In this document: positions 1 to 64,000 of the stretch, piece by piece
Position numbering within the stretch: position 1 is the stretch's first letter
Layout: the number at the start of each line of letters is the position of its first letter
Assembly: GCA_963737945.1 (NCBI GenBank)
Contig: CAVTUR010000004.1
Coordinates: 63,211 to 127,210 of the forward strand
Length of the DNA stretch: 64,000 nt
Source of the DNA: Blastocatellia bacterium
GTDB taxonomy: Bacteria; Acidobacteriota; Blastocatellia; UBA7656
Direction of reading: 5' to 3'
Made by a program: the position numbers and the translations under genes
Notes under the pieces: model-generated
Database searches by the model: none
Told to the model about the DNA's origin: nothing
The model's input: the letters and a program-made list of their open reading frames with translations, nothing else

Positions 1-223
1 CAAACACAGCGGCGATGTCTTCGTCGCGGGTGACATCGCAAGGAAGAACGAGCGGATCTGTCAGCGACGCGGCGAGCTCTCGCGCATTCTCTTCGAGTCT
101 CTCACCCTGGTAAGTGAGCGCTATGCGCGCGCCCTCGTCGGCGGCGCGCCGCGCAATCGCCCACGCGAGGCTTCGCTTGTTGGCGACGCCAAACACGATG
201 CCGGTTTTTCCATCTAGAAGCAT
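1..223 (-). CDS. fabI: Enoyl-ACP reductase FabI, N-terminal part (runs off window edge)
   Basis: Manual translation from ATG at 223: MLLDGKTGIVFGVANKRSLAWAIARRAADEGARIALTYQGERL...PCDV, the typical FabI N-terminus; absent from the ORF track because it is truncated. Confidence 0.9.
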   Translation of the reverse strand, partial: MLLDGKTGIVFGVANKRSLAWAIARRAADEGARIALTYQGERLEENARELAASLTDPLVLPCDVTRDEDIAAVF

Positions 224-233
224 AAGGTCTCTC

Positions 234-322
234 GTTTCTAGTTTCTGGTTTCTAGTTTCTGGTTGTGGTTTCCTGGTTCAGGTCGCAGTAGAACTAGAAA
301 CCAGAGACCAGAAACCAGAAAC
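234..322. repeat. Inverted heptamer tandem repeats (GTTTCTR)n ... (YAGAAAC)n forming a long hairpin
   Basis: GTTTCTA/GTTTCTG x4 at 234-261 and complementary TAGAAAC/CAGAGAC/CAGAAAC x4 at 295-322. Confidence 0.8.
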
Positions 323-330
323 CGCGAAGC

Positions 331-2235
331 CTATTGCCGCTTTTCAGGCGTGATTTTCAACGTCATATCCTTACCATCGCGCCGAATTACCACTTCGACT
401 TCTTCGCCGCCTCGCATTTCGCCCAAAGCATAGGTGTAATCGTAGACGTTCTTGATCGGCATCTTTCCGAGCTTCACAACGAAATCACCGGCGCGCAATC
501 CGGCTTTTTCGGCGGGCGAACCGGGCCGCACGCCGTCCAGCTTCATGCCGTCGCTCTGATCGGAGTAGTTGGGCACGGTTCCGAGATATACTCGAAACCC
601 TCTTCCGGTTGGTCTCTGTTCCACCTTTACCTTGGTGAATGCGATCCGCTGGGGTTCGTTCGCTACTGAGACCGCAATCTCGCGCACAAACTCGGCGACC
701 TGCTTCAATCCTTCGGCGTTGATCTTGTCAGCGGTGTCCGAGGGTTTGTGATAATCGTCGTGAGTGCCGGTGAAGAAAAACAGCACAGGGATATCTCGAA
801 CATAGAATGATTGGTGGTCGCTGGGTCCGAAACCATCCTCGCCGAAGCTGAGCTCAAAGCGGCTTGCAGAAGCAGGTCCGGCGGTGCTGGCAGTCGGCTG
901 GGTTTCGCCGTTCAGCTTCTCGATCAGGGGCTTCCATGTGGGCGACGTGCCGACGCCTCCTATAAACAACGACCCCTTGCGAAGCCTGCCGATCATGTCC
1001 ATGTTCAGCATGGCGACGGTTGTCGCCAGCGGAATGACCGGGTTCTTGGTGTAGGCTCCCGATCCCAGCAGCCCCAGCTCTTCGCCACTGAAGGCGATGA
1101 ACATTATGCTGCGTTTGATTTTGCCTCGCTCGCCGGCAAGCACTCTTGCGATCTCAAGCAGTCCTGTGGTTCCCGAAGCGTTATCATCCGCTCCGTGATG
1201 AATTTCACCTTCAGGGTTTGCCGCCAGCGACTCCGGCCCGCCCAGCCCCAGGTGATCGTAGTGGGCCCCGATGACGACGTATTCAGACGCGAGTTGCCGG
1301 TCGCTCCCCGGGAGCACGCCGACTACGTTCGCGCTCTTGCCGTTGATCTTGACGACATCCGTCTTGAACTGAATAGTGATGTCCCTGGTCGAGAAAGCGG
1401 ATGCGGGTTCATTGGCCTTCGTTTCAGCGCCGGCTAGAGATGCGCCGCCCGAAGCCAGGATCGATCCGGCGGCATCGCGGCTGAGGATCGCCGTTGGGAT
1501 TCCGGAATCCAGGAAATTCAAGTCGTGCCGCAGGTGGGAAAGACGATCCTGGTGAAAGCTCTTCTCGGCGCTGACAAAGACAACGCCGCTGGCGCCTTTC
1601 TCTCTGGCTTTGAGGGTTTTATTTTGAATCTCGAGACCGGGCTGTGTGTATTCAGCAAACTTACCGTGCGGATTGTCGCCGTCTGGGCTGCCGCGCAGGA
1701 CCATCACGATCTTGCCCTTTGGATCAATCCCAGAGTAGTTGTCAAGGCCGAGCTCGGGCGCGCTGATTCCGTAGCCGGCGAAAACGAGTTCTCCGGCGGC
1801 GGGTTCAGAAGAAGAGAAGGCGAGAGGCATGAATTCTTCGCCGACTTTGAGCGCGCGAGTGCCGTTGGCCGACTTCACTTGAAAGGTGTTCTGCTCACCG
1901 AGCTTTACCGCTGAAACAAAGGTGAACGGCTGAAGAAACCCGGAGGTCGAGGCGGGCTTTAGTCCATAGCTGCGAAACTCTTTTTCGATGTACGCGGCCG
2001 CTTCATCGGCAAATTGTGTCCCCGCGCGGCGACCCTGCAGCTTGTCGGAAGCGAGAAACTGAATGTGTTTTGTGATGCGCTCAGTGGAGAGCTGCGCGGC
2101 CGCCGCTGCGCGTTGGCCTGTGTAGGCGTGGAGCGAAGGTGCGAACGCCGGACTCGTGTGGTTTAGTGCGAGCGCTGAAGTTCCGATTAGGAGTGCGATT
2201 GCAAAGATGAACGATCCTGATTTTCTGACTAGCAT
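331..2235 (-). CDS. Secreted M28 family aminopeptidase with PA and C-terminal PDZ domains
   Basis: Signal peptide; GAHYDHLG, GADDNASG, SGEELG, NMDMIG, SDH and YHKPSD M28 motifs; PDZ motif GSPAEKAGLRAGD. Confidence 0.92.
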   Translation of the reverse strand: MLVRKSGSFIFAIALLIGTSALALNHTSPAFAPSLHAYTGQRAAAAAQLSTERITKHIQFLASDKLQGRRAGTQFADEAAAYIEKEFRSYGLKPASTSGFLQPFTFVSAVKLGEQNTFQVKSANGTRALKVGEEFMPLAFSSSEPAAGELVFAGYGISAPELGLDNYSGIDPKGKIVMVLRGSPDGDNPHGKFAEYTQPGLEIQNKTLKAREKGASGVVFVSAEKSFHQDRLSHLRHDLNFLDSGIPTAILSRDAAGSILASGGASLAGAETKANEPASAFSTRDITIQFKTDVVKINGKSANVVGVLPGSDRQLASEYVVIGAHYDHLGLGGPESLAANPEGEIHHGADDNASGTTGLLEIARVLAGERGKIKRSIMFIAFSGEELGLLGSGAYTKNPVIPLATTVAMLNMDMIGRLRKGSLFIGGVGTSPTWKPLIEKLNGETQPTASTAGPASASRFELSFGEDGFGPSDHQSFYVRDIPVLFFFTGTHDDYHKPSDTADKINAEGLKQVAEFVREIAVSVANEPQRIAFTKVKVEQRPTGRGFRVYLGTVPNYSDQSDGMKLDGVRPGSPAEKAGLRAGDFVVKLGKMPIKNVYDYTYALGEMRGGEEVEVVIRRDGKDMTLKITPEKRQ

Positions 2236-2788
2236 AGTTACTCCAGTTATTGAGCGTGTGCGGAAATGAAGACCGTTCGCTCCGGTTCACGACTCAAGTG
2301 TTTTTGCGGAGAGGATGAATCATATAGACCGGCCTTAATCAGTGTCAATTGCACGGGCCCCGAAGCACTGACGCTCCGTTGAGGATCGATGGTAATCCGC
2401 ATTGCTAGCGGTACCAAAGGGCGCTATGCTCCACTCGTCACCTGGCGAGCAGGCTGGCCCACACACAAGTTCAATTGCCGGCGTGGAGTACGTGCCACAA
2501 GATGGTCTGATCTTGGAAGTGCGGTCTCTGCCAGGGAAAGACCGCTCGTGATGCGCAATGCATCTATGCGTGATAGTCGTCACAGCAATCCTTCGGATCG
2601 TCAAGGTAAGCTATCGGCTAGCCGGGGAAATCGATTGTGCCATTGGAGAACGGAGAACTGCCACGCCGGGTTTACGTACGGCTCGTGTCTCAGGGCGGTA
2701 CGTTCACCGTTCTGGATCGAAACATCGTCAATAATAGCTGCATTTGCGTGGGGGTGGGGCTGAGTACGCCCGCCAAATCGGAGGACGA

Positions 2789-5700
2789 ATGAGATTCTCA
2801 CGAACCAATCACCGAGTGGTCAGAGTCGCCTTGATCATCGTTGTGCTCAATAGTCTCTTGGCCCTTCCGAATAGCGTAGAAGGAAAGTTCCACATGCGCC
2901 CTGTGAATGGCGAAAGCGCTCCTCGTTCCTTGTTGGCGGCCAAGCCTGATAGCGCAACACAGACGAAGTTGACGGAAGCTTACGGCAGGCTCCCGCTGAG
3001 TTTCGAGGCGAACGAAGGCCAGGCCGACCCGCGCGTGAAGTTCGTTTCGCGGGCTGGGAGCCGGACACTATTCTTGACTGCGACCGAAGCCGTGCTGAAG
3101 CTGGCCGGCTCAGCCGGACCCGCGCAGCCTGATCCGCCTTTTCCATCGACGAGTCCTGAGTCTGAGCGATCTACAACTGACAAATCACTCGAGGCGGCGA
3201 TGCGAATCAGCCTCGTGGGCGCTAATCCAGCCGCAAGGGTGACGGGGCTGGATGAGCTTTCCGGCAAGAGCAATTACTTTATTGGAAACGATCCGAGCAA
3301 ATGGCGCACTGGGGTTAAGAGCTATTCCAAGGTGCGTTATCTCTCGGTGTATCCAGGGATTGACCTGATCTATCACAGCGATCAGCTCAATCTCGAGTAC
3401 GATTTCAAAGTCGCTCCGCGCGCCAATCCTGGGAGTATCAGGCTGGCCTTCGAAGGCGCAGAAAGATGCCGAATAGACGCGAACGGCGAACTCGTCTTGA
3501 GAACATCCTGCGGTGATGTCAGGCAAAAGAAGCCCATCGTGTATCAAGATGTGCGGGGGGCGAGAAAGCGGATATTGGCTCGCTACGTGATGAGAGGTAG
3601 GCACCAGATCGGGTTCGCTGTGTCGCGCTACGACCGCACCAAGCCGCTGGTTATCGATCCGGTCGTCATTTATTCCACGTACCTGGGTGGGAGCGGGTTG
3701 GAAAGCGCCACCGCCGTTGCCGTCGATCCCAATGGCAATGCGTATATCACCGGGAGTACAAACTCGACCAACTTCCCTACGGCAGACCCTCTTCAGCCTG
3801 CCATCGGTGGAACTCCCACTACGGATGTGTTTGTTACCAAAATCAACCCAACGGGATCAGCGCTGGTGTACTCGACATATCTTGGCGGCAGCTTTAGTGA
3901 CTCAGGGTTTGGCATTGCGCTCGACTCGGGAGGCAATGCATACGTCACTGGTCAGACATCGTCTTTGAATTTTCCAACGGCGAACGCTTTGCAGGGCACG
4001 CTGGCAGGCGAGGTGGATGCCTTCGTAGCCAAGCTGAATTCGCAAGGCTCGATGCTCGTTTATTCGAGTTATTTGGGCGGCGCGTTTGATGATTCCGGCC
4101 GCGCGATTGCAGTCGACTCGTTTGGCGCGGCATATATCACGGGTAACACTGTCTCTCCGGATTTTCCGATCTTCAACGCATTGCAATCCACTATCGGTCG
4201 AACGGACGCGTTTATATCTAAATTCAATTCCGCCGGAACAAATCTGGTCTACTCTACCTATCTCGGTGGAAGTGGAAACGACTCGGCCGCGGCGATCGCG
4301 GTGGACTCGGACGGCAACGCTTACGTGACCGGCACCACGATGTCCTCCGACTTTCCGACGATGAACGCATTGCAGCCGAACTACAGCGGCAAGACTCTGT
4401 TTAAGAGCACCGATAGCGGAGCGAGTTGGGCGCCGATCAATAATGGAGTACCCAGGAGTGCGTCCGTAAGAGCGCTTGCGATTGATCCGCTAAACGCCGC
4501 CACGCTCTATGCTGGAACAGACACTGACGGTAACTATAGGAGCACGGATGCCGGCGGCCAGTGGATGGCCGCGACGAAGGGGCTCCCCGCCTCTCCGGTG
4601 CTGTTAGACCTTGCTATTGATCCGCTGACGCCGTCGATCCTGTATGCGACAACCTGGTCGTCCGGCGTTTTTAAGACAACTAACTCGGGCACAAGTTGGG
4701 ACAGCGTTCTTGGTACGACGCTCACCAACTGTCTGGCGATTGATCCCGCGAACCCCTCAACTCTCTATGTGGGCCACAATAGCCAGGGCGTGCTGGTAAC
4801 CACTGATGGCGGCGCTAGCTGGGAAAACACTGACTTTCCATTCGCCGCCGCCCGGGTCAGTTGTCTGGCGATTGATCCGACGCATTCGGGTTCGTTCTAT
4901 GTAGGAACAGAGAACCTGGGGATCAACAGGTATCCCGTCACATGCGCGCCCATTCCTCTGAGCAGCGATCCGGTGCGTTGCGTCGCAGTCTCCGCGGGTT
5001 CTCCCTCGACTGCCTACGTCGGTACTGGCAACGGAGGCATCTACAAGACCACCAATGCCGGTGGCGCCTGGACACCGGTCAACAGTGGTTTGAGAGAAGT
5101 ATCCGTCAACGCAATCGCAGTCGATCCCATCAATCCCCTAACCGTCTACGCAGCGACGCCGCTCAATTGTTACAAGAGTACGGATGGTGGCGATGCCTGG
5201 AGCCTGCTGACTGTCAATCCTCAATCTCCAACAGTCACGATAACCGAAATCGCAATTGACCCGGTTAACACCTCGACACTCTATGCCGCTGCAACGGGCG
5301 GCTCGGAGGCCTATGTAACACAGTTGAATTCGTCGGGCTCAGCTCTAGTATTTTCAACATTTTTTGGCGGGTCCGGAGGTGATAGCGGCGCGGGTATCGC
5401 GGTTGATTCATCGCATTCGGTGTATATCGCTGGCTCGACCAATTCTCTGGACATTCCGGGGGCTAGCCCGTTGAGACCCTTTTCCGGCGACGCGGACGCT
5501 ATGGTCGCCCGGATCAGCCCCGATGGAGCCGCGCTGGTCTTCTTTACGTATCACGGCGGCAGCAGGTCAGAAGGGGCAAGGGCGTTATCGATTGACCCCT
5601 CCGGGAACGTCTGGATGGCAGGGATACTCGCTCTTCTGACTTTCCCACAACGCCAGACGCTAATCCTTCCGGCATCCCTTGCGCATCAGGGAGTTGTTCG

Positions 5701-6501
5701 CAGGCATTTGTGTCCATGTTCAGTTCCAATGACACATCGTTAGCCTATTCAACCTATTTGGGTGGTAGTGCTGCCGGGCCCGGCGCGAGCGGTTTGGGGT
5801 TCGGTACAGCGGTCGACTCCTCGGGGAGCGCGTATGTAGTGGGCCAGACATTTGCTACGGATTTCCCAACCACACCAGGTGCATTTCAGTTCAATTCCGG
5901 CGGCGGTACCAGCGATGGTTTCGTCGTTAAGATAGGATCCCCGTGCGCGTGCTCGCTATCCCGAACAAGCCAGTTATTCCCAGCGTCCGGGGGGTGTTGT
6001 ACCCTGAAAATGACCACAGCCGTCGGGTGCGGCTGGACGGCGTTAGCCGATAACAGTTGGATATTTCTCACGTCACCCGATAGCGGTGCCGGTAGCGCGA
6101 CCATTACCTTCGAGCTTCGCGAGAACATGGACGAAATGTATCGCATCGGCACCGTGACCATCGCCGGGCAGACGTTCACGGTTCTTCAGGAAGGCACCGG
6201 AGCGAGCGGTTGCTCAATTGCGATCAATCCCACTTATGCGTCGTATTCCTGGGAGGGAGGTAGCAGCAGCGTTAATGTGGTTGCGAACGCGGAATGCATT
6301 TGGACGGCGGTGAGCAAAGCAGACTGGGTGACGATCACTTCAAACGGGATCGGTACAGGGAGCAGCGCAGTGACCTACTCGGTGAGCGCCAACCCGGGTT
6401 CTTCTGCTCGGAAGGCAAAAATTATGGTGGGCGGGCAGGCCTACGCGATAAAGCAGAAGGGGAACCCGGCCAAGGGTGGCTCGGATGGCGGCAAGCCGTA
6501 G
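2789..6501 (+). CDS. Large secreted SBBP beta-propeller protein with an inserted BNR/Asp-box propeller and C-terminal BACON-like domains; one frameshift near 5621
   Basis: LPLSFEANEGQ N-domain, repeated YSTYLGG...IAVD..GNAYVTG.T.S.DFPT units, KSTDGG..W Asp-boxes; adding one G at GGG 5621-5623 joins ORFs 2744..5743 and 5710..6501 and restores MAGDTRSSDFPTT. Confidence 0.85.
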
Positions 6502-6549
6502 TCTGATTTGATCGAGCAGCGCTGAATTACCAGCGGTGTCCCTCGCCTG

Positions 6550-7014
6550 TTATTTCTCGAACACCTTTCCGCGATCGCCAAACACTCGTGGGGCGCCGGC
6601 CAGCAGCCCCAGCAACACAAACGCAAGAAGGATTGCTGGTGTGGCTGTGCCGGCAGTTGTGCCTAGCATGATCGCGCGGCCCAGCGACAGAAACTGAGAC
6701 ACCGCCAGAGAAGCAAACAGCGCCCACCAGGCCCACTTCTCACCTCGCCGGTAAGGTATCCACGTAACCAAGATTGCCAGAAGACCATAGCCGAGCGCCC
6801 AGGTCGCTGCCGTAGCGCGCCTGCCCCGGAACGCCTTCACCGCCTGGTCTCCGCCCTGTTCTCCGATCTGGGTCAGCGTGTACTCACTTGTCAGCCTGTC
6901 CGCTCCGCCGGTATACGCGACCCCGAGCGACTGGGCCGACAATAGAACGATTGCCCCCGACACCACCAGCAGGATAACCCAGCTTGCAATGAACAACAGG
7001 TTTGTACCTCGCAT
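6550..7014 (-). CDS. Small integral membrane protein (about 4 TM), function unknown
   Basis: GGAGG RBS before ATG at 7014; hydrophobic segments; PYRRGEKWAWWAL motif. Confidence 0.7.
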   Translation of the reverse strand: MRGTNLLFIASWVILLVVSGAIVLLSAQSLGVAYTGGADRLTSEYTLTQIGEQGGDQAVKAFRGRRATAATWALGYGLLAILVTWIPYRRGEKWAWWALFASLAVSQFLSLGRAIMLGTTAGTATPAILLAFVLLGLLAGAPRVFGDRGKVFEK

Positions 7015-7094
7015 AGTGCCTCCAGTCGTAGCGTAGACATTGTGTGTGACTTCGCGGCGAATCAAGAAGCACACAGACTAGAGTCTATGCTTTA

Positions 7095-8330
7095 TCACTT
7101 TCCCGTCAATGCTACCTCGAGCAGTATCAGCTTCTTTATTCCGAGATAGAGCGGCTCGATCTGGCACCACTCACCAAGCGAGTGGTCGCCGCCACACGGT
7201 GCGCAGCCGGTCGAGATCGCGGGCAAACCTGCAAGCAGAGCGACGTTCGAATTGTTTGAAGCGCTATTTCCAACGGGCACGTTCTCGAAGCCAATGGCTC
7301 GGTGGACCGCTTCCGCCATTCTCACGGTGAAGGACTCGCGGCTACCCGGTATCTGTGCGGCCGGAACCTTCTCTTCCGGTAACTCGGTCTTGACGGTCAT
7401 ACCCACACGCTCGGCCTCCTCGCGAAGAATCTGAGCTATCTTCTGCTCGAAGTCTTCGAGCTGTTTCTGGTCAGTGGATCTGAGGTCTACCGTGAACCAG
7501 GCATCAGCCGCCTTGGCGTTCACGACTTCCGCGCCGCCAAGCATCCCGATGTTCAAATGGACGACCGGGTCCTGCGGGAGTTCGAGCGCGTAGATCCGCG
7601 TGATTGCCCGCGCGAGAGGGATCGTGGCCGAGTAAGGCGGCGTTTTCGAAGTCGTGTGCCCGCCAGGTCCGATAAAGTGATGCTTGTACCAGTTGATGCC
7701 GATGCCGCCGTAGTTAAATCCTTCGTATCCTCCGTCGAGCGCGACGTACTGGCCGATGCGATCCTTGTTCTCGGCTATGAAGTGCTTCACTCCGCCAAAA
7801 GACGTCTCCTCTTCAACGGTGAACACAAAGATCAGATCGGCCTTCGTCGTTAATCCGGCGTCATCCAGGGCGCGCATTGAGGCAAGCAACGCTTCGACGT
7901 TGCGAGTGTCGTCCCCGACCCCCGGCGCGTAGATCTTTCCATCGCGGATCTGCGCTTTGATTTTCAGCCCTTCCTGAAAAACCGTGTCGAGGTGCGCATC
8001 AAATACGACCGGTTTCGCTCCGCCTGCGCCCTTGCGGATGGCGATGAGATTTCCTTTCGAGTCGTAATAGATCTTGTCGAGCTTGCGCGATTCGAGGATC
8101 TTGCGAACAGCCTCAGCGCGGTTGCGCTCTTTGCCGGACGGGGCATTGATCTCGGTGAGCGCGACCCACTCCGCCAGGATCTCATCTTTGTGCGCATCGA
8201 CATGATCGAATGCGCGCTTCACGTCGGCGCGCTCCATTGTTTGGCGCGCGGCGGCGGCCAGGTCTTGCGCGGTTGCGGTTGAACCGAGCAGCAGCGCCGC
8301 GCAGGTCAGCGCCACCAATCCTGTTTTCAT
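7095..8330 (-). CDS. Secreted M20/M25/M40 family metallo-hydrolase
   Basis: Signal peptide; AHLDTVF, PGVGDD, VEEE and GPGGH motifs; terminal H. Confidence 0.9.
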   Translation of the reverse strand: MKTGLVALTCAALLLGSTATAQDLAAAARQTMERADVKRAFDHVDAHKDEILAEWVALTEINAPSGKERNRAEAVRKILESRKLDKIYYDSKGNLIAIRKGAGGAKPVVFDAHLDTVFQEGLKIKAQIRDGKIYAPGVGDDTRNVEALLASMRALDDAGLTTKADLIFVFTVEEETSFGGVKHFIAENKDRIGQYVALDGGYEGFNYGGIGINWYKHHFIGPGGHTTSKTPPYSATIPLARAITRIYALELPQDPVVHLNIGMLGGAEVVNAKAADAWFTVDLRSTDQKQLEDFEQKIAQILREEAERVGMTVKTELPEEKVPAAQIPGSRESFTVRMAEAVHRAIGFENVPVGNSASNNSNVALLAGLPAISTGCAPCGGDHSLGEWCQIEPLYLGIKKLILLEVALTGK

Positions 8331-8441
8331 AGACGCTCTCCGTTGACTGGCTCACGCAAAAGAAAGCGCCGCCGAGGTCATAGTCATGCGATTGCTATGC
8401 CGACGGAGGCGCAGTCCAAATACGTTAAACGCCACGGAATC

Positions 8442-8536
8442 TTAACCGCAGAGTACGCCGGGGAAGGGCAGAGGCTTCTGCACTACGGTCGGAAGGGGTT
8501 TCCCTCCTGCGTTCCTTGGCGCCCCCCGCGCGGTTA
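8442..8536. repeat. Imperfect intergenic inverted repeat (REP-like)
   Basis: TAACCGCAGAGTACGCCGGGGAAGGGCAGAGG is roughly complementary to CCTCCTGCGTTCCTTGGCGCCCCCCGCGCGGTTA. Confidence 0.45.
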
Positions 8537-8549
8537 GTTCCCGTTCAGG

Positions 8550-9983
8550 CTATGGGTTTGAGGCGCGACGCGGGCGGTCGCGTTGCAACACAGTGTCGTT
8601 CGCGCGTGGGCGGCCCGACATGCGCCACTCGATGCGCTTGATCGCGACTGTTGCAACGTCAGCAGTCGAAGCGCTCGATGTCCGCACGACCGGCTCCAAT
8701 TCCTTTATCGTGTCTTGATCGCCTATGAGTCCAAGTATCTCGATGACCTTTCGGCGGACCTCTTTGCTGCTCGATCGAACGTGTGGGTACAGATCCACTG
8801 CGTTGGATTCCAACAGGTAAGCATGCGCCTGCTCTTCCTGGTCGGTTTCGAGCTTGCGGACGACGTACTGCATGTTTGCGGTGCTACCCATTTTGTAGAG
8901 CGCCCAATACTCCGCGAGCTTCACGTCGCCGTTTTTCTCGGTCAGCACCAGTCGCGAAATCTGATCCAGGTAGCGGGGATCGGCTATTCGAGCCAGCCCT
9001 TCGATCGCGTATTGACGGCGGTCACCGTCTTTGTCGGTGATGTTCTCGACAAAAGTTTGCTCGGCCTTCTCGTCGCCGATCAACGACAGCGCCCACAGAG
9101 CCGCTTCGTCGCGCGGCGGCAGGTAGGTAAACCGCCCTTTCACTTTGTCGCCAACCATCCTGAAGGTACCCTTCTTCTCAGGACCCAAACCGTAGACAGA
9201 TAGCAGTGGCTCAACCGCGGGCTTGTACTTGAGCATCCCAGCAGCCACCATCGCCTGTGTCCTGACCTTGTGATCTGAGTCGCGGAAGAACGGAGTGAGG
9301 TGCGGACCGGCCGACTGATCGCCGATCTTGATAAACGCGCGCAGAACCTCGATTCGAAGATCCTCATCCGCGTTTAGAGCGTCTGCCAGTTGCGGAATAG
9401 CGGCCGCGCCACGCAGCACGCCGATTGCGCGAATAGCGGATACGCGAACATCGCGCTCAGCGTCGCCGTGCGCTGATTCCCCAATCGCGGTCACGATGGC
9501 GGGATCGACGGTTATGTAGGGTTCGACAATCTCGTGGTCGCTGGTGTCCAGGAATGGGTTAAAGAGGTTCCAGCCCGCGCGCCTGTTGGTGATGAAGTCA
9601 ATGTCGTGCTCGGTATACAGCGCCACCAGCGACTTGATTGCGGCGTTGCGCACATCTGTTATGGGATCTTTGAGCGCGTCGATCATCTCGGGTAGCGCGG
9701 CGAAGTCTTTGATCATTCCCAGCGACTGGAGCGCTTCAGCGCGCACATCGGGGTCTTCATCCTTGCGAGCGGCCACTGCAAGGGCTTCGACCGCGAGTTG
9801 ATTGCGGACTCGGCGTTCCCCCAGCTTGTGGGCTGCATCGCGGCGCGTGCTCGAATTGGGACTCTTGAGATAAGCAAGGAGAGTTTCAAGCGACTGGGTC
9901 TCTGCGGGCACAGCGACGATGAGTGTCAACAAAGCCACAACGAGCGCTGCTATGTGCACGAACGTCTTCTTGTTTGAAGGCAT
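8550..9983 (-). CDS. Exported HEAT-repeat protein
   Basis: N-terminal signal/TM segment; repeated L.D.D..VR..A..ALG units. Confidence 0.85.
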   Translation of the reverse strand: MPSNKKTFVHIAALVVALLTLIVAVPAETQSLETLLAYLKSPNSSTRRDAAHKLGERRVRNQLAVEALAVAARKDEDPDVRAEALQSLGMIKDFAALPEMIDALKDPITDVRNAAIKSLVALYTEHDIDFITNRRAGWNLFNPFLDTSDHEIVEPYITVDPAIVTAIGESAHGDAERDVRVSAIRAIGVLRGAAAIPQLADALNADEDLRIEVLRAFIKIGDQSAGPHLTPFFRDSDHKVRTQAMVAAGMLKYKPAVEPLLSVYGLGPEKKGTFRMVGDKVKGRFTYLPPRDEAALWALSLIGDEKAEQTFVENITDKDGDRRQYAIEGLARIADPRYLDQISRLVLTEKNGDVKLAEYWALYKMGSTANMQYVVRKLETDQEEQAHAYLLESNAVDLYPHVRSSSKEVRRKVIEILGLIGDQDTIKELEPVVRTSSASTADVATVAIKRIEWRMSGRPRANDTVLQRDRPRRASNP

Positions 9984-10135
9984 GACAAACTCCTGGATAG
10001 GGACTACTGGTCCTGCGGAATACGCAAACTTTGGGGGTTAGGTTGGGAACCTGTCCTTTCGCAGACATTGTTGTACTCGAGCACGGTTTAGTCAAGCTGC
10101 AAGTGTCTGAAACGAGACGAAGAGGAAGTGAGTCC

Positions 10136-10208
10136 GTGATGCTGCAACCTACAGATCAGCCGCGCATCAACGTTTCGCGTTTCTTTGCATACCCACTTCG
10201 TGAGAAGT
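10136..10208 (-). repeat. Inverted copy of the ~77-bp REP-like unit, interrupted by the IS (continues at 11980-12004)
   Basis: Reverse complement reads ACTTCTCACGAAGTGGGTATGCAAAGAAACGCGAAACGTTGATGCGCGGCTGATCTGTAGGTTGCAGCATCAC, matching the 12039-12278 units. Confidence 0.9.
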
Positions 10209-10222
10209 TCTATGAAAGGGCT

Positions 10223-10228
10223 TGTCAA
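10223..10228 (-). promoter_or_regulatory. Outward -35 box (TTGACA) of the IS circle-junction promoter; the -10 (TAATAT) is at 11971-11976
   Basis: In-silico circularisation gives TTGACA-agccctttcatagaacg(17 nt)-TAATAT pointing into the transposase. Confidence 0.85.
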
Positions 10229-10371
10229 GAAAAAACTTTCCCCTGGCCGGCGGTCGATCTCCTTTTCTCCACAGCCAGCCCCCGGTGTGTGTTTGCCGCG
10301 CAACTTCAGCGATCGATGGACCTGAGCGCGAAAGGCCTGTGGTCGATAGACATAGACCTAGTAGTAGCCGT

Positions 10372-10520
10372 GCTGTGGGAACTGTGGAAAACTCGGAATG
10401 GAACGGAGTGGAATGGAGAGTTTTCCAAGCCGCTGTGGGAATGTGGAAAATCACTGAGGGATAGTCGCCCTTCCTTATGTTGATTTTCCACATTCCCACA
10501 GCGGCGTCAGTTTCCACAGC
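10372..10520. repeat. Nested palindromic (multi-stem) element inside the IS non-coding end
   Basis: Perfect 25-bp IR 10429-10453/10481-10505; TGGAAAACTC/GAGTTTTCCA at 10385-10394/10418-10427; outer GCTGTGGGAACTG/CAGTTTCCACAGC. Confidence 0.85.
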
Positions 10521-10629
10521 TTTCCCGCCTGCGTCGTGGCCGTTTTTACGTGTCTGCCGCATTCGACTGCAACTGCGTCGGTTCGTTTCCCTGAGTCATC
10601 CTTAAGCAGTTACCTGTTGCTATCCTTAG

Positions 10630-10812
10630 GAGGATGCTAACCACAGTTCTATCTGAGCCTTCTGCGCTACAGCTTTATCCGGTTAATGCGAGGGGGCATA
10701 TAGTGGGTCATGGTACTCAATGCGGTTCGCGCTTCGGCACAACTTCTCACTTGATACTCTCCCTCGACCTTTGCTCAGGCAACTCCGATCTGCAGTCGTT
10801 TGCTTGGTCACT
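10630..10812 (-). ncRNA. Predicted bridge RNA / seekRNA of the IS1111-type recombinase (ends approximate)
   Basis: Internal loop carrying GUGAGAAGU (rc 10742-10750) and UGACCCAC (rc 10703-10710), which match the two halves of the insertion target; second loop carrying AUAGAAC (rc 10646-10652), which matches the donor junction. Confidence 0.85.
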
Positions 10813-11898
10813 TCAGCCTGTCTGGTCGCCTGCGCTTTGTTCTGCTTGATTCACTCTTATGGGATCGAACTTTTCTCCTTTCTTCCAAACTGCCAACGAT
10901 ATTGCTGCGATCTTTCGGGCAACGGTTAACTGCGCCATTTCTGGTCGCATTTTGTTATCGATCAGTCTCTGGTAGTACTTGTTGAACGGTTCCCTCTTTA
11001 TCGCGGTGATTGCTGCTCCTTTGTATACAGCTTTCAACATCCGATTGAAGTTTTTGTTTAGTCCCCTGGTCTGCAGCGCCTTCTTTCGTCTTTGACGGCG
11101 TCCGTCTACTATCTCGTATTCGCCGCTCATGTGTGTCACTACCGCCAATCCACAGTACGCCCAGTATTGCCTCTTGGTCCGAAATCGATGTGGTGTCCCT
11201 ACCGTCGCGATAACGGTTGCTGCTCGGATCGCACCCAAACCCGGCACCTTACATTGAAGCTTGTATCCTTGATGCTTGTGTGCCTCATCAATCATTGCTT
11301 TGAGTGCCTCCTTGCTCAGCTCGTTCAAACTCTTCATCTGTTTGTAGAGAAGATCTGCTCGAGCCCGCAGTGATACGGTTTCTAGTTTCTCTTTCCACTC
11401 TTCACGCGTTTCCTGGCTGTAAACCGACTGACCCCGGCACGTTATCGCCCGCCCTCTGAACAGTCCTTTCAGTCGATTCTTTGTCCTCGTCCTGTCTTCC
11501 ACTAACCGAATGTATCCCTGAACCAATTCCTTCAGTCCTTTGATACTCTTGTCCCCGTGATAAACCGATTCCAGTTCTCCCAATCTCAAAAGCCTCGCTA
11601 GCTTCTTCGCATCAACTCGGTCCCCTTTGCTTCCTGACTGAATCAGCTTGTTCTTCCTAGGGTCGCAGACCACTGTTTTTGCCACTAACGGTCGCACGAT
11701 CTCGTACAACCATCCACTAGCGCATCCCTCCTCGAACGCTACGTGTACCCTCCCATCCAGACCTTTGAAAAACTGTCGGATTGCTTCCGCATTCATCCCC
11801 AGAAAAGTCTCCATCAAAAACTCACCTTTTTCGTCCGTTACGTACGCAACGATGGTTGATTTATCTACATCCAGTCCTACATACTTGTCTCTGTTCAT
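10813..11898 (-). CDS. IS110 family recombinase/transposase (DEDD RuvC-like domain plus C-terminal Tnp domain)
   Basis: YVGLDV, AFEE and KGDRVDA acidic residues; VPGLG; YCGL...SG catalytic serine; VARK. Confidence 0.95.
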   Translation of the reverse strand: MNRDKYVGLDVDKSTIVAYVTDEKGEFLMETFLGMNAEAIRQFFKGLDGRVHVAFEEGCASGWLYEIVRPLVAKTVVCDPRKNKLIQSGSKGDRVDAKKLARLLRLGELESVYHGDKSIKGLKELVQGYIRLVEDRTRTKNRLKGLFRGRAITCRGQSVYSQETREEWKEKLETVSLRARADLLYKQMKSLNELSKEALKAMIDEAHKHQGYKLQCKVPGLGAIRAATVIATVGTPHRFRTKRQYWAYCGLAVVTHMSGEYEIVDGRRQRRKKALQTRGLNKNFNRMLKAVYKGAAITAIKREPFNKYYQRLIDNKMRPEMAQLTVARKIAAISLAVWKKGEKFDPIRVNQAEQSAGDQTG

Positions 11899-12038
11899 AG
11901 GGCTTCTCCTCTCGCCTAGTCTTGACTTCTTTTACGCGTCAATAACTATCACGAAAGGGGCGGCCCTTTCATATTACGTGGGTCTGGTGATGTTCTAGCC
12001 TACGACGCACTCCACGGGGTGCCACACAGCCCGCAACA

Positions 12039-12278
12039 CCACTTCTCACGAAGTGGGTATGTGCAGAACGCGAGACCTTGGCGCGCGGTTGTAGGCTGCA
12101 GCATCACTTGACCCACTTCTCACGAAGTGGGTATGTGCAAAGGGAGACCTTGACGCGCGGCTGATCTGTAGGCTGCAGCATCACTTGACCCACTTCTCAC
12201 GAAGTGGGTATGTGCAAAGCGCGAGACCTTCGCGCGCGGCTGATCTGTTGTAGGCTGCAGCATCACTTGACCCACTTC
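12039..12278 (+). repeat. Tandem array of about 3.1 copies of a 73-82 bp REP-like unit with hairpin ACCCACTTC-TCAC-GAAGTGGGT
   Basis: Units start near 12039, 12111, 12188 and 12270; each also has GTAGGCTGCAGCATCACTTG. Confidence 0.92.
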
Positions 12279-12466
12279 ACACGTCTGCACCGCCAACTGT
12301 TGACAACTGGCGTGAGTCGCCGTATTAATGTCGAGACAAGGCACACACCCAAGGGAAATCGAAGTCAGACATTTGACCTGAAGCCCCCCAACGGTAAGTC
12401 CGGCTTCAAATTTGCAATATCTTTGAGGACGCAGGATTTGTTGGTCCGATGAAAGGGGGGAGTTGG

Positions 12467-12667
12467 ATGAGTGCTCACGTGATCGATCTTGGTCCTGCGG
12501 TGGCCTCAGTTGTTGAGGAAGTCGATCGTTCTGAAGCTGGAGTAACTGAGGACAACCAGAACAATCTCAACAAAATACGACTCGAGATCCTCTATCAACT
12601 CTACTTCGCTCCGGAGCCTACGCCGGAGAGGATTGCGATGGAGGAGTTCCTTTTGGAGTGCGATTGA
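12467..12667 (+). CDS. Small hypothetical protein
   Basis: GGGAG upstream of ATG; plausible acidic 66-aa product; no recognised motif. Confidence 0.45.
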   Translation: MSAHVIDLGPAVASVVEEVDRSEAGVTEDNQNNLNKIRLEILYQLYFAPEPTPERIAMEEFLLECD

Positions 12668-12919
12668 GCCGCTCCTGGCATAGGGCATTTTTGCGGAGCC
12701 AGCCTACCGTATTGGGAAACTTTTACACGCTCGAGGAGCAGTTAAGACCCTTCTTGGAAGTGGCGTTCGATAGATTGCAACAGCATTCTGCTACAACCTC
12801 CTAGCCGCTCGCCTTTTTTTCTTCCCTTCCTTTGCCAGCCGAGCGCCAGCCACATGAGCCACATCGGGAGCGTCAGTAATAACTCATACAAAGCGTGCGA
12901 GCAGAGGCGGTTCGGTCCT

Positions 12920-13243
12920 CTAAGACTTTTGCTTGTCGCGCAACCGCCCGAGCGTGCTCTCGATCAATCTGTTCAGCTTGTCTGTAGCGCCCTCTACCGC
13001 TTCGTCCAGGGTCGCTGCCTCGTGAGTGACCGCTATGGGTTTGAGGCCGCCGAGGCGGGCTTCCATCATACAGCGCTTGTCCGTCGGTCCCCTCTTGTGG
13101 CTGTTCTCATCGCTCAGGTGAACTTCAACTCGCGTAATGCGATCGCTGAATCGGCTCAGGGCGCTCTCCACCAGACCACTAACCTTTCCGCTCAACGCCT
13201 CGTGCCCCGCAATGTTATGGTCCGTGTTGATTTGTATCTGCAT
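12920..13243 (-). CDS. HPF/RaiA family ribosome-associated protein
   Basis: MQIQINTDHNI...RITRVEVHLSDEN...DKRCMMEAR; AGGAG RBS. Confidence 0.88.
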   Translation of the reverse strand: MQIQINTDHNIAGHEALSGKVSGLVESALSRFSDRITRVEVHLSDENSHKRGPTDKRCMMEARLGGLKPIAVTHEAATLDEAVEGATDKLNRLIESTLGRLRDKQKS

Positions 13244-13309
13244 GGTCCTTCTCCTGTCCTCATTTTGATTAATGGCGCTCGGTGTGCTCATCAGGGTGCG
13301 TCGACGCGG

Positions 13310-13672
13310 CTAGGCTTCCTCCAGCCATTTTCGCGCTTCGACGGCATCAGCATGATCGAAGTATCGGATCGTCGCTCTTGTGAACGGCTTGCAGAACGTC
13401 GCCATGCCCTGCTCCCACACCTTGTCGCCGATCATCGCGAGGCGTTCGATGTCCGCGAAGTGCTTGAGGTCGAACTTGATATCCTCCCATAGCGCGCCGA
13501 CTTCCCAACCGTGGAAACCGATCATATCGAACAGTACGCGCAGCTTTCCGTGCTCCCGGACCAGACGCTCGAACTCGGGCACAAACTGCTCGTAGTCCGA
13601 CTTTACCAGCTTCCCGCTGACGTGAACGGCGAGCACCTTGCCGCCGCTCTCTTCTTTGAGTTGAATTGGCAT
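13310..13672 (-). CDS. STAS/SEC14 (SpoIIAA-like) domain protein
   Basis: VSGKL..SDYE...GKLRVLFDM..FHGWE..ALWEDIKFD..H...IERLAMIGD..W family pattern. Confidence 0.85.
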   Translation of the reverse strand: MPIQLKEESGGKVLAVHVSGKLVKSDYEQFVPEFERLVREHGKLRVLFDMIGFHGWEVGALWEDIKFDLKHFADIERLAMIGDKVWEQGMATFCKPFTRATIRYFDHADAVEARKWLEEA

Positions 13673-13772
13673 TTTATCTCCTTTGATACGATTCAGCTTC
13701 GCTTGCTGTTTTGCGCCTGCTCTCACCCGGTCCAATGTGGCGCGATTCGGTTACGCGACCAGGCGTGTTTTT

Positions 13773-16144
13773 CTAAGTGTTATTCCGGCTCCACTGCCAG
13801 TTGCGGATTTCCGGCATGTCTTCGCCGTACTTGCGTATGTATTGCTTGTGCTCGATCAGCTTGTCCTTGAGCTGCTGCTTTACGTAGATGCCCTTGTCGC
13901 CGGTTTGGGGCAGTCGGTCGATTGCGTCCATTACCAGGTGGAAGCGATCCAGATCGTTCAGCACGGTCATGTCAAACGGCGTTGTGATGGTGCCTTCTTC
14001 CTTGTAGCCGCGGACGTGTATGTTCTCGTGGTTGGTCCGCCGGTAGGTCAGCCGGTGAATCAACCAAGGGTAGGCATGAAAGGCGAAGACGACCGGTTTG
14101 TCTCTGGTGAAGATCTCGTCGAAATCCCTGTCACTCAGACCGTGCGGGTGCTCGGTTTGCGGCTGCAGCTTCATGAGGTCGACAACGTTGACCACCCGGA
14201 TTCTCAAATCGGGCAGATGCTCGCGCATGATGGAGACAGCGGCGAGCGTCTCAAGCGTGGGAACGTCGCCGCAGCAGGCCATCACCACATCGGTGGCTCG
14301 GCCCTGGTCGTTGCTGGCCCATTGCCAAATGCCGATGCCCCCGGCGCAGTGTTTTTCGGCCGCGTCCATCGTCAGCCATTGCGGCGCCGGGTGTTTGCCG
14401 GCGACGACGACGTTGACATAATGCCGGCTGCGCAGGCAGTGATCCATGACCGACAGCAGACAGTTGGCGTCCGGTGGCAGGTAAACACGCACAACCTCGG
14501 CCTTCTTGTTTGTGACGTGGTCGATGAAACCTGGATCCTGATGGGTGAAGCCGTTGTGATCCTGGCGCCAGACATGCGACGCCAGCAGGTAGTTTAACGA
14601 CGCGATCTTTCGCCGCCACGGCAGGTGCGATGTGACCTTCAGCCATTTGGCGTGCTGGTTGTACATCGAATCAACGATGTGAATGAATGCCTCGTAGCAA
14701 TTGAACAGCCCGTGCCTTCCCGTAAGGAGGTAACCTTCCAGCCAGCCCTCGCATTGGTGCTCGCTGAGCATCGAGTCGAGCACGCGTCCTGTGGGAGCGA
14801 GAAATTCGTCGTTCGACAGGGTCGCGCCATCCCACTGACGGTTGGTCACCTCAAAGAGCGCTTCGAGGCCGTTGGAGAGCGTCTCGTCGGGGCCAAAAAC
14901 CCGGAAATTCCTCTGCTCGTTGTTCAGCTTCGCCACATCGCGCAGGAAATTCCCGAGCACATGCGTGTCGCCTATTCCGCGCACCCCGGGTGAGGTCACG
15001 TCGACCGCATAGTCGCGGAAATCGGGCATCCGCAGATCACGGAGGAGAATGCCACCGTTGGCGTGAGGATTCGCGCCCATGCGTCGTTCGCCGGTGGGCG
15101 CAAGTTCGGCCAGCTCCGGTTTCAGGCGGCCCAGATCATCGAAGAGTTCCTCCGGCCGATAGCCCCTGAGCCAGTCTTCCAATAGTTTGAGATGATCGGG
15201 GTGAGTGGCCGGGTGGAGGGGAACCTGGTGCGAACGGAAGGTGCCTTCTACCTGCAAACCATCTACGATCCGCGGCCCGGTCCAACCCTTTGGTGAGTTG
15301 AGAACGATCATCGGCCAGCGCGGACGGGTCGCGTCGCCCTGGTCCCGAGCGTTTCGCTGAATTTGTTTGATCTGCTCAACCGCCGTATCGAGCGTCGCGG
15401 CCATTGCCTCATGCATGAGCTCAGGCTCGTGGCCCTCGACGAAATAAGGGGCCCATCCGTAGCCGCGGAGTAACTGCTCCAATTCCTCGCGGGTAATTCG
15501 AGCGAGAATAGTCGGATTGGCAATCTTGTAGCCGTTGAGATGCAGGATCGGGAGCACCGCGCCATCGGTGACGGGATCGAGAAACTTGTTGGAATGCCAC
15601 GCCGTAGCCAACGGGCCTGTCTCTGCCTCGCCATCGCCGACGACGCAGGCGACGATGAGATCGGGGTTGTCGAACACCGCTCCGAACGAATGGCTAAGCG
15701 AATAACCCAGCTCGCCACCCTCGTGGATCGACCCCGGCGTCTCCGGCGAGGCGTGGCTGGGAATGCCTCCGGGAAACGAAAACTGGAGAAAGAGCTTCCG
15801 CAGACCGTCCTCATCCTGGCTGATGTCGGGATAGATCTCGCTGTAAGTGCCCTCGAGATAGGTATTGGCCACAACAGCCGGGCCGCCATGCCCGGGGCCG
15901 GAAACATAAATCATGTCGAGGTCATACTTTTTGATGATCCGGTTCAGGTGCACGTAGATGAAGTTCTGTCCGGGGTCGTACCCCAGTGCCCCAGCAGCAT
16001 TCGCTTCACGTCGGCGAGCGCAAGCGATCGCTTCAGCAGCGGATTGTCATAAAGAAAAATCTGCCCGACTGAGAGATAGTTGGCGGCGCGCCAGTAGGCA
16101 TCCATCTTCTGAAGCATTTCCGCGGAGAGAGCGTTTGTCGTCAT
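13773..16144 (-). CDS. xfp: Xylulose-5-P/fructose-6-P phosphoketolase; one frameshift near 15970
   Basis: [22 protein letters not shown](G), [33 protein letters not shown]; one missing base in the CC/GGGG run at ~15970. Confidence 0.93.
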
Positions 16145-16271
16145 GGTTTGGTCCTCCCGCTGCTTTCTTCCTGGGTTTGGTGTTGTTGCCCGATTGAGAG
16201 TGCGGTGAGTGATCGGATTCACCGTGATCTGCACGGGAGTCAACAGACATCGCGCTCGTGCTTATCCTCCA

Positions 16272-16803
16272 TCAAGGTAATGTCTTGAGGTAAGCGATCA
16301 GGTCAGCGAGGTCTTCGTTGCCGATGTTCCAGCGCGGCATATCCGTGCTCAGCTCCGTGCCGTCAGGGTCTTGACCCTTGGTAACCGCCAGGCGAAATTT
16401 TTCGGCGTCGAATTCATCCTGTAAGGCTGACCACCGAATTTTACCGAATATCCTTGGCGGTCATTGTCCGCATCGCGCCCATGTTGTTGCCGCCCATGTC
16501 GTTGCCGCCCATATTGTGTTCGCCGCCGCGCCCATCCGGACCATGGCACGAAGCACAAGCAAACCGGCCACCCATCATCATCCCACTGCTCGACGCCGGA
16601 TCACCGGTGAAGGTGATTGCCGTGCCGCGATCGCTCGTAGCGGTAAAATAGATGCGTTCGCCGTTCGAGCGAAAGGCCCCTGGCCCCCATGCGGTCCCCG
16701 TTCCATTCGACGCCGCCGGTTGTGGAGATGGACAAGCTGTGAATAGCAGCGCGACGATGACTGCCAGGGAACTCAGACCGATTTTTCTGATATCGCGGTA
16801 CAT
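16272..16803 (-). pseudogene. Monoheme cytochrome c lipoprotein disrupted by a 10-bp insertion
   Basis: Lipobox LLFTAC and CASCH; removing 10 bp at ~16440-16449 restores AKDIRWSALQDEF...DMPRW...LIAYLKTLP. Confidence 0.8.
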
Positions 16804-16908
16804 TGTTTCTTCTCCTTCTTCCACCCAATGTGTGGGATTGGCTTTAGCAAATGTGTTCGTGTGTGTTTGTCAATCTGTCTCCTCGATTCAATAGGAGTCT
16901 CAGGTCTT

Positions 16909-18474
16909 TCATTTTGATTTCTTCGAAGTGGCGGCGCGCGATACATTCTGGCCGGGCTGCTTCAATTCCGTTGGCAGCGGCCAGCGATGTCCTTGCTGGG
17001 TAAGCAATCCTTGTGTGGCCTCGGGACCCCAGGTTCCCGAGTCGTAGTTTGGAAAATCACTCGGCGGAGTAGTCTTCCACCTTTCGAGCACTGGCATCAG
17101 AACTCGCCAGGCTGCTTCCACCTGATCGGCGCGCATGAATAGAGTGGCGTCATTTTTCATGATGTCCCAGAGCAGCGTTTCATACGCGTCCGGGGAGCGC
17201 GCGGCAAAGCTCTCGCGATAGTTGAACCGCATATCCACCGGCCGCAGCTGCATTTTCGGTCCCGGATACTTCGCCTGAAAACCCAGCACGATGCCTTCAT
17301 CGGGCTGGATTGACATGACGAGCCGGGACGGCTGCCACCCCAGAGAAGCCTCGGGCGGGAACGGCTGATGGGGCACGGCCCGGAATTGAATAGCGACTTC
17401 CGTCACCTGACAGGGCAGACGCTTGCCGGTGCGCAAATAAAACGGCACATCCTGCCAGCGCCAGTTGTCTATGAACAGCCGCAGAGCTGCAAACGTCTCC
17501 GTTTGGGAATCGGCCGCGACGCCGTCCTCTTCGCGGTAGCCGAGTATTGTCTTGTTCCCAGTGCGGGCCCCGCCATACTGCCCGCGCACCGCGCAAAGGT
17601 GGACCTCATCGCGGTGAATGGGGCGGACCGCGTGAAGCACATCAACCTTCTTGTTGCGGATCTCATCGGCGTCGAACGAAACCATCGGCTCCATCGCCAC
17701 GAGACAGAGCAGTTGCATAAGATGATTCTGGACCATGTCGCGGAGCGCGCCCGCCTGATCGTAGTAACCGCCTCGGCGTTCCACTCCCACCTCCTCGGCG
17801 ACGGTGATGGTCACATAGTCCACATAAAGTCGGTTCCAGATCGGCTCGAACAGCGGATTAGCGAAGCGGAAAGCCAGAATGTTCTGCACCGTTTCTTTGC
17901 CGAGATAGTGATCGATACGGAAGATCTGGGACTCCTCGAAACTTTCGCCGAGGATGATATTTAAGGCGCACGCCGATTCCAGATCGGAGCCAATCGGCTT
18001 CTCGATCACGATTCGCGCGCATTCCCTGTCCCGCGCCAGCCCGGCCTTGCCCAGGTGTTTCGGGATTTCGCCGAACATGCTTGGCGGTGTAGCCATGTAG
18101 AAGATGCGGTGCGCTTTGGTTCCCCATTGCTTTTCAAGCTCCGCACATTCCGCGCCCAGGGCGGTGTAGGTTTGCAGCTTCTTGAAATCGCCCTGCTGAT
18201 AGCGAATATGCCTGGCAAACTCTCGCCATTCGCCGGGTTTCACCGCTCCCTGGCGCGAGAACTTCTTGACGCCGTCGTGAAGACGCCGGCGCAGCTTTTC
18301 ATCGCTCAACTCAACCCGATCCACCGCGATTATCGAGAAGTCAGCGGGCATGCTTCGGTCCTGGGAGAGATCGAACAAGGCAGGCACGAGTTTTCGCCAG
18401 GTCAAGTCACCGGCTCCGCCAAAAATGACGAACACCGTCGGTTCAAGTTGGTCATCCGAGTTCGTTAGTTTCAT
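16909..18474 (-). CDS. zwf: Glucose-6-phosphate 1-dehydrogenase
   Basis: [36 protein letters not shown]. Confidence 0.96.
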
Positions 18475-18481
18475 TACGTTG

Positions 18482-20173
18482 TCAAGACGTGGTATTCGAC
18501 CCCTGATGTTTGCCGGGGTCCGGCTCCGCCGCCAAAGCATTGCTCACAATCGTCTGGGCTTCCTCGAGGATACGCCCGAGGTGATCCGCTCCAAGAAAAC
18601 TCTCCGCGTAAATCTTGTAGATGTCTTCGGTCCCCGACGGTCGGGCAGCGAACCATCCGCTCTCGGCGACCACCTTTAACCCGCCGATTGGAGCGCCGTT
18701 GCCAGGCGCGTGGCTGAGGATGGTCTGGATGTTTTCGCCGGCAAGTTCAGTGAGCCGCACCTGCCGGGGTGAGATTTGCTTGAGGATTTCTTTTTCCTTC
18801 GGGGTGGCCGGTGCATCGATGCGGTTAAAGAAAGACTCGCCGCATTCACGCGTGAGCTCGTGGTAGATTTCGCCGGGATCGCGGCCCATCCGAGCTGTGA
18901 TCTCCGCCGCCAGCAATGCCGGGACAATGCCATCTTTGTCCGTCGTCCAAACAGTTCCATCAATGCGGGCGAAGGATGCCCCTGCGCTCTCTTCGCCGCC
19001 GAACCCAAGCGAACCATCGAGCAAGCCATCAACAAACCACTTGAACCCAACGGGTACCTCGTAGAGCTTTCGCCCCAGCTTTGCGGCGACCCGATCAATC
19101 ATCTGGCTGCTCACCACCGTCTTGCCGATCGCCGCTGCCTTGCTCCATTTCGGCCGGTGTTGGAAGAGATAGAATATCGCGACCGAGAGATAGTGATTTG
19201 GCGGCAGCAATCCCGCGCTTGGGGTGACGATTCCGTGCCGATCGTGATCCGCATCACACGCCCAGGCAATATCAAAGCGATCTTTGATATCGAGCAGACT
19301 CTGCATTGCATAGGGTGAAGACGGGTCCATCCGAATCTGGCCGTCCCAATCCGCGGTCATGAACCGGAAGGTCGGATCGACGACCTCATTCACAACCGTG
19401 AGGTTCAACCGGTAGCGCTCGGCAACCGTCCCCCAGTAGTTCACCCCGGCGCCGCCGAGCGGGTCAACTCCCATTTTGATGTTCGCGCCGCGAATTACGT
19501 CCATGTCGATGACGTTTGTTAGATCGTTGATGTAAGCATTGATATAGTCGTGCCGGTGGGTCGTCATCGCGCTGAGGGCCTTCTCGTAAGAAACTCTCTT
19601 CAAACCCGCCAGAGCGTTCTCAAGAAACTCGTTTGCCTTCGCTTCGATCCAGTTGGTGATGTCGGATTCCGCGGGACCGCCGTGTGGAGGATTGTATTTG
19701 AAACCACCGTCCTGGGGCGGATTGTGTGACGGCGTAATGACGATGCCGTCGGCAAGACCTGCCTTCCTGCCGCGGTTGTAGGTCAGGATTGCGTGAGAAA
19801 TCACCGGAGTCGGCGTGTATTCATCCCCGCGACTGATCATGACCGCGACCTCGTTTGCTGCCAGCACCTCCAGTGCGCTGGCGAGAGCCGGGACGGAAAG
19901 GGCATGGGTGTCCATTCCCAGGAACAGCGGGCCATCGATCTTGTGCTGCTGCCGGTACAGACAAATGGCCTGACTAATGGCGAGAATATGCCATTCGTTG
20001 AAAGCCTTATCGAATGCAGAGCCACGATGTCCGGAGGTCCCGAAGGCGACTCGCTGTTCGGGCACCGACGGGTCAGGCGTTTCCGAATAGTAGGCGGTGA
20101 CGAGTCTGGGTACGTCCACCAGCATCGATGCTTCAATCGGTTTTCCCGCACGAGGGTTTACTTTCATGATCAT
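18482..20173 (-). CDS. pgm: Phosphoglucomutase (alpha-D-glucose phosphate-specific)
   Basis: [34 protein letters not shown]. Confidence 0.96.
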
Positions 20174-20259
20174 TCCAGATAGCGGAACCCAACCTTATCT
20201 AAATTTGGCATCCATTGCTGTCTAATATTGAACGGCTTTTTTGATTTGGTGTCCACCAA

Positions 20260-20288
20260 GTCCGACAAACTTCAGTTTGCCGACCTAC
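20260..20288 (-). repeat. GTAG-type REP hairpin
   Basis: Minus strand reads GTAGGTCGGCAAACTGAAGTTTGTCGGAC: GTAG tetranucleotide followed by a palindrome. Confidence 0.6.
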
Positions 20289-20321
20289 CGGCGATATCGA
20301 CAAATTGAAGGTTGACGGAGG

Positions 20322-20361
20322 CCCACTTCTCGCGAAGTGGGTATACGCAAAAACGCGAGAC
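20322..20361 (+). repeat. Dispersed partial copy of the 12039 repeat unit
   Basis: CCCACTTCTCGCGAAGTGGGTATACGCAAAAACGCGAGAC. Confidence 0.85.
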
Positions 20362-20458
20362 GGCGCGCCGGAGTACGTCATGAACCATGACCTACGTACT
20401 CATCCGTCAGCTCAGAGGTCCAGGCGCCGGACCCAATCAACACGGACCCAATCAACAT

Positions 20459-20487
20459 TTGACAGGGATCCGCCAACTCGCTATCGT
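20459..20487 (+). promoter_or_regulatory. Sigma70-type promoter of small ORF copy 1
   Basis: TTGACA-17 nt-TATCGT; conserved in the paralogous copy at 32723-32751. Confidence 0.7.
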
Positions 20488-20563
20488 AGCGATTCCCCTG
20501 GAGATCACCCAGTCGATAAGGGACACATCGAAGATAGAAAGCCCCGAGCGCAGGAGAAAGAAA

Positions 20564-20755
20564 ATGCCCCAGGACAGAGTCAGCGGCCTTCTGGCCGCAT
20601 ATTTCACCCAGCCCTATGCCGACTACGGAGAGGTTGCTCTAGAAATCCGGGATGAAGGCGGTCTCACACAGGACGAGATTAGGCTCATAACAAACCAAGT
20701 CCTGCACATCGATGCCAAAACGATAATTCGCCACACCGGTGTTTCAGAAAAATAG
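20564..20755 (+). CDS. Small protein or truncated gene (MPQDRVSGLLAAYFTQPY...), copy 1
   Basis: AGGAG RBS; differences from copy 2 are mostly synonymous. Confidence 0.6.
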   Translation: MPQDRVSGLLAAYFTQPYADYGEVALEIRDEGGLTQDEIRLITNQVLHIDAKTIIRHTGVSEK

Positions 20756-20759
20756 ACTT

Positions 20760-21270
20760 GCTTATCGTTCCTACCCGTGTCAGCCACCAGCTCGGGCTCT
20801 CCGCCATCGATCCGAAATCTTGAGCGAAGGCATGTCAGCCGTTGGAAGCCGCCGCAGTACTCCACTATATCGAAGCATACTCCACTCCGATCACGCCGCC
20901 GCCGCCGACGATTAGAGTTTTCGGAATGTTCTGTAATGCAAGTATCTGGTCGCTGTTGATTATCGTCTGGCCGTTTATGGGAGCCGTCGGCGAGTCGGCG
21001 GGCTTGGTGCCCGTTGCGATGACGATCGCCGTTGCTTCGTAGTCCGATTGGCCGCGTGAACTCACGACACGAATATGGGAGGGTCCAGGAAACTCGCCGC
21101 TCCGGTCAGCATATCGACCTCGTTTCGTGAAAGCTGGGCCTGGGTCACATCGACTTCAGTCTTCTTAACGTGCTGTATCCGGAACGACAGGTCGGCCATC
21201 GTGATCTTGTCCTTTACACGATAGTTCATCCCGTAAATACCCTGGTAGCGATAGCCGGACAGGTGCAAAA
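20760..21270 (-). pseudogene. sthA: Remnant of a soluble pyridine nucleotide transhydrogenase
   Basis: Fragments LHLSGYRYQGIYG..YRVK..IT..DL.FR and IVIATGTKP...IINSD...GGGVIGVEYASI in different frames, with stops and truncated ends. Confidence 0.75.
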
Positions 21271-21451
21271 AAACGTATGGAAGGCCTAAGACGCCTCCCA
21301 TCCTCATCTGGCCACCCTCTATGAATCGATGAGTTTAGCTCGGCTGCTGCACAGACGCTGAGATGCATGCGTGTCTGAGATGTGGAAACGGCAGTTAAGC
21401 AGTCTGCGGTTGAGAGGCTAAGTGGGACCGGGCTGTGCGGGGGGGGGCGAA

Positions 21452-21490
21452 TTCACATAAATTTAACATTCACGTCGCGGGATCTTAACA
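21452..21490 (+). promoter_or_regulatory. Putative Pho box upstream of pstS
   Basis: TTCACA (21452), TTAACA (21463) and TTAACA (21485) in 11-bp register. Confidence 0.7.
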
Positions 21491-21548
21491 GCGCCTCCGT
21501 ATAGTGGTGGTTTAGTATAGACCAAACCGAGAGCAGGAGGATAATGGA

Positions 21549-22637
21549 ATGAAGAGATACTTTGACGCGGCGCGAGCGATTGCGCCCCTGATCATCGCGG
21601 GGCTGATGATTGTACCTCTGGTTGGCTGTAGCTCCTCGCCGGGTGGCGACTCGAATGCCGAAGTAAAGCTGCAAGGCGCGGGCGCAACCTTTCCCAATCC
21701 CCTTTACCAGAAGTGGTTCAGCGAATACAACAAAGTCACCCCGACAGCAAAGTTTGACTATCAGTCGATTGGTTCGGGCGGCGGCATAAAGCAAATCTCC
21801 GCAAAGACCGTCGACTTTGGCGGGTCCGACGCTCCCATGAAAGACGAGGAACTAAAGGCAGCGCCGGGAGAAATCCTTCACATTCCTACCGTGCTGGGGG
21901 CAGTAGTTGTCACTTACAACCTTCCGTCTGTGACCACTGATCTCAAGCTCACGCCGGAGGCTATCGCCGGGATCTATCTTGGTAAGATTACAAAATGGAA
22001 TGATGCGGCAATCACATCTTCGAACCCAGGGGTCTCATTTCCCGATGCGGCCATTAACGTCGTTCGGCGCTCGGATGGGAGCGGAACCTCCTATGTCTGG
22101 ACTGATTACCTGTCCAAAGTGAGTCCCGAGTGGAAAGAAAAAATCGGCGCGGGAACGATGGTCAATTGGCCGCCGATCGGAATGGCGGCAAAAGGCAACG
22201 AAGGCGTCACCGGACAGATCAAGCAATCGCCGAACTCGATGGGCTATGTCGAATTGATTTATGCCGAACAGAACAAGCTGCCTTACGCAGCGGTCAAGAA
22301 TTCTTCGGGCGAATTCGTGAAGCCCACTCTCGAATCGGTCACCGCCGCGGCGGCGGGGGCGGCCGATCAAATGCCCGACGACCTGCGAGTTTCGATTACC
22401 AACGCGCCAGGCAAAGACGCGTATCCCATCTCGTCGTTCACTTATTTCCTCGTATACAAGAATCAAGACGATCAGGCAAAGGGAACGGCGCTGGTGAACT
22501 TCCTGTGGTGGGCGATTCACGACGGAGAGCAGATGACCAAGCCGTTACTCTACGCCCCCCTGCCGGCGGAGGTCACCGCCAAGGCTGAGCAGAAGATCAA
22601 GTCGATCACCTTTCAGGGCAAGCCGATCCGCGGCTAG
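21549..22637 (+). CDS. pstS: Phosphate ABC transporter substrate-binding lipoprotein
   Basis: Lipobox LVGC; GAGATFP, YQSIGSGGG, DFGGSD, RSDGSGT. Confidence 0.96.
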   Translation: MKRYFDAARAIAPLIIAGLMIVPLVGCSSSPGGDSNAEVKLQGAGATFPNPLYQKWFSEYNKVTPTAKFDYQSIGSGGGIKQISAKTVDFGGSDAPMKDEELKAAPGEILHIPTVLGAVVVTYNLPSVTTDLKLTPEAIAGIYLGKITKWNDAAITSSNPGVSFPDAAINVVRRSDGSGTSYVWTDYLSKVSPEWKEKIGAGTMVNWPPIGMAAKGNEGVTGQIKQSPNSMGYVELIYAEQNKLPYAAVKNSSGEFVKPTLESVTAAAAGAADQMPDDLRVSITNAPGKDAYPISSFTYFLVYKNQDDQAKGTALVNFLWWAIHDGEQMTKPLLYAPLPAEVTAKAEQKIKSITFQGKPIRG

Positions 22638-22655
22638 CAGGTTGGATCGCGCATC

Positions 22656-23672
22656 ATGGGATCAACGCTGACAGGAGCAGGTTCGGCGCCGCCTCGCACG
22701 CCGAACAAGCCGATCTCACCACTTGGCCGGGCGGCATCGAGTCTGACCGCCCGGCCACGCATTGGCGATTCATTGTTCAAGTTGGCCACCGGTGCGTTTG
22801 CGGTGCTCATCGCGGGTGTCGCCGTCTTGATAATGATCGAGATGGCGATCAATTCGAAGCTTCCGATCGCCAAATTCGGGTTCGGGTTTCTGACCCGCTC
22901 GGTTTGGGACCCGGTGGCGCAAGAGTTCGGGGCGCTGCCCTTCGTATACGGCACGGCCGTATCGGCGGTGATCGCGCTGGTCATCTCAGTTCCGATTAGT
23001 CTGGGTGTCGCTATCTATCTTGTTGAGAAGGCGCCGCCCAAACTGTCAAATCCGATTCTCTTTATTGTGCAGTTGCTGGCGGCTATTCCGTCAGTGGTCT
23101 TTGGGCTATGGGCGATCTTCGTGCTGGCTCCGATGTTGCGGAGTCATGTTTATCCGGCGTTGCAGTCGACTCTTGGATTCATCCCGCTGTTTCGAGGAAA
23201 TCAGAATGGGCTTGGCATGCTCACGGCCGGGCTTATTTTATCGATCATGGTCGTGCCGATTATTACCGCCGTAACGACCGACGTGCTTCGTGCGGTGCCA
23301 GGCATGCAGCGAGAGGCGGCGCTGGCGCTCGGGGCAACAAAATGGGAAGCGACTCTCATCGTCTTGCAGAACGCGAAGTCGGGCATTTCGGGAGCGATCA
23401 TTCTCGGGCTCGGCCGCGCGGTTGGCGAGACGATGGCGGTCACAATGGTGATCGGCAACAGGTCGCAAATATCCGCCTCGCTACTTGACCCGTCGTACAC
23501 TATTGCCTCAGTTATCGCCAACGAGTTTACCGAAGCCACTTCGGAGATTTATCTGCAGTCGCTCATCGAGCTCGGTCTGATTCTGTTTTTCGTCACGTTC
23601 ATCATAAACATGCCGGCGCGCTTATTGGTGTGGAGCGTGACCCGCGGAGCGGGGAGAGGTGCGAATGGCTAG
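22656..23672 (+). CDS. pstC: Phosphate ABC transporter permease
   Basis: LAAIPSVVFGLW, REAALALGATKWE, GRAVGETMAV. Confidence 0.95.
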   Translation: MGSTLTGAGSAPPRTPNKPISPLGRAASSLTARPRIGDSLFKLATGAFAVLIAGVAVLIMIEMAINSKLPIAKFGFGFLTRSVWDPVAQEFGALPFVYGTAVSAVIALVISVPISLGVAIYLVEKAPPKLSNPILFIVQLLAAIPSVVFGLWAIFVLAPMLRSHVYPALQSTLGFIPLFRGNQNGLGMLTAGLILSIMVVPIITAVTTDVLRAVPGMQREAALALGATKWEATLIVLQNAKSGISGAIILGLGRAVGETMAVTMVIGNRSQISASLLDPSYTIASVIANEFTEATSEIYLQSLIELGLILFFVTFIINMPARLLVWSVTRGAGRGANG

Positions 23673-24507
23673 CCTGGCCCGCCGGAAATTTGTAAACACC
23701 ACTATGACCGTGGTGACCGGTTTGTGCGCGCTCTTAGCGGTGGCGTCTTTATTCTTTATTCTCGGGTACATCTTTTGGGGTGGGTTGCGGGGCCTGAGCT
23801 TTGCCTTTCTGGTTAACTCGCCAAAGCCGATTGGTGAACCAGGCAGCGGAATCGCAAACGCCATTGTCGGGTCAGCCATTCTGATTGCTCTCGGATCTTT
23901 GGTCGGGATGCCCGTGGGAATCATGGGCGGAATATATCTCTCGGAGTTTGGCTCAAACAAGTTTGGGCTTTTGCTGCGGTTCCTGATCGACACGCTCACA
24001 GGGACGCCATCGATATTGGTCGGCGTGTTTGTATGGACGGTGATGGTTCATCCAATGGGATACTTCTCGGCGTTGTCCGGGGGCGTCGCGCTGGGAATAA
24101 TGATGATGCCGATAGTCGCCCGCACGACTGAGGAGATGATAAGGCTTGTGCCGCAGAGCCTGAGAGAAGCCGGACTGGCCCTGGGAGCGCCAAGGTGGCG
24201 GGTAACGCTGGGAATTGTGTTGCGTACCGCTGCGAGCGGGGTCGCTACCGGCGCTATGCTGGCGGTCGCGAGGATAGCCGGAGAAACCGCGCCCTTACTG
24301 TTTACGGCGCTCGGGCTGAATTACTTGAGCACAAACCTGTTTCAGCCGATGGCTTCATTGACGTTTCAGATCTACTACTACGCCCAGTCGCCTTACGAGG
24401 AATGGCACGACATGGCCTGGGCAGCGACATTGGTGCTGGTGACAATGATTCTTGCATTGAATATAACCGTCAGGGTCCTCACGCGAAACAGGCATCGGCA
24501 GGCCTGA
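23665..24507 (+). CDS. pstA: Phosphate ABC transporter permease
   Basis: [32 protein letters not shown]. Confidence 0.95.
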
Positions 24508-24572
24508 CGCGAGGGTTCTTGAACAAAACAATGACTAAATCGCCGGACGATTCGCACAAAGAGGACGAAAGC

Positions 24573-25433
24573 ATGGATAGCAGCGTTTCGGTGTCTTCAC
24601 CCGTCTTGCCACCGGTGAGCGAGGTCCAACTTCGGAAGAAGTCAGAGATTGAGTCGGACGCGAAGCAGGTTGCCTCGCCGGACAAGATAAAGATCGAGAA
24701 TCTCAATTTTTACTACGGCAAGACCCGCGCGCTGAAGGACATCACTCTCTCGATTCCGCCAAACCAGGTTACCGCGTTCATCGGACCCTCGGGCTGCGGC
24801 AAGTCGACATTGCTTCGCACGCTCAACCGGATGAACGATGTGATACCTGGCATTCGTGTTGAGGGTCGTATCGAACTTGACGGCGAGGACATCTACGCTC
24901 CGCGTACCGATGTCGTGTCGCTCAGGCGGCGCGCGGGTATGGTGTTCCAGAAATCCAATCCCTTCCCCCGATCGATCTTCGACAACGTCGCCTACGGGCT
25001 CAAAATCAACAACATCGCGCACTCAAAGAGAGATCTTGCCAATCGTGTGGAAGCCAGCTTGAGAGGGGCGGCGATCTGGGACGAGGTAAAGGATCGATTG
25101 AACGCGTCGGCGTACGGGTTGTCCGGAGGTCAGCAGCAGCGGCTTTGCATCGCGCGAGCGCTTGCTGTAGAGCCGGAAGTCGTGTTGATGGACGAACCGT
25201 GTTCCGCACTCGATCCGATAGCGACCCAGAAGATTGAAGAGCTGATCGTTGAGCTTCGAGCGAAATACACGATAGTCATCGTTACGCACAACATGCAGCA
25301 GGCGGCTCGGGTGTCGGACCTGACTGCCTTTTTTTGGCTTGGCGAGATGATTGAGTTCAACACAACGGAAAAGATGTTCACCAAGCCCGACAAGCAAATG
25401 ACAGAAGACTACATCACCGGGCGTTTTGGATGA
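24573..25433 (+). CDS. pstB: Phosphate ABC transporter ATPase (start uncertain)
   Basis: [45 protein letters not shown]. Confidence 0.96.
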
Positions 25434-25458
25434 TTTTAGTGGGTGACGGGGGGCGGTA

Positions 25459-26118
25459 ATGCACAAGCGGCTGATTGAAAAGAACCTCGACCAAATACGC
25501 GACAAGCTGCTCGTCATGGGCGGCGCGGCAGAGAAATCCATAATGCTGTCGATGCGCGCTCTGGAGCAGCGTGACTCGGGTCTGGCGGAACGAGTGATCC
25601 ACGAAGACGACGCTATAGACGCTATGGAGGTCGAGTTGGATCAGATGTGTGTCGATGTCCTGGTGCTGAAACAGCCGGCGGCGTCGGATCTGCGATTTGT
25701 CGTCTCTGTGGCGCGAACGGCGCCGATGGTCGAGCGAATAGCGGATCACACGGTAAATATTGCCAAGCATGTCCTTGAGCTAAACAATGAGCCGCAGTTT
25801 GACGTTGGGTTGGACCTTGCAAAAATGTTTAGCATAGTTCAGGAGATGCTCGTTGATGGACTGGACGCCTTTACATCGGGCGACCCGGACAAGGCCCGAG
25901 CGACCATCGAGCGGGACGATGAAGTCGATTCCCTTTACGATATTTTCTATTCTGAACTGATCACGGCGATGGGACGTGATTCGTCGCTTGTCGAGCGCGG
26001 CGTGCAATGGCTCTTTGTGATCAAGCACCTTGAGCGAATCGCCGACTATGTAACCAATATCTGTGAGCAGATCATCTACATGGCGCGCGGACAGGTCATC
26101 AAGCACTCGGTATGGTAG
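25459..26118 (+). CDS. phoU: Phosphate signalling protein PhoU
   Basis: QPAASDLR, ERIADH and ERIADY repeats. Confidence 0.94.
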   Translation: MHKRLIEKNLDQIRDKLLVMGGAAEKSIMLSMRALEQRDSGLAERVIHEDDAIDAMEVELDQMCVDVLVLKQPAASDLRFVVSVARTAPMVERIADHTVNIAKHVLELNNEPQFDVGLDLAKMFSIVQEMLVDGLDAFTSGDPDKARATIERDDEVDSLYDIFYSELITAMGRDSSLVERGVQWLFVIKHLERIADYVTNICEQIIYMARGQVIKHSVW

Positions 26119-26123
26119 CAACG

Positions 26124-26852
26124 ATGGAAGCAAAACTGAACGCGCCGGGAAGCGAGAACGGCATTCGCAGCATCGTAGTCGTCGAAAACGTTCAGGACGT
26201 TGCAGACTCGATTCGGTACTGCCTCGAACACCAGGGATTCCGCGTACGCGTAGCAACCACTCGTCAGGTCGCGCTCGATATGGTGCTCGAGCATCCGCCC
26301 AACCTTGTGCTGCTCGACATAACTCTCCCGGACATGAGCGCCTTCGAATTGTGCCGCCGATTTCGCGCGGAGGCCGCAACCATGAGCGTGCCGATAGTGA
26401 TGCTCACCGCTCGCACCGAGGAGTCGGACCAGGTGCTGGGAATTGAACTCGGCGCGGATGACTACCTGACAAAGCCTTTTACAATGCGAGAGCTCCTGGC
26501 GAGAGTCAACGCGATTCTGAGGCGCACGGTCGATCCGGATGAAGGACCGGTTTACGATGATGGAGTCCTGGTAATAGACCCGTGGGCCTTCAGCGTACGC
26601 TACGAAGGTCGCGAGGTAAGGCTCACTCGCAAGGAGATGAGACTCCTCGAAGAACTGGCTCGCAACGAGGGCCGGGTGATGATGCGAGAGGTTCTGCTCG
26701 ACCGGATCTGGGGACTAAGCCATTACGGCGATTCTCGCACGCTGGATGTACACATCAGGAGATTGCGAGCGAAGCTCGGCAATTCGTCCCTGATCGAAAC
26801 TGTCACAGGCATCGGATATCGGCTGAACGGTTCACGTTCCGGACACGAGTAG
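26124..26852 (+). CDS. phoB: OmpR/PhoB-family response regulator (copy 1, atypical acidic pocket)
   Basis: LLDITLP, GADDYLTKPF, SRTLDVHIRRLR; directly follows phoU. Confidence 0.85.
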   Translation: MEAKLNAPGSENGIRSIVVVENVQDVADSIRYCLEHQGFRVRVATTRQVALDMVLEHPPNLVLLDITLPDMSAFELCRRFRAEAATMSVPIVMLTARTEESDQVLGIELGADDYLTKPFTMRELLARVNAILRRTVDPDEGPVYDDGVLVIDPWAFSVRYEGREVRLTRKEMRLLEELARNEGRVMMREVLLDRIWGLSHYGDSRTLDVHIRRLRAKLGNSSLIETVTGIGYRLNGSRSGHE

Positions 26853-26889
26853 GCAATCCCAAGAGCCCACCAGACGTTTGGCGAAGAAT

Positions 26890-26928
26890 TTAACATTGCC
26901 GAAACGTGCCCATAACCTAGTTTTTACC
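26890..26928 (+). promoter_or_regulatory. Putative Pho box upstream of the porin gene
   Basis: TTAACA, GAAACG, ATAACC and TTTACC at 26890, 26901, 26912 and 26923 (11-bp period). Confidence 0.6.
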
Positions 26929-27089
26929 TGGTTGCCGGATAATAGCCGACTCTGCTGAAGCCCGGTTGTTGTATCGAGAGCGTTCGCCGGAAAACTTCAT
27001 CATCAGCAATACGACAGCAGTATTAGATCGTTCTGCCACGACCAGTTATGAACGACACACAAACCCCTCTTTTCACAAGGAGAACCTCA

Positions 27090-28667
27090 ATGCGAAATAA
27101 AGCACGGACTATCGTGTGCCTTAGTATCACGATTCTTCTCTTGCTCAGTCTGTCCATTCCGGCTGCCGCCGCACAACAGCCAGGTCAGGGTAGGGAAATT
27201 GCCAGAAGTCTGGACGATTCAACCGGCAAATCAGCCGCGCCCGAGGAGAAGACTGTCAATATCAAACGAGAAGATGCTGCTGCTTCGCCGAGCGTCGAGG
27301 ACCGGCTCAAAGCGATGGAGCACGTCATCGAGCAGCAACAACGCGAGATACAAACCCTTCGGGATATCGTTGAAAAGAAATCGGTCGAAACGGCGAACCT
27401 GCGACCCGCAGACGCCGCGCAGACCCAGGGCATTCAGCCCCAGTTGGCGACTGCGGCAAATCAAACGCCTGCAGCGGGCAAGAGTGACACCCCGCCTTCA
27501 GATTCTCAAAAGAAGGTGGACGAGTTGTACAAAAAGTTCGGCGCGATTCGATTCAGCGGAGATCTTCGATTCAGAGCGGAGACCTTTCGAAACCAGGGCT
27601 TCGATGCTCTAGCCGAAGCAGCCGATCGCAATCGCCTCCGCTACCGCGCACGCCTCGCTCTCGATGGAATTATCGACAAACACTTCGACTGGGGCATGCG
27701 ACTGGCCAGCGGTATCTTCACTGACCCGATCTCCACCAATCAAACTCTCACGGATACCTTCGAACGGAAGCCAATTACCCTGGATCGCGCATTCTTACGA
27801 TACGACTCGAGGGGCGATAAGGTCGGAGTGCAACTCATAGCCGGAAAGTTCGAACCCACCTTCCGGCGCACTCAGATGGTGTATGATGATGACTTGAACG
27901 TTGAAGGCGCCTCCGAAGCTCTCTACTTCAAGACTAAGTCGGCGCTCAGACAGGTCAAGATCATAGGGTTCGAGTTGCCATTCAACGAGGTCTCCGGCGG
28001 AAAAGACGGGATCCTTTACGGCGGGCAGCTGCAAACCGACTGGCAATTCTCCCACGTTGTTACCGCCAATGTGAATCTCTCCTACTACGATTGGAACCAT
28101 CCTGACCAGATCATAGGGTTGTTGGGCGCCGCCACCAACGTGGTAAACGGCGGCATAACTAACGGCGCGGGAGTGACCGGCGGTCAGAACGGTTCGCTGG
28201 GCACCACCAACCGTATCGTGAGAAACGCCGCGGGTACGCCAATCGGGTTTCTAGCCGGATTCAATCTCGTGGACGTTCTCGGCAACTTGACCTGGCAGGC
28301 CAAGAGCCGTTTCCCTCTGTCCCTCACCTTTGACTTTGTGCACAACGCTACCGGCCGTGTGAGGGATGAAAAGGACGCCTTTTGGGTCGGCGGGCAGGTT
28401 GGGCAGACCAAAGAAAAGGGTGATTGGATGTTCGGCTACTACTTCACTCGGATAGAGCAGGACGCTGTGCTTGTGCCGTTCAACTTCAGCGATATCCTGG
28501 CTTCAAACAGCCGCGCTCACATGCCAACGATCGCCTATCAAATAGCCAACAACGTCACGTTTCAATGGACCGGGTTGTTCTCGCAGCGCGAAAACAGAGT
28601 AGTGCTGGCTTCGCCCGCCAATCGCTACCTAAATCGCATGCAGTTTGATTTTATCTACAAGTTCTGA
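27090..28667 (+). CDS. Putative outer-membrane porin (Porin_5-like) with N-terminal coiled coil
   Basis: Signal peptide, coiled coil, FSGDLRFR..., P.STNQTL, LDRAF, C-terminal Phe. Confidence 0.75.
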   Translation: MRNKARTIVCLSITILLLLSLSIPAAAAQQPGQGREIARSLDDSTGKSAAPEEKTVNIKREDAAASPSVEDRLKAMEHVIEQQQREIQTLRDIVEKKSVETANLRPADAAQTQGIQPQLATAANQTPAAGKSDTPPSDSQKKVDELYKKFGAIRFSGDLRFRAETFRNQGFDALAEAADRNRLRYRARLALDGIIDKHFDWGMRLASGIFTDPISTNQTLTDTFERKPITLDRAFLRYDSRGDKVGVQLIAGKFEPTFRRTQMVYDDDLNVEGASEALYFKTKSALRQVKIIGFELPFNEVSGGKDGILYGGQLQTDWQFSHVVTANVNLSYYDWNHPDQIIGLLGAATNVVNGGITNGAGVTGGQNGSLGTTNRIVRNAAGTPIGFLAGFNLVDVLGNLTWQAKSRFPLSLTFDFVHNATGRVRDEKDAFWVGGQVGQTKEKGDWMFGYYFTRIEQDAVLVPFNFSDILASNSRAHMPTIAYQIANNVTFQWTGLFSQRENRVVLASPANRYLNRMQFDFIYKF

Positions 28668-28745
28668 GAGGCGATCTCGAACTAACCGCCGCCGGGAAGG
28701 CGCAGCGAATAAGGACGTTGCGCGCTTCCTGCGGCTCAGAACACA

Positions 28746-29218
28746 TGAGCAAGGAAGCCTCCACTTTCACGCAGGTGTACCTGAACCGCAAGGTGATGGT
28801 CGAAGTTAAGGCGGGCGCCGCGGAGGTAGAACGCGTCGCAGGCGAGGCGCTACTTCATGTTCCCGGCATAGTAGACTTCTTTACGCGTACTCAACTTATG
28901 AACGGCCAGACGCCACAGAGTGTAATCGCTCAGCGATTATCAAACGGCTTCAACCCGGTTCGATCGGGTGATATCTGGTTACTCACCAAACCTTACGCGT
29001 TCCTTGCCGAGGGAGAGATAGCCACTACACATGGGTCCCCTTACGACTACGACACCCATGTTCCGATTATTCTCATTGGCCCGGGAATTCGTCCGGGTCG
29101 CTATCACGGCGAGTGTTCGCCTTCTGATATTACTCCGACTCTATGCGACTTGATTGGCGTTGAGCCGCCACCTGCTCGCACCGGCCGCGTGCTCGCTGAG
29201 GCGCTAGAAGCTCCCTAA
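28746..29218 (+). pseudogene. C-terminal fragment of a PafA-type alkaline phosphatase / nucleotide pyrophosphatase
   Basis: RSGD, TTHGSPYDYDTHVP, DITPTL, GRVL motifs; the N-terminal catalytic part is absent. Confidence 0.75.
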
Positions 29219-29303
29219 GCGCGGATTACTTGAGCGACGCGATTGGGAGATCCGTAAAACGTTACGAAATTCGGTTGCTCAGTTGTCGTCCAAGAGAGTA
29301 GAT

Positions 29304-30002
29304 ATGGTAACACGAGCAGAGGAAACGCGGGTCCGCACCATAATCATCGTCGAAGATGACGAAGACATCGCGGACTCAATACGGTACAACCTGGACCGCG
29401 AAGGCTTCCGCGTACGCGTCGCGGTGACGGGCGAAGACGCGCTCAGCCTGATCCTCAATGGTCCGCCAAGCCTGATCCTTTTGGACCTCAATCTGCCTGG
29501 GATGAACGGATTTGAGATATGCCGGCGTCTCCGCGCGGAACCCACGACCGCAACCATCCCGATTCTGATGCTGACTGCCCGCGCGGATGAAACAGACAAG
29601 GTCCTGGGGTTGAACATGGGAGCAGACGATTACATAACTAAGCCATTCAGCACGCGTGAACTTGTAGCGCGAGTCAACGCTGCGCTTCGTCGCTCAGACG
29701 GCTCGCAAGTCGAACGCCCGGTCTTTGACAACGGATCGCTCAGGATCGATCCTTCGACTTTCCGGGTGTGCTTTCAGGAGCGTGACGTGCGAATGACCAG
29801 GAAGGAGTTCGCGCTACTGTCCGAACTGGCGCGCAATCAAGGGCGAGTGCTGACGCGGGAAACACTGCTCGATCGGGTGTGGGGGATGAACTACTTTGGC
29901 GACTCCCGCACGCTGGATGTGCACATTCGGCGGCTAAGGCAAAAGTTAGGCGATCCAGCGCTGATTGAAACCGTTACTGGTATAGGCTATCGTCTGTTGT
30001 GA
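29304..30002 (+). CDS. phoB: PhoB-family response regulator (copy 2, canonical)
   Basis: VEDD, LLDLNLP, GADDYITKPF and winged helix; precedes phoR. Confidence 0.88.
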   Translation: MVTRAEETRVRTIIIVEDDEDIADSIRYNLDREGFRVRVAVTGEDALSLILNGPPSLILLDLNLPGMNGFEICRRLRAEPTTATIPILMLTARADETDKVLGLNMGADDYITKPFSTRELVARVNAALRRSDGSQVERPVFDNGSLRIDPSTFRVCFQERDVRMTRKEFALLSELARNQGRVLTRETLLDRVWGMNYFGDSRTLDVHIRRLRQKLGDPALIETVTGIGYRLL

Positions 30003-30026
30003 TTCGCGTCCGCCGGCAAGGTGACC

Positions 30027-31392
30027 ATGAGAGGAATTGCCTATCGAGTCGGTTTGGCGGCTCTTGGTGCGCTGATCGTCTTTATAATAGACTCGTCGAT
30101 CGAAGAGCTGTTGTCTCCCCAAGTCTCGAAAGTCATGGTCCACGCGATCAGCATAGGCTTGGTCGCGGTTCTGACGTTCCTCGTGCTTTCTTACGCTATG
30201 CCCCACCGCAACGCGCTTCTCGAGACCAGGCGGCAACCGGACATGTCTGAGGATGCAAACCGCCTGCTCTTGCCTTTACTTGCCACGATGCGCGAGGGCA
30301 TTCTGATCGTCAACTCACATCTGGACATCATTCTATACAACGATGCGGCGACGAATATAGTCAGGCTGCCGGTCAAGGAGAGTCGGTACGGCGCAGGAAC
30401 TGGACCTGCGGACGATTCCGCCTCCGAGTTGCTTGCTGCAATGGCGCCGACCCATGGGCGCCTGGAGTTGAGCGTCAATCAACGGCCGAGGCTCATAGAC
30501 GCTACCCGTGATCCGGCAATCAACGATGCGTTCCGGCAGGTTCTGGATCAACGAACCGCTGTCGAGATACGCGTCGAACTGATAGGACGCGCACCGCGCA
30601 TCTATCATCTCCGCGTTACGCCGCTTGATGCCGACCTGGCGGCCGGGGTCTTTTTTGACATCACGGAGCTTGAGCGCCTGGAGCGGGTTCGCAGAGAATT
30701 CTTCGCTAACCTGTCGCACGAGTTGCGCACGCCGCTGACTGCCATTCTTGCTTATGCCGAAACGCTGGAGGCAGGCGGATTCGACGATCCGCAAAATGGT
30801 AGACGTTTCGTCGGGAAGCTGCACAAACAAGCCACCCGAATGAGCAAGCTGATTACCGACATTTCAGACCTCTCGGCAATCGAATCCGGCAACATTCATC
30901 TCGTATTAGAACCGCTGCGATTACACGGCATAGTCTCCGATGTGATCGCCCTTGCGGAAGCCCACCGACAAGACCGTCCGGTTTCATTCTGCGTATCAGT
31001 TCCGGAGAACCTGTTCGTTCAGGCTGACCGCACTCGTCTCGAGCAGATCCTAAGTAACCTTATCGATAACGCGGTGAAATTCAACCGCCCAGGTGGGCTC
31101 GTAACAGTAAATGCAGAGCAAACAGGGGAGAAAGCCGCAATCTATTATTGAAGACACCGGTGTCGGTATTAGCGCTTTGGACCTGCCTCGCATATTCGAA
31201 CGTCTTTATCGCGCCGATAAATCTCGTTCGAACAGAATAGAAGGAGCGGGTCTGGGATTGGCTATTGTCAAACATCTCGTTCAGGCGCATTGCGGTGAGA
31301 TCACAGCTAAGAGCGAACTAGGTCGCGGCTCGCGCTTCGCGTTCACTGTCCCCCTGGCCGCGGCCGCCGAACAGATGAACGAGAACGTCTAA
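30027..31392 (+). CDS. phoR: PhoR-like sensor histidine kinase; frameshift near 31145
   Basis: Two TM segments, PAS-like region, [17 protein letters not shown]; DTGVGI and GAGLGLAIV boxes continue in ORF 31111..31392. Confidence 0.88.
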
Positions 31393-31540
31393 GCTGTGGT
31401 ATCGGCTGTTGATGTCTACGCAGGCTTGGGGCTCTTCTGAACTTCAGAAGCGCGGAAGCTTGCGCGAATCACGACGAATCGTGAATTCTTGAACTGGCGC
31501 CTGGTCGACCACTACGCGCGCCGCAAAAACGGAGGCAGAC

Positions 31541-31954
31541 ATGACTGAGGAGTTCGTGCCGATTAAGGTCACGGGTTGTGATGAGAGCAAGGTGAGAAAG
31601 GCCTCAAGCAGCAAAGTGCGGTATGTTGTGCCTTTTTCGCTATCCGCCAAACCGCCTCAAGACTGGGAAGACATTTTTGATGACGTATGGCGCGCACAAC
31701 GTAAGCTATCGTCCGCTCCGAAGGCGCAAGCATATCTCAGAAAGGGCGTGATGGTGGTGGAGTGCGGATTGGAGGATGTGAAAAACGCTTTCCCCAACCT
31801 TCGTGTTTCTATGGAGGCCGCCAACGAGACGTATCTGGCACAGCTTCGGCAAAAGGCCGAGAAGAATGAAAAGAAAAAGCGCAAGCGCGAAGAAGAGAGA
31901 CTTGCCGAGAGACTCGCAATCAAAGAAGCGCTTGAGGGATTGGATTTCTCGTAG
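31541..31954 (+). CDS. Hypothetical protein
   Basis: GGAGG RBS; 137-aa ORF with a charged C-terminal helix. Confidence 0.65.
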   Translation: MTEEFVPIKVTGCDESKVRKASSSKVRYVVPFSLSAKPPQDWEDIFDDVWRAQRKLSSAPKAQAYLRKGVMVVECGLEDVKNAFPNLRVSMEAANETYLAQLRQKAEKNEKKKRKREEERLAERLAIKEALEGLDFS

Positions 31955-32002
31955 CCTGGCTGACGAGTGTGATGGAAACCCCCTTCATTAGCGAAAACTC
32001 CG

Positions 32003-32094
32003 CGGAGGCTGATAGCGATCCCCCTTGAATCAGCCTCCGTTAGATCAAAACTGCCGGGCCATTCACATTCTCGATCGGTAGAATGAATGGCCCC
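32003..32094. terminator. Two hairpins between convergent genes, possible terminators
   Basis: CGGAGGCTGAT/ATCAGCCTCCG and GGGCCATTCA/TGAATGGCCC. Confidence 0.45.
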
Positions 32095-32324
32095 TTCGCG
32101 TTCCCCTGGGAACGCCGGCCAGTTCTATGCTAGCGGGTCGTGTTGAAATCCGCGTGAAGTGTGGTTGAACGCTCTGTAAATCTTCGCAGGGCAGAGGCAG
32201 ATCCCACTGAACTGGCAGGCTAGGGGTGTGCATCCGAAGTAGGGATTGAGGAGGCGAGCCAAAGCGCTGCCTTCCCGAGCAGCATAATAAATCGCTTGCG
32301 AATCGCGAATAACAGCCAAGGGGG

Positions 32325-32600
32325 TCATCTCCCGCGGAAAGCTCGACGCGCAGGACCTCGATTGTCTTTGTTCTTCAGGTGGAGTTTTTTGCCAATGCGT
32401 CGGAGAGCCTTATTTGCTTCATTGTATTTGGCGACCGCCGTCTCAATCTCCCGGTGTCTCTCAGACTCTCCCGCGATATCCCCGCCTTCCGAGTTTTGCG
32501 TTGCATCGCGATAATCTCGAACGACAAGTCTGATTGCCAAGGCGCGATTCTCGGCTTTCCGCACAAGGCGGGTAGCCTGCTTCTCCAACTTCTTTGACAT
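32325..32600 (-). CDS. Small basic hypothetical protein
   Basis: 91-aa helical ORF; no recognised motif. Confidence 0.45.
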   Translation of the reverse strand: MSKKLEKQATRLVRKAENRALAIRLVVRDYRDATQNSEGGDIAGESERHREIETAVAKYNEANKALRRIGKKLHLKNKDNRGPARRAFRGR

Positions 32601-32722
32601 TGCTCATGCTTTCCGGGGGCAATCGTGGTTAGAAAGTATTCCTGCCAAGCGCTAGTTTAGTGCAGGCGGATTATCAAAGTATTTCCAGCGCGTTAAATCT
32701 TTGTAAAACGTCGCTGTCGCCA

Positions 32723-32751
32723 TTGACAGGAACCGGGCAGCTCACTATCTT
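32723..32751 (+). promoter_or_regulatory. Sigma70-type promoter of small ORF copy 2
   Basis: TTGACA-17 nt-TATCTT. Confidence 0.7.
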
Positions 32752-32825
32752 AGCGATTCCTGAAAGATCGCCGCGTGAATCACGGACGCCGGTGGAATTT
32801 CTAACCCGAACGCAGGAGAAAGAGA

Positions 32826-33074
32826 ATGCCCCAGGACAGAGTCAGCGGCCTTTTGGCTGCGTATTTCACCCAGCCCTATGCCGAATATGGAGAGGTTGCT
32901 CTGGAAGAAAGCGATAAGGGTGGGCTCAGTTTCCAGCGTTCAGACCTAAGAGGACTGGGGCTTTCACAAGGTCAGTGGAGGATTGGGATCAGAGCTGGAT
33001 CCAGCGATAGAATGTCGCTCGCGGCTTTGATTAGACAGTGCCAAACGTCCATTGCCCCGACCCAGGCGAGATAG
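32826..33074 (+). CDS. Small protein or truncated gene (MPQDRVSGLLAAYFTQPY...), copy 2
   Basis: AGGAG RBS; first ~35 aa nearly identical to the 20564 copy. Confidence 0.6.
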   Translation: MPQDRVSGLLAAYFTQPYAEYGEVALEESDKGGLSFQRSDLRGLGLSQGQWRIGIRAGSSDRMSLAALIRQCQTSIAPTQAR

Positions 33075-33115
33075 TGAAATGATGACTCAAGCAAAATGCC
33101 ACTCTAATTTATTAA

Positions 33116-33162
33116 GTGAGCCGTGCAGGACTCGAACCTGCGACCCGCTGGTTAAAAGCCAA
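33116..33162 (-). other. 3' half of tRNA-Lys(TTT), the att site of the integrated element
   Basis: TTGGCTTTTAACCAGCGGGTCGCAGGTTCGAGTCCTGCACGGCTCAC covers the anticodon arm, T arm and acceptor 3' strand; no D arm or 5' acceptor strand; integrase lies ~130 bp away. Confidence 0.88.
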
Positions 33163-33294
33163 TAGCAGATTGAACCTCCGCTAACATCAGCACGCACAAG
33201 TACCGTTTTCCTTAGCATTTTTGCATGTTTTCGTTTACTCTCGTTTGCTCTTGTGCTTAGAATGCAAGACAAAAGTGTAGATGGGAGTGTAGAC

Positions 33295-34410
33295 ATGAAA
33301 GGACTGATTGAGCGAGATCATAAATTGTATATTCGCAAAGTCTATCGAGACTCTACCGGCAAAAAGAAACAGATTTGGCGCAAGGTGGAGACTCGAAGCG
33401 AGGGAAAGACGCTGTTGCGCGAGATCGAGAACGACCTTGCGAACGGAACCGAGTCGTTTGAAAACCGAGATAGCTTGGACAGCTACCTTGATAAGTGGCT
33501 CAGTATGACAAAGGGCACAATCTCGGATCGGACACACGGGGATTATGAGAGTCTTCTGCGCTTGTACTTCCGTCCGGTGCTTGGCAAGAAACGCCTCACA
33601 TCGGTGAAGCCGATGGATATACAGAACGTGATAACCGAAATGGCCTCGCGGGGCTTGTCGTCGAAGACAATCCAGTATGCTCATTCAGTTCTTCAAAAGG
33701 CCCTCAAAGAAGCCGTAATACCTTTTAGGCTTCTAACGAGCAATCCTGCGCGCGAGCTGAAGCTTCCCCGCAGGGTGAAGAAGGAAATGAAAGCCCTATC
33801 ACCGGAAGCGGCGCAGGCCTTTCTAAAAGCGTGCGCAAGGACCAAACACGGTCTCTTACTTGAATTCGCCCTTATCACGGGAATGCGTCCGGAAGAATAC
33901 CTCGCTCTCACGTGGCGCGATCTGGACTTGAAAAAGGGGACCGCTACCATACAGCGCGTTCTTGTGCGAAACAGGAAAGGTGGTGGATGGTCGCTTCAGC
34001 CGACGAAGACACCAGGCTCGCGGCGGTGCATTCCTTTTCCCTCTTATCTTATTCGCAAGCTCGAGGCTCATAAACGAGCTCAGAACGAAGCGAGGTTAAA
34101 GCTTGGATCGGCCTGGGAGAATAACGACCTGGTTTTTGCGTCGAACGTCGGTAGTCCGCTCTCGATGCGAAATCTGCAGCGCCGCCACTTCAAGCCCATA
34201 CTCGAGAAGGCGAAGCTGGAGGACATTCGCACCTATGATCTTCGGCACTCCTGCGCCACGCTTCTTCTTGCGGCCGGTGAGAATCCGAAGGTTGTGAGCG
34301 AACGCTTGGGTCACGCGTCGATTGTATTGACGCTTGACACGTACAGCCACGTTCTCCCTACTATGCAGCAAGCCGCCACCGACAAATTGGAGAAGATCCT
34401 GAAAGGATAA
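33295..34410 (+). CDS. Tyrosine recombinase/integrase
   Basis: TGMRPEE (R), TKT (K), YDLRH, RLGH and DTYSH (Y). Confidence 0.95.
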   Translation: MKGLIERDHKLYIRKVYRDSTGKKKQIWRKVETRSEGKTLLREIENDLANGTESFENRDSLDSYLDKWLSMTKGTISDRTHGDYESLLRLYFRPVLGKKRLTSVKPMDIQNVITEMASRGLSSKTIQYAHSVLQKALKEAVIPFRLLTSNPARELKLPRRVKKEMKALSPEAAQAFLKACARTKHGLLLEFALITGMRPEEYLALTWRDLDLKKGTATIQRVLVRNRKGGGWSLQPTKTPGSRRCIPFPSYLIRKLEAHKRAQNEARLKLGSAWENNDLVFASNVGSPLSMRNLQRRHFKPILEKAKLEDIRTYDLRHSCATLLLAAGENPKVVSERLGHASIVLTLDTYSHVLPTMQQAATDKLEKILKG

Positions 34411-34618
34411 GAGTGCAAGCACCGAATGAAAGGGTGCCTCGCACCATGTCTTCCCTAACGACCCCGGAATAACTGGGACGGCAAGCTGCAACGAGGCAAC
34501 AAACAGCGACGCCGAACCGTCTCCGCGGTCGGTTTCCTTTGCATCGATTCTTTGAATCCCCTTACCTTGGATTCCCGAGCGGAATGCAAGATGCTTGGCT
34601 TGCAGGGGTTTCTGTCGC

Positions 34619-35260
34619 TTAAAGTGGATTCGACTTTATCCAGATTGCGACCGCCATTGAAAAATCAGCGAAGGGCAGCAGCCTGCTTGTGTCCCAATTC
34701 AGCTTTGAGCATATAGCGGGTAGCGCGCGACGGAACTCCCCGTATCGTTTGGCAATCTTCTTGCCGCCCGGAGTAATTACTTTCAAAGGGTCGCGTTCCA
34801 ACCGCAGCCAGTTTCGTACGATGATTATGGCCTTTTCGGGGCTGCCACCGTGGGCATCAATGTCCTGCCCGGAAATGTCCGAGATGAACGCCTGATATCG
34901 ATACTTCTCAACGTCCAAGATTAAGCAAACCTTCTCGCGGTGAGAGGCGCTTCCAAACTTCTTGCAACCTAAATCGAGACCAAGTTCGAATGGCATGTTG
35001 AAGCGAGGCAGTCTGTTCTCAGGATCGAGCTCGGTGCGTGATAGGTCGTGAATGCTGTACTTGCACTGGGATATGATTTCGAGGATCTTCTCCAATCTAA
35101 ACTGTCCAGCATTTCGCGCTTCGAGAGCACATCGGGGCCGAAATCCCATATCGTGAACAGCAAAGACAACCGCATCAAAAAGTGAGCTATATTCTTTATC
35201 GAAGGGACAATTGATGAAAACGTTTTGACTGTACTGCTTAGCTGGTGTAGGTTTGGCCAT
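34619..35260 (-). CDS. TIR-like / nucleoside 2-deoxyribosyltransferase-like domain protein
   Basis: VFINCPFD...RLEKI..II..CKYSIHDLS...PRFNMPFELG...FISDISG pattern of the TIR/NDT-like fold. Confidence 0.6.
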   Translation of the reverse strand: MAKPTPAKQYSQNVFINCPFDKEYSSLFDAVVFAVHDMGFRPRCALEARNAGQFRLEKILEIISQCKYSIHDLSRTELDPENRLPRFNMPFELGLDLGCKKFGSASHREKVCLILDVEKYRYQAFISDISGQDIDAHGGSPEKAIIIVRNWLRLERDPLKVITPGGKKIAKRYGEFRRALPAICSKLNWDTSRLLPFADFSMAVAIWIKSNPL

Positions 35261-35300
35261 TAACTAGCAGAATGTTGAGCTCTAAACCATCCGCACACAC

Positions 35301-35624
35301 CTAACTCGCTGCGGCCGCTTCCTGGATTACCTCACCTACCGCTTCCTCGATCTTCTTGCGAGCCGTCTTACTATCCGTCTTGGGCAACAACACCCTGCGC
35401 GTCTCTTTCGGAGGAAAAGGGTCGTTGCCGTAGCTGTCCCGCTCGCGAATCCGTCCATCCCGACCGTGTATGACAACTTCAGTTCCGTCAGTCTTAGCTA
35501 GCTTTCGGGCGGCCTCGACTGCATCCTTTTGCGTGCTGTAGACAGAAGTTGCTCGCGTGGTGCCTTCTCGCCTGACAGCCCACTCTCCATCCCTCGGAAC
35601 TACATGTACGTTTCTGCTAGACAT
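35301..35624 (-). CDS. DUF2188 domain protein
   Basis: NVHVVP..GEWAVRREG..RA....TQ.DA...AR...EVVIHGRDGRIRERDSYGNDP. Confidence 0.88.
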   Translation of the reverse strand: MSSRNVHVVPRDGEWAVRREGTTRATSVYSTQKDAVEAARKLAKTDGTEVVIHGRDGRIRERDSYGNDPFPPKETRRVLLPKTDSKTARKKIEEAVGEVIQEAAAAS

Positions 35625-36480
35625 AGTAAACTCATCAAGGTTGTCTTTGCTGGCCAAAAGTGGTACAGCGTCTTACGATCATAATAATAGCACAGTTACT
35701 CAAAAACCTTGCAGACTGTTACGAGTTCAACATTGGAATAAGCGGGCTTGTGCCATTCTAGCAGACAGCACTGGACGTTGACCTTGTGCTTTGGTGAATT
35801 CGTGAAACTCCTTTCAGGAGTCGTCAAGACCAAGACTCCAGGGAGGTACTTGGGATAAGTATAGGTCGCCAGGTTCAGCGTGCACGGCTGTGTCCAATTC
35901 TCGGCCGCCCTAGTGCCCGAACAACAAACGTAGCGGCGCAAGTCCAAATCATAAGCTAGTTGAACTCACGACTGAAAAACGCACACGTTCACTCTTTGAA
36001 GTGTCACGGACATAGGCATTTAACTTTTGTTCTTTTCATCATGTAGAAATCATGCGAATCAACGAAGCTTGCTCGATCCCAAATTAGATCCGAGTTCCTT
36101 GTGCTTTGGCCATAGTTGAACGCGACCTGTTTCGCCCGAATTCAGTTTGTATTTGATCGGCGCAGATAAGTCACCGGCCCCTCGATCCTGCCCTTCGCTG
36201 CATTAGACGGCTCACTGGGCGAAACCAAGAACTCACACCCGTGAGGGCAAACCCTGCGATTCTCACCGTCTTTACTACAATGGATGATTATCAGGATCGC
36301 GGAAATATTCCATCGCCCCATCACTTCGCTCAACAGGCGAATGCTATGTCGGCTCGGCTATTGCGATCTTCGCGCGCGCTCTTCTTAGTTCATCGCTGTG
36401 ATGTGCAAACGAGAAGGGGAATCAAGCAGTACCTGGGCTCCAAAGTGACGGTGAAAGGAAACGACAAGCATAGGACAACC

Positions 36481-36580
36481 ATGGCGCTAGCACTCAACGG
36501 AATCATAGGACACTCAACAGTGATGCAAGAACTGACGAACCTTGTGCTGAAGGTCGCGCCTCACAATTGCACTGTTCTAA
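36481..36580 (+). pseudogene. Short remnant of a sigma54 activator AAA-domain start
   Basis: IIGHSTVMQEL..LVLKVAPHNCTVL, broken just before the expected GE.GTGK. Confidence 0.45.
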
Positions 36581-36658
36581 GCTCAAGAGACAGTTGCGCT
36601 ACTTGCGTCACGCTACGGCGATCCCGGCAAACACAACAGCAAGCGATCCGGAGAAGGT

Positions 36659-36973
36659 ATGAGCAGACGAACGAATAATCTTCCAGAGACCAATTATCCG
36701 CTGGTTAGTGTACAGCGGTTTCAGTCACTGAAGTGCGACGTGAACACGCGGCAGCTCGAAGAGCTCGCAAACTACATCGGCTACGTTGAGTCTGCAACCG
36801 GAGACAAACCTACTGACGGAGAAGTTGTGGGGACGGCACTCGCCGAGCTCTTCAAGCTCGACCGGGGCTTTCAAAAGTGGAAGGACCGGTCCCAGAAACC
36901 CGACGCAAGCTCGAATCGAGTAGCCGATCCTGGCGCGCGCCATGCTCCTCAAGTGGATCAGGAGTCTCATTGA
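36659..36973 (+). CDS. Hypothetical protein of the mobile element
   Basis: GAAGG RBS; 104-aa ORF. Confidence 0.6.
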   Translation: MSRRTNNLPETNYPLVSVQRFQSLKCDVNTRQLEELANYIGYVESATGDKPTDGEVVGTALAELFKLDRGFQKWKDRSQKPDASSNRVADPGARHAPQVDQESH

Positions 36974-37157
36974 GTGCAAGGAACGATTGGCTAGTTATGC
37001 GCATTCTGTCGCCGAACAATTTGCCTTTCGCCGCTCCGCTCTGCGGCTCCGAGAGAGCCTTTGGCGGCTGGCAATTCATGAGCACGGACCCGATTCGCGC
37101 TCTCAATGCTTGTCGAGTAAAGCAGTTTGGCGGCGATGAAGGTGGAGGGGGATGGAG

Positions 37158-37661
37158 ATGGCTAGACCGAAACTACCAACAGAGCAATGTAAAGGCGTGA
37201 CAATCACCGTGCGAATGAGACTCGATCTAAACGAAGGCTTGGCTGCGGTCGCTGTACTGCGCGGAACAACAAAGAGCGGACTTGTGAGCCAGTACGCGGC
37301 TGAGCAGATCAGGCTTGAGCAGGAGCGGGATCGAGTTCGCTTCGACGCAGCCATCAAAGATATCCAGTTTCAAAGACAGGCGCAACGGAGAAAGAAGTCT
37401 GCTCATGCACGACTCGAACGCCCATCAGGTACGCGTGAATGCCTGAAAGCCATCACTGAAGATCGTCCATTGGCCAGGCCTTGGTGCCTTGAATCGCGCC
37501 CCCATGATCGCTTAATCGAGCCTCTATATGACGGTGGGAAGAGGGTCATTCAGGCTACTCGCGGAAGCCTATCTCTCCTCGCACGAGGACAGGGAACCGC
37601 TTGTGGCGACTCATTAGCTAGCTCCTGCGGCATCAATCCGGCTCCAGAAAACCGCCAATAA
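37158..37661 (+). CDS. Putative ribbon-helix-helix DNA-binding protein
   Basis: MARPK...VTITVRM...L...A...GTTKSGLV pattern. Confidence 0.5.
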   Translation: MARPKLPTEQCKGVTITVRMRLDLNEGLAAVAVLRGTTKSGLVSQYAAEQIRLEQERDRVRFDAAIKDIQFQRQAQRRKKSAHARLERPSGTRECLKAITEDRPLARPWCLESRPHDRLIEPLYDGGKRVIQATRGSLSLLARGQGTACGDSLASSCGINPAPENRQ

Positions 37662-37731
37662 ACTCACTCAATAGAACAGGGAAAGAACTGTGATTAGACT
37701 ACGGAAAGGAACCAACAAATTTAGAGCTTAA

Positions 37732-37765
37732 GGCGGGATACGTCTTCGCGCTATCGCGCTAAGAC
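37732..37765 (-). promoter_or_regulatory. Putative oriT with MOBP-type nic site
   Basis: Minus strand: IR GTCTTAGCGC-GATA-GCGCGAAGAC followed directly by GTATCCCG/C, similar to RP4 TATCCTG/C; 27 bp upstream of mobC. Confidence 0.75.
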
Positions 37766-37791
37766 AGGGAACGATTGGCTAAGTTAAGAGT

Positions 37792-38154
37792 ATGGGCAAG
37801 CGGCAAAAACAATACCCAAAAGGCGCCCTGGTGAGGCTGACAAACGACGAACATATGCGCCTAACAGCGCTCGCGACGAAGGCCGGGCTGTCATTCTCAA
37901 GATTCGTGGTCGAGTCGGGACTCACCGGACAAGCGCCAGCGAACGAGGACAGAATACAGCGCGAGCGGGCCATTTTGCAGCTTGCCAGGGTTGGCAATAA
38001 CATCAATCAAATTGCCAGACAATTGAACGCTCAACGGGGAGCACTCAGCTCCAGGGACATCGCTGAGAGCCTGGAAGAAGTCCAAACCGCGCTCGAAAGG
38101 ATCGAAGTACTGTGGCAGGGGGTAGGCGGTGAGCAGCGGCAGAGCCCACTCTGA
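37792..38154 (+). CDS. mobC: Relaxosome accessory protein MobC
   Basis: VRLT..E...L...A...GLS.S.F; LARVGNNINQIAR. Confidence 0.92.
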   Translation: MGKRQKQYPKGALVRLTNDEHMRLTALATKAGLSFSRFVVESGLTGQAPANEDRIQRERAILQLARVGNNINQIARQLNAQRGALSSRDIAESLEEVQTALERIEVLWQGVGGEQRQSPL

Positions 38155-38163
38155 GAATCGAAA

Positions 38164-40527
38164 ATGACAACGGCAAGCTCAATAGCAAAGGTGAGTGTAG
38201 GTAGGAGCGGCTGCGGTGCCGCGCATGCTTCCTACATAACACGAATGTCCGCACTCGATCCCGAAGGTAGAGATCGGGCAAGAAGTAATGCGGAAGAGCG
38301 CTACGAACAACTGTCATTGCTGACTCATGACCAGGCCGAGAAGACGGAGCCCAGCGTCACCGAAACACTAAGAGACAATTTGGATCATCGATCTTTGGAC
38401 GCGGAGAAGGAGCAAGGGGGCGGCAACCAACGCGACGCTGATCCCGTTTGGACCCGGAATGCGCCCGACTTTTTGACCGGCGACACCAACGGAAGAAACC
38501 CCGAGTTGGGCCAATCGGACGTCTCTGAAAAGCTCTCCCTGAAGGAGAAGACCGAGAACCTCAGGCTCTATTTCGGATCACTGGAAGACTACGAAAGGAG
38601 GAAAGGAGGACGAACGCATTACCGGATAATCCTCTCGTTTGATGTCCCGGCGACCAATCAACAGATCCGAGATCTGACGAATAACTTCCTTGAGCAGGCA
38701 TTTCCAAAGGCGATTGCCTTCGGCGCTATCCATCGGGATACCGACCATCCGCACGTACATCTCTACCTGAATTCGCGGCAGACCGATGGCCGGCGAATTC
38801 AGCTCAAGAACAACGAGTTCAAAACCATCGACGAGAAGTGGTCTAAGATTTACACCAATTTCGCCGGCGACAAGAGTGCCCACGTCGAATACTTGAGGAA
38901 GAAAGAGGAGACCAAACAGTGGAAGATCACGGCGGCTGAAGCCTTTCGAAAAGGCGAGCCGATCCCGGCCAAACCCGAAAGAGACAGCGACCGGAGGGAG
39001 CAATTAGCTGAGCAAAGGCTATCTGCGCAGAGATCACAAGCCAGGGACCAGGGCAAGCAACTCGAGTCTCGGCCGCCTGCCGAGCCGGTAATCAGAGCCG
39101 GGTCCGAGAAGGAAACCGGACGCCTGTTGGCTAAGGTGGACGTTGCACAAGAGCAGCTCGCGCACCTAATTCGGACCGAAGCGCCCCAAGGTCAGATCAG
39201 ATCAATCGCGAACATTGCCTATGACCTGAAGGCTACCGTTGACAAGACCATAGCCGCGCGAAAACAGGACGGAAAAGAGCGACTGCCCGCAGTTGTATAC
39301 ACGACCGAGGAGTGCAAGCAGCTTAAGGAATACAGGGCTTCCCATAGTCTACCTGTGAAGAAGGAGCATTCTGCGGCTCGCATTCAGGCTGCCCGAGTGC
39401 TTGCTGGAGCAGAATTAGCCGACGCCGAGGGTAAGGCCGAAGCATTCCGGACCACAAGGCATTTCTGGAAGTTTGAAATCGAAGGATGGGACCGAAAGCT
39501 ATCGCTGAAGGAGGTGGAGCAAGAAATAAAGAGCAAGACCGAAGAGAAGTTTAAGCTTTACAACTTCCTCAGGCCTAGCAAGAGAGAGTCGATACAAGGG
39601 CAGATAGACTACCTTAGTGACGTTAAGAGAGACGTGCAGAAGCAACTGTTGGCCAAGGACGCCGCCGTACAGAAAACACTCGGCGCCGCTGGGCTCAAGT
39701 ACGATGTGACCAGTAAACAAGCTGAGCAGGCGCAGCAAGCGCGGTCTCGGGAGGGGAAGGCGATGCCACTGCCAGTCTTCCAGAAAGACGAACTGGGGAA
39801 GATGGCAGACATCGCAACTCGCAACAAAGACGCGCGGCTGCTCGCTCTCGTATACAGCCAAGTCAGAGAGAATCTGTTAAGGGAACCGACTGATCAAGCC
39901 TTATCTCGGGTGAAGGGCCATGCAGTTATGGCGCGCATGGAGATGTTGAGAGAAGCCGAGCGCCTAAGGGCCGCCATCCAGTACGGTGAGTTTAGACAGG
40001 TTACGCTCAGAGATGCGCACGGGCTCGACTACACAAAGAGCTTGCGCGACGTGCAACCGAGGAACACGCTGGAAGCGGTGATCAGGCACTTTACGGACAG
40101 CGAGAAACAGAAGAGGGAGAGAAAAGAGATCGGGGACATAGGTCGGGAACAGCTCCGACGGGCTGAAGCGCAGTCGGTGAAGGCGAGGGATTACAGTGTT
40201 GTAATGGACAACATCGCTGCGGATCATTTCAGAGCCGCCGGAGTTCAACCCGGCCAAATTGCGCCGGAGTTGGATGCGAAGCAGATCGCGGCATTGCGCG
40301 AGTTCGCGGAGAAGCAGCCTCTGCTCAGCGGAGCCAGGAAGGAATTCGCTGAAGCCGCGAGGCAGGCGGAACGGGGACTTCAAGAGAGAGAGGCGCGCGA
40401 GGCGTCGCAAGAATCGCGGGCGGTCCGCACTCAAGACCCGGGCGTTCGCGCGAGAGAACAATCACCTTCGCAAGCGACGGGGGACAATAGTCGGTCTGAT
40501 CGCGACACATTCTCTCGTGGCCGATGA
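38164..40527 (+). CDS. MOBP-type relaxase with long C-terminal extension
   Basis: HASYITR (catalytic Y), HYRIILSF and IHRDTDHPHVH 3H motif. Confidence 0.88.
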   Translation: MTTASSIAKVSVGRSGCGAAHASYITRMSALDPEGRDRARSNAEERYEQLSLLTHDQAEKTEPSVTETLRDNLDHRSLDAEKEQGGGNQRDADPVWTRNAPDFLTGDTNGRNPELGQSDVSEKLSLKEKTENLRLYFGSLEDYERRKGGRTHYRIILSFDVPATNQQIRDLTNNFLEQAFPKAIAFGAIHRDTDHPHVHLYLNSRQTDGRRIQLKNNEFKTIDEKWSKIYTNFAGDKSAHVEYLRKKEETKQWKITAAEAFRKGEPIPAKPERDSDRREQLAEQRLSAQRSQARDQGKQLESRPPAEPVIRAGSEKETGRLLAKVDVAQEQLAHLIRTEAPQGQIRSIANIAYDLKATVDKTIAARKQDGKERLPAVVYTTEECKQLKEYRASHSLPVKKEHSAARIQAARVLAGAELADAEGKAEAFRTTRHFWKFEIEGWDRKLSLKEVEQEIKSKTEEKFKLYNFLRPSKRESIQGQIDYLSDVKRDVQKQLLAKDAAVQKTLGAAGLKYDVTSKQAEQAQQARSREGKAMPLPVFQKDELGKMADIATRNKDARLLALVYSQVRENLLREPTDQALSRVKGHAVMARMEMLREAERLRAAIQYGEFRQVTLRDAHGLDYTKSLRDVQPRNTLEAVIRHFTDSEKQKRERKEIGDIGREQLRRAEAQSVKARDYSVVMDNIAADHFRAAGVQPGQIAPELDAKQIAALREFAEKQPLLSGARKEFAEAARQAERGLQEREAREASQESRAVRTQDPGVRAREQSPSQATGDNSRSDRDTFSRGR

Positions 40528-40607
40528 ACGGGCGAGGCTGGAGCCCAGTCAAGGCCGCATCGCCGCTTCGGGGCTGAGGGTAATCGCGTAAGAGGTGTCA
40601 TTCAACG

Positions 40608-41465
40608 TCACGTCCTCTCTTTCTTCGGCTGGTGCGACGGCTTCGTTGTGGCGATGACGGACGAGGCCGGCGAGCGCGCGGGCCAACAGAACCAGCGCCA
40701 GCACGCGTAGCCCGCTAGCAGTAGTGCCAGAAATACAAAATTGTACCGGCGATCATGTCTCCGTGCCTCGGCTACCTCTTCTCGATACGAACTTGAGTCC
40801 GTACTTGCGCCCGACACCGTTGTAGAATCCTCCGAACTCCGCGCTCGCGAGGTTGCCCTGATAGTCGCGCGGGTTGATCGGCTAGACCGCACCCGACCCG
40901 GCGCACTGAGGTATTTCTTGTAGGCGCCTATCCAATCCCTGGCGATCTCTTGTTGGGCGATCTTCAGGTCGAGGGCGCCGCTGCAAACCAGCTTGCGCAA
41001 CCGACGCTCAAGCCGGTTCTTCCTCTGGTAGGTCCATTCCCCGGCGAGCGGCTGGGGCCAGAGATTCTTCAGCGAATTCGAGCCGCCTAACCTGGGCGGT
41101 ATCAAGTGGTCCACGTTGTGGCCGATTAGGGTTGCGCGAATGCCATACCTGTCGAATACCTGAGTCTTCACCTGGACAGAGATTTTGCCTTTGATTCCTG
41201 CATGCCCAGGCTTACATAAATCATCGGCAGTTACGTTAAGGGCATCCCCAGGAGTCAGCCTGGGGTTTGGTTTGTAATCCCGGTCTTGGGCCTGTGCCAT
41301 GCCGGCCAGGCTAAGAACCAACAGCAGAGCCAATCGTAAGGCTCGCTTGACCCGCTGTCCTCCGCTCCCGTCAGACAACCCGCTGCGCTGTTTCGCGACC
41401 ACCACCGGCGCGTCAAGCACTTGGCATCCGATGCACATAAAAGCCTCCAAGAGGGATTCCATCAT
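40608..41465 (-). CDS. Exported HNH-like nuclease domain protein with C-terminal TM (start uncertain)
   Basis: PNPRLTPG, VDHLIP..LGGSN...NLWPQP...KNRLE..L..LVC. Confidence 0.65.
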   Translation of the reverse strand: MMESLLEAFMCIGCQVLDAPVVVAKQRSGLSDGSGGQRVKRALRLALLLVLSLAGMAQAQDRDYKPNPRLTPGDALNVTADDLCKPGHAGIKGKISVQVKTQVFDRYGIRATLIGHNVDHLIPPRLGGSNSLKNLWPQPLAGEWTYQRKNRLERRLRKLVCSGALDLKIAQQEIARDWIGAYKKYLSAPGRVRSSRSTRATIRATSRARSSEDSTTVSGASTDSSSYREEVAEARRHDRRYNFVFLALLLAGYACWRWFCWPARSPASSVIATTKPSHQPKKERT

Positions 41466-41487
41466 CTCTCCAATGCTGCTCGTTCCA

Positions 41488-43344
41488 CTACGACGGTCTG
41501 TCCAGGCCGCCACGACAGGCCGCCAACTGCGCAAGCACGGAAATATCTCTTGCGGTGAGTTGCCGCGCCAGAGACCAGGCGCGCTCGAAATCGGCGCGCC
41601 CGAGTGCTGCAAATGTGACTTCAAAACTGGAGCCGTACAGATCGCCCGCTTCGACTTCTCCCGCAGCACCTGGATTTGATCGTGCCGGTGTGGACGCTCC
41701 TCTTTGCGCCAGCACCTGATTGGTTGCCTCAACTGCCGTCTGCATGACTTTGAAGCCGCGCCTCGCATCAAATGCCGTAAAGTTCTCGGCGATCCCGAAC
41801 AGCGCCAGGGCGCGGGTCAATGAAGGCGGCGCGATCAGCGCATAGCCTACGGCCTCGTCGAGCAAGTCGGTTGCCCGAGTTCCATCCTTCGAAGCTAGCG
41901 CCACCCCGGCAAGACTCATCAGGAGGTTCGCGCGGACTACCGCATCTCGGATGCGCCGCGTCTCGGCAACCGCATCATCGAGCCGTCCTGCCGAGCTGTA
42001 CCGGCGCGCGACCTGAATCAAGACCCGGTCGCGTATTGCGGCAGCGGCGACCTCTGCCGCGGCGGCTTGTGCCCGGCTCACTTCTCCTCTGGCAAGCCAG
42101 GCGAACGCCGCCCGCGCGTACAGCATGTCGCGATCGGCGGCCATGGAAGCGGCCCGGGCTTCACGCACAAACTCATTCGGAGTACTCGCATATGATGGGG
42201 CCGGCACAATTGCTCGGTCATTCGCGTTGCTAGCGCTCAATTCCGCGATCTTGCGCTCAAATTGGCTGAGTCTGTCCGGCATGTAGCGCGCGAACAGACC
42301 ACCAAGCTGTCGGTCTATGAAATAGATGATGGCCTCATCCTCAGCACCTATACCTTGATTAGCAGGTCCATTGCCTACGCCACCTGCTGCCATCTGGCCG
42401 AGCCGCGATAGCTGTGCCAGCGCGCAATTGAGAAATCCCACGACCACGCCTCTGCTGACGGGTTCTCCAGCTATAGGGTCTGTGGCCGAAACCAGAAAGG
42501 CGCCCAGTGTGTGAAGGCTGTCAAGATCCACATCTCTTGAGCGTTCCAGGCCGCCCACCGCAGACGCAAAGAGCCGATCCGCTTGCTCGGCATCCACTGC
42601 GCGCAACGACAGCAATAGCTGCGAGAAATGCCGCGACACGCCGGAGGCTAGACTTAATTGAGCAAGGGCCATCGCGCGGGTCGGAGCGCGCTCGACGATT
42701 TGCAGCGCGACGCCGACCAGCAGATCGCAGCGTTCGACTTCTCTTTGGGTAGGGGCGGCGGTGGGCGATGAGTTAAATGCAGGGCCGCTGTCATTCTCGC
42801 GATTTCCCGAAATGGTGCCGCAGGCACAGCCCGGATCAGCCCCTGCGACCGGGGCGGTGAAGACGTGGGCTAGGTCTTCGGCCAGTCCTGCGTCCCGCCC
42901 CGCGATTTCCTGAAGTAGCTCGACGAGCAGGGGTTGCCTCGCGATTGCCGTAATAGCGAGACGGGAAGAGCGATGGACGGACGCGGCTTTGGGCGTTGCA
43001 CTATCGTTACACACGAGGGATTGAAACGCGCGGCGATAGATGGCGCGCGCCTTCTCGCGGTCATATGACCATAGCAAAGTTGCCGCTTGCGATTGCGCGC
43101 GCACTGCGAAGGTGAGATCGGCAGATAGGCTGGCCTGATCTGCCAACGCTGCGAGCAGGGGTAGGATTCGGTCAGCGTGTTGCGCAATCACTCGCGCCCC
43201 CGGGCGAGCGGCGTTGACAGGCGGCGCAATCTGAGCGTTCAAGGTGATGGCGTTGATGAGGAAGATGCTGATAAAGTGCGCGGCCGCGCGGATGGATGCC
43301 GCTCCAATGCCGGCCCTAAGAATGATGTTCCTAATGAATCCCAT
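41488..43344 (-). CDS. Exported alpha-helical repeat (TPR-like) hypothetical protein
   Basis: AAGGGGG RBS, signal-like N-terminus, Ala/Leu-rich helical repeats. Confidence 0.7.
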   Translation of the reverse strand: MGFIRNIILRAGIGAASIRAAAHFISIFLINAITLNAQIAPPVNAARPGARVIAQHADRILPLLAALADQASLSADLTFAVRAQSQAATLLWSYDREKARAIYRRAFQSLVCNDSATPKAASVHRSSRLAITAIARQPLLVELLQEIAGRDAGLAEDLAHVFTAPVAGADPGCACGTISGNRENDSGPAFNSSPTAAPTQREVERCDLLVGVALQIVERAPTRAMALAQLSLASGVSRHFSQLLLSLRAVDAEQADRLFASAVGGLERSRDVDLDSLHTLGAFLVSATDPIAGEPVSRGVVVGFLNCALAQLSRLGQMAAGGVGNGPANQGIGAEDEAIIYFIDRQLGGLFARYMPDRLSQFERKIAELSASNANDRAIVPAPSYASTPNEFVREARAASMAADRDMLYARAAFAWLARGEVSRAQAAAAEVAAAAIRDRVLIQVARRYSSAGRLDDAVAETRRIRDAVVRANLLMSLAGVALASKDGTRATDLLDEAVGYALIAPPSLTRALALFGIAENFTAFDARRGFKVMQTAVEATNQVLAQRGASTPARSNPGAAGEVEAGDLYGSSFEVTFAALGRADFERAWSLARQLTARDISVLAQLAACRGGLDRPS

Positions 43345-43364
43345 ACATCCCCCTTTGTGACGAC

Positions 43365-44426
43365 TCACAGAGTGATGACCGTCGATAGCTCGACGACCTG
43401 GCCGGCGCGAAGTATCCTGGCGACAACCTTTTCGCCGGCTTTCAGATTGCTCACGCTCTCATAGATACTGTCCATGGACGCGTCACCTTCGAGAACGTCG
43501 ATTCCATTGATCGAGAGGATAATATCCCCGCCCAGCAGCAGGTCGTTGCCCTCAATTGAGGCGCGTAGTGTGCAGGGCCTGATCCCCAATCTCCAACCCG
43601 GAGACCCTTCGGCAACTCGTTGTACCAAAAAACCGGCTGGCTGAGGCAGGTTGAGCAATCCGGCGAGGTCCCCCTGAACCAGCATGCCTTCCATCCCCGA
43701 CCAGAAGGGCTTCTGTTCAAGAAGCAGGCGCGCCATCTTTGAGGTCGCGGCGAAGCCAATCCCCTCAAAGCCGCCGGACCGGGTCAGGATGTTACTGACA
43801 ATGCCGATCACCTCACCTTTCCAGTTAAACATGGGACTTCCTGAATTCCCGCCGTTGATCGCGGCGTCAGTCTGGAAAAACTCCCATGCCGACGCCGACA
43901 TGCTCGTGAGACGGTGCTTCGGGGCCGCCCGCCCGCTGACGTGGCCCACAGTGAGAGAGAGTGCGAGGCCATAGGGCGCGCCGACGACAAACACATGATC
44001 GCCCACCTCGACTTGATCCGAGTCGCCAACTAGGGCGGGCGATACACCCTTCGGGACCGAGTCGAGCTGCAAGAGCGCGACGTCTGCGTTCGTGGCTGAG
44101 GAGATGACGCGAGCGGTAACGATCTGGCCATCGGAGAATTCAACGAAGACCTTGTCTACGGCCTGGACCACGTGCGCGGCAGTCAATACCTTGCCATCAT
44201 CTGAGATCAAGACTCCGGATGCTTGCCCGCCCGAATTTACCAACCCCTGGCGGAGCAGGGGCGCGATGGTCTTTTCTTGTGTCCTCACCATGACCACGGA
44301 TTGTTTAACTCTGCGAAATGTCTCGCGGAGTTGTTGGGCGTTCGCTTCGGTGGTGTTGCCGATAACCGGTACGAACAGGATCAATAAGGGGAAGATGACC
44401 AACAGGCGTCTGAGTAGCGAATTCAT
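43365..44426 (-). CDS. Trypsin-like serine protease (HtrA/DegP family) with PDZ
   Basis: TAAHVV, DVALL, QTDAAINGGNSGSP; GGAGG RBS. Confidence 0.92.
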   Translation of the reverse strand: MNSLLRRLLVIFPLLILFVPVIGNTTEANAQQLRETFRRVKQSVVMVRTQEKTIAPLLRQGLVNSGGQASGVLISDDGKVLTAAHVVQAVDKVFVEFSDGQIVTARVISSATNADVALLQLDSVPKGVSPALVGDSDQVEVGDHVFVVGAPYGLALSLTVGHVSGRAAPKHRLTSMSASAWEFFQTDAAINGGNSGSPMFNWKGEVIGIVSNILTRSGGFEGIGFAATSKMARLLLEQKPFWSGMEGMLVQGDLAGLLNLPQPAGFLVQRVAEGSPGWRLGIRPCTLRASIEGNDLLLGGDIILSINGIDVLEGDASMDSIYESVSNLKAGEKVVARILRAGQVVELSTVITL

Positions 44427-45004
44427 TTTGTGACCTCCAGAATGGCTTAGAACCGATTGACTCTTACATAATTCTTCCACCCGCTTAGTCTCCCTTTGAG
44501 GAGGTGTGCCCTTTGGCATATAGGGACTCCTGCCGTTCGTGGGACGAAGCCGCCGCGCGGTTTTCGTGCCCGGATGCGTTTGCGGTTTCACGGGTGAGCC
44601 CTTTGCAATTGTCATGAAGAACTCTCCCTCAGCGGCGGCACGCAATTCCGACGAGTGGTACTGATGAGCCGCCGGACGCGGACAGCACGAGCAAACCTGT
44701 TTCCAAGTAAACCCTTGCTTGTTTGAGCGCGGGATATATCCAGGGCAGGAGACGTTTTTCTGGCCCGCCAGCGGGAACTGGTTCGGCCCGTCAGGCACGA
44801 TCTGTGGTTTGGGTCTCATAGCTTAAGGCCTCCAGATCTGGTTTCTACTTCGCTTCGGTGTGTAATTAATTGTCGTCATAGTACCCTCAGGCCGTTTCAG
44901 CCAACCCGTGCCATCTCCGGCGTAGTCAATTACAACTCGTGATCAACTATCAGTATCACAGTCCTTGAGCCCTCTTTCTTCACCATCAGCCAATTTCACG
45001 GAGA

Positions 45005-45273
45005 CTAAGCCTGAACGCTCGCCAGGCGGTTGCTTCGCACAAGATCGGATGACGTGCCGCCGTTTGCCTGGGTCAAATCGCGCTCGGCCTGGAGCCAATC
45101 TCCGGGGTCGTGCCCGTTGCTGCCTCCTCGCGAGAGGTGGATTTCGTAAGCCCGGCGCCGGATCTCTCGCGAGTTGAAGAGTGTTGCGTCACCGGCGCGT
45201 CGTCCGAAAGAACAACCTCGCGCCAGAAGGTGTTCAGTTTGTAGTCAGCAGCCTCTTTGGTCTGCGAGTTCAT
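45005..45273 (-). pseudogene. DUF2934 protein, frameshifted near 45165
   Basis: Shifted frame reads IRRRAYEIHLSRGG..GHDPGDWLQAERDL; paralog of 55457..55696. Confidence 0.7.
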
Positions 45274-45516
45274 GCTAGTTCCTCCTTCCTCACTTCTGCT
45301 TCGATCTTCTCAATGATGGCGTTCATCAATCTGAACTCCCACCAGGTTGTTGCTTCACGCGTAACTCTCCAGTTTAGCGGCGATCCTTGCGTGCTTGACG
45401 ACCTTCGGCAACCGAGTCTTGCATTGCCAGCAAAAAGCTATAAAGGATTAGAATCCCAAATCCGCTCACAAGGAACGCAATGAATAATATTTGGAAAATG
45501 TGCCAAAGAATCATAG

Positions 45517-46884
45517 TCATAGAAGAGAGAATTTGAATTCGAGAAACAGACGCACGCTTACTGCATGGCCATCTTTCTGTCCCGGCACAAATCGCAACTG
45601 ACGGGCCGCTTCAATAGCTTTCTCATCGAGGCCGTAGCCGAGTCCGCGCGCCACTTTGATGTCCGACACGGCGCCATCCGCTTTCAGCAACACGGAGACC
45701 TTGACTGAACCCTCGATCTGATTGCGCCGAGCCTCGTCGGTGTAACCCGGAGTCGGGCGTCCCAGTATTTGCGGTCGCACGGTAACGCTTCCGACAGAAA
45801 ACACACCGTTGTAATCTACGCTCTCAATCGTACCGATACCCGGCCCGTTGCCAGAGCCGACGCCTGTGCCGTGTCCCGTTCCCACTCCGCCTCCTGTGCC
45901 GCTCCCGCCAGACGCGCCAGCCGTTGTTACGCTCGGAGGTCCTGCCGCATCCGCCATTGCCGCAGCTCTGGCAAGCTCAGCCTGCGGGTCAGGCTTGGCC
46001 TGTATCTCATCGAGCGGGCGCAGTTCGGGCCTTGGCTTGACCACTTCGGGCTTCGGTTGCTCGGCCGGCTGCTTCGGCAGGGTCAACTGATTGCTACCGC
46101 CTCCTGCCTGCTTGACCGGCGGCAGCGGTTTCGCCGCAATCACAGGCGGCAGCGCGAGGAGAGTAACTTCTATCTGCTTTTTTGATTCGACGCTTGAACG
46201 ATTTCGGTGGCTGAGATAATACGAACCGTAGATTATCGAGAGCGCCACTGCGTAAACCATCATAGCTACGCTGAGCCCCGCGCCTATTCGCTTCTGTTCT
46301 TGTTTGGGGACGGCGCCCCCTCCGGCCAGCGCTTTGATGAACGCCACGGGGTCAGACGCGAACGTTCGAGCTGCCTCTGCCGCCTCTCGCGCAAGCCTCA
46401 ATGGAAATCGCAGCGCATCGGTCTCTCTGAGGAAGGGTAAATCAGCATAAGCCCGTTCGCCGGTTGTAGCGTCTTGCTCAAACTCAGATCGTTCCTGAGT
46501 GTTCAGACCCCATGCAATCTGGCTGAAAGCAAATTGCGCCACCTTGCACAGACGCATTGGCAGAGCTTCTTCAGTTACGGTGACAAGGAAGCCAAAGCGG
46601 CTTACAACCTCTGCTTGAACTGATGGCGATTCGGCATGATCAACTGAAAATATTTCACTTGCTTCTTGCCGGATTCTTCTTATCAGAGAAGGGTATGATG
46701 GCAGGCTCGAAAACAAACCATCAGGGTTGTCGTCGCTGCTCTTCGTTCTCAGACACGACAAACGCGGGGTTGCAGCGAAACATCTTGCTTTTTCGAATAC
46801 ATTGCCGACGCGGTCTGAAACCTCATAGACAATTCTTACGAGCAGCGGCTGCTCACTGCTGATCATTACCCCCTCGAAGTTCAT
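45517..46884 (-). CDS. TonB C-terminal domain (energy transducer) protein
   Basis: TM segment, Pro/Gly-rich linker, P.YTDEARR.QIEG.V...GLDEKAIEA...RF.P. Confidence 0.85.
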   Translation of the reverse strand: MNFEGVMISSEQPLLVRIVYEVSDRVGNVFEKARCFAATPRLSCLRTKSSDDNPDGLFSSLPSYPSLIRRIRQEASEIFSVDHAESPSVQAEVVSRFGFLVTVTEEALPMRLCKVAQFAFSQIAWGLNTQERSEFEQDATTGERAYADLPFLRETDALRFPLRLAREAAEAARTFASDPVAFIKALAGGGAVPKQEQKRIGAGLSVAMMVYAVALSIIYGSYYLSHRNRSSVESKKQIEVTLLALPPVIAAKPLPPVKQAGGGSNQLTLPKQPAEQPKPEVVKPRPELRPLDEIQAKPDPQAELARAAAMADAAGPPSVTTAGASGGSGTGGGVGTGHGTGVGSGNGPGIGTIESVDYNGVFSVGSVTVRPQILGRPTPGYTDEARRNQIEGSVKVSVLLKADGAVSDIKVARGLGYGLDEKAIEAARQLRFVPGQKDGHAVSVRLFLEFKFSLL

Positions 46885-47861
46885 GGCTTCTCTCCTTCCC
46901 GAGAGTAGTAACCACGCCGGGTGAAAGCTCTTAAGTTCGCCTGTTTCAGCTTGATCGTAAGCTTATGAAAGCTGTGGTCCGAAGGTGCGGCCTGAAACTG
47001 ATAGCCTATCGAATACTGGCTCCGCAGCTCGTCTTGCAGCTTCGTGAAGAAGCCCGCGAGTTGGTCCTCATCCCCATCAAGGTGAAACTGGTGTCCGCCG
47101 GTCGCTTCCGTCAGCCGATCTAACACAGGCTTGCCTTGCAAGTCTCGGACGTTGAGCGAGCCGTCACCAGACACCCGAATGGCGTAGACGATCACGTTAT
47201 TCTTGAGGGCCATCTCTATTGCCTGCTCGATGGACGCGCGGCTCGTGGTATCGTCGCCGTCGGTGATCAAGAGGATGATGCGGCGGCCTTCCTCGCTTCC
47301 CCCCAGCTTGTCGCGTGTCGTCTTGTAGACGGCGTCAAAAATAGAAGTGCCGCCGGCGGCAGTCAGCTTTAGGGAGGCGGGGGCTAGTGAGCTGGCATCA
47401 TCGGTAAAATCCTGGACTACGTACACGCCTGAATCGAACGCAACCACGGCCGCGCGATCTTTGCCTGCCCGCAACACCGAGCTGAAAAAATTGCGCGCGG
47501 CGACCTGCGCTTTGCTCAATGCGCTCCGCACGCTGCGGCTTCGGTCGATGACGAGCGCAACCGTGAGCGGCTGGTCCGCTTCCTGACTGAAGTAACTGAT
47601 TGGCTGCTCCTTGCCATCGTCGAGAACGATGAAATCATCCTTTGTCAGCCCCGAAACGAAGCGCCCTTTTTCATCGCGCACCGCGACCTGAGTATTGACC
47701 AGGGCGGAATCGAACGTGATCGTGTCGCCATCGTCTTGACTCGTCACTGCAGCCTTAGATTGGTTCGCCGGTCTGGTGCTCTTTGAAGGCGGTGCAATCT
47801 GAGCCATCGCAAAGCCAGTTACGAATACCGTTAGCGCCAGGATTAAGCATGCCCTCTTCAT
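46881..47861 (-). CDS. Acidobacterial-type VWA domain protein
   Basis: GL...DF...DDGK.Q.I, DRSRS MIDAS motif, GTSIFDA, TDGDD, TGG, ELRSQY.IGY. Confidence 0.9.
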   Translation of the reverse strand: MKRACLILALTVFVTGFAMAQIAPPSKSTRPANQSKAAVTSQDDGDTITFDSALVNTQVAVRDEKGRFVSGLTKDDFIVLDDGKEQPISYFSQEADQPLTVALVIDRSRSVRSALSKAQVAARNFFSSVLRAGKDRAAVVAFDSGVYVVQDFTDDASSLAPASLKLTAAGGTSIFDAVYKTTRDKLGGSEEGRRIILLITDGDDTTSRASIEQAIEMALKNNVIVYAIRVSGDGSLNVRDLQGKPVLDRLTEATGGHQFHLDGDEDQLAGFFTKLQDELRSQYSIGYQFQAAPSDHSFHKLTIKLKQANLRAFTRRGYYSREGEKP

Positions 47862-47876
47862 CGTTTCACCCTGCTT

Positions 47877-48755
47877 TCACTTTTCCGAAGCCGCCACGCG
47901 ACGGGTCACCTGATCAATGAGGCCATCTGCCACGCCACTCAACCCATCGCGAGGTGAAAGCGGGCCGAGCAAGCTTGATCCATCCGATTGCCCTGAGATG
48001 ATCTGTCGCCCCACCTCTTCTCCGGTGCTCTTGTCGTAGTAGCGAAAGCGGACTGTGAGGATGGACTTGCCGAGGTCGAACGGCAGCGCCTGCTTCCAGC
48101 GGCTCCCCTTCGCGTAATCGATCACCTCGATTACAACCACCAGTGTTTTATCAGCGGTGGGCGGTTGCCCTGCCTCTTCGCCGAGCGCTCTGCGTTTGTC
48201 GCGCGCGACCAGGTCATCAAAGCTTCCTATCGGCGCGTCAAGAGATTCACCTCTGTCTACGTCATCCGATTTCTCTGACGGCGCATTCGCGGACGATTGT
48301 TGTTGGTGCTGGCTCGCCGTAGTGAGGTCGTAAGAATCAATAGCGACAACCGTTTCAAATAGTCTACGTGATTCGAATTGAGACTTGAACTTCGCAACCT
48401 GCCGGCTTGCCACGTCCAGCGTGAGCACCTTGCCCACGAGGCTGACCGGTTTTGCGATCTCAAGGTGGTGATACTCGGCAAAGTTGCCTTTGAATGGAAT
48501 GACCGTCGTCACGCGAAACTCTCCGCCGAAGATCACGGTTTTCGCGCTGAGAATTCCATTCTCGCCTTTGTAGCGCTTTAGTGACTCGCGATTTTCCCGG
48601 TGCGCGACCGCTGGGCCATCCACTTGCTCCCCGGCTGCTTGCTTCAGTTGATCTGATGGCGACTGCCGCGCGCTTGCGGACCCGGCAGAGAAAGCGATAG
48701 CAGTCAGCAGAAATAGGATCTGCTTGATTCTCTTTGTGATCTTACTCTTGGACAT
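47877..48755 (-). CDS. Exported hypothetical protein (DUF4410-like)
   Basis: Signal peptide; VIEVIDYAKGSR..Q....LGKS.L.V resembles the neighbouring lipoprotein. Confidence 0.6.
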   Translation of the reverse strand: MSKSKITKRIKQILFLLTAIAFSAGSASARQSPSDQLKQAAGEQVDGPAVAHRENRESLKRYKGENGILSAKTVIFGGEFRVTTVIPFKGNFAEYHHLEIAKPVSLVGKVLTLDVASRQVAKFKSQFESRRLFETVVAIDSYDLTTASQHQQQSSANAPSEKSDDVDRGESLDAPIGSFDDLVARDKRRALGEEAGQPPTADKTLVVVIEVIDYAKGSRWKQALPFDLGKSILTVRFRYYDKSTGEEVGRQIISGQSDGSSLLGPLSPRDGLSGVADGLIDQVTRRVAASEK

Positions 48756-49419
48756 TTGCATACGCTTCCTTTGTTTCATTGGGGTGAGTTGCGCTGCGGC
48801 GCACGTAGCGGGCAACTTCCTCTGCCGACTTGCCTACCATTTTTTCAACGTTGCTCGTAATGCGAGTATTTTCGACCGAGATGTTCATCTGGCCGAGCAC
48901 GCGCGCGGTTTGCTTGTCTTTGAGTATGATTCGAACCGTCAAAATGGCGTGGTTGTTGCCCTGTTCGATGTATCGGAGTTTGGGTATTCCCGGCGTGAAA
49001 TCATCTATGTAGCCTTCGAGCACCAGCGTGGGCTGCAAAACGGCATCGGTGATCTCATCGCGTGGTTGATTAGCTTGTTTCTCCTGAGAGTCGTTTGCGC
49101 CATCAATCACGGCAATGCGGTCGAAATGGTTGAGCGCCCTAATCTGTTTCACTATTCCGACATTCAATTGCTCGACTGACTGACCAGGTATCTCATCAAG
49201 CATCAGGTTGTTGAGTTTGTGGATCTCGACTGCTTTATACTGGCGCAGGTCGTTGGTCACCGGCATCATCTGATAAGAGCGGACCCTCAGCCCATGCACT
49301 TCACGGAAGACGCGAGGAGGCACAGAGGTGGCAACGCTGCGAAGGCTGCACCCTGCGCCTCCTGCTATCAAGGCGAGTGCGATTGTGGAGGGAAGGATTC
49401 TTTTTGCTACTGGTTTCAT
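48742..49419 (-). CDS. DUF4410-like lipoprotein
   Basis: Lipobox GAGC; LEG.I.DF.PG...LRY...G...L.V...LKD..T. Confidence 0.65.
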   Translation of the reverse strand: MKPVAKRILPSTIALALIAGGAGCSLRSVATSVPPRVFREVHGLRVRSYQMMPVTNDLRQYKAVEIHKLNNLMLDEIPGQSVEQLNVGIVKQIRALNHFDRIAVIDGANDSQEKQANQPRDEITDAVLQPTLVLEGYIDDFTPGIPKLRYIEQGNNHAILTVRIILKDKQTARVLGQMNISVENTRITSNVEKMVGKSAEEVARYVRRSATHPNETKEAYANVQE

Positions 49420-49441
49420 CTTTCCTTTCTACTCGTGTTGC

Positions 49442-50134
49442 CTGATACGTTGGTCGGCGCAGTGCGCTGCGTATCCACAGTAACTCCCGTTACTGCCCAC
49501 CGCAGCGCACCACGCTACAGAGCAGAAATTTTCTTCGCCCTGTTTTTGTTCGCGCTTTGTTGCCCGTCAGGAAATATCGGGCGTGGTACCACAGGTCCCG
49601 CCACAACCACGATGAACACGAATTGTTGTGCCACTCGCGGGCTGATAGCAGCCGGAGCAGGTGACACACGCAGTGTGGGTGATTGATGGTCGTAGTCATC
49701 ACGCCTTCCTCTGGAACAGACCTTCCCACTGCTGGTGGGGTGACGGTCGGGCTGCCTGCTCCCGCTCGTACTCGGCCCGAAATTCTGGGCCCAGTTCGCC
49801 AAGTCTTCCGGTTTCCGCCCCTGTGTGGCCGGTTGCGGTTGGTGGTTCTTCTTTCTCAGTAAGTTCACAGGAATCCTTAAATCCAAATCCACGAGTTGCT
49901 CCGTTTCCAACACAGGCAAGGGCAACAGGCGTGCCGGAACAAAACGCGTCCGCCTGGCTGCCAATTCGTTGAAATATGAAGATGATTGAAAGGTGATCGT
50001 TCGGGAACAAGTGTTGAAAGTCAAAACTGACAAGGTCACTGACACCAAAGCTGCGAACGGTTGAACGAACTCGAGGGCCAGCCAGTCGGGTTGTGATTGC
50101 CAATTGTGTGATCGAACCCGATATGGTCGCCGCC
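49442..50134. repeat. Upstream region duplicated at 54630-55075
   Basis: 49442-49564 aligns with 54630-54752 and 49868-50134 aligns with 54801-55075. Confidence 0.9.
49922..49936 (-). promoter_or_regulatory. Sigma54 (-24/-12) promoter
   Basis: CGGCAC-GCCTG-TTGC; divergent from the sigma54 activator gene. Confidence 0.75.
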
Positions 50135-50258
50135 TGCGGTGGCTGCGCTCAGAAATTGATCAGAGTTGACAATGCTTGCTCTGTAGCGGTACTGAAAGAC
50201 GCTTGGGTTCTGTGATATTCTGTCCCCCGCAATCCCGCAGAGGATGGAGTGGTGGGCG

Positions 50259-52427
<2,169 letters not shown>

Positions 52428-52430
52428 CTC

Positions 52431-52525
52431 GGGCGCGGGTCATTGAAGGCGGCGCCATCAGCGCACAGCCAGAGGCCTCGTTGAGCAAGTTGGTTGCCCG
52501 AGTTCCATCTTTCGAGGCCAGTGCC
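52431..52525 (-). pseudogene. Fragment of a second copy of gene 41488..43344
   Basis: Aligns with 41808-41902 (LASKDGTRAT.LL.EA...AL.APPS.TRA). Confidence 0.8.
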
Positions 52526-52731
52526 GCCCATGCAACGGAGTAATGTTCACCTTCACCGCCTGTAACAATCATGTCTTTCAGTCCCGTCCCTGACCTTTCG
52601 GATAACACCGCTACGAAGCGGTTCGCGAGTGGCTCTGTCGCCCTTCCTGCCTTCGCCTCTCTCCTTCAGATAACGTCGGGGGACACTGCGATAAACAGGC
52701 TTGGCGTTGAGCTACCGTTTCAGGAAAAGCG

Positions 52732-54375
52732 TCAATCATCAGCGACACCGTCCACTGGAAGCGCCCCAATTTCTTGATGTGGCGTCCTCAATTGAGCCAG
52801 GTCGTTTACGCTGTATACCTTGGCCGCTATAGCGGCTCCAATTCTGACGATCCGAACCGGATTGGAGACCGCCTCCAACCTCTCTATGAGTGCTATATTC
52901 TCGAAATACTTCCGCCCTTCCTGGACAACCAGGTAGGTCGGGCCCACGCTGTTTTGAGTAGGCGGATCCGAGAGATTGAAATATACAAGATCGGAACGGC
53001 CAAACCTTGCAATGTAATATTTGAACACCGTTGGGGACTCTCCTGCGACTCTTGCGCCATGCGGCGCGCTATCGCAGATCTCCCTGATCGTCTCGCGCAG
53101 TCCCGCGTCGTAGATTTCGTCGTGCGGAAAATAGTATGCGGCCCGGCCTGATCCCAGCGGGTTCAAGTAAAGCGAGTAGAATGGAGCGCTCCTTAACGCG
53201 CCGAGCAGGGGTATTGCGAAAAAGAGAGCAAGAAATGCGACCCCGAGGATCGCATGATTGGCGGCCGTAAGTCTGCCTCTCAACGGCGCGGAGAGCAGAT
53301 CGAATGCCTTGACTGCGCCAAGCGCGCTGATGATGCAGACCGTTGGCATAACCGAGAGCGCATATCGCAAGAACTTACCACCCGACAGCGAGAAAGGAAT
53401 AATCCACCATAAGAACATAAACAGCAGGAAGAAATGTTGCGGGTTCTTTTTTTGCCTGAACGCCAGGACGAGCCCGAGCGACAACGCCACAAGGACCGAC
53501 AGAGGGGTCTTCAGTAATAGCAAGAGAACATAATAGTAGACGGGGATGCTGCCCGGCTTGTACACGAAGCTGTTCCAATACAGATGACTCATCATGTAAT
53601 AGCCGTGGTGGGTCAACGTCCCTTCCCCGACATACCCCACGAAGTATTTCAGCACTTCGGGAGACAGAACGACCGGATTAGCTATCAAAAACGTCAACAC
53701 CAGCGCCCCCAGAAGCAAGATAAGTGAACGGCCTAACGGCTGGTTCTTCTTGTTCCTGCCGACGATGTGGTAGTACAGCATGTTTAGGCCAAAATAGTGC
53801 GGCAAGTATTTTGAGGCCAGCATCAGTCCGAAACTTCCTCCGGACAGCCCGTAGAGCAGCTTCTGGCGAGTAGAGCCCTCTGTGCCCAGGTTTTTTGCCT
53901 TCATATACAAATAGAAGGCGAGCCAGTTGAAGAAGACGAGCAGGGTGTCTTCCTTGGCCACCCTGTTGATTGCGATTGACAGGATAGCCGTGGACCACAG
54001 CAAGCCGCCGACGAGCCCAACCGTAAAACCGAACATCTCTTCGGCGATTAGAAAGATGACGATTGCCGTCAGCGAGCCGAATACCACGTTTGGCATGCGG
54101 ACAGCTACCTCGTCGGACACCTGGCTTTCCGGGTCGGCGTAACGGTTCCATCCGTCACAAATTGTCATCGATAGCGCGATCAGCTCCTTCATGAGCATCG
54201 GATGCTCGAGGTTGACGAAGAAATCGCCCCGCAAATATGCTCGGCTGGCGTCTACTTTGCGAGCCTCGTCCTCGCTGAGGCCTGCAGCCCCGAGATGCTC
54301 TGTCCGGAAGAAGACAGACAATCCGAGCATGACGAATATGACGATCGTGCGGTGCTGCTTTAAGACGTCGAGCAT
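52732..54375 (-). CDS. GT-C fold (ArnT/PMT_2, GT39-like) membrane glycosyltransferase
   Basis: DE after first TM, EHP, RMP.V.FG, KED, ASKY, RY; polytopic. Confidence 0.8.
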   Translation of the reverse strand: MLDVLKQHRTIVIFVMLGLSVFFRTEHLGAAGLSEDEARKVDASRAYLRGDFFVNLEHPMLMKELIALSMTICDGWNRYADPESQVSDEVAVRMPNVVFGSLTAIVIFLIAEEMFGFTVGLVGGLLWSTAILSIAINRVAKEDTLLVFFNWLAFYLYMKAKNLGTEGSTRQKLLYGLSGGSFGLMLASKYLPHYFGLNMLYYHIVGRNKKNQPLGRSLILLLGALVLTFLIANPVVLSPEVLKYFVGYVGEGTLTHHGYYMMSHLYWNSFVYKPGSIPVYYYVLLLLLKTPLSVLVALSLGLVLAFRQKKNPQHFFLLFMFLWWIIPFSLSGGKFLRYALSVMPTVCIISALGAVKAFDLLSAPLRGRLTAANHAILGVAFLALFFAIPLLGALRSAPFYSLYLNPLGSGRAAYYFPHDEIYDAGLRETIREICDSAPHGARVAGESPTVFKYYIARFGRSDLVYFNLSDPPTQNSVGPTYLVVQEGRKYFENIALIERLEAVSNPVRIVRIGAAIAAKVYSVNDLAQLRTPHQEIGALPVDGVADD

Positions 54376-54428
54376 ATGCGCCTATTGCTGCTGTGAGTCG
54401 CTATTGCTTGCTTCTCAGGGTTGTCCCC

Positions 54429-54633
54429 GCGCTTGAATTGGCCGAGTCTGCCCGGCATGTAGCGTTCGAACAAATCGCCAAGCTATCGGCTGATAAAATA
54501 GATGACAGCCTCGTCCTCAGCAGCTATGTCTTGATTAGCAAACCCATCGCTTCGCCGACCTGTTGCTATCTGGCCGAGCCGCGATAGCTGTGCCAGCGCG
54601 CAATCGAGAATCGCACGACCACGCCTCTGCTGA
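54429..54633 (-). pseudogene. Second fragment of the duplicated 41488..43344 gene
   Basis: Aligns with 42253-42458. Confidence 0.8.
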
Positions 54634-54854
54634 TACATTGGTTGGCGCAGTGCGCTGCGTATCCACAGTAACCCCCGTTACTGCCCACCGCGGCGCACCA
54701 CGCTACAGAGCAGAAATTTTCTTCGCCCTGTTTTTGTTCGCGCTTTGTTGCCACCGCCGCGCATCAGGCTACTGAGCTGAAATCGGAAGACTTGGCGCGG
54801 CAGGAATCCTTAATCCAAATCCACGAGTTGCTCCCGTTTCCAACACAGGCAAGG

Positions 54855-54869
54855 GCAACGGGCGTGCCG
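54855..54869 (-). promoter_or_regulatory. Sigma54 promoter (duplicate copy), now upstream of the glycosyltransferase
   Basis: CGGCAC-GCCCG-TTGC. Confidence 0.7.
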
Positions 54870-55456
54870 GAACAAAACGCGTCCGCCTTGCTGGCAATTC
54901 GTTGAAATATGAAAATAATTGAAAAGTGAGAGTTCGGGAACGAGTGTTGAAAGTCAAAATTGGCAACGTCACTGACATCAAAAACGGCGAACGGTTGAAC
55001 GAACTCGAGGGCCAGCCAGTCGGGTTGTAATTGCCCAATTGTGTTTGTGTGACCGGACCCGATCTGGTCGTCGCCAGCGGCTTGCGCCCGGCTCACTTCT
55101 CTCCTGGCAGCCAGTCAATTACCCCTCGTGATCAATCGTATACAGCTCCGCCAAGGCCCCTGCGCTCCCTCGCAAAGGACAGGCACGCAGGATCTCTGCG
55201 AGTCGCCTGGCGGATTTGTCATTTGCTCTTAGCACAAACACCTCGCTTGCCCCTTCTCTTGCTGCGACCGCCATGCCGCCGGCCATGCCGATGTCGCCGC
55301 GCTGAAAATCTCGGAAGCCCTCGCGACGCAGCACGTGTTCAGTGACCCTGCCGTATGGCTTCTGGCATACGACTATCAGAGTTCTTGATCCCTCTTGCAT
55401 CACCATCGGCCAACGTCACAGGGGGCTGAGCTTGGACGCCCGGCCAGGGGATTGCT

Positions 55457-55696
55457 CTACACTGGAGCCGAGGTCGTGCCGCCGTTTGCCTGGCTCAGCT
55501 CGCGCTCGGATTGCAACCAATTGTCCAGATCGCGCCCGTCGGTCCGCCCTTGCGAGAGGTATATCTCGTATGCGCGGCGCTGGACATCTTCATGTGTCGG
55601 ATAGGGTCGTGTCACCTGCGCGGAATCCGGCTCAGTCGCTTCTGGCGCGGGGTTCTTCTTTTTGCTATTAGCCGCTTTCCTAGTTTTCAGGCCCAT
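55457..55696 (-). CDS. DUF2934 domain protein
   Basis: EDVQRRAYEIYLSQGR.DGRDLDNWLQSEREL; GGAGG RBS. Confidence 0.85.
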   Translation of the reverse strand: MGLKTRKAANSKKKNPAPEATEPDSAQVTRPYPTHEDVQRRAYEIYLSQGRTDGRDLDNWLQSERELSQANGGTTSAPV

Positions 55697-55770
55697 AACG
55701 GTTCCTCCGTTTCGAGTTCGGCTTCGATCTCCGAAATGATTATGCCGGACGGTGGTGCGCTGACTTTTGC

Positions 55771-56784
55771 TTATCCGAAATCCAGGACGACGCGACCGTC
55801 AATCCTACCGGCGCGCATCTCGTCGAAGACGTCGTTAATATCCTCCATCCGCGCCTTCGTGTGGTTACATCGGACCAGACCGCGCGCCGCCAGCTCCAGC
55901 GCCTCTCGTAGGTCCTTGCGTGTGCCGACTATCGAGCCTATGACGCTGACCCCCTTCAAAACCAGATCGAAGATCGGGACCGGTAGTGCCTCAGGCGGCA
56001 GGCCGACCAGCACCATTTTACCGCCGCGTCTAAGTGCCCCGAACGCCCCAGCAAAGGCGCGCGCCGACACGGCCGTGCCGATGACGACGTCAGCGCCCCC
56101 GAGCTTCTGGGCCGCCTCGGCCACGTCAACCGAGCGCGCGTTGATGACCTCGTCGGCCCCCAGCCGCTTGGCCAAATCGAGCTTCTCCTCGGTGACGTCT
56201 ACGGCAATAGTGCGGGCTCCCGTCACCCGCGCGTATTGCAACGCCATATGGCCCAAGCCCCCTATGCCGGAAATGAGGACGGTCTTGTCTGACGCTGAGC
56301 CAGAGACCTTCACCGCTTTATAGGTCGTGACGCCCGCGCAGAAGTGCGGGGCCACGTCAGCAAACTCCAACCCATCAGGGATCTTGCCGACGTAGCGCGC
56401 ATCCGCCACTGCCAACTCCGCGAACCCGCCGTTGACGGAGTAGCCCGTGTTCAACTGCGACTCGCAGAGCGTCTCCCACCCGGTCAGGCAGTAATCGCAC
56501 TCTCCGCACGCAGAGTGTAGCCAGGGGATGCCGACGCGGTCACCGCGCTTGATGTTTGTGACCAGCGCCCCGACCTCTTCGACGACCCCGACGCCTTCAT
56601 GTCCCGGAATAAAGGGCAGCGTCGGCTTAACCGGCCAGTCGCCGTCGGCAGCATGCAAGTCTGTGTGGCAGACGCCAGAGGCATGAATGCGCACCAGGGC
56701 GTCAAATGGGCTACATAGCTTTGGTTCGACGACTTCTTTAACCTGCAGCCGCTTTTTGAACTCTTCGACTAAGATCGCTTTCAC
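55771..56784 (-). CDS. adhP: Zn-dependent alcohol dehydrogenase AdhP
   Basis: GVCHTD, GHEGVG, CGECDYC...C, GIGGLG, GSIVGTR. Confidence 0.93.
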
Positions 56785-57089
56785 GCTTTCCTCCTGATGA
56801 GGGTTTTGTTAATACGTGCTCTCGGCATAGGACCTGCTCATCCAGCCAGCAGGAAGCAAGCTGTATGCCGGTGAAAGTTGCCGCCAATTTTCTATGGAAA
56901 AAAGAGCTGAACCGACGCATCCCTCAAATATCCGCAGCTTCGGGCGGAGTCTTACGCAGTCACTGATGGGCCGCCCAAGTATCTGGTAGTCATCCTTACG
57001 CTGCCAAAACTGACACGACAGTTTTGACACCACAGTCACTCTCCTTGCCATGCTGCGTTGCATTTCAACCATTTATGACGGTCGCGCTT

Positions 57090-57104
57090 TGGCACTCGTG
57101 TTGC
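57090..57104 (+). promoter_or_regulatory. Sigma54 promoter upstream of pyk
   Basis: TGGCAC-TCGTG-TTGC, a perfect consensus match 50 bp before the ATG. Confidence 0.8.
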
Positions 57105-57153
57105 CCTTCTCAATCTCGGGAAGTCTGCGCTGCTGTTTCCCAGGCCATCAGTT

Positions 57154-58618
57154 ATGTCCTTAATGAATGCCAATAAACTGCCGCTGAACCGGACGAAGAT
57201 CGTGGCGACCATCGGCCCAGCCTCCCGGACGCCGGAGGTTTTGCGCAAGCTGATTGAGGCTGGCGTTAATGTCTTCCGCCTCAACTTCTCTCATGGAACG
57301 CACGAAGAGCACTCCGCCACCTTGTCTGACATCCGAGCGCTGAGCAGGGAGGTGGGCCATGCACGTCGCCATACTGCAGGATCTATGCGGGCCGAAGATT
57401 CGACTCGGGCCGATTGCGGGTGATGTGGTGGAGTGTCCTCTTGGTGAGGAATTCACGCTGGTCTCAGCGAGTTCTTCAAGCAACTCGCGCGAACTGACCT
57501 GCTCCTATCGCGAGTTGCCGAATGATCTCAAGCCCGGAGAGACGATTCTGTTCGCCGACGGCACGGTGGCCATGACGGTCACCGATACCGAGCCGGGCCG
57601 GGCGCGACTGAAGGTCACGCTCCCCGGGCGACTGCGTTCGCGTCAGGGGCTGAACCTGCCTGGCTCGGAATTGGCCGTTCAGTCGCTCACAGACAAGGAT
57701 CTGCATGACCTCGACTGGACCGCGCGGCATGCGGGCGATGTCGAGTTCGTCGGCCTGTCGTTTGTGCGCAGCCCGGAGGACATCGCCCGTTTGCGCCGCG
57801 AACTACAGGCGAGGAAGTGCCCGGCGTGGGTTGTGGTCAAGATCGAAAAACCGCAGGCGGTACGGCATCTTGAAGAGATCGTCGCCGCCACCGATTGCGT
57901 GATGGTGGCGCGCGGCGACCTGGGCGTGGAGATGGACGTGCAACTGGTGCCGGCCATCCAGAAGCGGATCATCGCGCTGTGCAACCGGGCGGCGCGCCCG
58001 GTCATCACCGCCACGCAGATGCTCAACAGCATGGAACACTCCAGCCGTCCGACACGGGCTGAGGCGAGCGATGTCTTCAATGCTGTGCTTGACGGCACTG
58101 ACGCTGTCATGCTCTCAGGCGAGAGCGCTGTCGGAGAGTACCCCGTCGAAGCAGTGACCACTATGCGCGAGATTTGCGCAGAGGCTGAAGGATACCTTGA
58201 GGCAGGGGGCTGCTCGCCGCTCGGCGAATCGGTTTCTCTTGCAGAGCTGATCGAGCCGATCACCGAAGCTGCCGTTGATGCCGCTTATCTGATGACAGAG
58301 CGGCTCAAAGGCCCCTTGATCGTGGTCGCCACCGATTCGGGGCGCACAGCTCTGGCGCTGAGCAATCGGAGACCCACTGCAACAATTCTCGCCCTGACGC
58401 GGACCGAGCGCGTGGCCCGGGCGCTAGCTTTGTGCTGGGGCGTGACGCCGTTGCTATTGCCTGAGTCGTCTTCTTCGGCGGAAGGCGAATTGGCTTTTGG
58501 CATCGAATGGGCCAAATCACACGCGCTCATCCGATCTGACCAGCACGTAGTGCTCCTGCGCGGCCAGGTTGCCGGTCAGCCCAAGAGCCGGGCTGTGCTG
58601 ACAGGCGAAGTATCCTGA
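57154..58618 (+). CDS. pyk: Pyruvate kinase; frameshift near 57358
   Basis: [52 protein letters not shown]. Confidence 0.93.
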
Positions 58619-58781
58619 AATGTATGAACTGGATGATCAACTGCGACCAATGCATCACGAGTATCTCGAGGATCCTGAGCAGGTGCGCCGTGCCATCAAG
58701 GCCGTGGCCAGTCAAGGGCAAAGGCGCCAGAGTCGGAGGAGTTCAACAGGACGAAAGCTCTACCACCCGAAGGAGGATGTG

Positions 58782-58885
58782 ATGAAAGTCGGAATCGTAG
58801 GCAGCGGATACGTCGGCGCAACAGCCGGGTACGCGCTCGTACTGCAAGGCGTAGGGCGCGAGGTCGTCCTCATGGACAAGGGCGC
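58782..58885 (+). pseudogene. ldh: N-terminal remnant of L-lactate dehydrogenase
   Basis: AGGAGG RBS then [32 protein letters not shown]; similarity ends after about 34 aa. Confidence 0.75.
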
Positions 58886-59050
58886 CGCCACGCGTAAGCG
58901 CGGAGCCTGTCAGCAGCCGAGCACCATAGAACTGCCTAGGCGAGAAGTCCCGGACAGCTATCTGTACGAGAGACGGTGGGGCTTTCTGTGGAGGCGCCCG
59001 ACGCTGAATACCCGGATGAGGCGGATATTGGATTAGCGCACGATTATTAG

Positions 59051-59503
<453 letters not shown>

Positions 59504-59558
59504 GAGTCGTTACGCTTGAATGAAGAAGGAGTGTCAAAGCGAGGGAGAGGATCAAACC

Positions 59559-61618
59559 ATGAGTTCGCGACGGGTGATTATCGTTGGAGGCGGGTTCGGC
59601 GGCGTGACGCTCGCACAACACCTCGAGAGGAAACTTTCTCCTGAGGTCGAGATCGTGCTCATCAGCAGCGAAAACCATTTCGTCTTCACCCCGATGCTTG
59701 CCGAAGTAGTAGGGCGTTCCCTCTCCCCGCTGCACATCGTCGTCGCCGGCCGCCAGATGGTGCGCCGTACTACGTGGCTAACCGCGCAGGTCACCGATAT
59801 CGACTTGCAAGGCAACCTGGTTAGTTATGTCGGCGAGGGCGTCGCAAGAGGGACGCTCACCTATGATCACCTGGTGCTGGCCTGCGGCTCGGTCGTCAAC
59901 ATGAACCTGACGGCGGGGCTGTCGGCTTACGCCTACCCGCTCAAGACGCTCGGCGACGCGATCTACCTTAGCAATGATCTGATCGCGCGAATGGAAGAGG
60001 CCGCCGTGGATACCGACCCTGCGCGGCGAAGGCGATTGCTCAATATGGTGGTCATCGGCGGTGGGCTTAGCGGCGTAGAGGTAGCGGGCGCGATGGCTGA
60101 AATTGCGAGCGAGGCGGGCCGCTACTATCCCACACTCCAAGGTGAGCGACCGCACATCACCCTGTTGCAACGCGGTGACTATCTGATTCCGGAATTGAAC
60201 GCCCCCTCTCTCTCGAGTTTCGCCCGCGACAAATTGCGCAAAGCCGGCGTTGATGTGCGCCTGAACACCGGCGCGCAGGAGATCACGGCGGCGGGCGTGC
60301 GGTTGACGAGCGGAGAATTGATCGAAGCGGCCACGGTCGTGTCGACCGCCGGAACATCTCCCAACCCCATGATTCAAGAGCTCGGCCTGCCGCTTGAGCA
60401 TGGCCGTCTCTTTACCGACCCCGACATGAGTGTGAGAGGCGCGTCGAACGTCTGGGCGGTGGGCGATTGCGCGATCATTCCGAACGCTTTCGATAAGCGG
60501 CCCAGCCCGCCCACCGCGCAATTCGCTATGCGACAGGCTAAGCAACTCGCCGCGAACCTGGCGCGTACCTTCAAGGGTCAACCCACCAGGCCATTCTCTT
60601 TCAGGGCGCTCGGCATGCTGGCTTCGCTAGGCAATCGCACGGCGGTCGCGGAGATATTCGGGATACGCATCTCAGGATTCATCGCCTGGGTCTTGTGGAG
60701 AGCCGTCTATCTGCTCAAGCTTCCTAGCCTGGCGCGGAAGTTGGAGGTCGTGGGCGATTGGACATGGAGCGCACTGTTTCCTCCTAACATCGTCCAGTTA
60801 CAAATGTCGCGCACAGGCGGCTTGGGAATGGCTGATCACGGCCCGGCGAGTTCATCTTTCACAAGGGTGATCCGGCAGGCCATCTCTATGCCATCCAATC
60901 GGGAACCGCCGGGGTATATCTGGATGAGTCTTCGACCCCGGTCACGGTACTAGAGCCCGGCGACCATTTCGGCGCAGATGCGTTTTCGCCCGATGGGCAA
61001 AGTGCGCATCTGGTTTCGGTCAAGGCAGAGACTCCGCTCGATTTAATCACCCTCGGCCGCGGCGATTTCGAACGCCTGGCGCTGTCCTTTACGGAGGTGC
61101 GTAAGGGGCTACAGCGAGCGTCGGCGGCGCTCAAAGGTTATATGGGCTTGATGGCAATGGAGGAAGACAATCCTGTTCTCGCATCGGTCAAAGTCGCTGA
61201 CGTGATGACGGCGCCCGCCGAGGCTCTCTTCACTGATAGTTCTCTTATGGAAGCAATAGGGCGCTTCGACGACGGCAAGGTCGGCTTTCCAGTTACGGAT
61301 GAGGGAGGCATATTGCAGGGCTACTGCGGGAGAGAAGAGTTGTATGAGGCGCTGCGTAAGTTCTCGCCACCTGATATCAGGGTAAGAGAATTTATGCGCG
61401 AGAAGCCCCCGGTCGTCACCGAGAATCAGCCCCTGAAGGGAGGGATTCTCGCGCTTCTTCTCGAAGACATTGATTTGTTACCGGTCGTGAGCGCGGATGG
61501 AAGCGGCAGGCTCGTCGGGGTGTTGAGCCCCTCTGCCATTGCTAAGAAGGTGCTCTCTGATTCCGCGGTTTTCCGCTCTGACCTGGCGCACCGCGACTTC
61601 ATCCTGGCGGGCAAATAA
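59559..61618 (+). CDS. ndh: Type II NADH dehydrogenase-like flavoprotein fused to cNMP-binding and CBS-pair domains; frameshift near 60845
   Basis: GGGFGG, FTPML, GGG.SGVE.AG, GDCA, PTAQ.A; the shifted frame reads GEFIFHKGDPA..LYAIQSG...LEPGDHFG and runs in frame into CBS ORF 61097..61618. Confidence 0.82.
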
Positions 61619-61705
61619 TCCGGCGCAACGGAAGATGCGCTCCCTGGCGAGAGATTTACAACAAAGCGCAAACGCCTGCTGCTGACGAACGAAAGGAGTA
61701 CGCCG

Positions 61706-62785
61706 ATGCGACGAAGCATTTCATCTCTGTTGATTCTGTTCCTGCTCCTAACGAGTACCGTCTCGCGCGCCGCTTCCAGCCCTGAGCTTGTTTCTGCCGT
61801 CGAGCCTTACGTCGCTCACCTCAAGCTCAAGCCCGAACACCTGCGCGCACTCGCCGACAAGCAGGTGATCGCGCAGGGACTTTCGTCCGACAACGACAAA
61901 GAGATGGCGGCCGTCGGCGTCATGCTGGCCGGCGCCACGCCGGACGCCTTCGTCGAGTCGTACAAGACGCTTGCGACGTTTCAGCAAAACCCCTACGTAG
62001 TCGCTTCGGGCAGGTTCCGCGATAAGCCCATGCTTTCCGACCTCGATGGGTTGACGCTTGAGGGCAGAGACCTCTACGCGCTCGCGAAATCCGAGTTGAA
62101 AGATTCTGAGATAAAACTCTCACAGCCGGAGATCGCCAGGTTCCAGACAGTCCGGGCGACCGCCCCGCGGCTCACCCCGCAACTGAAGGCGAGGCTCACG
62201 ACCGAATTCAAGAAGATGCTCGTCGAGCGCGTGAGAAATTATCGGGCGAGCGGGGCCGCCTCCCTCGGCGTCTATTCGGACAAAGAGGAACCCATCAACG
62301 CCCACGAAGCGTTCGCCGCCCTGGCGCGCGAGCAGGCCGTGTCGGCGCACCACTGCGCCCATCTTTATCCGTACCTCGAAAGCTATCCGCGGAACCCGCC
62401 GCCCGACAGCGAATCGTTTATCTACTGGGCCAAGCAAAAGTTTGGAGACCTCAAGCCCGTCATCAACGTCGTCCACGTCTTGATTCATCGCGAAGCCAAC
62501 CGCGTCTACATCGCGTCGAAGCAGCTCTACTCGACTCATTACACGGAGGCGGGCTTGTCGGTGGCGGAGCTAATCCCATTCGCGGATGGGGATGGACAGA
62601 CGCACACGCTTGTCGTCTACACGGTCCGCTTGCAGGTCGATATGCTGGGCGGGTCGTTCGGCTTCATGAAGAAGCGGATGGCGCAACCGCAAATGGTCGG
62701 CACTCTCAAGCAGAGCCTCAACGGGATGCGAGTGACGATGGAGGCGCTGGCTCGCGCGTCCTTCCAGCACAGAGCCGGCTCCTAA
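61706..62785 (+). CDS. Exported hypothetical protein
   Basis: AAGGAG RBS, signal peptide, YWAK.KFG.LKP and SKQLYSTHY blocks. Confidence 0.75.
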   Translation: MRRSISSLLILFLLLTSTVSRAASSPELVSAVEPYVAHLKLKPEHLRALADKQVIAQGLSSDNDKEMAAVGVMLAGATPDAFVESYKTLATFQQNPYVVASGRFRDKPMLSDLDGLTLEGRDLYALAKSELKDSEIKLSQPEIARFQTVRATAPRLTPQLKARLTTEFKKMLVERVRNYRASGAASLGVYSDKEEPINAHEAFAALAREQAVSAHHCAHLYPYLESYPRNPPPDSESFIYWAKQKFGDLKPVINVVHVLIHREANRVYIASKQLYSTHYTEAGLSVAELIPFADGDGQTHTLVVYTVRLQVDMLGGSFGFMKKRMAQPQMVGTLKQSLNGMRVTMEALARASFQHRAGS

Positions 62786-63395
62786 TGAATGGATGGGCCA
62801 TTTTCTGAGTCGCGCTCGCGGCGTTTTGCCTGCTCAGTTGGCTGTAGTAGTCGTAGACATAGTTCTTCAGTTCGGTGTGGAAGAAACCCTGGAGGAATCC
62901 TTTCTCGAACTTATACTGCTTCATCTCGGCATAGGCCCGATCAGCCGTCCAGCCGTCGTGCGCCATGACGATAAATAGCCGTCATCACTCCGGTGCGGTG
63001 GCGGCCCACATGACAGTGGACAAAAACCGGCTGGTTAGCCGGATCATTAACGATGGCCAGAAATCGGGCGACATCCTCGGACGAAGGTTTGGACCTTGAG
63101 GACAATTCGATCCGATAGAATCGCAGTCCCAGTGATTCCACCATGGCCGGTTCGTCCGCGCTTTCGCCCCACAGGTCTACTACGGATTTCACGCCTCGCG
63201 CGGCCAAGTCGGCATAGTCATTCTTTTTTGGTTGAGCGCCCCGATATAGTTCTCATTGATACGACCGAAATTCTCTATTTGTATCTTCGAGATCCTATCA
63301 TTGAGCGGGGACTGGGCAGTTGATAACGCGGCAAGCGATAGGATAAGGGCTAACGACGGCGCAATGGCACGAGGGAAGCTTTGATTCACACGCAT
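62718..63395 (-). CDS. Secreted protein-tyrosine/dual-specificity phosphatase, two frameshifts
   Basis: Signal peptide, NFGRINENY, P-loop HCHVGRHRTG, GWT...AYAEM across three ORFs. Confidence 0.8.
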
Positions 63396-63670
63396 CGGAC
63401 ACCTTCCTGAAGAATCTCTGGCTCTTGTGGGCCTTTTCATTTCACGGGAATTACAGGTTCAATAGTAATTCCACTGGTTTGAAACCACAATAGCGAAAGA
63501 CCTCTATCCTAGCGCGAGACTTGAGCCGGTGACACTGGCCGATACGCACTGAGTCTTCAGCGGGAGTTGCCGGGCCGCTTGCTGGTCGAGCTAGCCTTTG
63601 TCTACAACGCGAACTATGATATGCGCAATGCCACCGTATCGGGCGAGATCATGAGATAGGATTTGGCTAA

Positions 63671-64000
63671 ATGAGGAAGGTGAAGAGTCGAGGACGAAAG
63701 GTGGTCGTGCCGGGCTTGGTGCTGGCGCTGGACGCTACTCGCCTCGCATTCTAGCGCTCTCGCGCTGAACCCATCGCTGGAGGTCAGCCAGTACGCGCAT
63801 ACCTCGTGGACCGTCCGGGACGGGTACTCGCTGGGCGCCATCTTCGCGATGGCCCAGACGCCCGACGGGTATCTGTGGCTGGGCGGCGAATTCGGTTTGT
63901 TTCGCTTCGACGGCGTTCGCTTTATTCCCTGGCAGCCACCTGCTGGTCAGCAACTCCCCGACAAGCCTTACAGTCTGCTCGTCACGCGCGACGGCACTCT
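63671..64000 (+). CDS. Two-component regulator propeller (Reg_prop) sensor protein, N-terminus only; frameshift near 63730
   Basis: ALNPSLEVSQYAHTSWTVRDG...AMAQTPDGYLWLG.EFGLFRFDGVRF. Confidence 0.82.

Follow-up and report, generated by a model that had tools for sequence, protein, structure and literature searches.

The window (the whole 64,000-nt stretch of DNA that was analysed) contains an intact IS110-family element on its minus strand. The transposase gene of this element is preceded by 81 nt and followed by 604 nt of non-coding DNA, and two related loci, L001 and L002, are laid out alike. The only long open reading frames in the downstream non-coding region (10167-10562 on the minus strand and 10031-10483 on the plus strand) had no Pfam match, and both run across the end of the element. 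Within the 64-kb window, either element end occurs as a single copy. The element interrupts one unit of a repeat, and further units of this repeat form a tandem array next to it. The features of the locus are summarized in Table 1.

Table 1. Features of the insertion sequence and its target, in window coordinates.
Feature	Position	Strand	Basis or remark
Whole insertion sequence	10209-11979	-	1,771 bp with one core copy; equivalently 10207-11977; deletion restores the repeat unit
Transposase/recombinase gene, 361 aa	10813-11898	-	Pfam, NCBIfam
Core GT (AC on the element strand), right-end junction	10207-10208		Within both guide segments
Core GT, left-end junction	11978-11979		Junction comparison
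Subterminal inverted repeat, right end	10211-10221		2 bp from core
Subterminal inverted repeat, left end	11963-11973		4 bp from core
Interrupted repeat unit, left part (plus-strand view)	10136-10208	-	Inverted relative to the array at 12039-12283
Interrupted repeat unit, remainder	11980-12006	-	Local alignment
Tandem array, 3.2 copies of a 77-bp unit	12039-12283	+	Two unoccupied perfect 14-bp targets
Non-coding region downstream of the transposase gene, 604 nt	10209-10812	-	ORF layout
Predicted seekRNA/bridge-RNA region	10600-10770	-	Conserved in L001 and L002; alignment, consensus fold
Guide 1 (predicted), GTGAGAAGT	10742-10750	-	In element orientation, complements the top strand over the core and 7 nt of right flank
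Guide 2 (predicted), GACCCAC	10703-10709	-	Same as the top strand over 5 nt of left flank and the core; bottom-strand pairing expected
Donor-like heptamer, ATAGAAC	10646-10652	-	Same as the terminal 5 nt of the right end together with the core
Nested-hairpin module, very stable	10372-10518		Unaligned insert in the non-coding region; no counterpart in L001 and L002
TTGACA, outward-facing (-35 half of putative junction promoter)	10223-10228	-	End-to-end junction
TAATAT (-10 half of putative junction promoter)	11971-11976	-	End-to-end junction
Terminator-like 10-pair hairpin with T-rich tail	11950-11973	-	Overlaps the left inverted repeat

The transposase

In Pfam searches, the 361-aa open reading frame had significant matches to DEDD_Tnp_IS110 (PF01548; 65.7 bits against a cut-off of 29, E = 5.4e-18) and Transposase_20 (PF02371; 47.1 bits against a cut-off of 21.3, E = 3.3e-12). 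The match to the NCBIfam model "IS110 family RNA-guided transposase" (NF033542) passed marginally, by 7 bits (147 bits against a cut-off of 140). Sequence matches in the PDB included the transposases of ISCro4 (9t56, E = 3.5e-9) and IS621 (8wt6, E = 4.1e-8), the latter limited to residues 150-350 of the query.

Inspection of the alignment revealed that E56, E57, D93, and D96 are invariant in all eight aligned relatives, and that D10 is kept in each of the seven relatives that possess the N-terminus. Position 258 is a serine or threonine in 8/8 relatives, and S258-G259 aligns with the SG of ISCro4. We take the conserved acidic residues and the C-terminal serine or threonine to be the catalytic residues. 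Judged from its sequence, the protein is a DEDD-plus-serine recombinase.

Element boundaries and the interrupted hairpin

The dinucleotide GT is present at both junctions of the element. When the junctions were compared, the bases outside the GT disagreed (AGT versus CGT on the left, TC versus GG on the right); the core shared by the two junctions, whether duplicated or of ambiguous placement, therefore amounts to exactly 2 bp, and the target is not duplicated any further. The subterminal inverted repeats recovered in an inverted-repeat search are 11 nt long and 100% complementary. In all of this the analysis agrees with the original prediction, which had placed a GT at each junction and 11-bp inverted repeats 2 and 4 bp inside the cores, and had noted the lack of a long target-site duplication. 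The terminal extensions measure 6 bp at the left end (core included) and 2 bp at the right end, compared to the 7 and 3 bp, occasionally 6 and 3 bp, that are given for IS1111 elements. An end-to-end junction would thus hold 8 bp between the inverted repeats, against the 9-10 bp expected for the IS1111 group. The extensions of L002 have the same geometry; they are asymmetric like those of the IS1111 family, yet shorter.

Removing 10209-11979 in silico joins 10191-10208 to 11980-11984. The resulting 23-mer agrees at 23/23 bases with 12110-12132 and with 12187-12209, each read as its reverse complement. The restored site is a hairpin with a 9-bp stem, whose arms (10191-10199 versus 10204-10208 plus 11980-11983) are perfect reverse complements, and a 4-nt loop (10200-10203). 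In a local alignment with the neighbouring unit, the restored unit matches without a break over the junction from 12006 to 10136, and its right-hand 27 nt match at 21/27 positions, ungapped. The claims that the empty site would be the reverse complement of the neighbouring repeat unit, and that repeat similarity would continue to about 12004, are both confirmed, the latter because the alignment is unbroken to 12006. The description of the restored site as a perfect palindrome with a GT core holds for the stem, which is perfect; however, the loop is not palindromic, and the GT lies inside one stem arm, off the symmetry centre. The restored empty site is bookkeeping by in silico deletion, not an observed excision. 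In the available text of Siddiquee et al. (PMC11187229), circle formation without an equivalent re-joined target is described as not established for IS1111-type elements.

A search of the window with a 22-nt hairpin pattern, allowing up to 3 mismatches, returned four sites (at 12039, 12113, 12190, and 20323), compared to none in each of 100 shuffles. These four sites are intact; together with the interrupted site they fall into two intergenic regions. The array lies in the intergenic region 9984-12853, and for genome annotation the finding marks it as a landing pad with two further perfect and unoccupied 14-bp targets (12110-12123 and 12187-12200).

Related elements and family assignment

A scan of genome contigs for relatives found only three loci, at 50%, 47%, and 29% identity. 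L001 is truncated at its 5' end and adjoins a Tn3-family transposase gene, and L003 is a partial match at 29%. L002, with about 47-48% protein identity to the window element, is the only informative locus of the three. When the whole element was searched against plasmids with megablast, no match was found. Other relatives of the protein, 54-88% identical to it, fall into at least 119 clusters formed at 90% identity and lie mostly on metagenome contigs of 1-3 kb; one relative among the matches listed carries a Pyrinomonadaceae name. This name and those of the MAGs with related loci are the only pointers to an acidobacterial host. The phosphoketolase, used as a query, gave matches at 84-92% that are named from several phyla (Acidobacteriia, Gammaproteobacteria, Planctomycetota, and Armatimonadota) and do not place the host. 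This recombinase lineage appears common in soil metagenomes.

We conclude that, very probably, the element is a complete IS110-family member of the IS1111 type, inserted in minus-strand orientation, and that it entered a REP-like hairpin by site-specific recombination that was conservative and RNA-guided and used a core of 2 bp. Siddiquee et al. (PMC11187229) describe three traits that separate IS1111 from IS110 elements: subterminal inverted repeats, a non-coding region downstream of the gene, and a top-strand guide that lies 5'. The inverted repeats of IS1111 elements are usually 11-13 bp long, with a range of 7-17 bp. The 11-bp repeats, the 3' non-coding region, and the order of the predicted guides (see below) support the original assignment to the IS1111 type.

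The element may instead belong to a separate, unnamed, deep lineage of the IS110 family that has an IS1111-like layout, a possibility that we regard as rather unlikely; the outline of the mechanism would be the same, whereas the geometry of the ends and the recognition of the donor would differ. The 6/2 extensions, in place of 7/3, point in this direction, as does the protein length of 361 aa, compared to the 330-350 aa given for the IS1111 family. In 8/8 aligned members, valine takes the place of the proline in the GL-P----S(t)G motif. Among plasmid-borne relatives, the best is just 29% identical, and no match reaches 60%, either among the 228 at E<=1e-10 or among the 1,695 at E<=1e-3. The nearest named element among these plasmid matches is ISHvo9 at 28% (ISEc45 and ISSso6 are also present). 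ISHvo10, which shares a cluster with ISHvo9 in the Durrant supplement (PMC11208160), is termed "more diverged" in the text of Siddiquee et al. (PMC11187229). In six passages of supplementary file 2 of PMC11208160, the rows with the same C-terminal motifs likewise show an empty ISfinder-name column. Against a separate lineage stands the presence of all three traits named above, which are used in print to define the IS1111 group.

We had also considered assigning the group through the named plasmid relatives. This approach was dropped because the supplementary table of PMC11208160, in the part available, gives no group labels.

A predicted guide RNA in the non-coding region

Part of the downstream non-coding region aligns with L001 and L002. 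The consensus fold of the three sequences has 44 pairs, of which 18 are kept through changes on both sides. In the predicted RNA, which has two domains, an outer stem (10754-10767/10688-10699) bounds an internal loop that holds both target guides; a second stem (10680-10685/10638-10643) surrounds the loop with the donor-like heptamer, and there is also a terminal hairpin. The single-sequence fold of this region is not unusually stable (z = -1.8, with 10/200 shuffles as good). A search of 9500-13000 against Rfam 15 in E-value mode matched no family; the five sub-threshold microRNA matches (21.5-33.4 bits against gathering scores of 72-100) all lie on the nested hairpin. Production of the RNA, like the activity of the element, is a prediction from the DNA sequence.

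Guide 2 (GACCCAC) is located 41 nt downstream of guide 1 (GTGAGAAGT). Jointly, the two guides would specify GACCCACTTCTCAC, a 14-bp code with a 5+2+7 structure in which they overlap at the core. Since GACCCACTTCTCAC includes the asymmetric loop, it reads the hairpin in one orientation only. These guides, themselves part of the non-coding region, define the 2-bp core and the boundaries independently of the junctions and in agreement with them. With "top" taken as the strand in the orientation of the transposase gene, the top-strand guide (10750-10742) is 5' of the bottom-strand guide (10709-10703). We counted ordered guide pairs, defined as a match of at least 9 nt followed by one of at least 7 nt, both extending over the core and at most 90 nt apart, in dinucleotide shuffles of the non-coding region. 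Such a pair was found in 1 of 20,000 shuffles; guide 1 alone was found in 63 and guide 2 alone in 1,103.

At the same alignment columns L002 carries other segments, CGGTAGTGT and TTGCAAC. These fit the different flanks of L002 in the same 7+2 / 5+2 pattern (0/20,000 shuffles), in agreement with the guide reading. The cross-controls, in which the non-coding regions of the window element and L002 were each compared with the target of the other element, returned nothing. About 90 bp upstream of L002 there is an uninterrupted, inverted copy of its target, which matches at 13/14 bases. The right-end flank of L001 (CGCGATT), its sole remaining flank, does not fit its own guide (GAGATAAGT), and L001 is therefore one counter-example. 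Guide and target agree in two of the three elements, the window element and L002.

It is very improbable that the guide matches are captured hairpin fragments, or due to chance, and that the protein itself reads the hairpin to choose its target. The target is a repeated hairpin, of which stray fragments are plausible, and guide 2 by itself is not rare among the shuffles. In addition, the ISPpu10 preprint (10.64898/2026.03.19.712850) reports that the target stem-loop adds specificity beyond base pairing. However, the ordered pair is found in a single shuffle; the two segments are opposite in sense, overlap exactly at the core, and are placed in an internal loop flanked by stems with compensatory changes; and the segments of L002 match an unrelated target from the same columns.

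The dinucleotide at the two ends could also be read as 2 bp of target duplicated through staggered cutting, of the kind produced by DDE transposases; sequence alone cannot separate such a duplication from a shared core, and the ISPpu10 preprint (10.64898/2026.03.19.712850) calls the CT of that element a "2-bp target-site duplication", but this reading is hardly credible for an enzyme predicted to be a DEDD/serine recombinase and not a DDE transposase, with a dinucleotide that is included in both guide segments, with a second-loop heptamer that ends with the dinucleotide joined to the right end (as expected if the circle carries the core), and with one copy of the "duplication" belonging to the element according to Siddiquee et al. 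(PMC11187229).

Under RNA-guided recombination at a shared core, the RNA would also recognize the ends of the element. The heptamer ATAGAAC likely guides recognition of the right end. L001 and L002 carry it unchanged at the corresponding column (3/3 elements), and because it never varies it yields no evidence from covariation. A search for a left-end donor guide, using exact matches of at least 6 nt and a wobble-tolerant comparison, gave nothing convincing; the best candidates need three G-T wobbles in 6-8 positions.

Both the window element and L002 have weak, wobble-rich matches to the left end along the 3' edge of guide 1; in the apical loop of the first domain they also have in common a GAAC that L001 lacks.

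Proposed mechanism and comparison with known systems

The mechanism by which such elements move is already well known, and we counted the published accounts (PMC11187229, PMC11208160, PMC13626964), as far as their text was available, in support of our reading. By analogy with published findings for ISEc11, ISPa11, and IS621, excision would release the element as a circle, whose abutted ends would form a TTGACA-17-TAATAT promoter. Transcription from this promoter would cover the recombinase gene as well as the RNA. In complex with a recombinase tetramer, the RNA would base-pair with the two strands of a target hairpin and also with the ends of the element. Strand exchange at the core would then leave one core copy on each side, without a longer duplication. 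The counterpart of the junction promoter in L002 would be TTGACA-18-CATTAT. For the integrated state, a search of 10100-12100 for sigma-70-like sites found 0, with 1.2 expected.

The original prediction had compared the element to IS621. The REP-like target and the 2-bp core fit this comparison; however, IS621 belongs to the IS110 group, and ISPa11 and ISPpu10 are closer analogues. IS621, from E. coli, also resembles the window element in its DEDD recombinase. Its RNA has target and donor loops that read both strands, with a target code of about 14 nt, similar to the code predicted here. In contrast to the window element, IS621 has its RNA upstream of the gene, inverted repeats of only 2-3 bp, and the opposite guide order (PMC11208160; PMC11187229).

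ISPa11, an IS1111-family element of Pseudomonas aeruginosa, is described as having a REP target, subterminal inverted repeats, and a 3' non-coding region (PMC11187229); the window element shares the latter two and sits in a REP-like hairpin. The ISPa11 seekRNA co-purifies with the transposase, and its top-strand match lies 5' of its bottom-strand match (PMC11187229). The likeness is by description; the window element resides in another, probably acidobacterial host, has 6/2 extensions, and carries an extra hairpin module in its 604-nt region.

ISPpu10 of Pseudomonas putida, an IS110-group element, occupies REP hairpins. Its targets are often close convergent pairs in intergenic DNA, its circle is reported to have a strong hybrid promoter, and its stem is made with the 5' extension of the target (PMC12288879; 10.64898/2026.03.19.712850). 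The window element is a mirror image of this arrangement: the 5' arm of its hairpin contains the core and the left half of the target, which pair with sequence located 3' of the insertion point. IS4321 and IS5075 (IS1111 family) share the subterminal inverted repeats and the asymmetric terminal extensions, and are described as inserting, orientation-specifically, into one arm of an inverted-repeat target (Partridge and Hall 2003, cited in PMC11187229). Unlike the window element, they use the terminal repeat of Tn21-family transposons as this target and have extensions of 7 and 3 bp. For ISEc11 and ISXne4 (also IS1111 family), the stems are kept while the target segments differ, which has been called "natural reprogramming" (PMC11187229). 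The window element and L002 behave alike, although the former pair is 72% identical and the latter about 47-48%.

The known picture of how the IS110/IS1111 family works is unchanged by this finding, and this copy comes from a little-studied lineage of soil bacteria. For a recombinase lineage without a characterised member, the locus defines the ends to the base, the core, a target code of 14 bp, and an RNA that is a candidate guide. Programmable bridge-recombinase tools are built from elements of this kind, and comparing natural pairs whose guides differ, like the window element and L002, shows the RNA positions that can be reprogrammed. It is conceivable, though doubtful, that the element typifies an unnamed and widespread soil lineage, with an IS1111-like layout, 6/2 extensions, a 5+2+7 code, a mirrored hairpin, and, in this copy, a hyper-stable passenger.

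The nested hairpin

The nested-hairpin module has perfect arms of 25 nt plus further pairs. Its predicted folding energy is -97 kcal/mol (z = -8.7), and none of 200 shuffles was as stable. If the element does typify such a soil lineage, the module would be a passenger of about 150-190 nt with three DnaA-box-like motifs inside the RNA-coding region, and could be a hitchhiker like ssr9 of ISPpu9, or a regulatory module.

Insertion junctions and restored hairpin

The element was predicted to interrupt a repeat hairpin at a 2-bp core. Reading the sequence directly and by script placed GT at both junctions (10207-10208 and 11978-11979); the bases beyond GT differ on either side, so the shared core is exactly 2 bp. 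The 11-bp inverted repeats noted 2 and 4 bp inside the GTs are present as perfect repeats at 10211-10221 and 11963-11973. With 10209-11979 deleted in the script, two perfectly complementary 9-nt arms come to enclose a 4-nt loop. The original prediction described a perfect palindrome with a GT core; the stem is indeed perfectly paired, but the loop is asymmetric, so the site is a hairpin rather than a complete palindrome, and GT lies within one arm of its stem. The claim that the element-free site is the reverse complement of the neighboring unit holds, with 23 nt over the join matching 12110-12132 and 12187-12209. The repeat similarity, thought to continue to about 12004, is borne out by an unbroken alignment of the restored unit with its neighbor, from 12006 to 10136. 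Siddiquee et al. (PMC11187229) describe the fate of the donor site after excision as unresolved for the family.

The hairpin pattern occurs four times in the window, versus none in 100 shuffles. The interrupted unit runs opposite to the units of the tandem array. Both the element and the array are located in a long intergenic stretch (9984-12853) between divergent genes.

Features of the element and its surroundings (window coordinates)
Feature	Position	Strand	Remarks
HEAT-repeat protein gene	8550-9983	minus	one flank of intergenic region
Nested near-perfect hairpin module	10372-10518		within the element's non-coding region
Candidate guide 2, GACCCAC	10709-10703		exact match to the core and 5 nt of left flank; full scan match 8 nt, to 10702
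Candidate guide 1, GTGAGAAGT	10750-10742		complementary to 7 nt of right flank together with the core
Transposase ORF	10813-11898	minus	sole long ORF; 361 aa; Pfam DEDD_Tnp_IS110 and Transposase_20
Hairpin, 10 pairs and T-rich tail	11950-11973	minus	overlaps left subterminal repeat
Tandem array of neighboring units	12039-12283		77-bp unit, 3.2 copies
Perfect 14-bp predicted targets	12110-12123, 12187-12200		unoccupied; within 210 bp of element
One-mismatch target sites	6730, 12269
Two-mismatch target site	20320		in second, solitary repeat copy
ORF, no Pfam match	12854-13492	plus	other flank of intergenic region

Transposase and family assignment

The window protein passed the NCBIfam model "IS110 family RNA-guided transposase" by a margin of 7 bits, and it matches the sequences of the solved ISCro4 and IS621 transposases in the C-terminal half only. 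S258-G259 aligns to the SG of both, and an alignment of the window protein with seven relatives shows conservation of the acidic residues and of S/T at position 258. Read on its own strand, the element has 81 nt ahead of the start codon and 604 nt beyond the stop codon, so its long non-coding region is downstream of the gene. In Siddiquee et al. (PMC11187229) and Durrant et al. (PMC11208160), a downstream non-coding region and 11-bp subterminal repeats distinguish IS1111-type from IS110-type elements. Both traits are present, in agreement with the IS1111-type reading proposed at the outset. Terminal extensions of 6 and 2 bp, in place of 7 and 3, count against it.

A candidate guide RNA and its relatives

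The non-coding region was scanned against the restored target, which yielded two matches of at least 8 nt. These candidate guides are of opposite sense and overlap at the core. The top-strand match comes first, the same order that PMC11187229 gives for IS1111-type seekRNAs. A comparable ordered pair arose in one of 20,000 dinucleotide shuffles of the element's non-coding region. Three results count against the guide RNA reading: 10 of 200 shuffles fold as well as the window RNA alone, an Rfam search returned no matching family, and no credible left-end guide was found in the non-coding region.

A scan of genome contigs recovered three relatives. L002, from an Acidobacteria MAG, encodes a protein 48% identical to that of the window element; it is complete, its ends can be aligned to those of the window element, and it too has AC, the core as read on the element strand, at both junctions. 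Its candidate guides, CGGTAGTGT and TTGCAAC, occupy the same alignment columns as those of the window element. They match the flanks of L002, which are quite unlike those of the window element, and again do so as 7+2 and 5+2 (0 of 20,000 shuffles). When each of these two elements' RNAs was checked against the other's target, neither fit. From the window element to L002, the predicted guides vary together with the target. The L002 target also has an uninterrupted inverted copy (1699-1712, minus strand; 13 of 14 bases) about 90 bp upstream of the insertion, mirroring the inverted-repeat arrangement in the window.

The second relative, L001 (Pyrinomonadaceae MAG; 1220-2500), lacks the left end and the first ~20 codons. 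It begins directly behind a gene for a Tn3-family DDE transposase (PF01526, E 7e-122), against the 3' end of that gene. Its right-end flank does not fit its guide segment, which also counts against the guide reading. L003 is a partial match at 29%, and the comparison covered L001 and L002.

The non-coding regions of the window element, L001, and L002 (n = 3) have in common a core of 130-170 nt. Its predicted fold comprises an outer stem, an internal loop in which both candidate guides flank a variable stem, a second stem whose loop contains ATAGAAC, and a terminal hairpin. This invariant heptamer is identical to the right end of the element together with the core. Pairing is kept through two-sided changes in 18 of 44 pairs of the consensus fold, which was built from three sequences only.

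The predicted target code takes in the asymmetric hairpin loop, so each hairpin should be targetable in one orientation only, in keeping with the direction in which the element lies with respect to the array.

Predicted junction promoter and proposed mechanism

At the right end a -35 hexamer points outward, and just inside the left end there is a -10 hexamer. In an end-to-end junction their spacing would be 17 nt for the window element and 18 nt for L002; no promoter-like site was found in the integrated element. From published experiments with ISEc11, ISPa11, ISKpn4, and IS621, as described in PMC11187229, PMC11208160, and PMC13626964, we infer the following steps. The element would leave as a circle, and the promoter at the circle junction would drive transcription of both the recombinase gene and the RNA downstream of it. 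The recombinase would bind this RNA in trimmed form. The first loop of the RNA would pair with GACCCACTTCTCAC on both strands and the second part of the RNA with the element's ends, and the circle would be inserted in one orientation via strand exchange at the AC core. Only transcripts that come in from beyond the element would contain the whole of the hairpin near the left end; a transcript from the junction promoter should start within it. For this reason, the hairpin may block read-through expression.

Comparison with known elements

Targeting of REP hairpins is textbook for the family, as PMC11187229, PMC12288879, and the preprint 10.64898/2026.03.19.712850 indicate for IS621, ISPpu9, ISPpu10, and ISPa11, and the window element likewise sits in a repeat hairpin. 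Any novelty would lie in the lineage of the element, not in this mode of targeting. The window protein's own 90% cluster has one member, on a single contig (144,445 bp). At least 119 other clusters are listed, the nearest of them 88% identical and the most distant 54%, mostly on 1-3 kb contigs. Plasmid-borne relatives are all less than 30% identical. Within the passages covered of Durrant et al. (PMC11208160, supplementary file 2), no row that shares the C-terminal motifs bears an ISfinder name.

The nested hairpin module

The module has perfect 25-nt arms (10429-10453 and 10481-10505). It also carries additional copies of the same ~19-nt motif and a run of GGAAT pentamers (10395-10417). Its fold has an energy of -97 kcal/mol (z -8.7), and it is not present in L001 or L002. 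Three of the window's four matches to TTWTNCACA, a DnaA-box consensus, fall inside it, with 2.3 expected per window; these three are copies of one repeated motif and hence not independent. The module could represent either a small passenger comparable to ssr9 in ISPpu9 or a miniature element nested within this one.

Elsewhere in the window, a minus-strand phosphoketolase gene (15944-16261 and 13773-16046) appears to be broken by a frameshift around 15950-16000. One frame encodes the first ~60 residues, which finish with a GHWGTTP-like motif, and a different frame encodes the other 726-757 aa; the match to Pfam XFP_N begins at profile position 62, and homologues are ~790 aa long. The split could reflect a sequencing error or a pseudogene.

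What the first reader, a model, noticed from the sequence alone, without database searches (positions are those of the whole stretch)
10630..10812. Readable bridge/seek RNA programmed against the REP hairpin the IS sits in
Seen: directly downstream of the transposase stop, the minus-strand transcript has a 5' stem (about 10775-10797) and then a stem closed by 10689-10695/10761-10766. Its internal loop carries GUGAGAAGU (rc 10742-10750), 9/9 identical to the left target flank plus core (10200-10208). It also carries UGACCCAC (rc 10703-10710), complementary to core plus right flank (7/8 at this site, 8/8 in the array consensus). A second stem (UAACC/GGUUA) holds AUAGAAC (rc 10646-10652), complementary to the donor side GTTCTAT. 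The expected left donor guide matches only about 4/9 (GGAUAAAGC vs AUAUUACGU). Established: IS110/IS1111 recombinases use a bispecific RNA with target- and donor-binding internal loops, located downstream of the ORF in IS1111 types. Inference: this is an RNA-guided recombinase with a GT core and target GTGAGAA-GT-GGGTC(A). It may be an undescribed ortholog, and it may rely more on its subterminal IRs than on the left donor guide.
Basis: partly seen in the sequence, partly recalled or inferred. Interest (0 to 1): 0.92.

Follow-up and report, generated by a model that had tools for sequence, protein, structure and literature searches.

The report
RNA-guided insertion sequence in a repeat hairpin
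This is an intact jumping gene of the known IS110/IS1111 kind that carries its own guide RNA, whose loops spell out the repeat hairpin it sits in; it is a correct reading but an ordinary new member of a described system.

Summary
Window 10209-11979 is a 1771-bp IS110-family element. It has a 361-aa DEDD transposase (10813-11898, minus strand), 11-bp subterminal inverted repeats and a 604-nt non-coding region downstream of the ORF. It is inserted at GTGAGAA-GT|GGGTC in a REP-like hairpin.

The guide strings lie at the stated coordinates in two internal loops. About 120 related loci conserve the RNA scaffold while the guide positions vary.
- 5' target guide against its own flank: at least 7 of 9 matches in 68 of 81 elements, against 4% of non-self pairs.
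- 3' target guide: at least 6 of 8 in 77 of 93, against 8%.
- Donor-loop AUAGAAC follows the transposon end in 59 of 59 elements.
- Compensatory changes support the helices.

The guide order (top-strand match 5') is the published IS1111 order.

Corrections:
- The proposed "5' stem" is one strand of a long closing helix, so the RNA spans about 10559-10803.
- The 3' target guide is 7 nt, so this site matches fully.
- The weak fourth guide pairs discontiguously (5 of 7 positions typical) with little covariation.

Verdict: new member of a known kind, single copy, with no expression data. Interest is low to moderate.

The parts
10209..11979 (-). Whole insertion sequence, 1771 bp counting one copy of the GT (AC on the ORF strand) core. 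In ORF orientation the left end (LE) is at 11979 and the right end (RE) at 10209.
   Evidence: Flanks 10188-10208 and 11980 onward rejoin into one unit of the REP-like repeat seen intact at 12090-12224. The RE motif CTTTCATAGA|AC and the LE motif TATGAAAGG are conserved in relatives. It is single-copy in the genome.
10813..11898 (-). Transposase/recombinase ORF, 361 aa
   Evidence: PF01548 DEDD_Tnp_IS110 (5.4e-18) and PF02371 Transposase_20 (3.3e-12). NF033542 'IS110 family RNA-guided transposase', 147 bits against a cut-off of 140. D10, E57, D93, D96 and the Ser of GLAVVTHMSG align with the IS621 regions.
10559..10803 (-). Full structured non-coding RNA (about 245 nt). A long closing helix (10791-10803 with 10559-10571, extended by CCUGAG/CUCAGG) encloses the target-binding module, the donor-binding module and a small hairpin.
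   Evidence: pair I16. MFE -83.4 kcal/mol, z -2.66, 0 of 200 shuffles as good. RNAalifold on 10 close relatives; self 5'/3' flank duplex -40.8 against non-self -32.8 kcal/mol.
10754..10766 (-). 5' strand of the helix that closes the target-binding loop. Its partner is 10689-10699.
   Evidence: helix 1: 98% of cells paired, and 8 of 11 pairs have changes on both sides.
10742..10750 (-). 5' target guide GUGAGAAGU. It pairs with the ORF-strand core AC plus 7 nt of flank, and equals window + strand 10200-10208.
   Evidence: 9 of 9 here. In the family, self matches of at least 7 of 9 occur in 68 of 81 elements against 4.1% of 6404 non-self pairs. Complementarity drops to background at flank position 10.
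10703..10709 (-). 3' target guide GACCCAC (5 nt of flank plus the core).
   Evidence: 7 of 7 against 11978-11984. Family positions 1-7 are 0.88-0.99 identical and position 8 is 0.30. Self matches of at least 6 of 8 occur in 77 of 93 elements against 7.8% of non-self pairs.
10638..10685 (-). Donor-binding module: outer helix UAACC/GGUUA (10681-10685 with 10638-10642) and an inner stem-loop (10653-10672)
   Evidence: Helix 3 is 98.7% paired, with A-U changing to G-C in 12 sequences. Helix 4 is only partly supported (71%).
10646..10652 (-). Donor-loop 3' strand AUAGAAC, equal to the last 5 nt of the RE plus the core
   Evidence: The variant AUAGGAC occurs only with RE ...ATAGG|AC, concordant in 59 of 59 elements (51 A/A, 8 G/G). 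Core variants GC, CC, TC and CG change together in this strand and in the 3' target guide.
10672..10680 (-). Donor-loop 5' strand GGAUAAAGC, a candidate guide for the start of the LE
   Evidence: Ungapped test: self 4.92 against non-self 4.48 of 7. In the register C129:LE1 ... A122:LE7, five of seven positions are complementary in 78-96% of 46 elements, but almost without compensatory change. The window scores 4.5 of 7.
10211..10221 (.). Subterminal inverted repeat, RE side (TATGAAAGGGC). Its partner is 11963-11973.
   Evidence: pair I14: 11 nt, 100% complementary.
10223..10228 (-). TTGACA near the RE. Joined end to end with the LE it would give TTGACA-N17-TAATAT; the -10 box is at 11971-11976 on the minus strand.
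   Evidence: Read. CTTGACA is conserved before the RE in relatives. No sigma-70-like site was found in the integrated element, against 1.2 expected. Promoter function is inferred.
10200..10208 (+). Target half GTGAGAA plus core GT: 4 nt of hairpin loop and 5 nt of stem
11978..11984 (+). Second core copy GT plus target half GGGTC
10359..10520 (.). Clade-specific insert in the spacer between the RNA and the RE. It holds 7 GTGG(G/A)AA motifs and a perfect 25-bp hairpin (10429-10453 with 10481-10505). It is not part of the guide RNA.
   Evidence: present only in the window, L032 and L052 among 79 distinct spacers.

Best explanation
Window 10209-11979 is an IS1111-type member of the IS110 family.

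Proposed mechanism:
1. Its DEDD/Ser recombinase is guided by a structured RNA of about 245 nt, encoded directly downstream of the ORF.
2. One internal loop reads the target. A 9-nt 5' guide pairs with one strand (core plus 7 nt), and a 7-nt 3' guide pairs with the other strand (5 nt plus core). Together they specify the 14-bp site GTGAGAA-GT-GGGTC in a REP-like hairpin. The four loop bases fix the orientation.
3. A second internal loop reads the element's own joined ends. Its 3' strand AUAGAAC pairs with the right end plus the core. Its 5' strand pairs only discontiguously with the left end, which probably also depends on the 11-bp subterminal repeats.
4. After excision as a circle, the abutted ends would create a TTGACA-N17-TAATAT promoter that drives the ORF and the RNA.

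Shown here by sequence comparison: family membership, RNA scaffold, helices, and the covariation of three guide segments with DNA.

Inferred from published relatives: RNA-protein binding, the circle, the promoter and activity.
For: - Pfam and NCBIfam assign the protein to the family. A profile of the clade hits the IS621 and ISCro4 structures.
- The RNA region is found downstream of the ORF in 121 of 137 loci held (a few loci are duplicates or overlaps).
- Scaffold identity to the closest relatives is 74-84%, while only 1-5 of 12 guide columns are identical.
- Guide/flank covariation is strong.
- Donor-loop/RE covariation is concordant in 59 of 59 elements, and the core changes in step.
- The named structure is 89.9% paired, against 81.5% in shuffles and 46% or less when slid. 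17 of 26 pairs have changes on both sides.
- The top-strand match lies 5' of the bottom-strand match, as published for IS1111 seekRNAs (PMC11187229 sections 9 and 12).
- 24 perfect, unoccupied 14-mers exist in the genome.
- A metagenome contig carries identical IS sequence (10200-10322) next to a different REP-like flank.
Against: - There are no RNA data for this organism, and no listed run is RNA.
- The element is single-copy despite 24 perfect targets, so activity is unproven.
- The fourth guide segment shows almost no compensatory change.
- In the single-sequence MFE the two target guides partly pair with each other.
- Two pairs of the inner donor-loop stem are poorly kept: 23 and 26 of 76 sequences.
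- 13 of 81 relatives match their right flank in 6 or fewer of 9 positions. Copies in one genome sit at imperfect sites (G029).
- The transposase is 361 aa and has V where the published GL-P----SG motif has P.
Confidence: 0.9

Rival explanations
1. Same kind of element, but only the target-binding module (a short seekRNA of about 80-100 nt) is functional. The second loop would not be a donor guide, and the ends would be recognised by the protein through the subterminal repeats.
For: For ISEc11 the 82-nt short seekRNA sufficed for transposition (PMC11187229 section 10). The 5' strand of the second loop covaries poorly with the LE.
Against: AUAGAAC/AUAGGAC tracks the RE end in 59 of 59 elements. 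The core dinucleotide changes together in the donor loop, the 3' target guide and the DNA. The donor module and its outer helix are as conserved as the target module.
Confidence: 0.1
2. The element is of this kind, but this copy is an immobile relic.
For: It is single-copy although 24 perfect targets are free. No promoter-like site lies in the integrated copy.
Against: The ORF is open and the catalytic residues are kept. All scaffold helices, both ends and the -35 and -10 halves are intact. Identical IS sequence lies next to another flank in a soil run (one contig, depth 2.3).
Confidence: 0.2
3. The matches are pieces of target DNA carried inside the element, acting at the DNA level or by chance, and are not RNA guides.
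For: No RNA evidence was obtained here.
Against: The matches sit at fixed positions of a scaffold whose helices covary as RNA helices, including G-U pairs. One match is in sense and the other in antisense, as in the solved and tested systems. Non-self pairs reach 8 or more of 9 matches in only 1% of cases.
Confidence: 0.02

Closest known systems
IS1111-group elements with seekRNA (ISEc11, ISPa11, ISKpn4; Siddiquee et al. 2024, PMC11187229)
   Same: DEDD transposase. Subterminal inverted repeats. The long non-coding region lies downstream of tnp. Two short matches to opposite strands of the target overlap at the insertion point, with the top-strand match 5'. Close relatives with a conserved scaffold are naturally redirected. 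A promoter is split between the two ends.
   Different: At most 29% identity to any IS110-family protein on 72,556 plasmids. The host is from Acidobacteriota (record titles). The protein is 361 aa against the quoted 330-350. V replaces P in the GL-P----SG motif. A clear second internal loop covaries with the right end. A long closing helix is present.
IS621 bridge RNA (Durrant et al. 2024, PMC11208160; solved structures 8WT6 and others)
   Same: Two internal loops, one for the target and one for the donor, each reading both strands around a 2-nt core. One donor guide pairs discontiguously. The recombinase is of the same fold family (E 9e-13).
   Different: The RNA lies 3' of the ORF, not 5'. 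The order of the guides within a loop is reversed. The subterminal repeats are long. The core is AC/GT.
REP-targeting IS110-family elements such as ISPpu9 of Pseudomonas putida (PMC12288879; search listing and start of the abstract only; Tobes and Pareja 2006 seen only in a reference list)
   Same: Insertion into repetitive extragenic palindromes at one fixed position and in one orientation.
   Different: The repeat family and the host phylum differ. Here the guide covers the hairpin loop plus one arm.

Membership tests
IS110 family (DEDD transposases) | N-terminal DEDD/RuvC-like domain plus a C-terminal Transposase_20 domain | tested here: met
   PF01548 5.4e-18 and PF02371 3.3e-12. NF033542 147 bits against a cut-off of 140.
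IS110 family (DEDD transposases) | Catalytic Asp/Glu residues and the conserved Ser of the C-terminal domain | tested here: met
   D10, E57, D93 and D96 are invariant in 11 clade members. They align with IDTAK, IEATGT and NKTDTVDA of IS621. The Ser of ..THMSG aligns with ..YESG. The IS621 residue numbers are recalled, not taken from a call.
IS110 family (DEDD transposases) | Site-specific insertion without a long target duplication, with a 2-nt core at both junctions | tested here: met
   GT at 10207-10208 and at 11978-11979. The flanks rejoin to an intact repeat unit.
IS1111 group | Subterminal inverted repeats of 7-17 bp | tested here: met
   11 bp, 100% complementary, set in 2 nt from the RE-side junction (10211-10221) and 6 nt from the LE-side junction, core copy counted (11963-11973) (pair I14). 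The range is quoted from PMC11208160.
IS1111 group | The longer non-coding region, and the RNA, lie downstream of tnp | tested here: met
   604 nt downstream against 81 nt upstream. The RNA lies downstream in the relatives too.
IS1111 group | [quoted passage not shown] | tested here: met
   In ORF orientation GUGAGAAGU, which is complementary to the top strand, precedes GACCCAC, which is identical to it. The criterion comes from PMC11187229 sections 9 and 12.
IS1111 group | The transposase clusters with IS1111 relatives over its full length (330-350 aa, GL-P----S(t)G motif) | tested here: inconclusive
   No IS1111 reference sequences were at hand, so no tree was built. The length is 361 aa (clade 352-361). 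The motif reads GLAVVTHMSG, with V for P.
Bridge RNA / seekRNA | A target-binding internal loop whose two strands covary with the two target halves | tested here: met
Bridge RNA / seekRNA | A donor-binding loop whose two strands covary with the two element ends | tested here: inconclusive
   The 3' strand is met (59 of 59). The 5' strand is complementary at 5 of 7 positions but has almost no compensatory change.
Bridge RNA / seekRNA | The RNA is made, binds the recombinase and is required for recombination | not testable with these tools
   No RNA run is listed.

The most novel reading that the evidence does not exclude
The element may represent a deep, soil-Acidobacteriota lineage of IS1111-like recombinases.
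- It is at most 29% identical to any plasmid-borne family member.
- Its RNA combines IS621-like simple target and donor loops with the IS1111 guide order and a long closing helix.
- Only three of the four guide segments appear to be programmable. The left end would be read largely by protein through the subterminal repeats.
If so, it would be a distinct, compact 'three-guide' variant.
Probability: 0.25. Interest if true: 0.5.

Novelty: new member of a known kind. Interest (0 to 1): 0.3.

Why it matters
This is a clean, fully readable natural example of RNA-guided recombination in a poorly studied phylum. More than 60 naturally reprogrammed relatives define the guide lengths (9 + 7 nt, a 14-bp target) and show which donor positions are RNA-read. 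That is useful as an orthologue and dataset for people who engineer bridge recombinases. It also bears on the open question of how IS1111-type elements recognise their ends. It does not reveal a new mechanism.

Tried and rejected
- Rfam 15 at E <= 1 gave only sub-threshold miRNA-like hits on the 25-bp hairpin at 10426-10508. No bridge-RNA family matched.
- An exact-k-mer search for terminal repeats in relatives mostly failed. Conserved end motifs replaced it.
- The search for related loci on genome contigs with the single protein returned only 3 loci.
- RNAalifold on 76 sequences predicted only the target-loop helices. The donor-loop helices were therefore tested as a named structure.
- A local 5' hairpin at 10775-10797 was not found.
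- The ungapped test of the donor-loop 5' strand against the LE was weak: 4.92 against 4.48 of 7.
- Expression: no RNA holder is listed.
- Read laying used contigs only. The joint 10208->11986 in one X3 contig has a 23-nt side and repeats within the record, so it is another REP unit and not evidence of excision.
- The plasmid protein search found no close named IS. The named hits were ISHvo9, ISAzs32, ISEc45 and ISRel25 at 22-29% identity.
- ISfinder could not be queried.
- Supplementary files of the two 2024 papers, which list orthologues and predicted RNAs, were not consulted and might already include this clade.
- No structure or complex prediction was run, because none was needed for the claim.

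Full report
**What is there.** The minus strand of window 10813-11898 encodes a 361-aa protein. It carries the two Pfam domains of IS110-family transposases, PF01548 (5.4e-18) and PF02371 (3.3e-12). It passes the NCBIfam model 'IS110 family RNA-guided transposase', with 147 bits against a cut-off of 140. A profile of 11 clade members (A1) hits the solved IS621 and ISCro4 transposases at E 9e-13 and 9e-12. The acidic residues (D10, E57, D93, D96) and the C-terminal Ser align.

**Element boundaries.** The sequence left of 10209 (..CATACCCACTTCGTGAGAAGT) and right of 11979 (GGGTCTGGTGATG..) together make one unit of a repeat of about 77-82 bp. Intact units lie at 12016-12306 in the opposite orientation. 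The element is therefore 10209-11979, 1771 bp, with GT present at both junctions. It has perfect 11-bp subterminal inverted repeats (10211-10221 and 11963-11973). There are 81 nt upstream and 604 nt downstream of the ORF. It is the only copy of both ORF and RNA in the 7.3-Mb, 33-contig genome.

**The observation.** The single-sequence fold of 10600-10812 shows the CGAGGG/CCCUCG-closed module and the UAACC/GGUUA module.

**Relatives.**
- The protein was found in 13 of 61 related genomes at E <= 1e-20.
- With profile A1 it was found in 17 of 401 genomes sampled across the phylum at E <= 1e-60. Both counts include the window's own genome.
- It was found in 590 of 600 candidate metagenome stretches, of which the best 80 were kept.
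- The record titles of two genome hits name Acidobacteria/Pyrinomonadaceae MAGs.
- An nhmmer profile of the RNA core found it in 121 of 137 loci held, some of which are duplicates or overlaps. In every locus examined in detail it lies downstream of the ORF.

**Scaffold against guides.** Against the five closest relatives, non-guide columns are 74-84% identical. Only 1-5 of the 12 flank-reading guide columns are identical.

**Guide/target covariation.**
- 5' guide: 89 elements had both a 5' guide window and a right flank, 81 of them unique. The reverse complement of core plus 7 nt of flank matched the element's own guide 9/9 in 26, 8/9 in 22, 7/9 in 20 and 6/9 or fewer in 13.
- Among 6404 non-self pairs scored the same way (best register), 4.1% reached 7/9 and 1.0% reached 8/9.
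- 3' guide: of 93 unique elements, 15 matched 8/8, 40 matched 7/8, 22 matched 6/8 and 16 matched 5/8 or fewer. Among non-self pairs, 7.8% reached 6/8.
- By position (only elements passing 7/9 or 6/8, so values inside the scored spans are inflated), complementarity of the 5' guide falls from 0.82 at flank position 9 to 0.35 at position 10. Identity of the 3' guide falls from 0.88 at position 7 to 0.30 at position 8.

**The target.** The family's target is therefore 5 + 2 + 7 = 14 bp. On the window's + strand that is GTGAGAA-GT-GGGTC. The genome holds 24 perfect copies of this 14-mer and 35 with one mismatch, against 3 for the reversed control. The guide covers the four loop bases (GTGA against TCAC on the other strand) plus one arm, which explains orientation-specific insertion in a palindrome.

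**RNA structure.** RNAalifold on A2 predicted the helix closing the target loop and the base of its inner stem. A named structure with five helices was then counted.
- 89.9% of 1969 cells are paired, against a shuffled mean of 81.5% (0 of 500 shuffles as high) and 46% or less when the partners are slid.
- 17 of 26 pairs have changes on both sides.
- The target-loop outer helix is 98% paired (8 of 11 pairs compensatory) and its inner helix 87% (4 of 4).
- The donor-loop outer helix is 98.7% paired, with A-U changing to G-C in 12 sequences.
- The donor-loop inner stem is weaker at 71%. Two of its pairs are kept in only 23 and 26 of 76 sequences.
- The guide columns lie between helices.

**The closing helix.** The '5' stem' at 10775-10797 is not a local hairpin. 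In the 273-nt fold it is the 5' strand of a long closing helix with 10559-10602 (z -2.66, 0 of 200 shuffles as good; pair I16). RNAalifold on ten close relatives recovers part of this helix with different sequences. Across 74 elements, the duplex energy between an element's own 5' and 3' flanks averages -40.8 kcal/mol, against -32.8 for mismatched partners. 27 of 74 fall below the non-self 5th percentile.

**Donor loop, 3' strand.** The strand AUAGAAC equals the last 5 nt of the right end plus the core. The right end is ...CTTTCATAGA|AC in most relatives. Where the end is ...ATAGG|AC, the RNA reads AUAGGAC. In the non-redundant set this is concordant in 59 of 59 elements (51 A/A, 8 G/G). Lineages with another core change this strand and the 3' target guide together:
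- GC in L145;
- CC in L141 and L120;
- TC in L140 and L130;
- CG in the L149 group.

For L141, L120, L140 and L130 the right junction itself was not captured.

**Donor loop, 5' strand.** GGAUAAAGC is a different case. An ungapped best-register test gave self 4.92 against non-self 4.48 of 7. In the register suggested by mutual information, five of the first seven left-end positions are complementary in 78-96% of 46 elements. One core base is complementary after a one-base bulge. Two positions are mismatched in 85% of elements, and compensatory change is nearly confined to one position (A:T in 31, T:A in 5). The window scores 4.5 of 7. Pairing with the left end is therefore possible and discontiguous, as reported for one IS621 donor guide (PMC11208160, passage). 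It is not demonstrated by covariation.

**Other features.** Joining the ends would give TTGACA (10223-10228, minus strand), a 17-nt spacer and TAATAT (11971-11976, minus strand). This is read. CTTGACA is conserved before the right end in relatives. The integrated element has no sigma-70-like site, against 1.2 expected. Function of this junction promoter is inferred from published relatives (PMC11187229 section 12).

**Comparison with what is known.**
- Siddiquee et al. 2024 (PMC11187229; outline and sections 6, 9, 10, 12, 13 and 14 read) showed that IS1111-type elements have subterminal repeats and a downstream non-coding region. The region yields a transposase-bound seekRNA with a top-strand match 5' of a bottom-strand match, and natural redirection occurs among relatives. 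All of these are seen here.
- Durrant et al. 2024 (PMC11208160; passages only) predicted bridge RNAs in the right end of 93% of IS1111 elements.
- REP targeting by this family is in print (ISPpu9; search listing only).
- The finding is therefore a new member of a known kind.

**What is particular here.** The transposase is remote from named elements: at most 29% identity among 893 matching plasmid records. The donor loop is a simple internal loop, whereas a multi-loop is noted for many IS1111 members. There is a long closing helix, and the fourth guide is degenerate.

**Limits.**
- There are no RNA data.
- Activity is unproven for a single copy. The only hint of mobility is one low-depth contig (X1, depth 2.3) with identical IS sequence next to a different REP-like flank.
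- ISfinder and the papers' supplements were not available.

Noticed in passing
L129 2690-3326 (metagenome relative): A 261-bp segment is tandemly repeated at least 3 times. It runs from just after the core of the 3' target guide, through the donor loop and spacer, to the right end. The right end plus core is joined directly to the DNA that follows the guide's core. This looks as if the recombinase used the guide-encoding DNA, which is identical to the left target half, as a pseudo-target. L130 41-121 and L162 993-1074 also carry extra partial copies that hold only the donor loop.
   Followed up: partly
window 10359-10520; L170 1450-1520 (= G000 C2:92831-92893): An insert lies in the spacer between the RNA and the right end. 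It has 3 forward and 4 reverse GTGG(G/A)AA motifs and a perfect 25-bp hairpin. Among 79 distinct spacers it occurs only in the window, L032 and L052, and the hairpin arms differ between them. The same motif pair lies about 40 nt after a truncated IstB_IS21 C-terminus elsewhere in the genome (Pfam 9.7e-11). It is probably a remnant of IS21-type terminal repeats or a miniature element..
   Followed up: partly
window 11950-11973 (minus strand): The left-end subterminal repeat is one arm of a local hairpin, GAAAGGG-CCGC-CCCTTTC, which the scan flags as terminator-like. It would sit at the very 5' end of a transcript from the junction promoter. The second arm plus the following bases (CCCTTTCGTGATAG) resembles the right end (CCCTTTCATAGA). 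The same arrangement shows in relatives' left ends.
   Followed up: no
window 12016-12306 and 10136-10208: An array of REP-like units of about 77-82 bp (hairpin CCCACTTC-TCAC-GAAGTGGG) adjoins the element. The interrupted unit is inverted relative to the array. The genome has 46 such hairpins, 42 of them with loop TCAC or GTGA, clustered in arrays on several contigs.
   Followed up: partly
L038, L046, L051, L053, L055 (five copies in genome G029): The copies have identical guide RNAs but different right flanks. Only L038 matches 9/9. The others match about 5-8 of 9 by eye and share ..GCATGCAG. This suggests looser site choice, or a target family that the guide matches imperfectly.
   Followed up: no
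window 10200-10322, run X1: A 165-nt soil-metagenome contig is identical to the right end of the element. It continues into a different REP-like flank (..TATACTCACTTCG). The same IS therefore occurs at another repeat unit, or in another strain (depth 2.3, a single contig).
   Followed up: no
relatives L145, L141/L120, L140/L130, L149 group: The 2-nt core is not fixed in the family. It is AC in most members and GC, CC, TC or CG in some. When it changes, the donor-loop strand and the 3' target guide change with it.
   Followed up: partly
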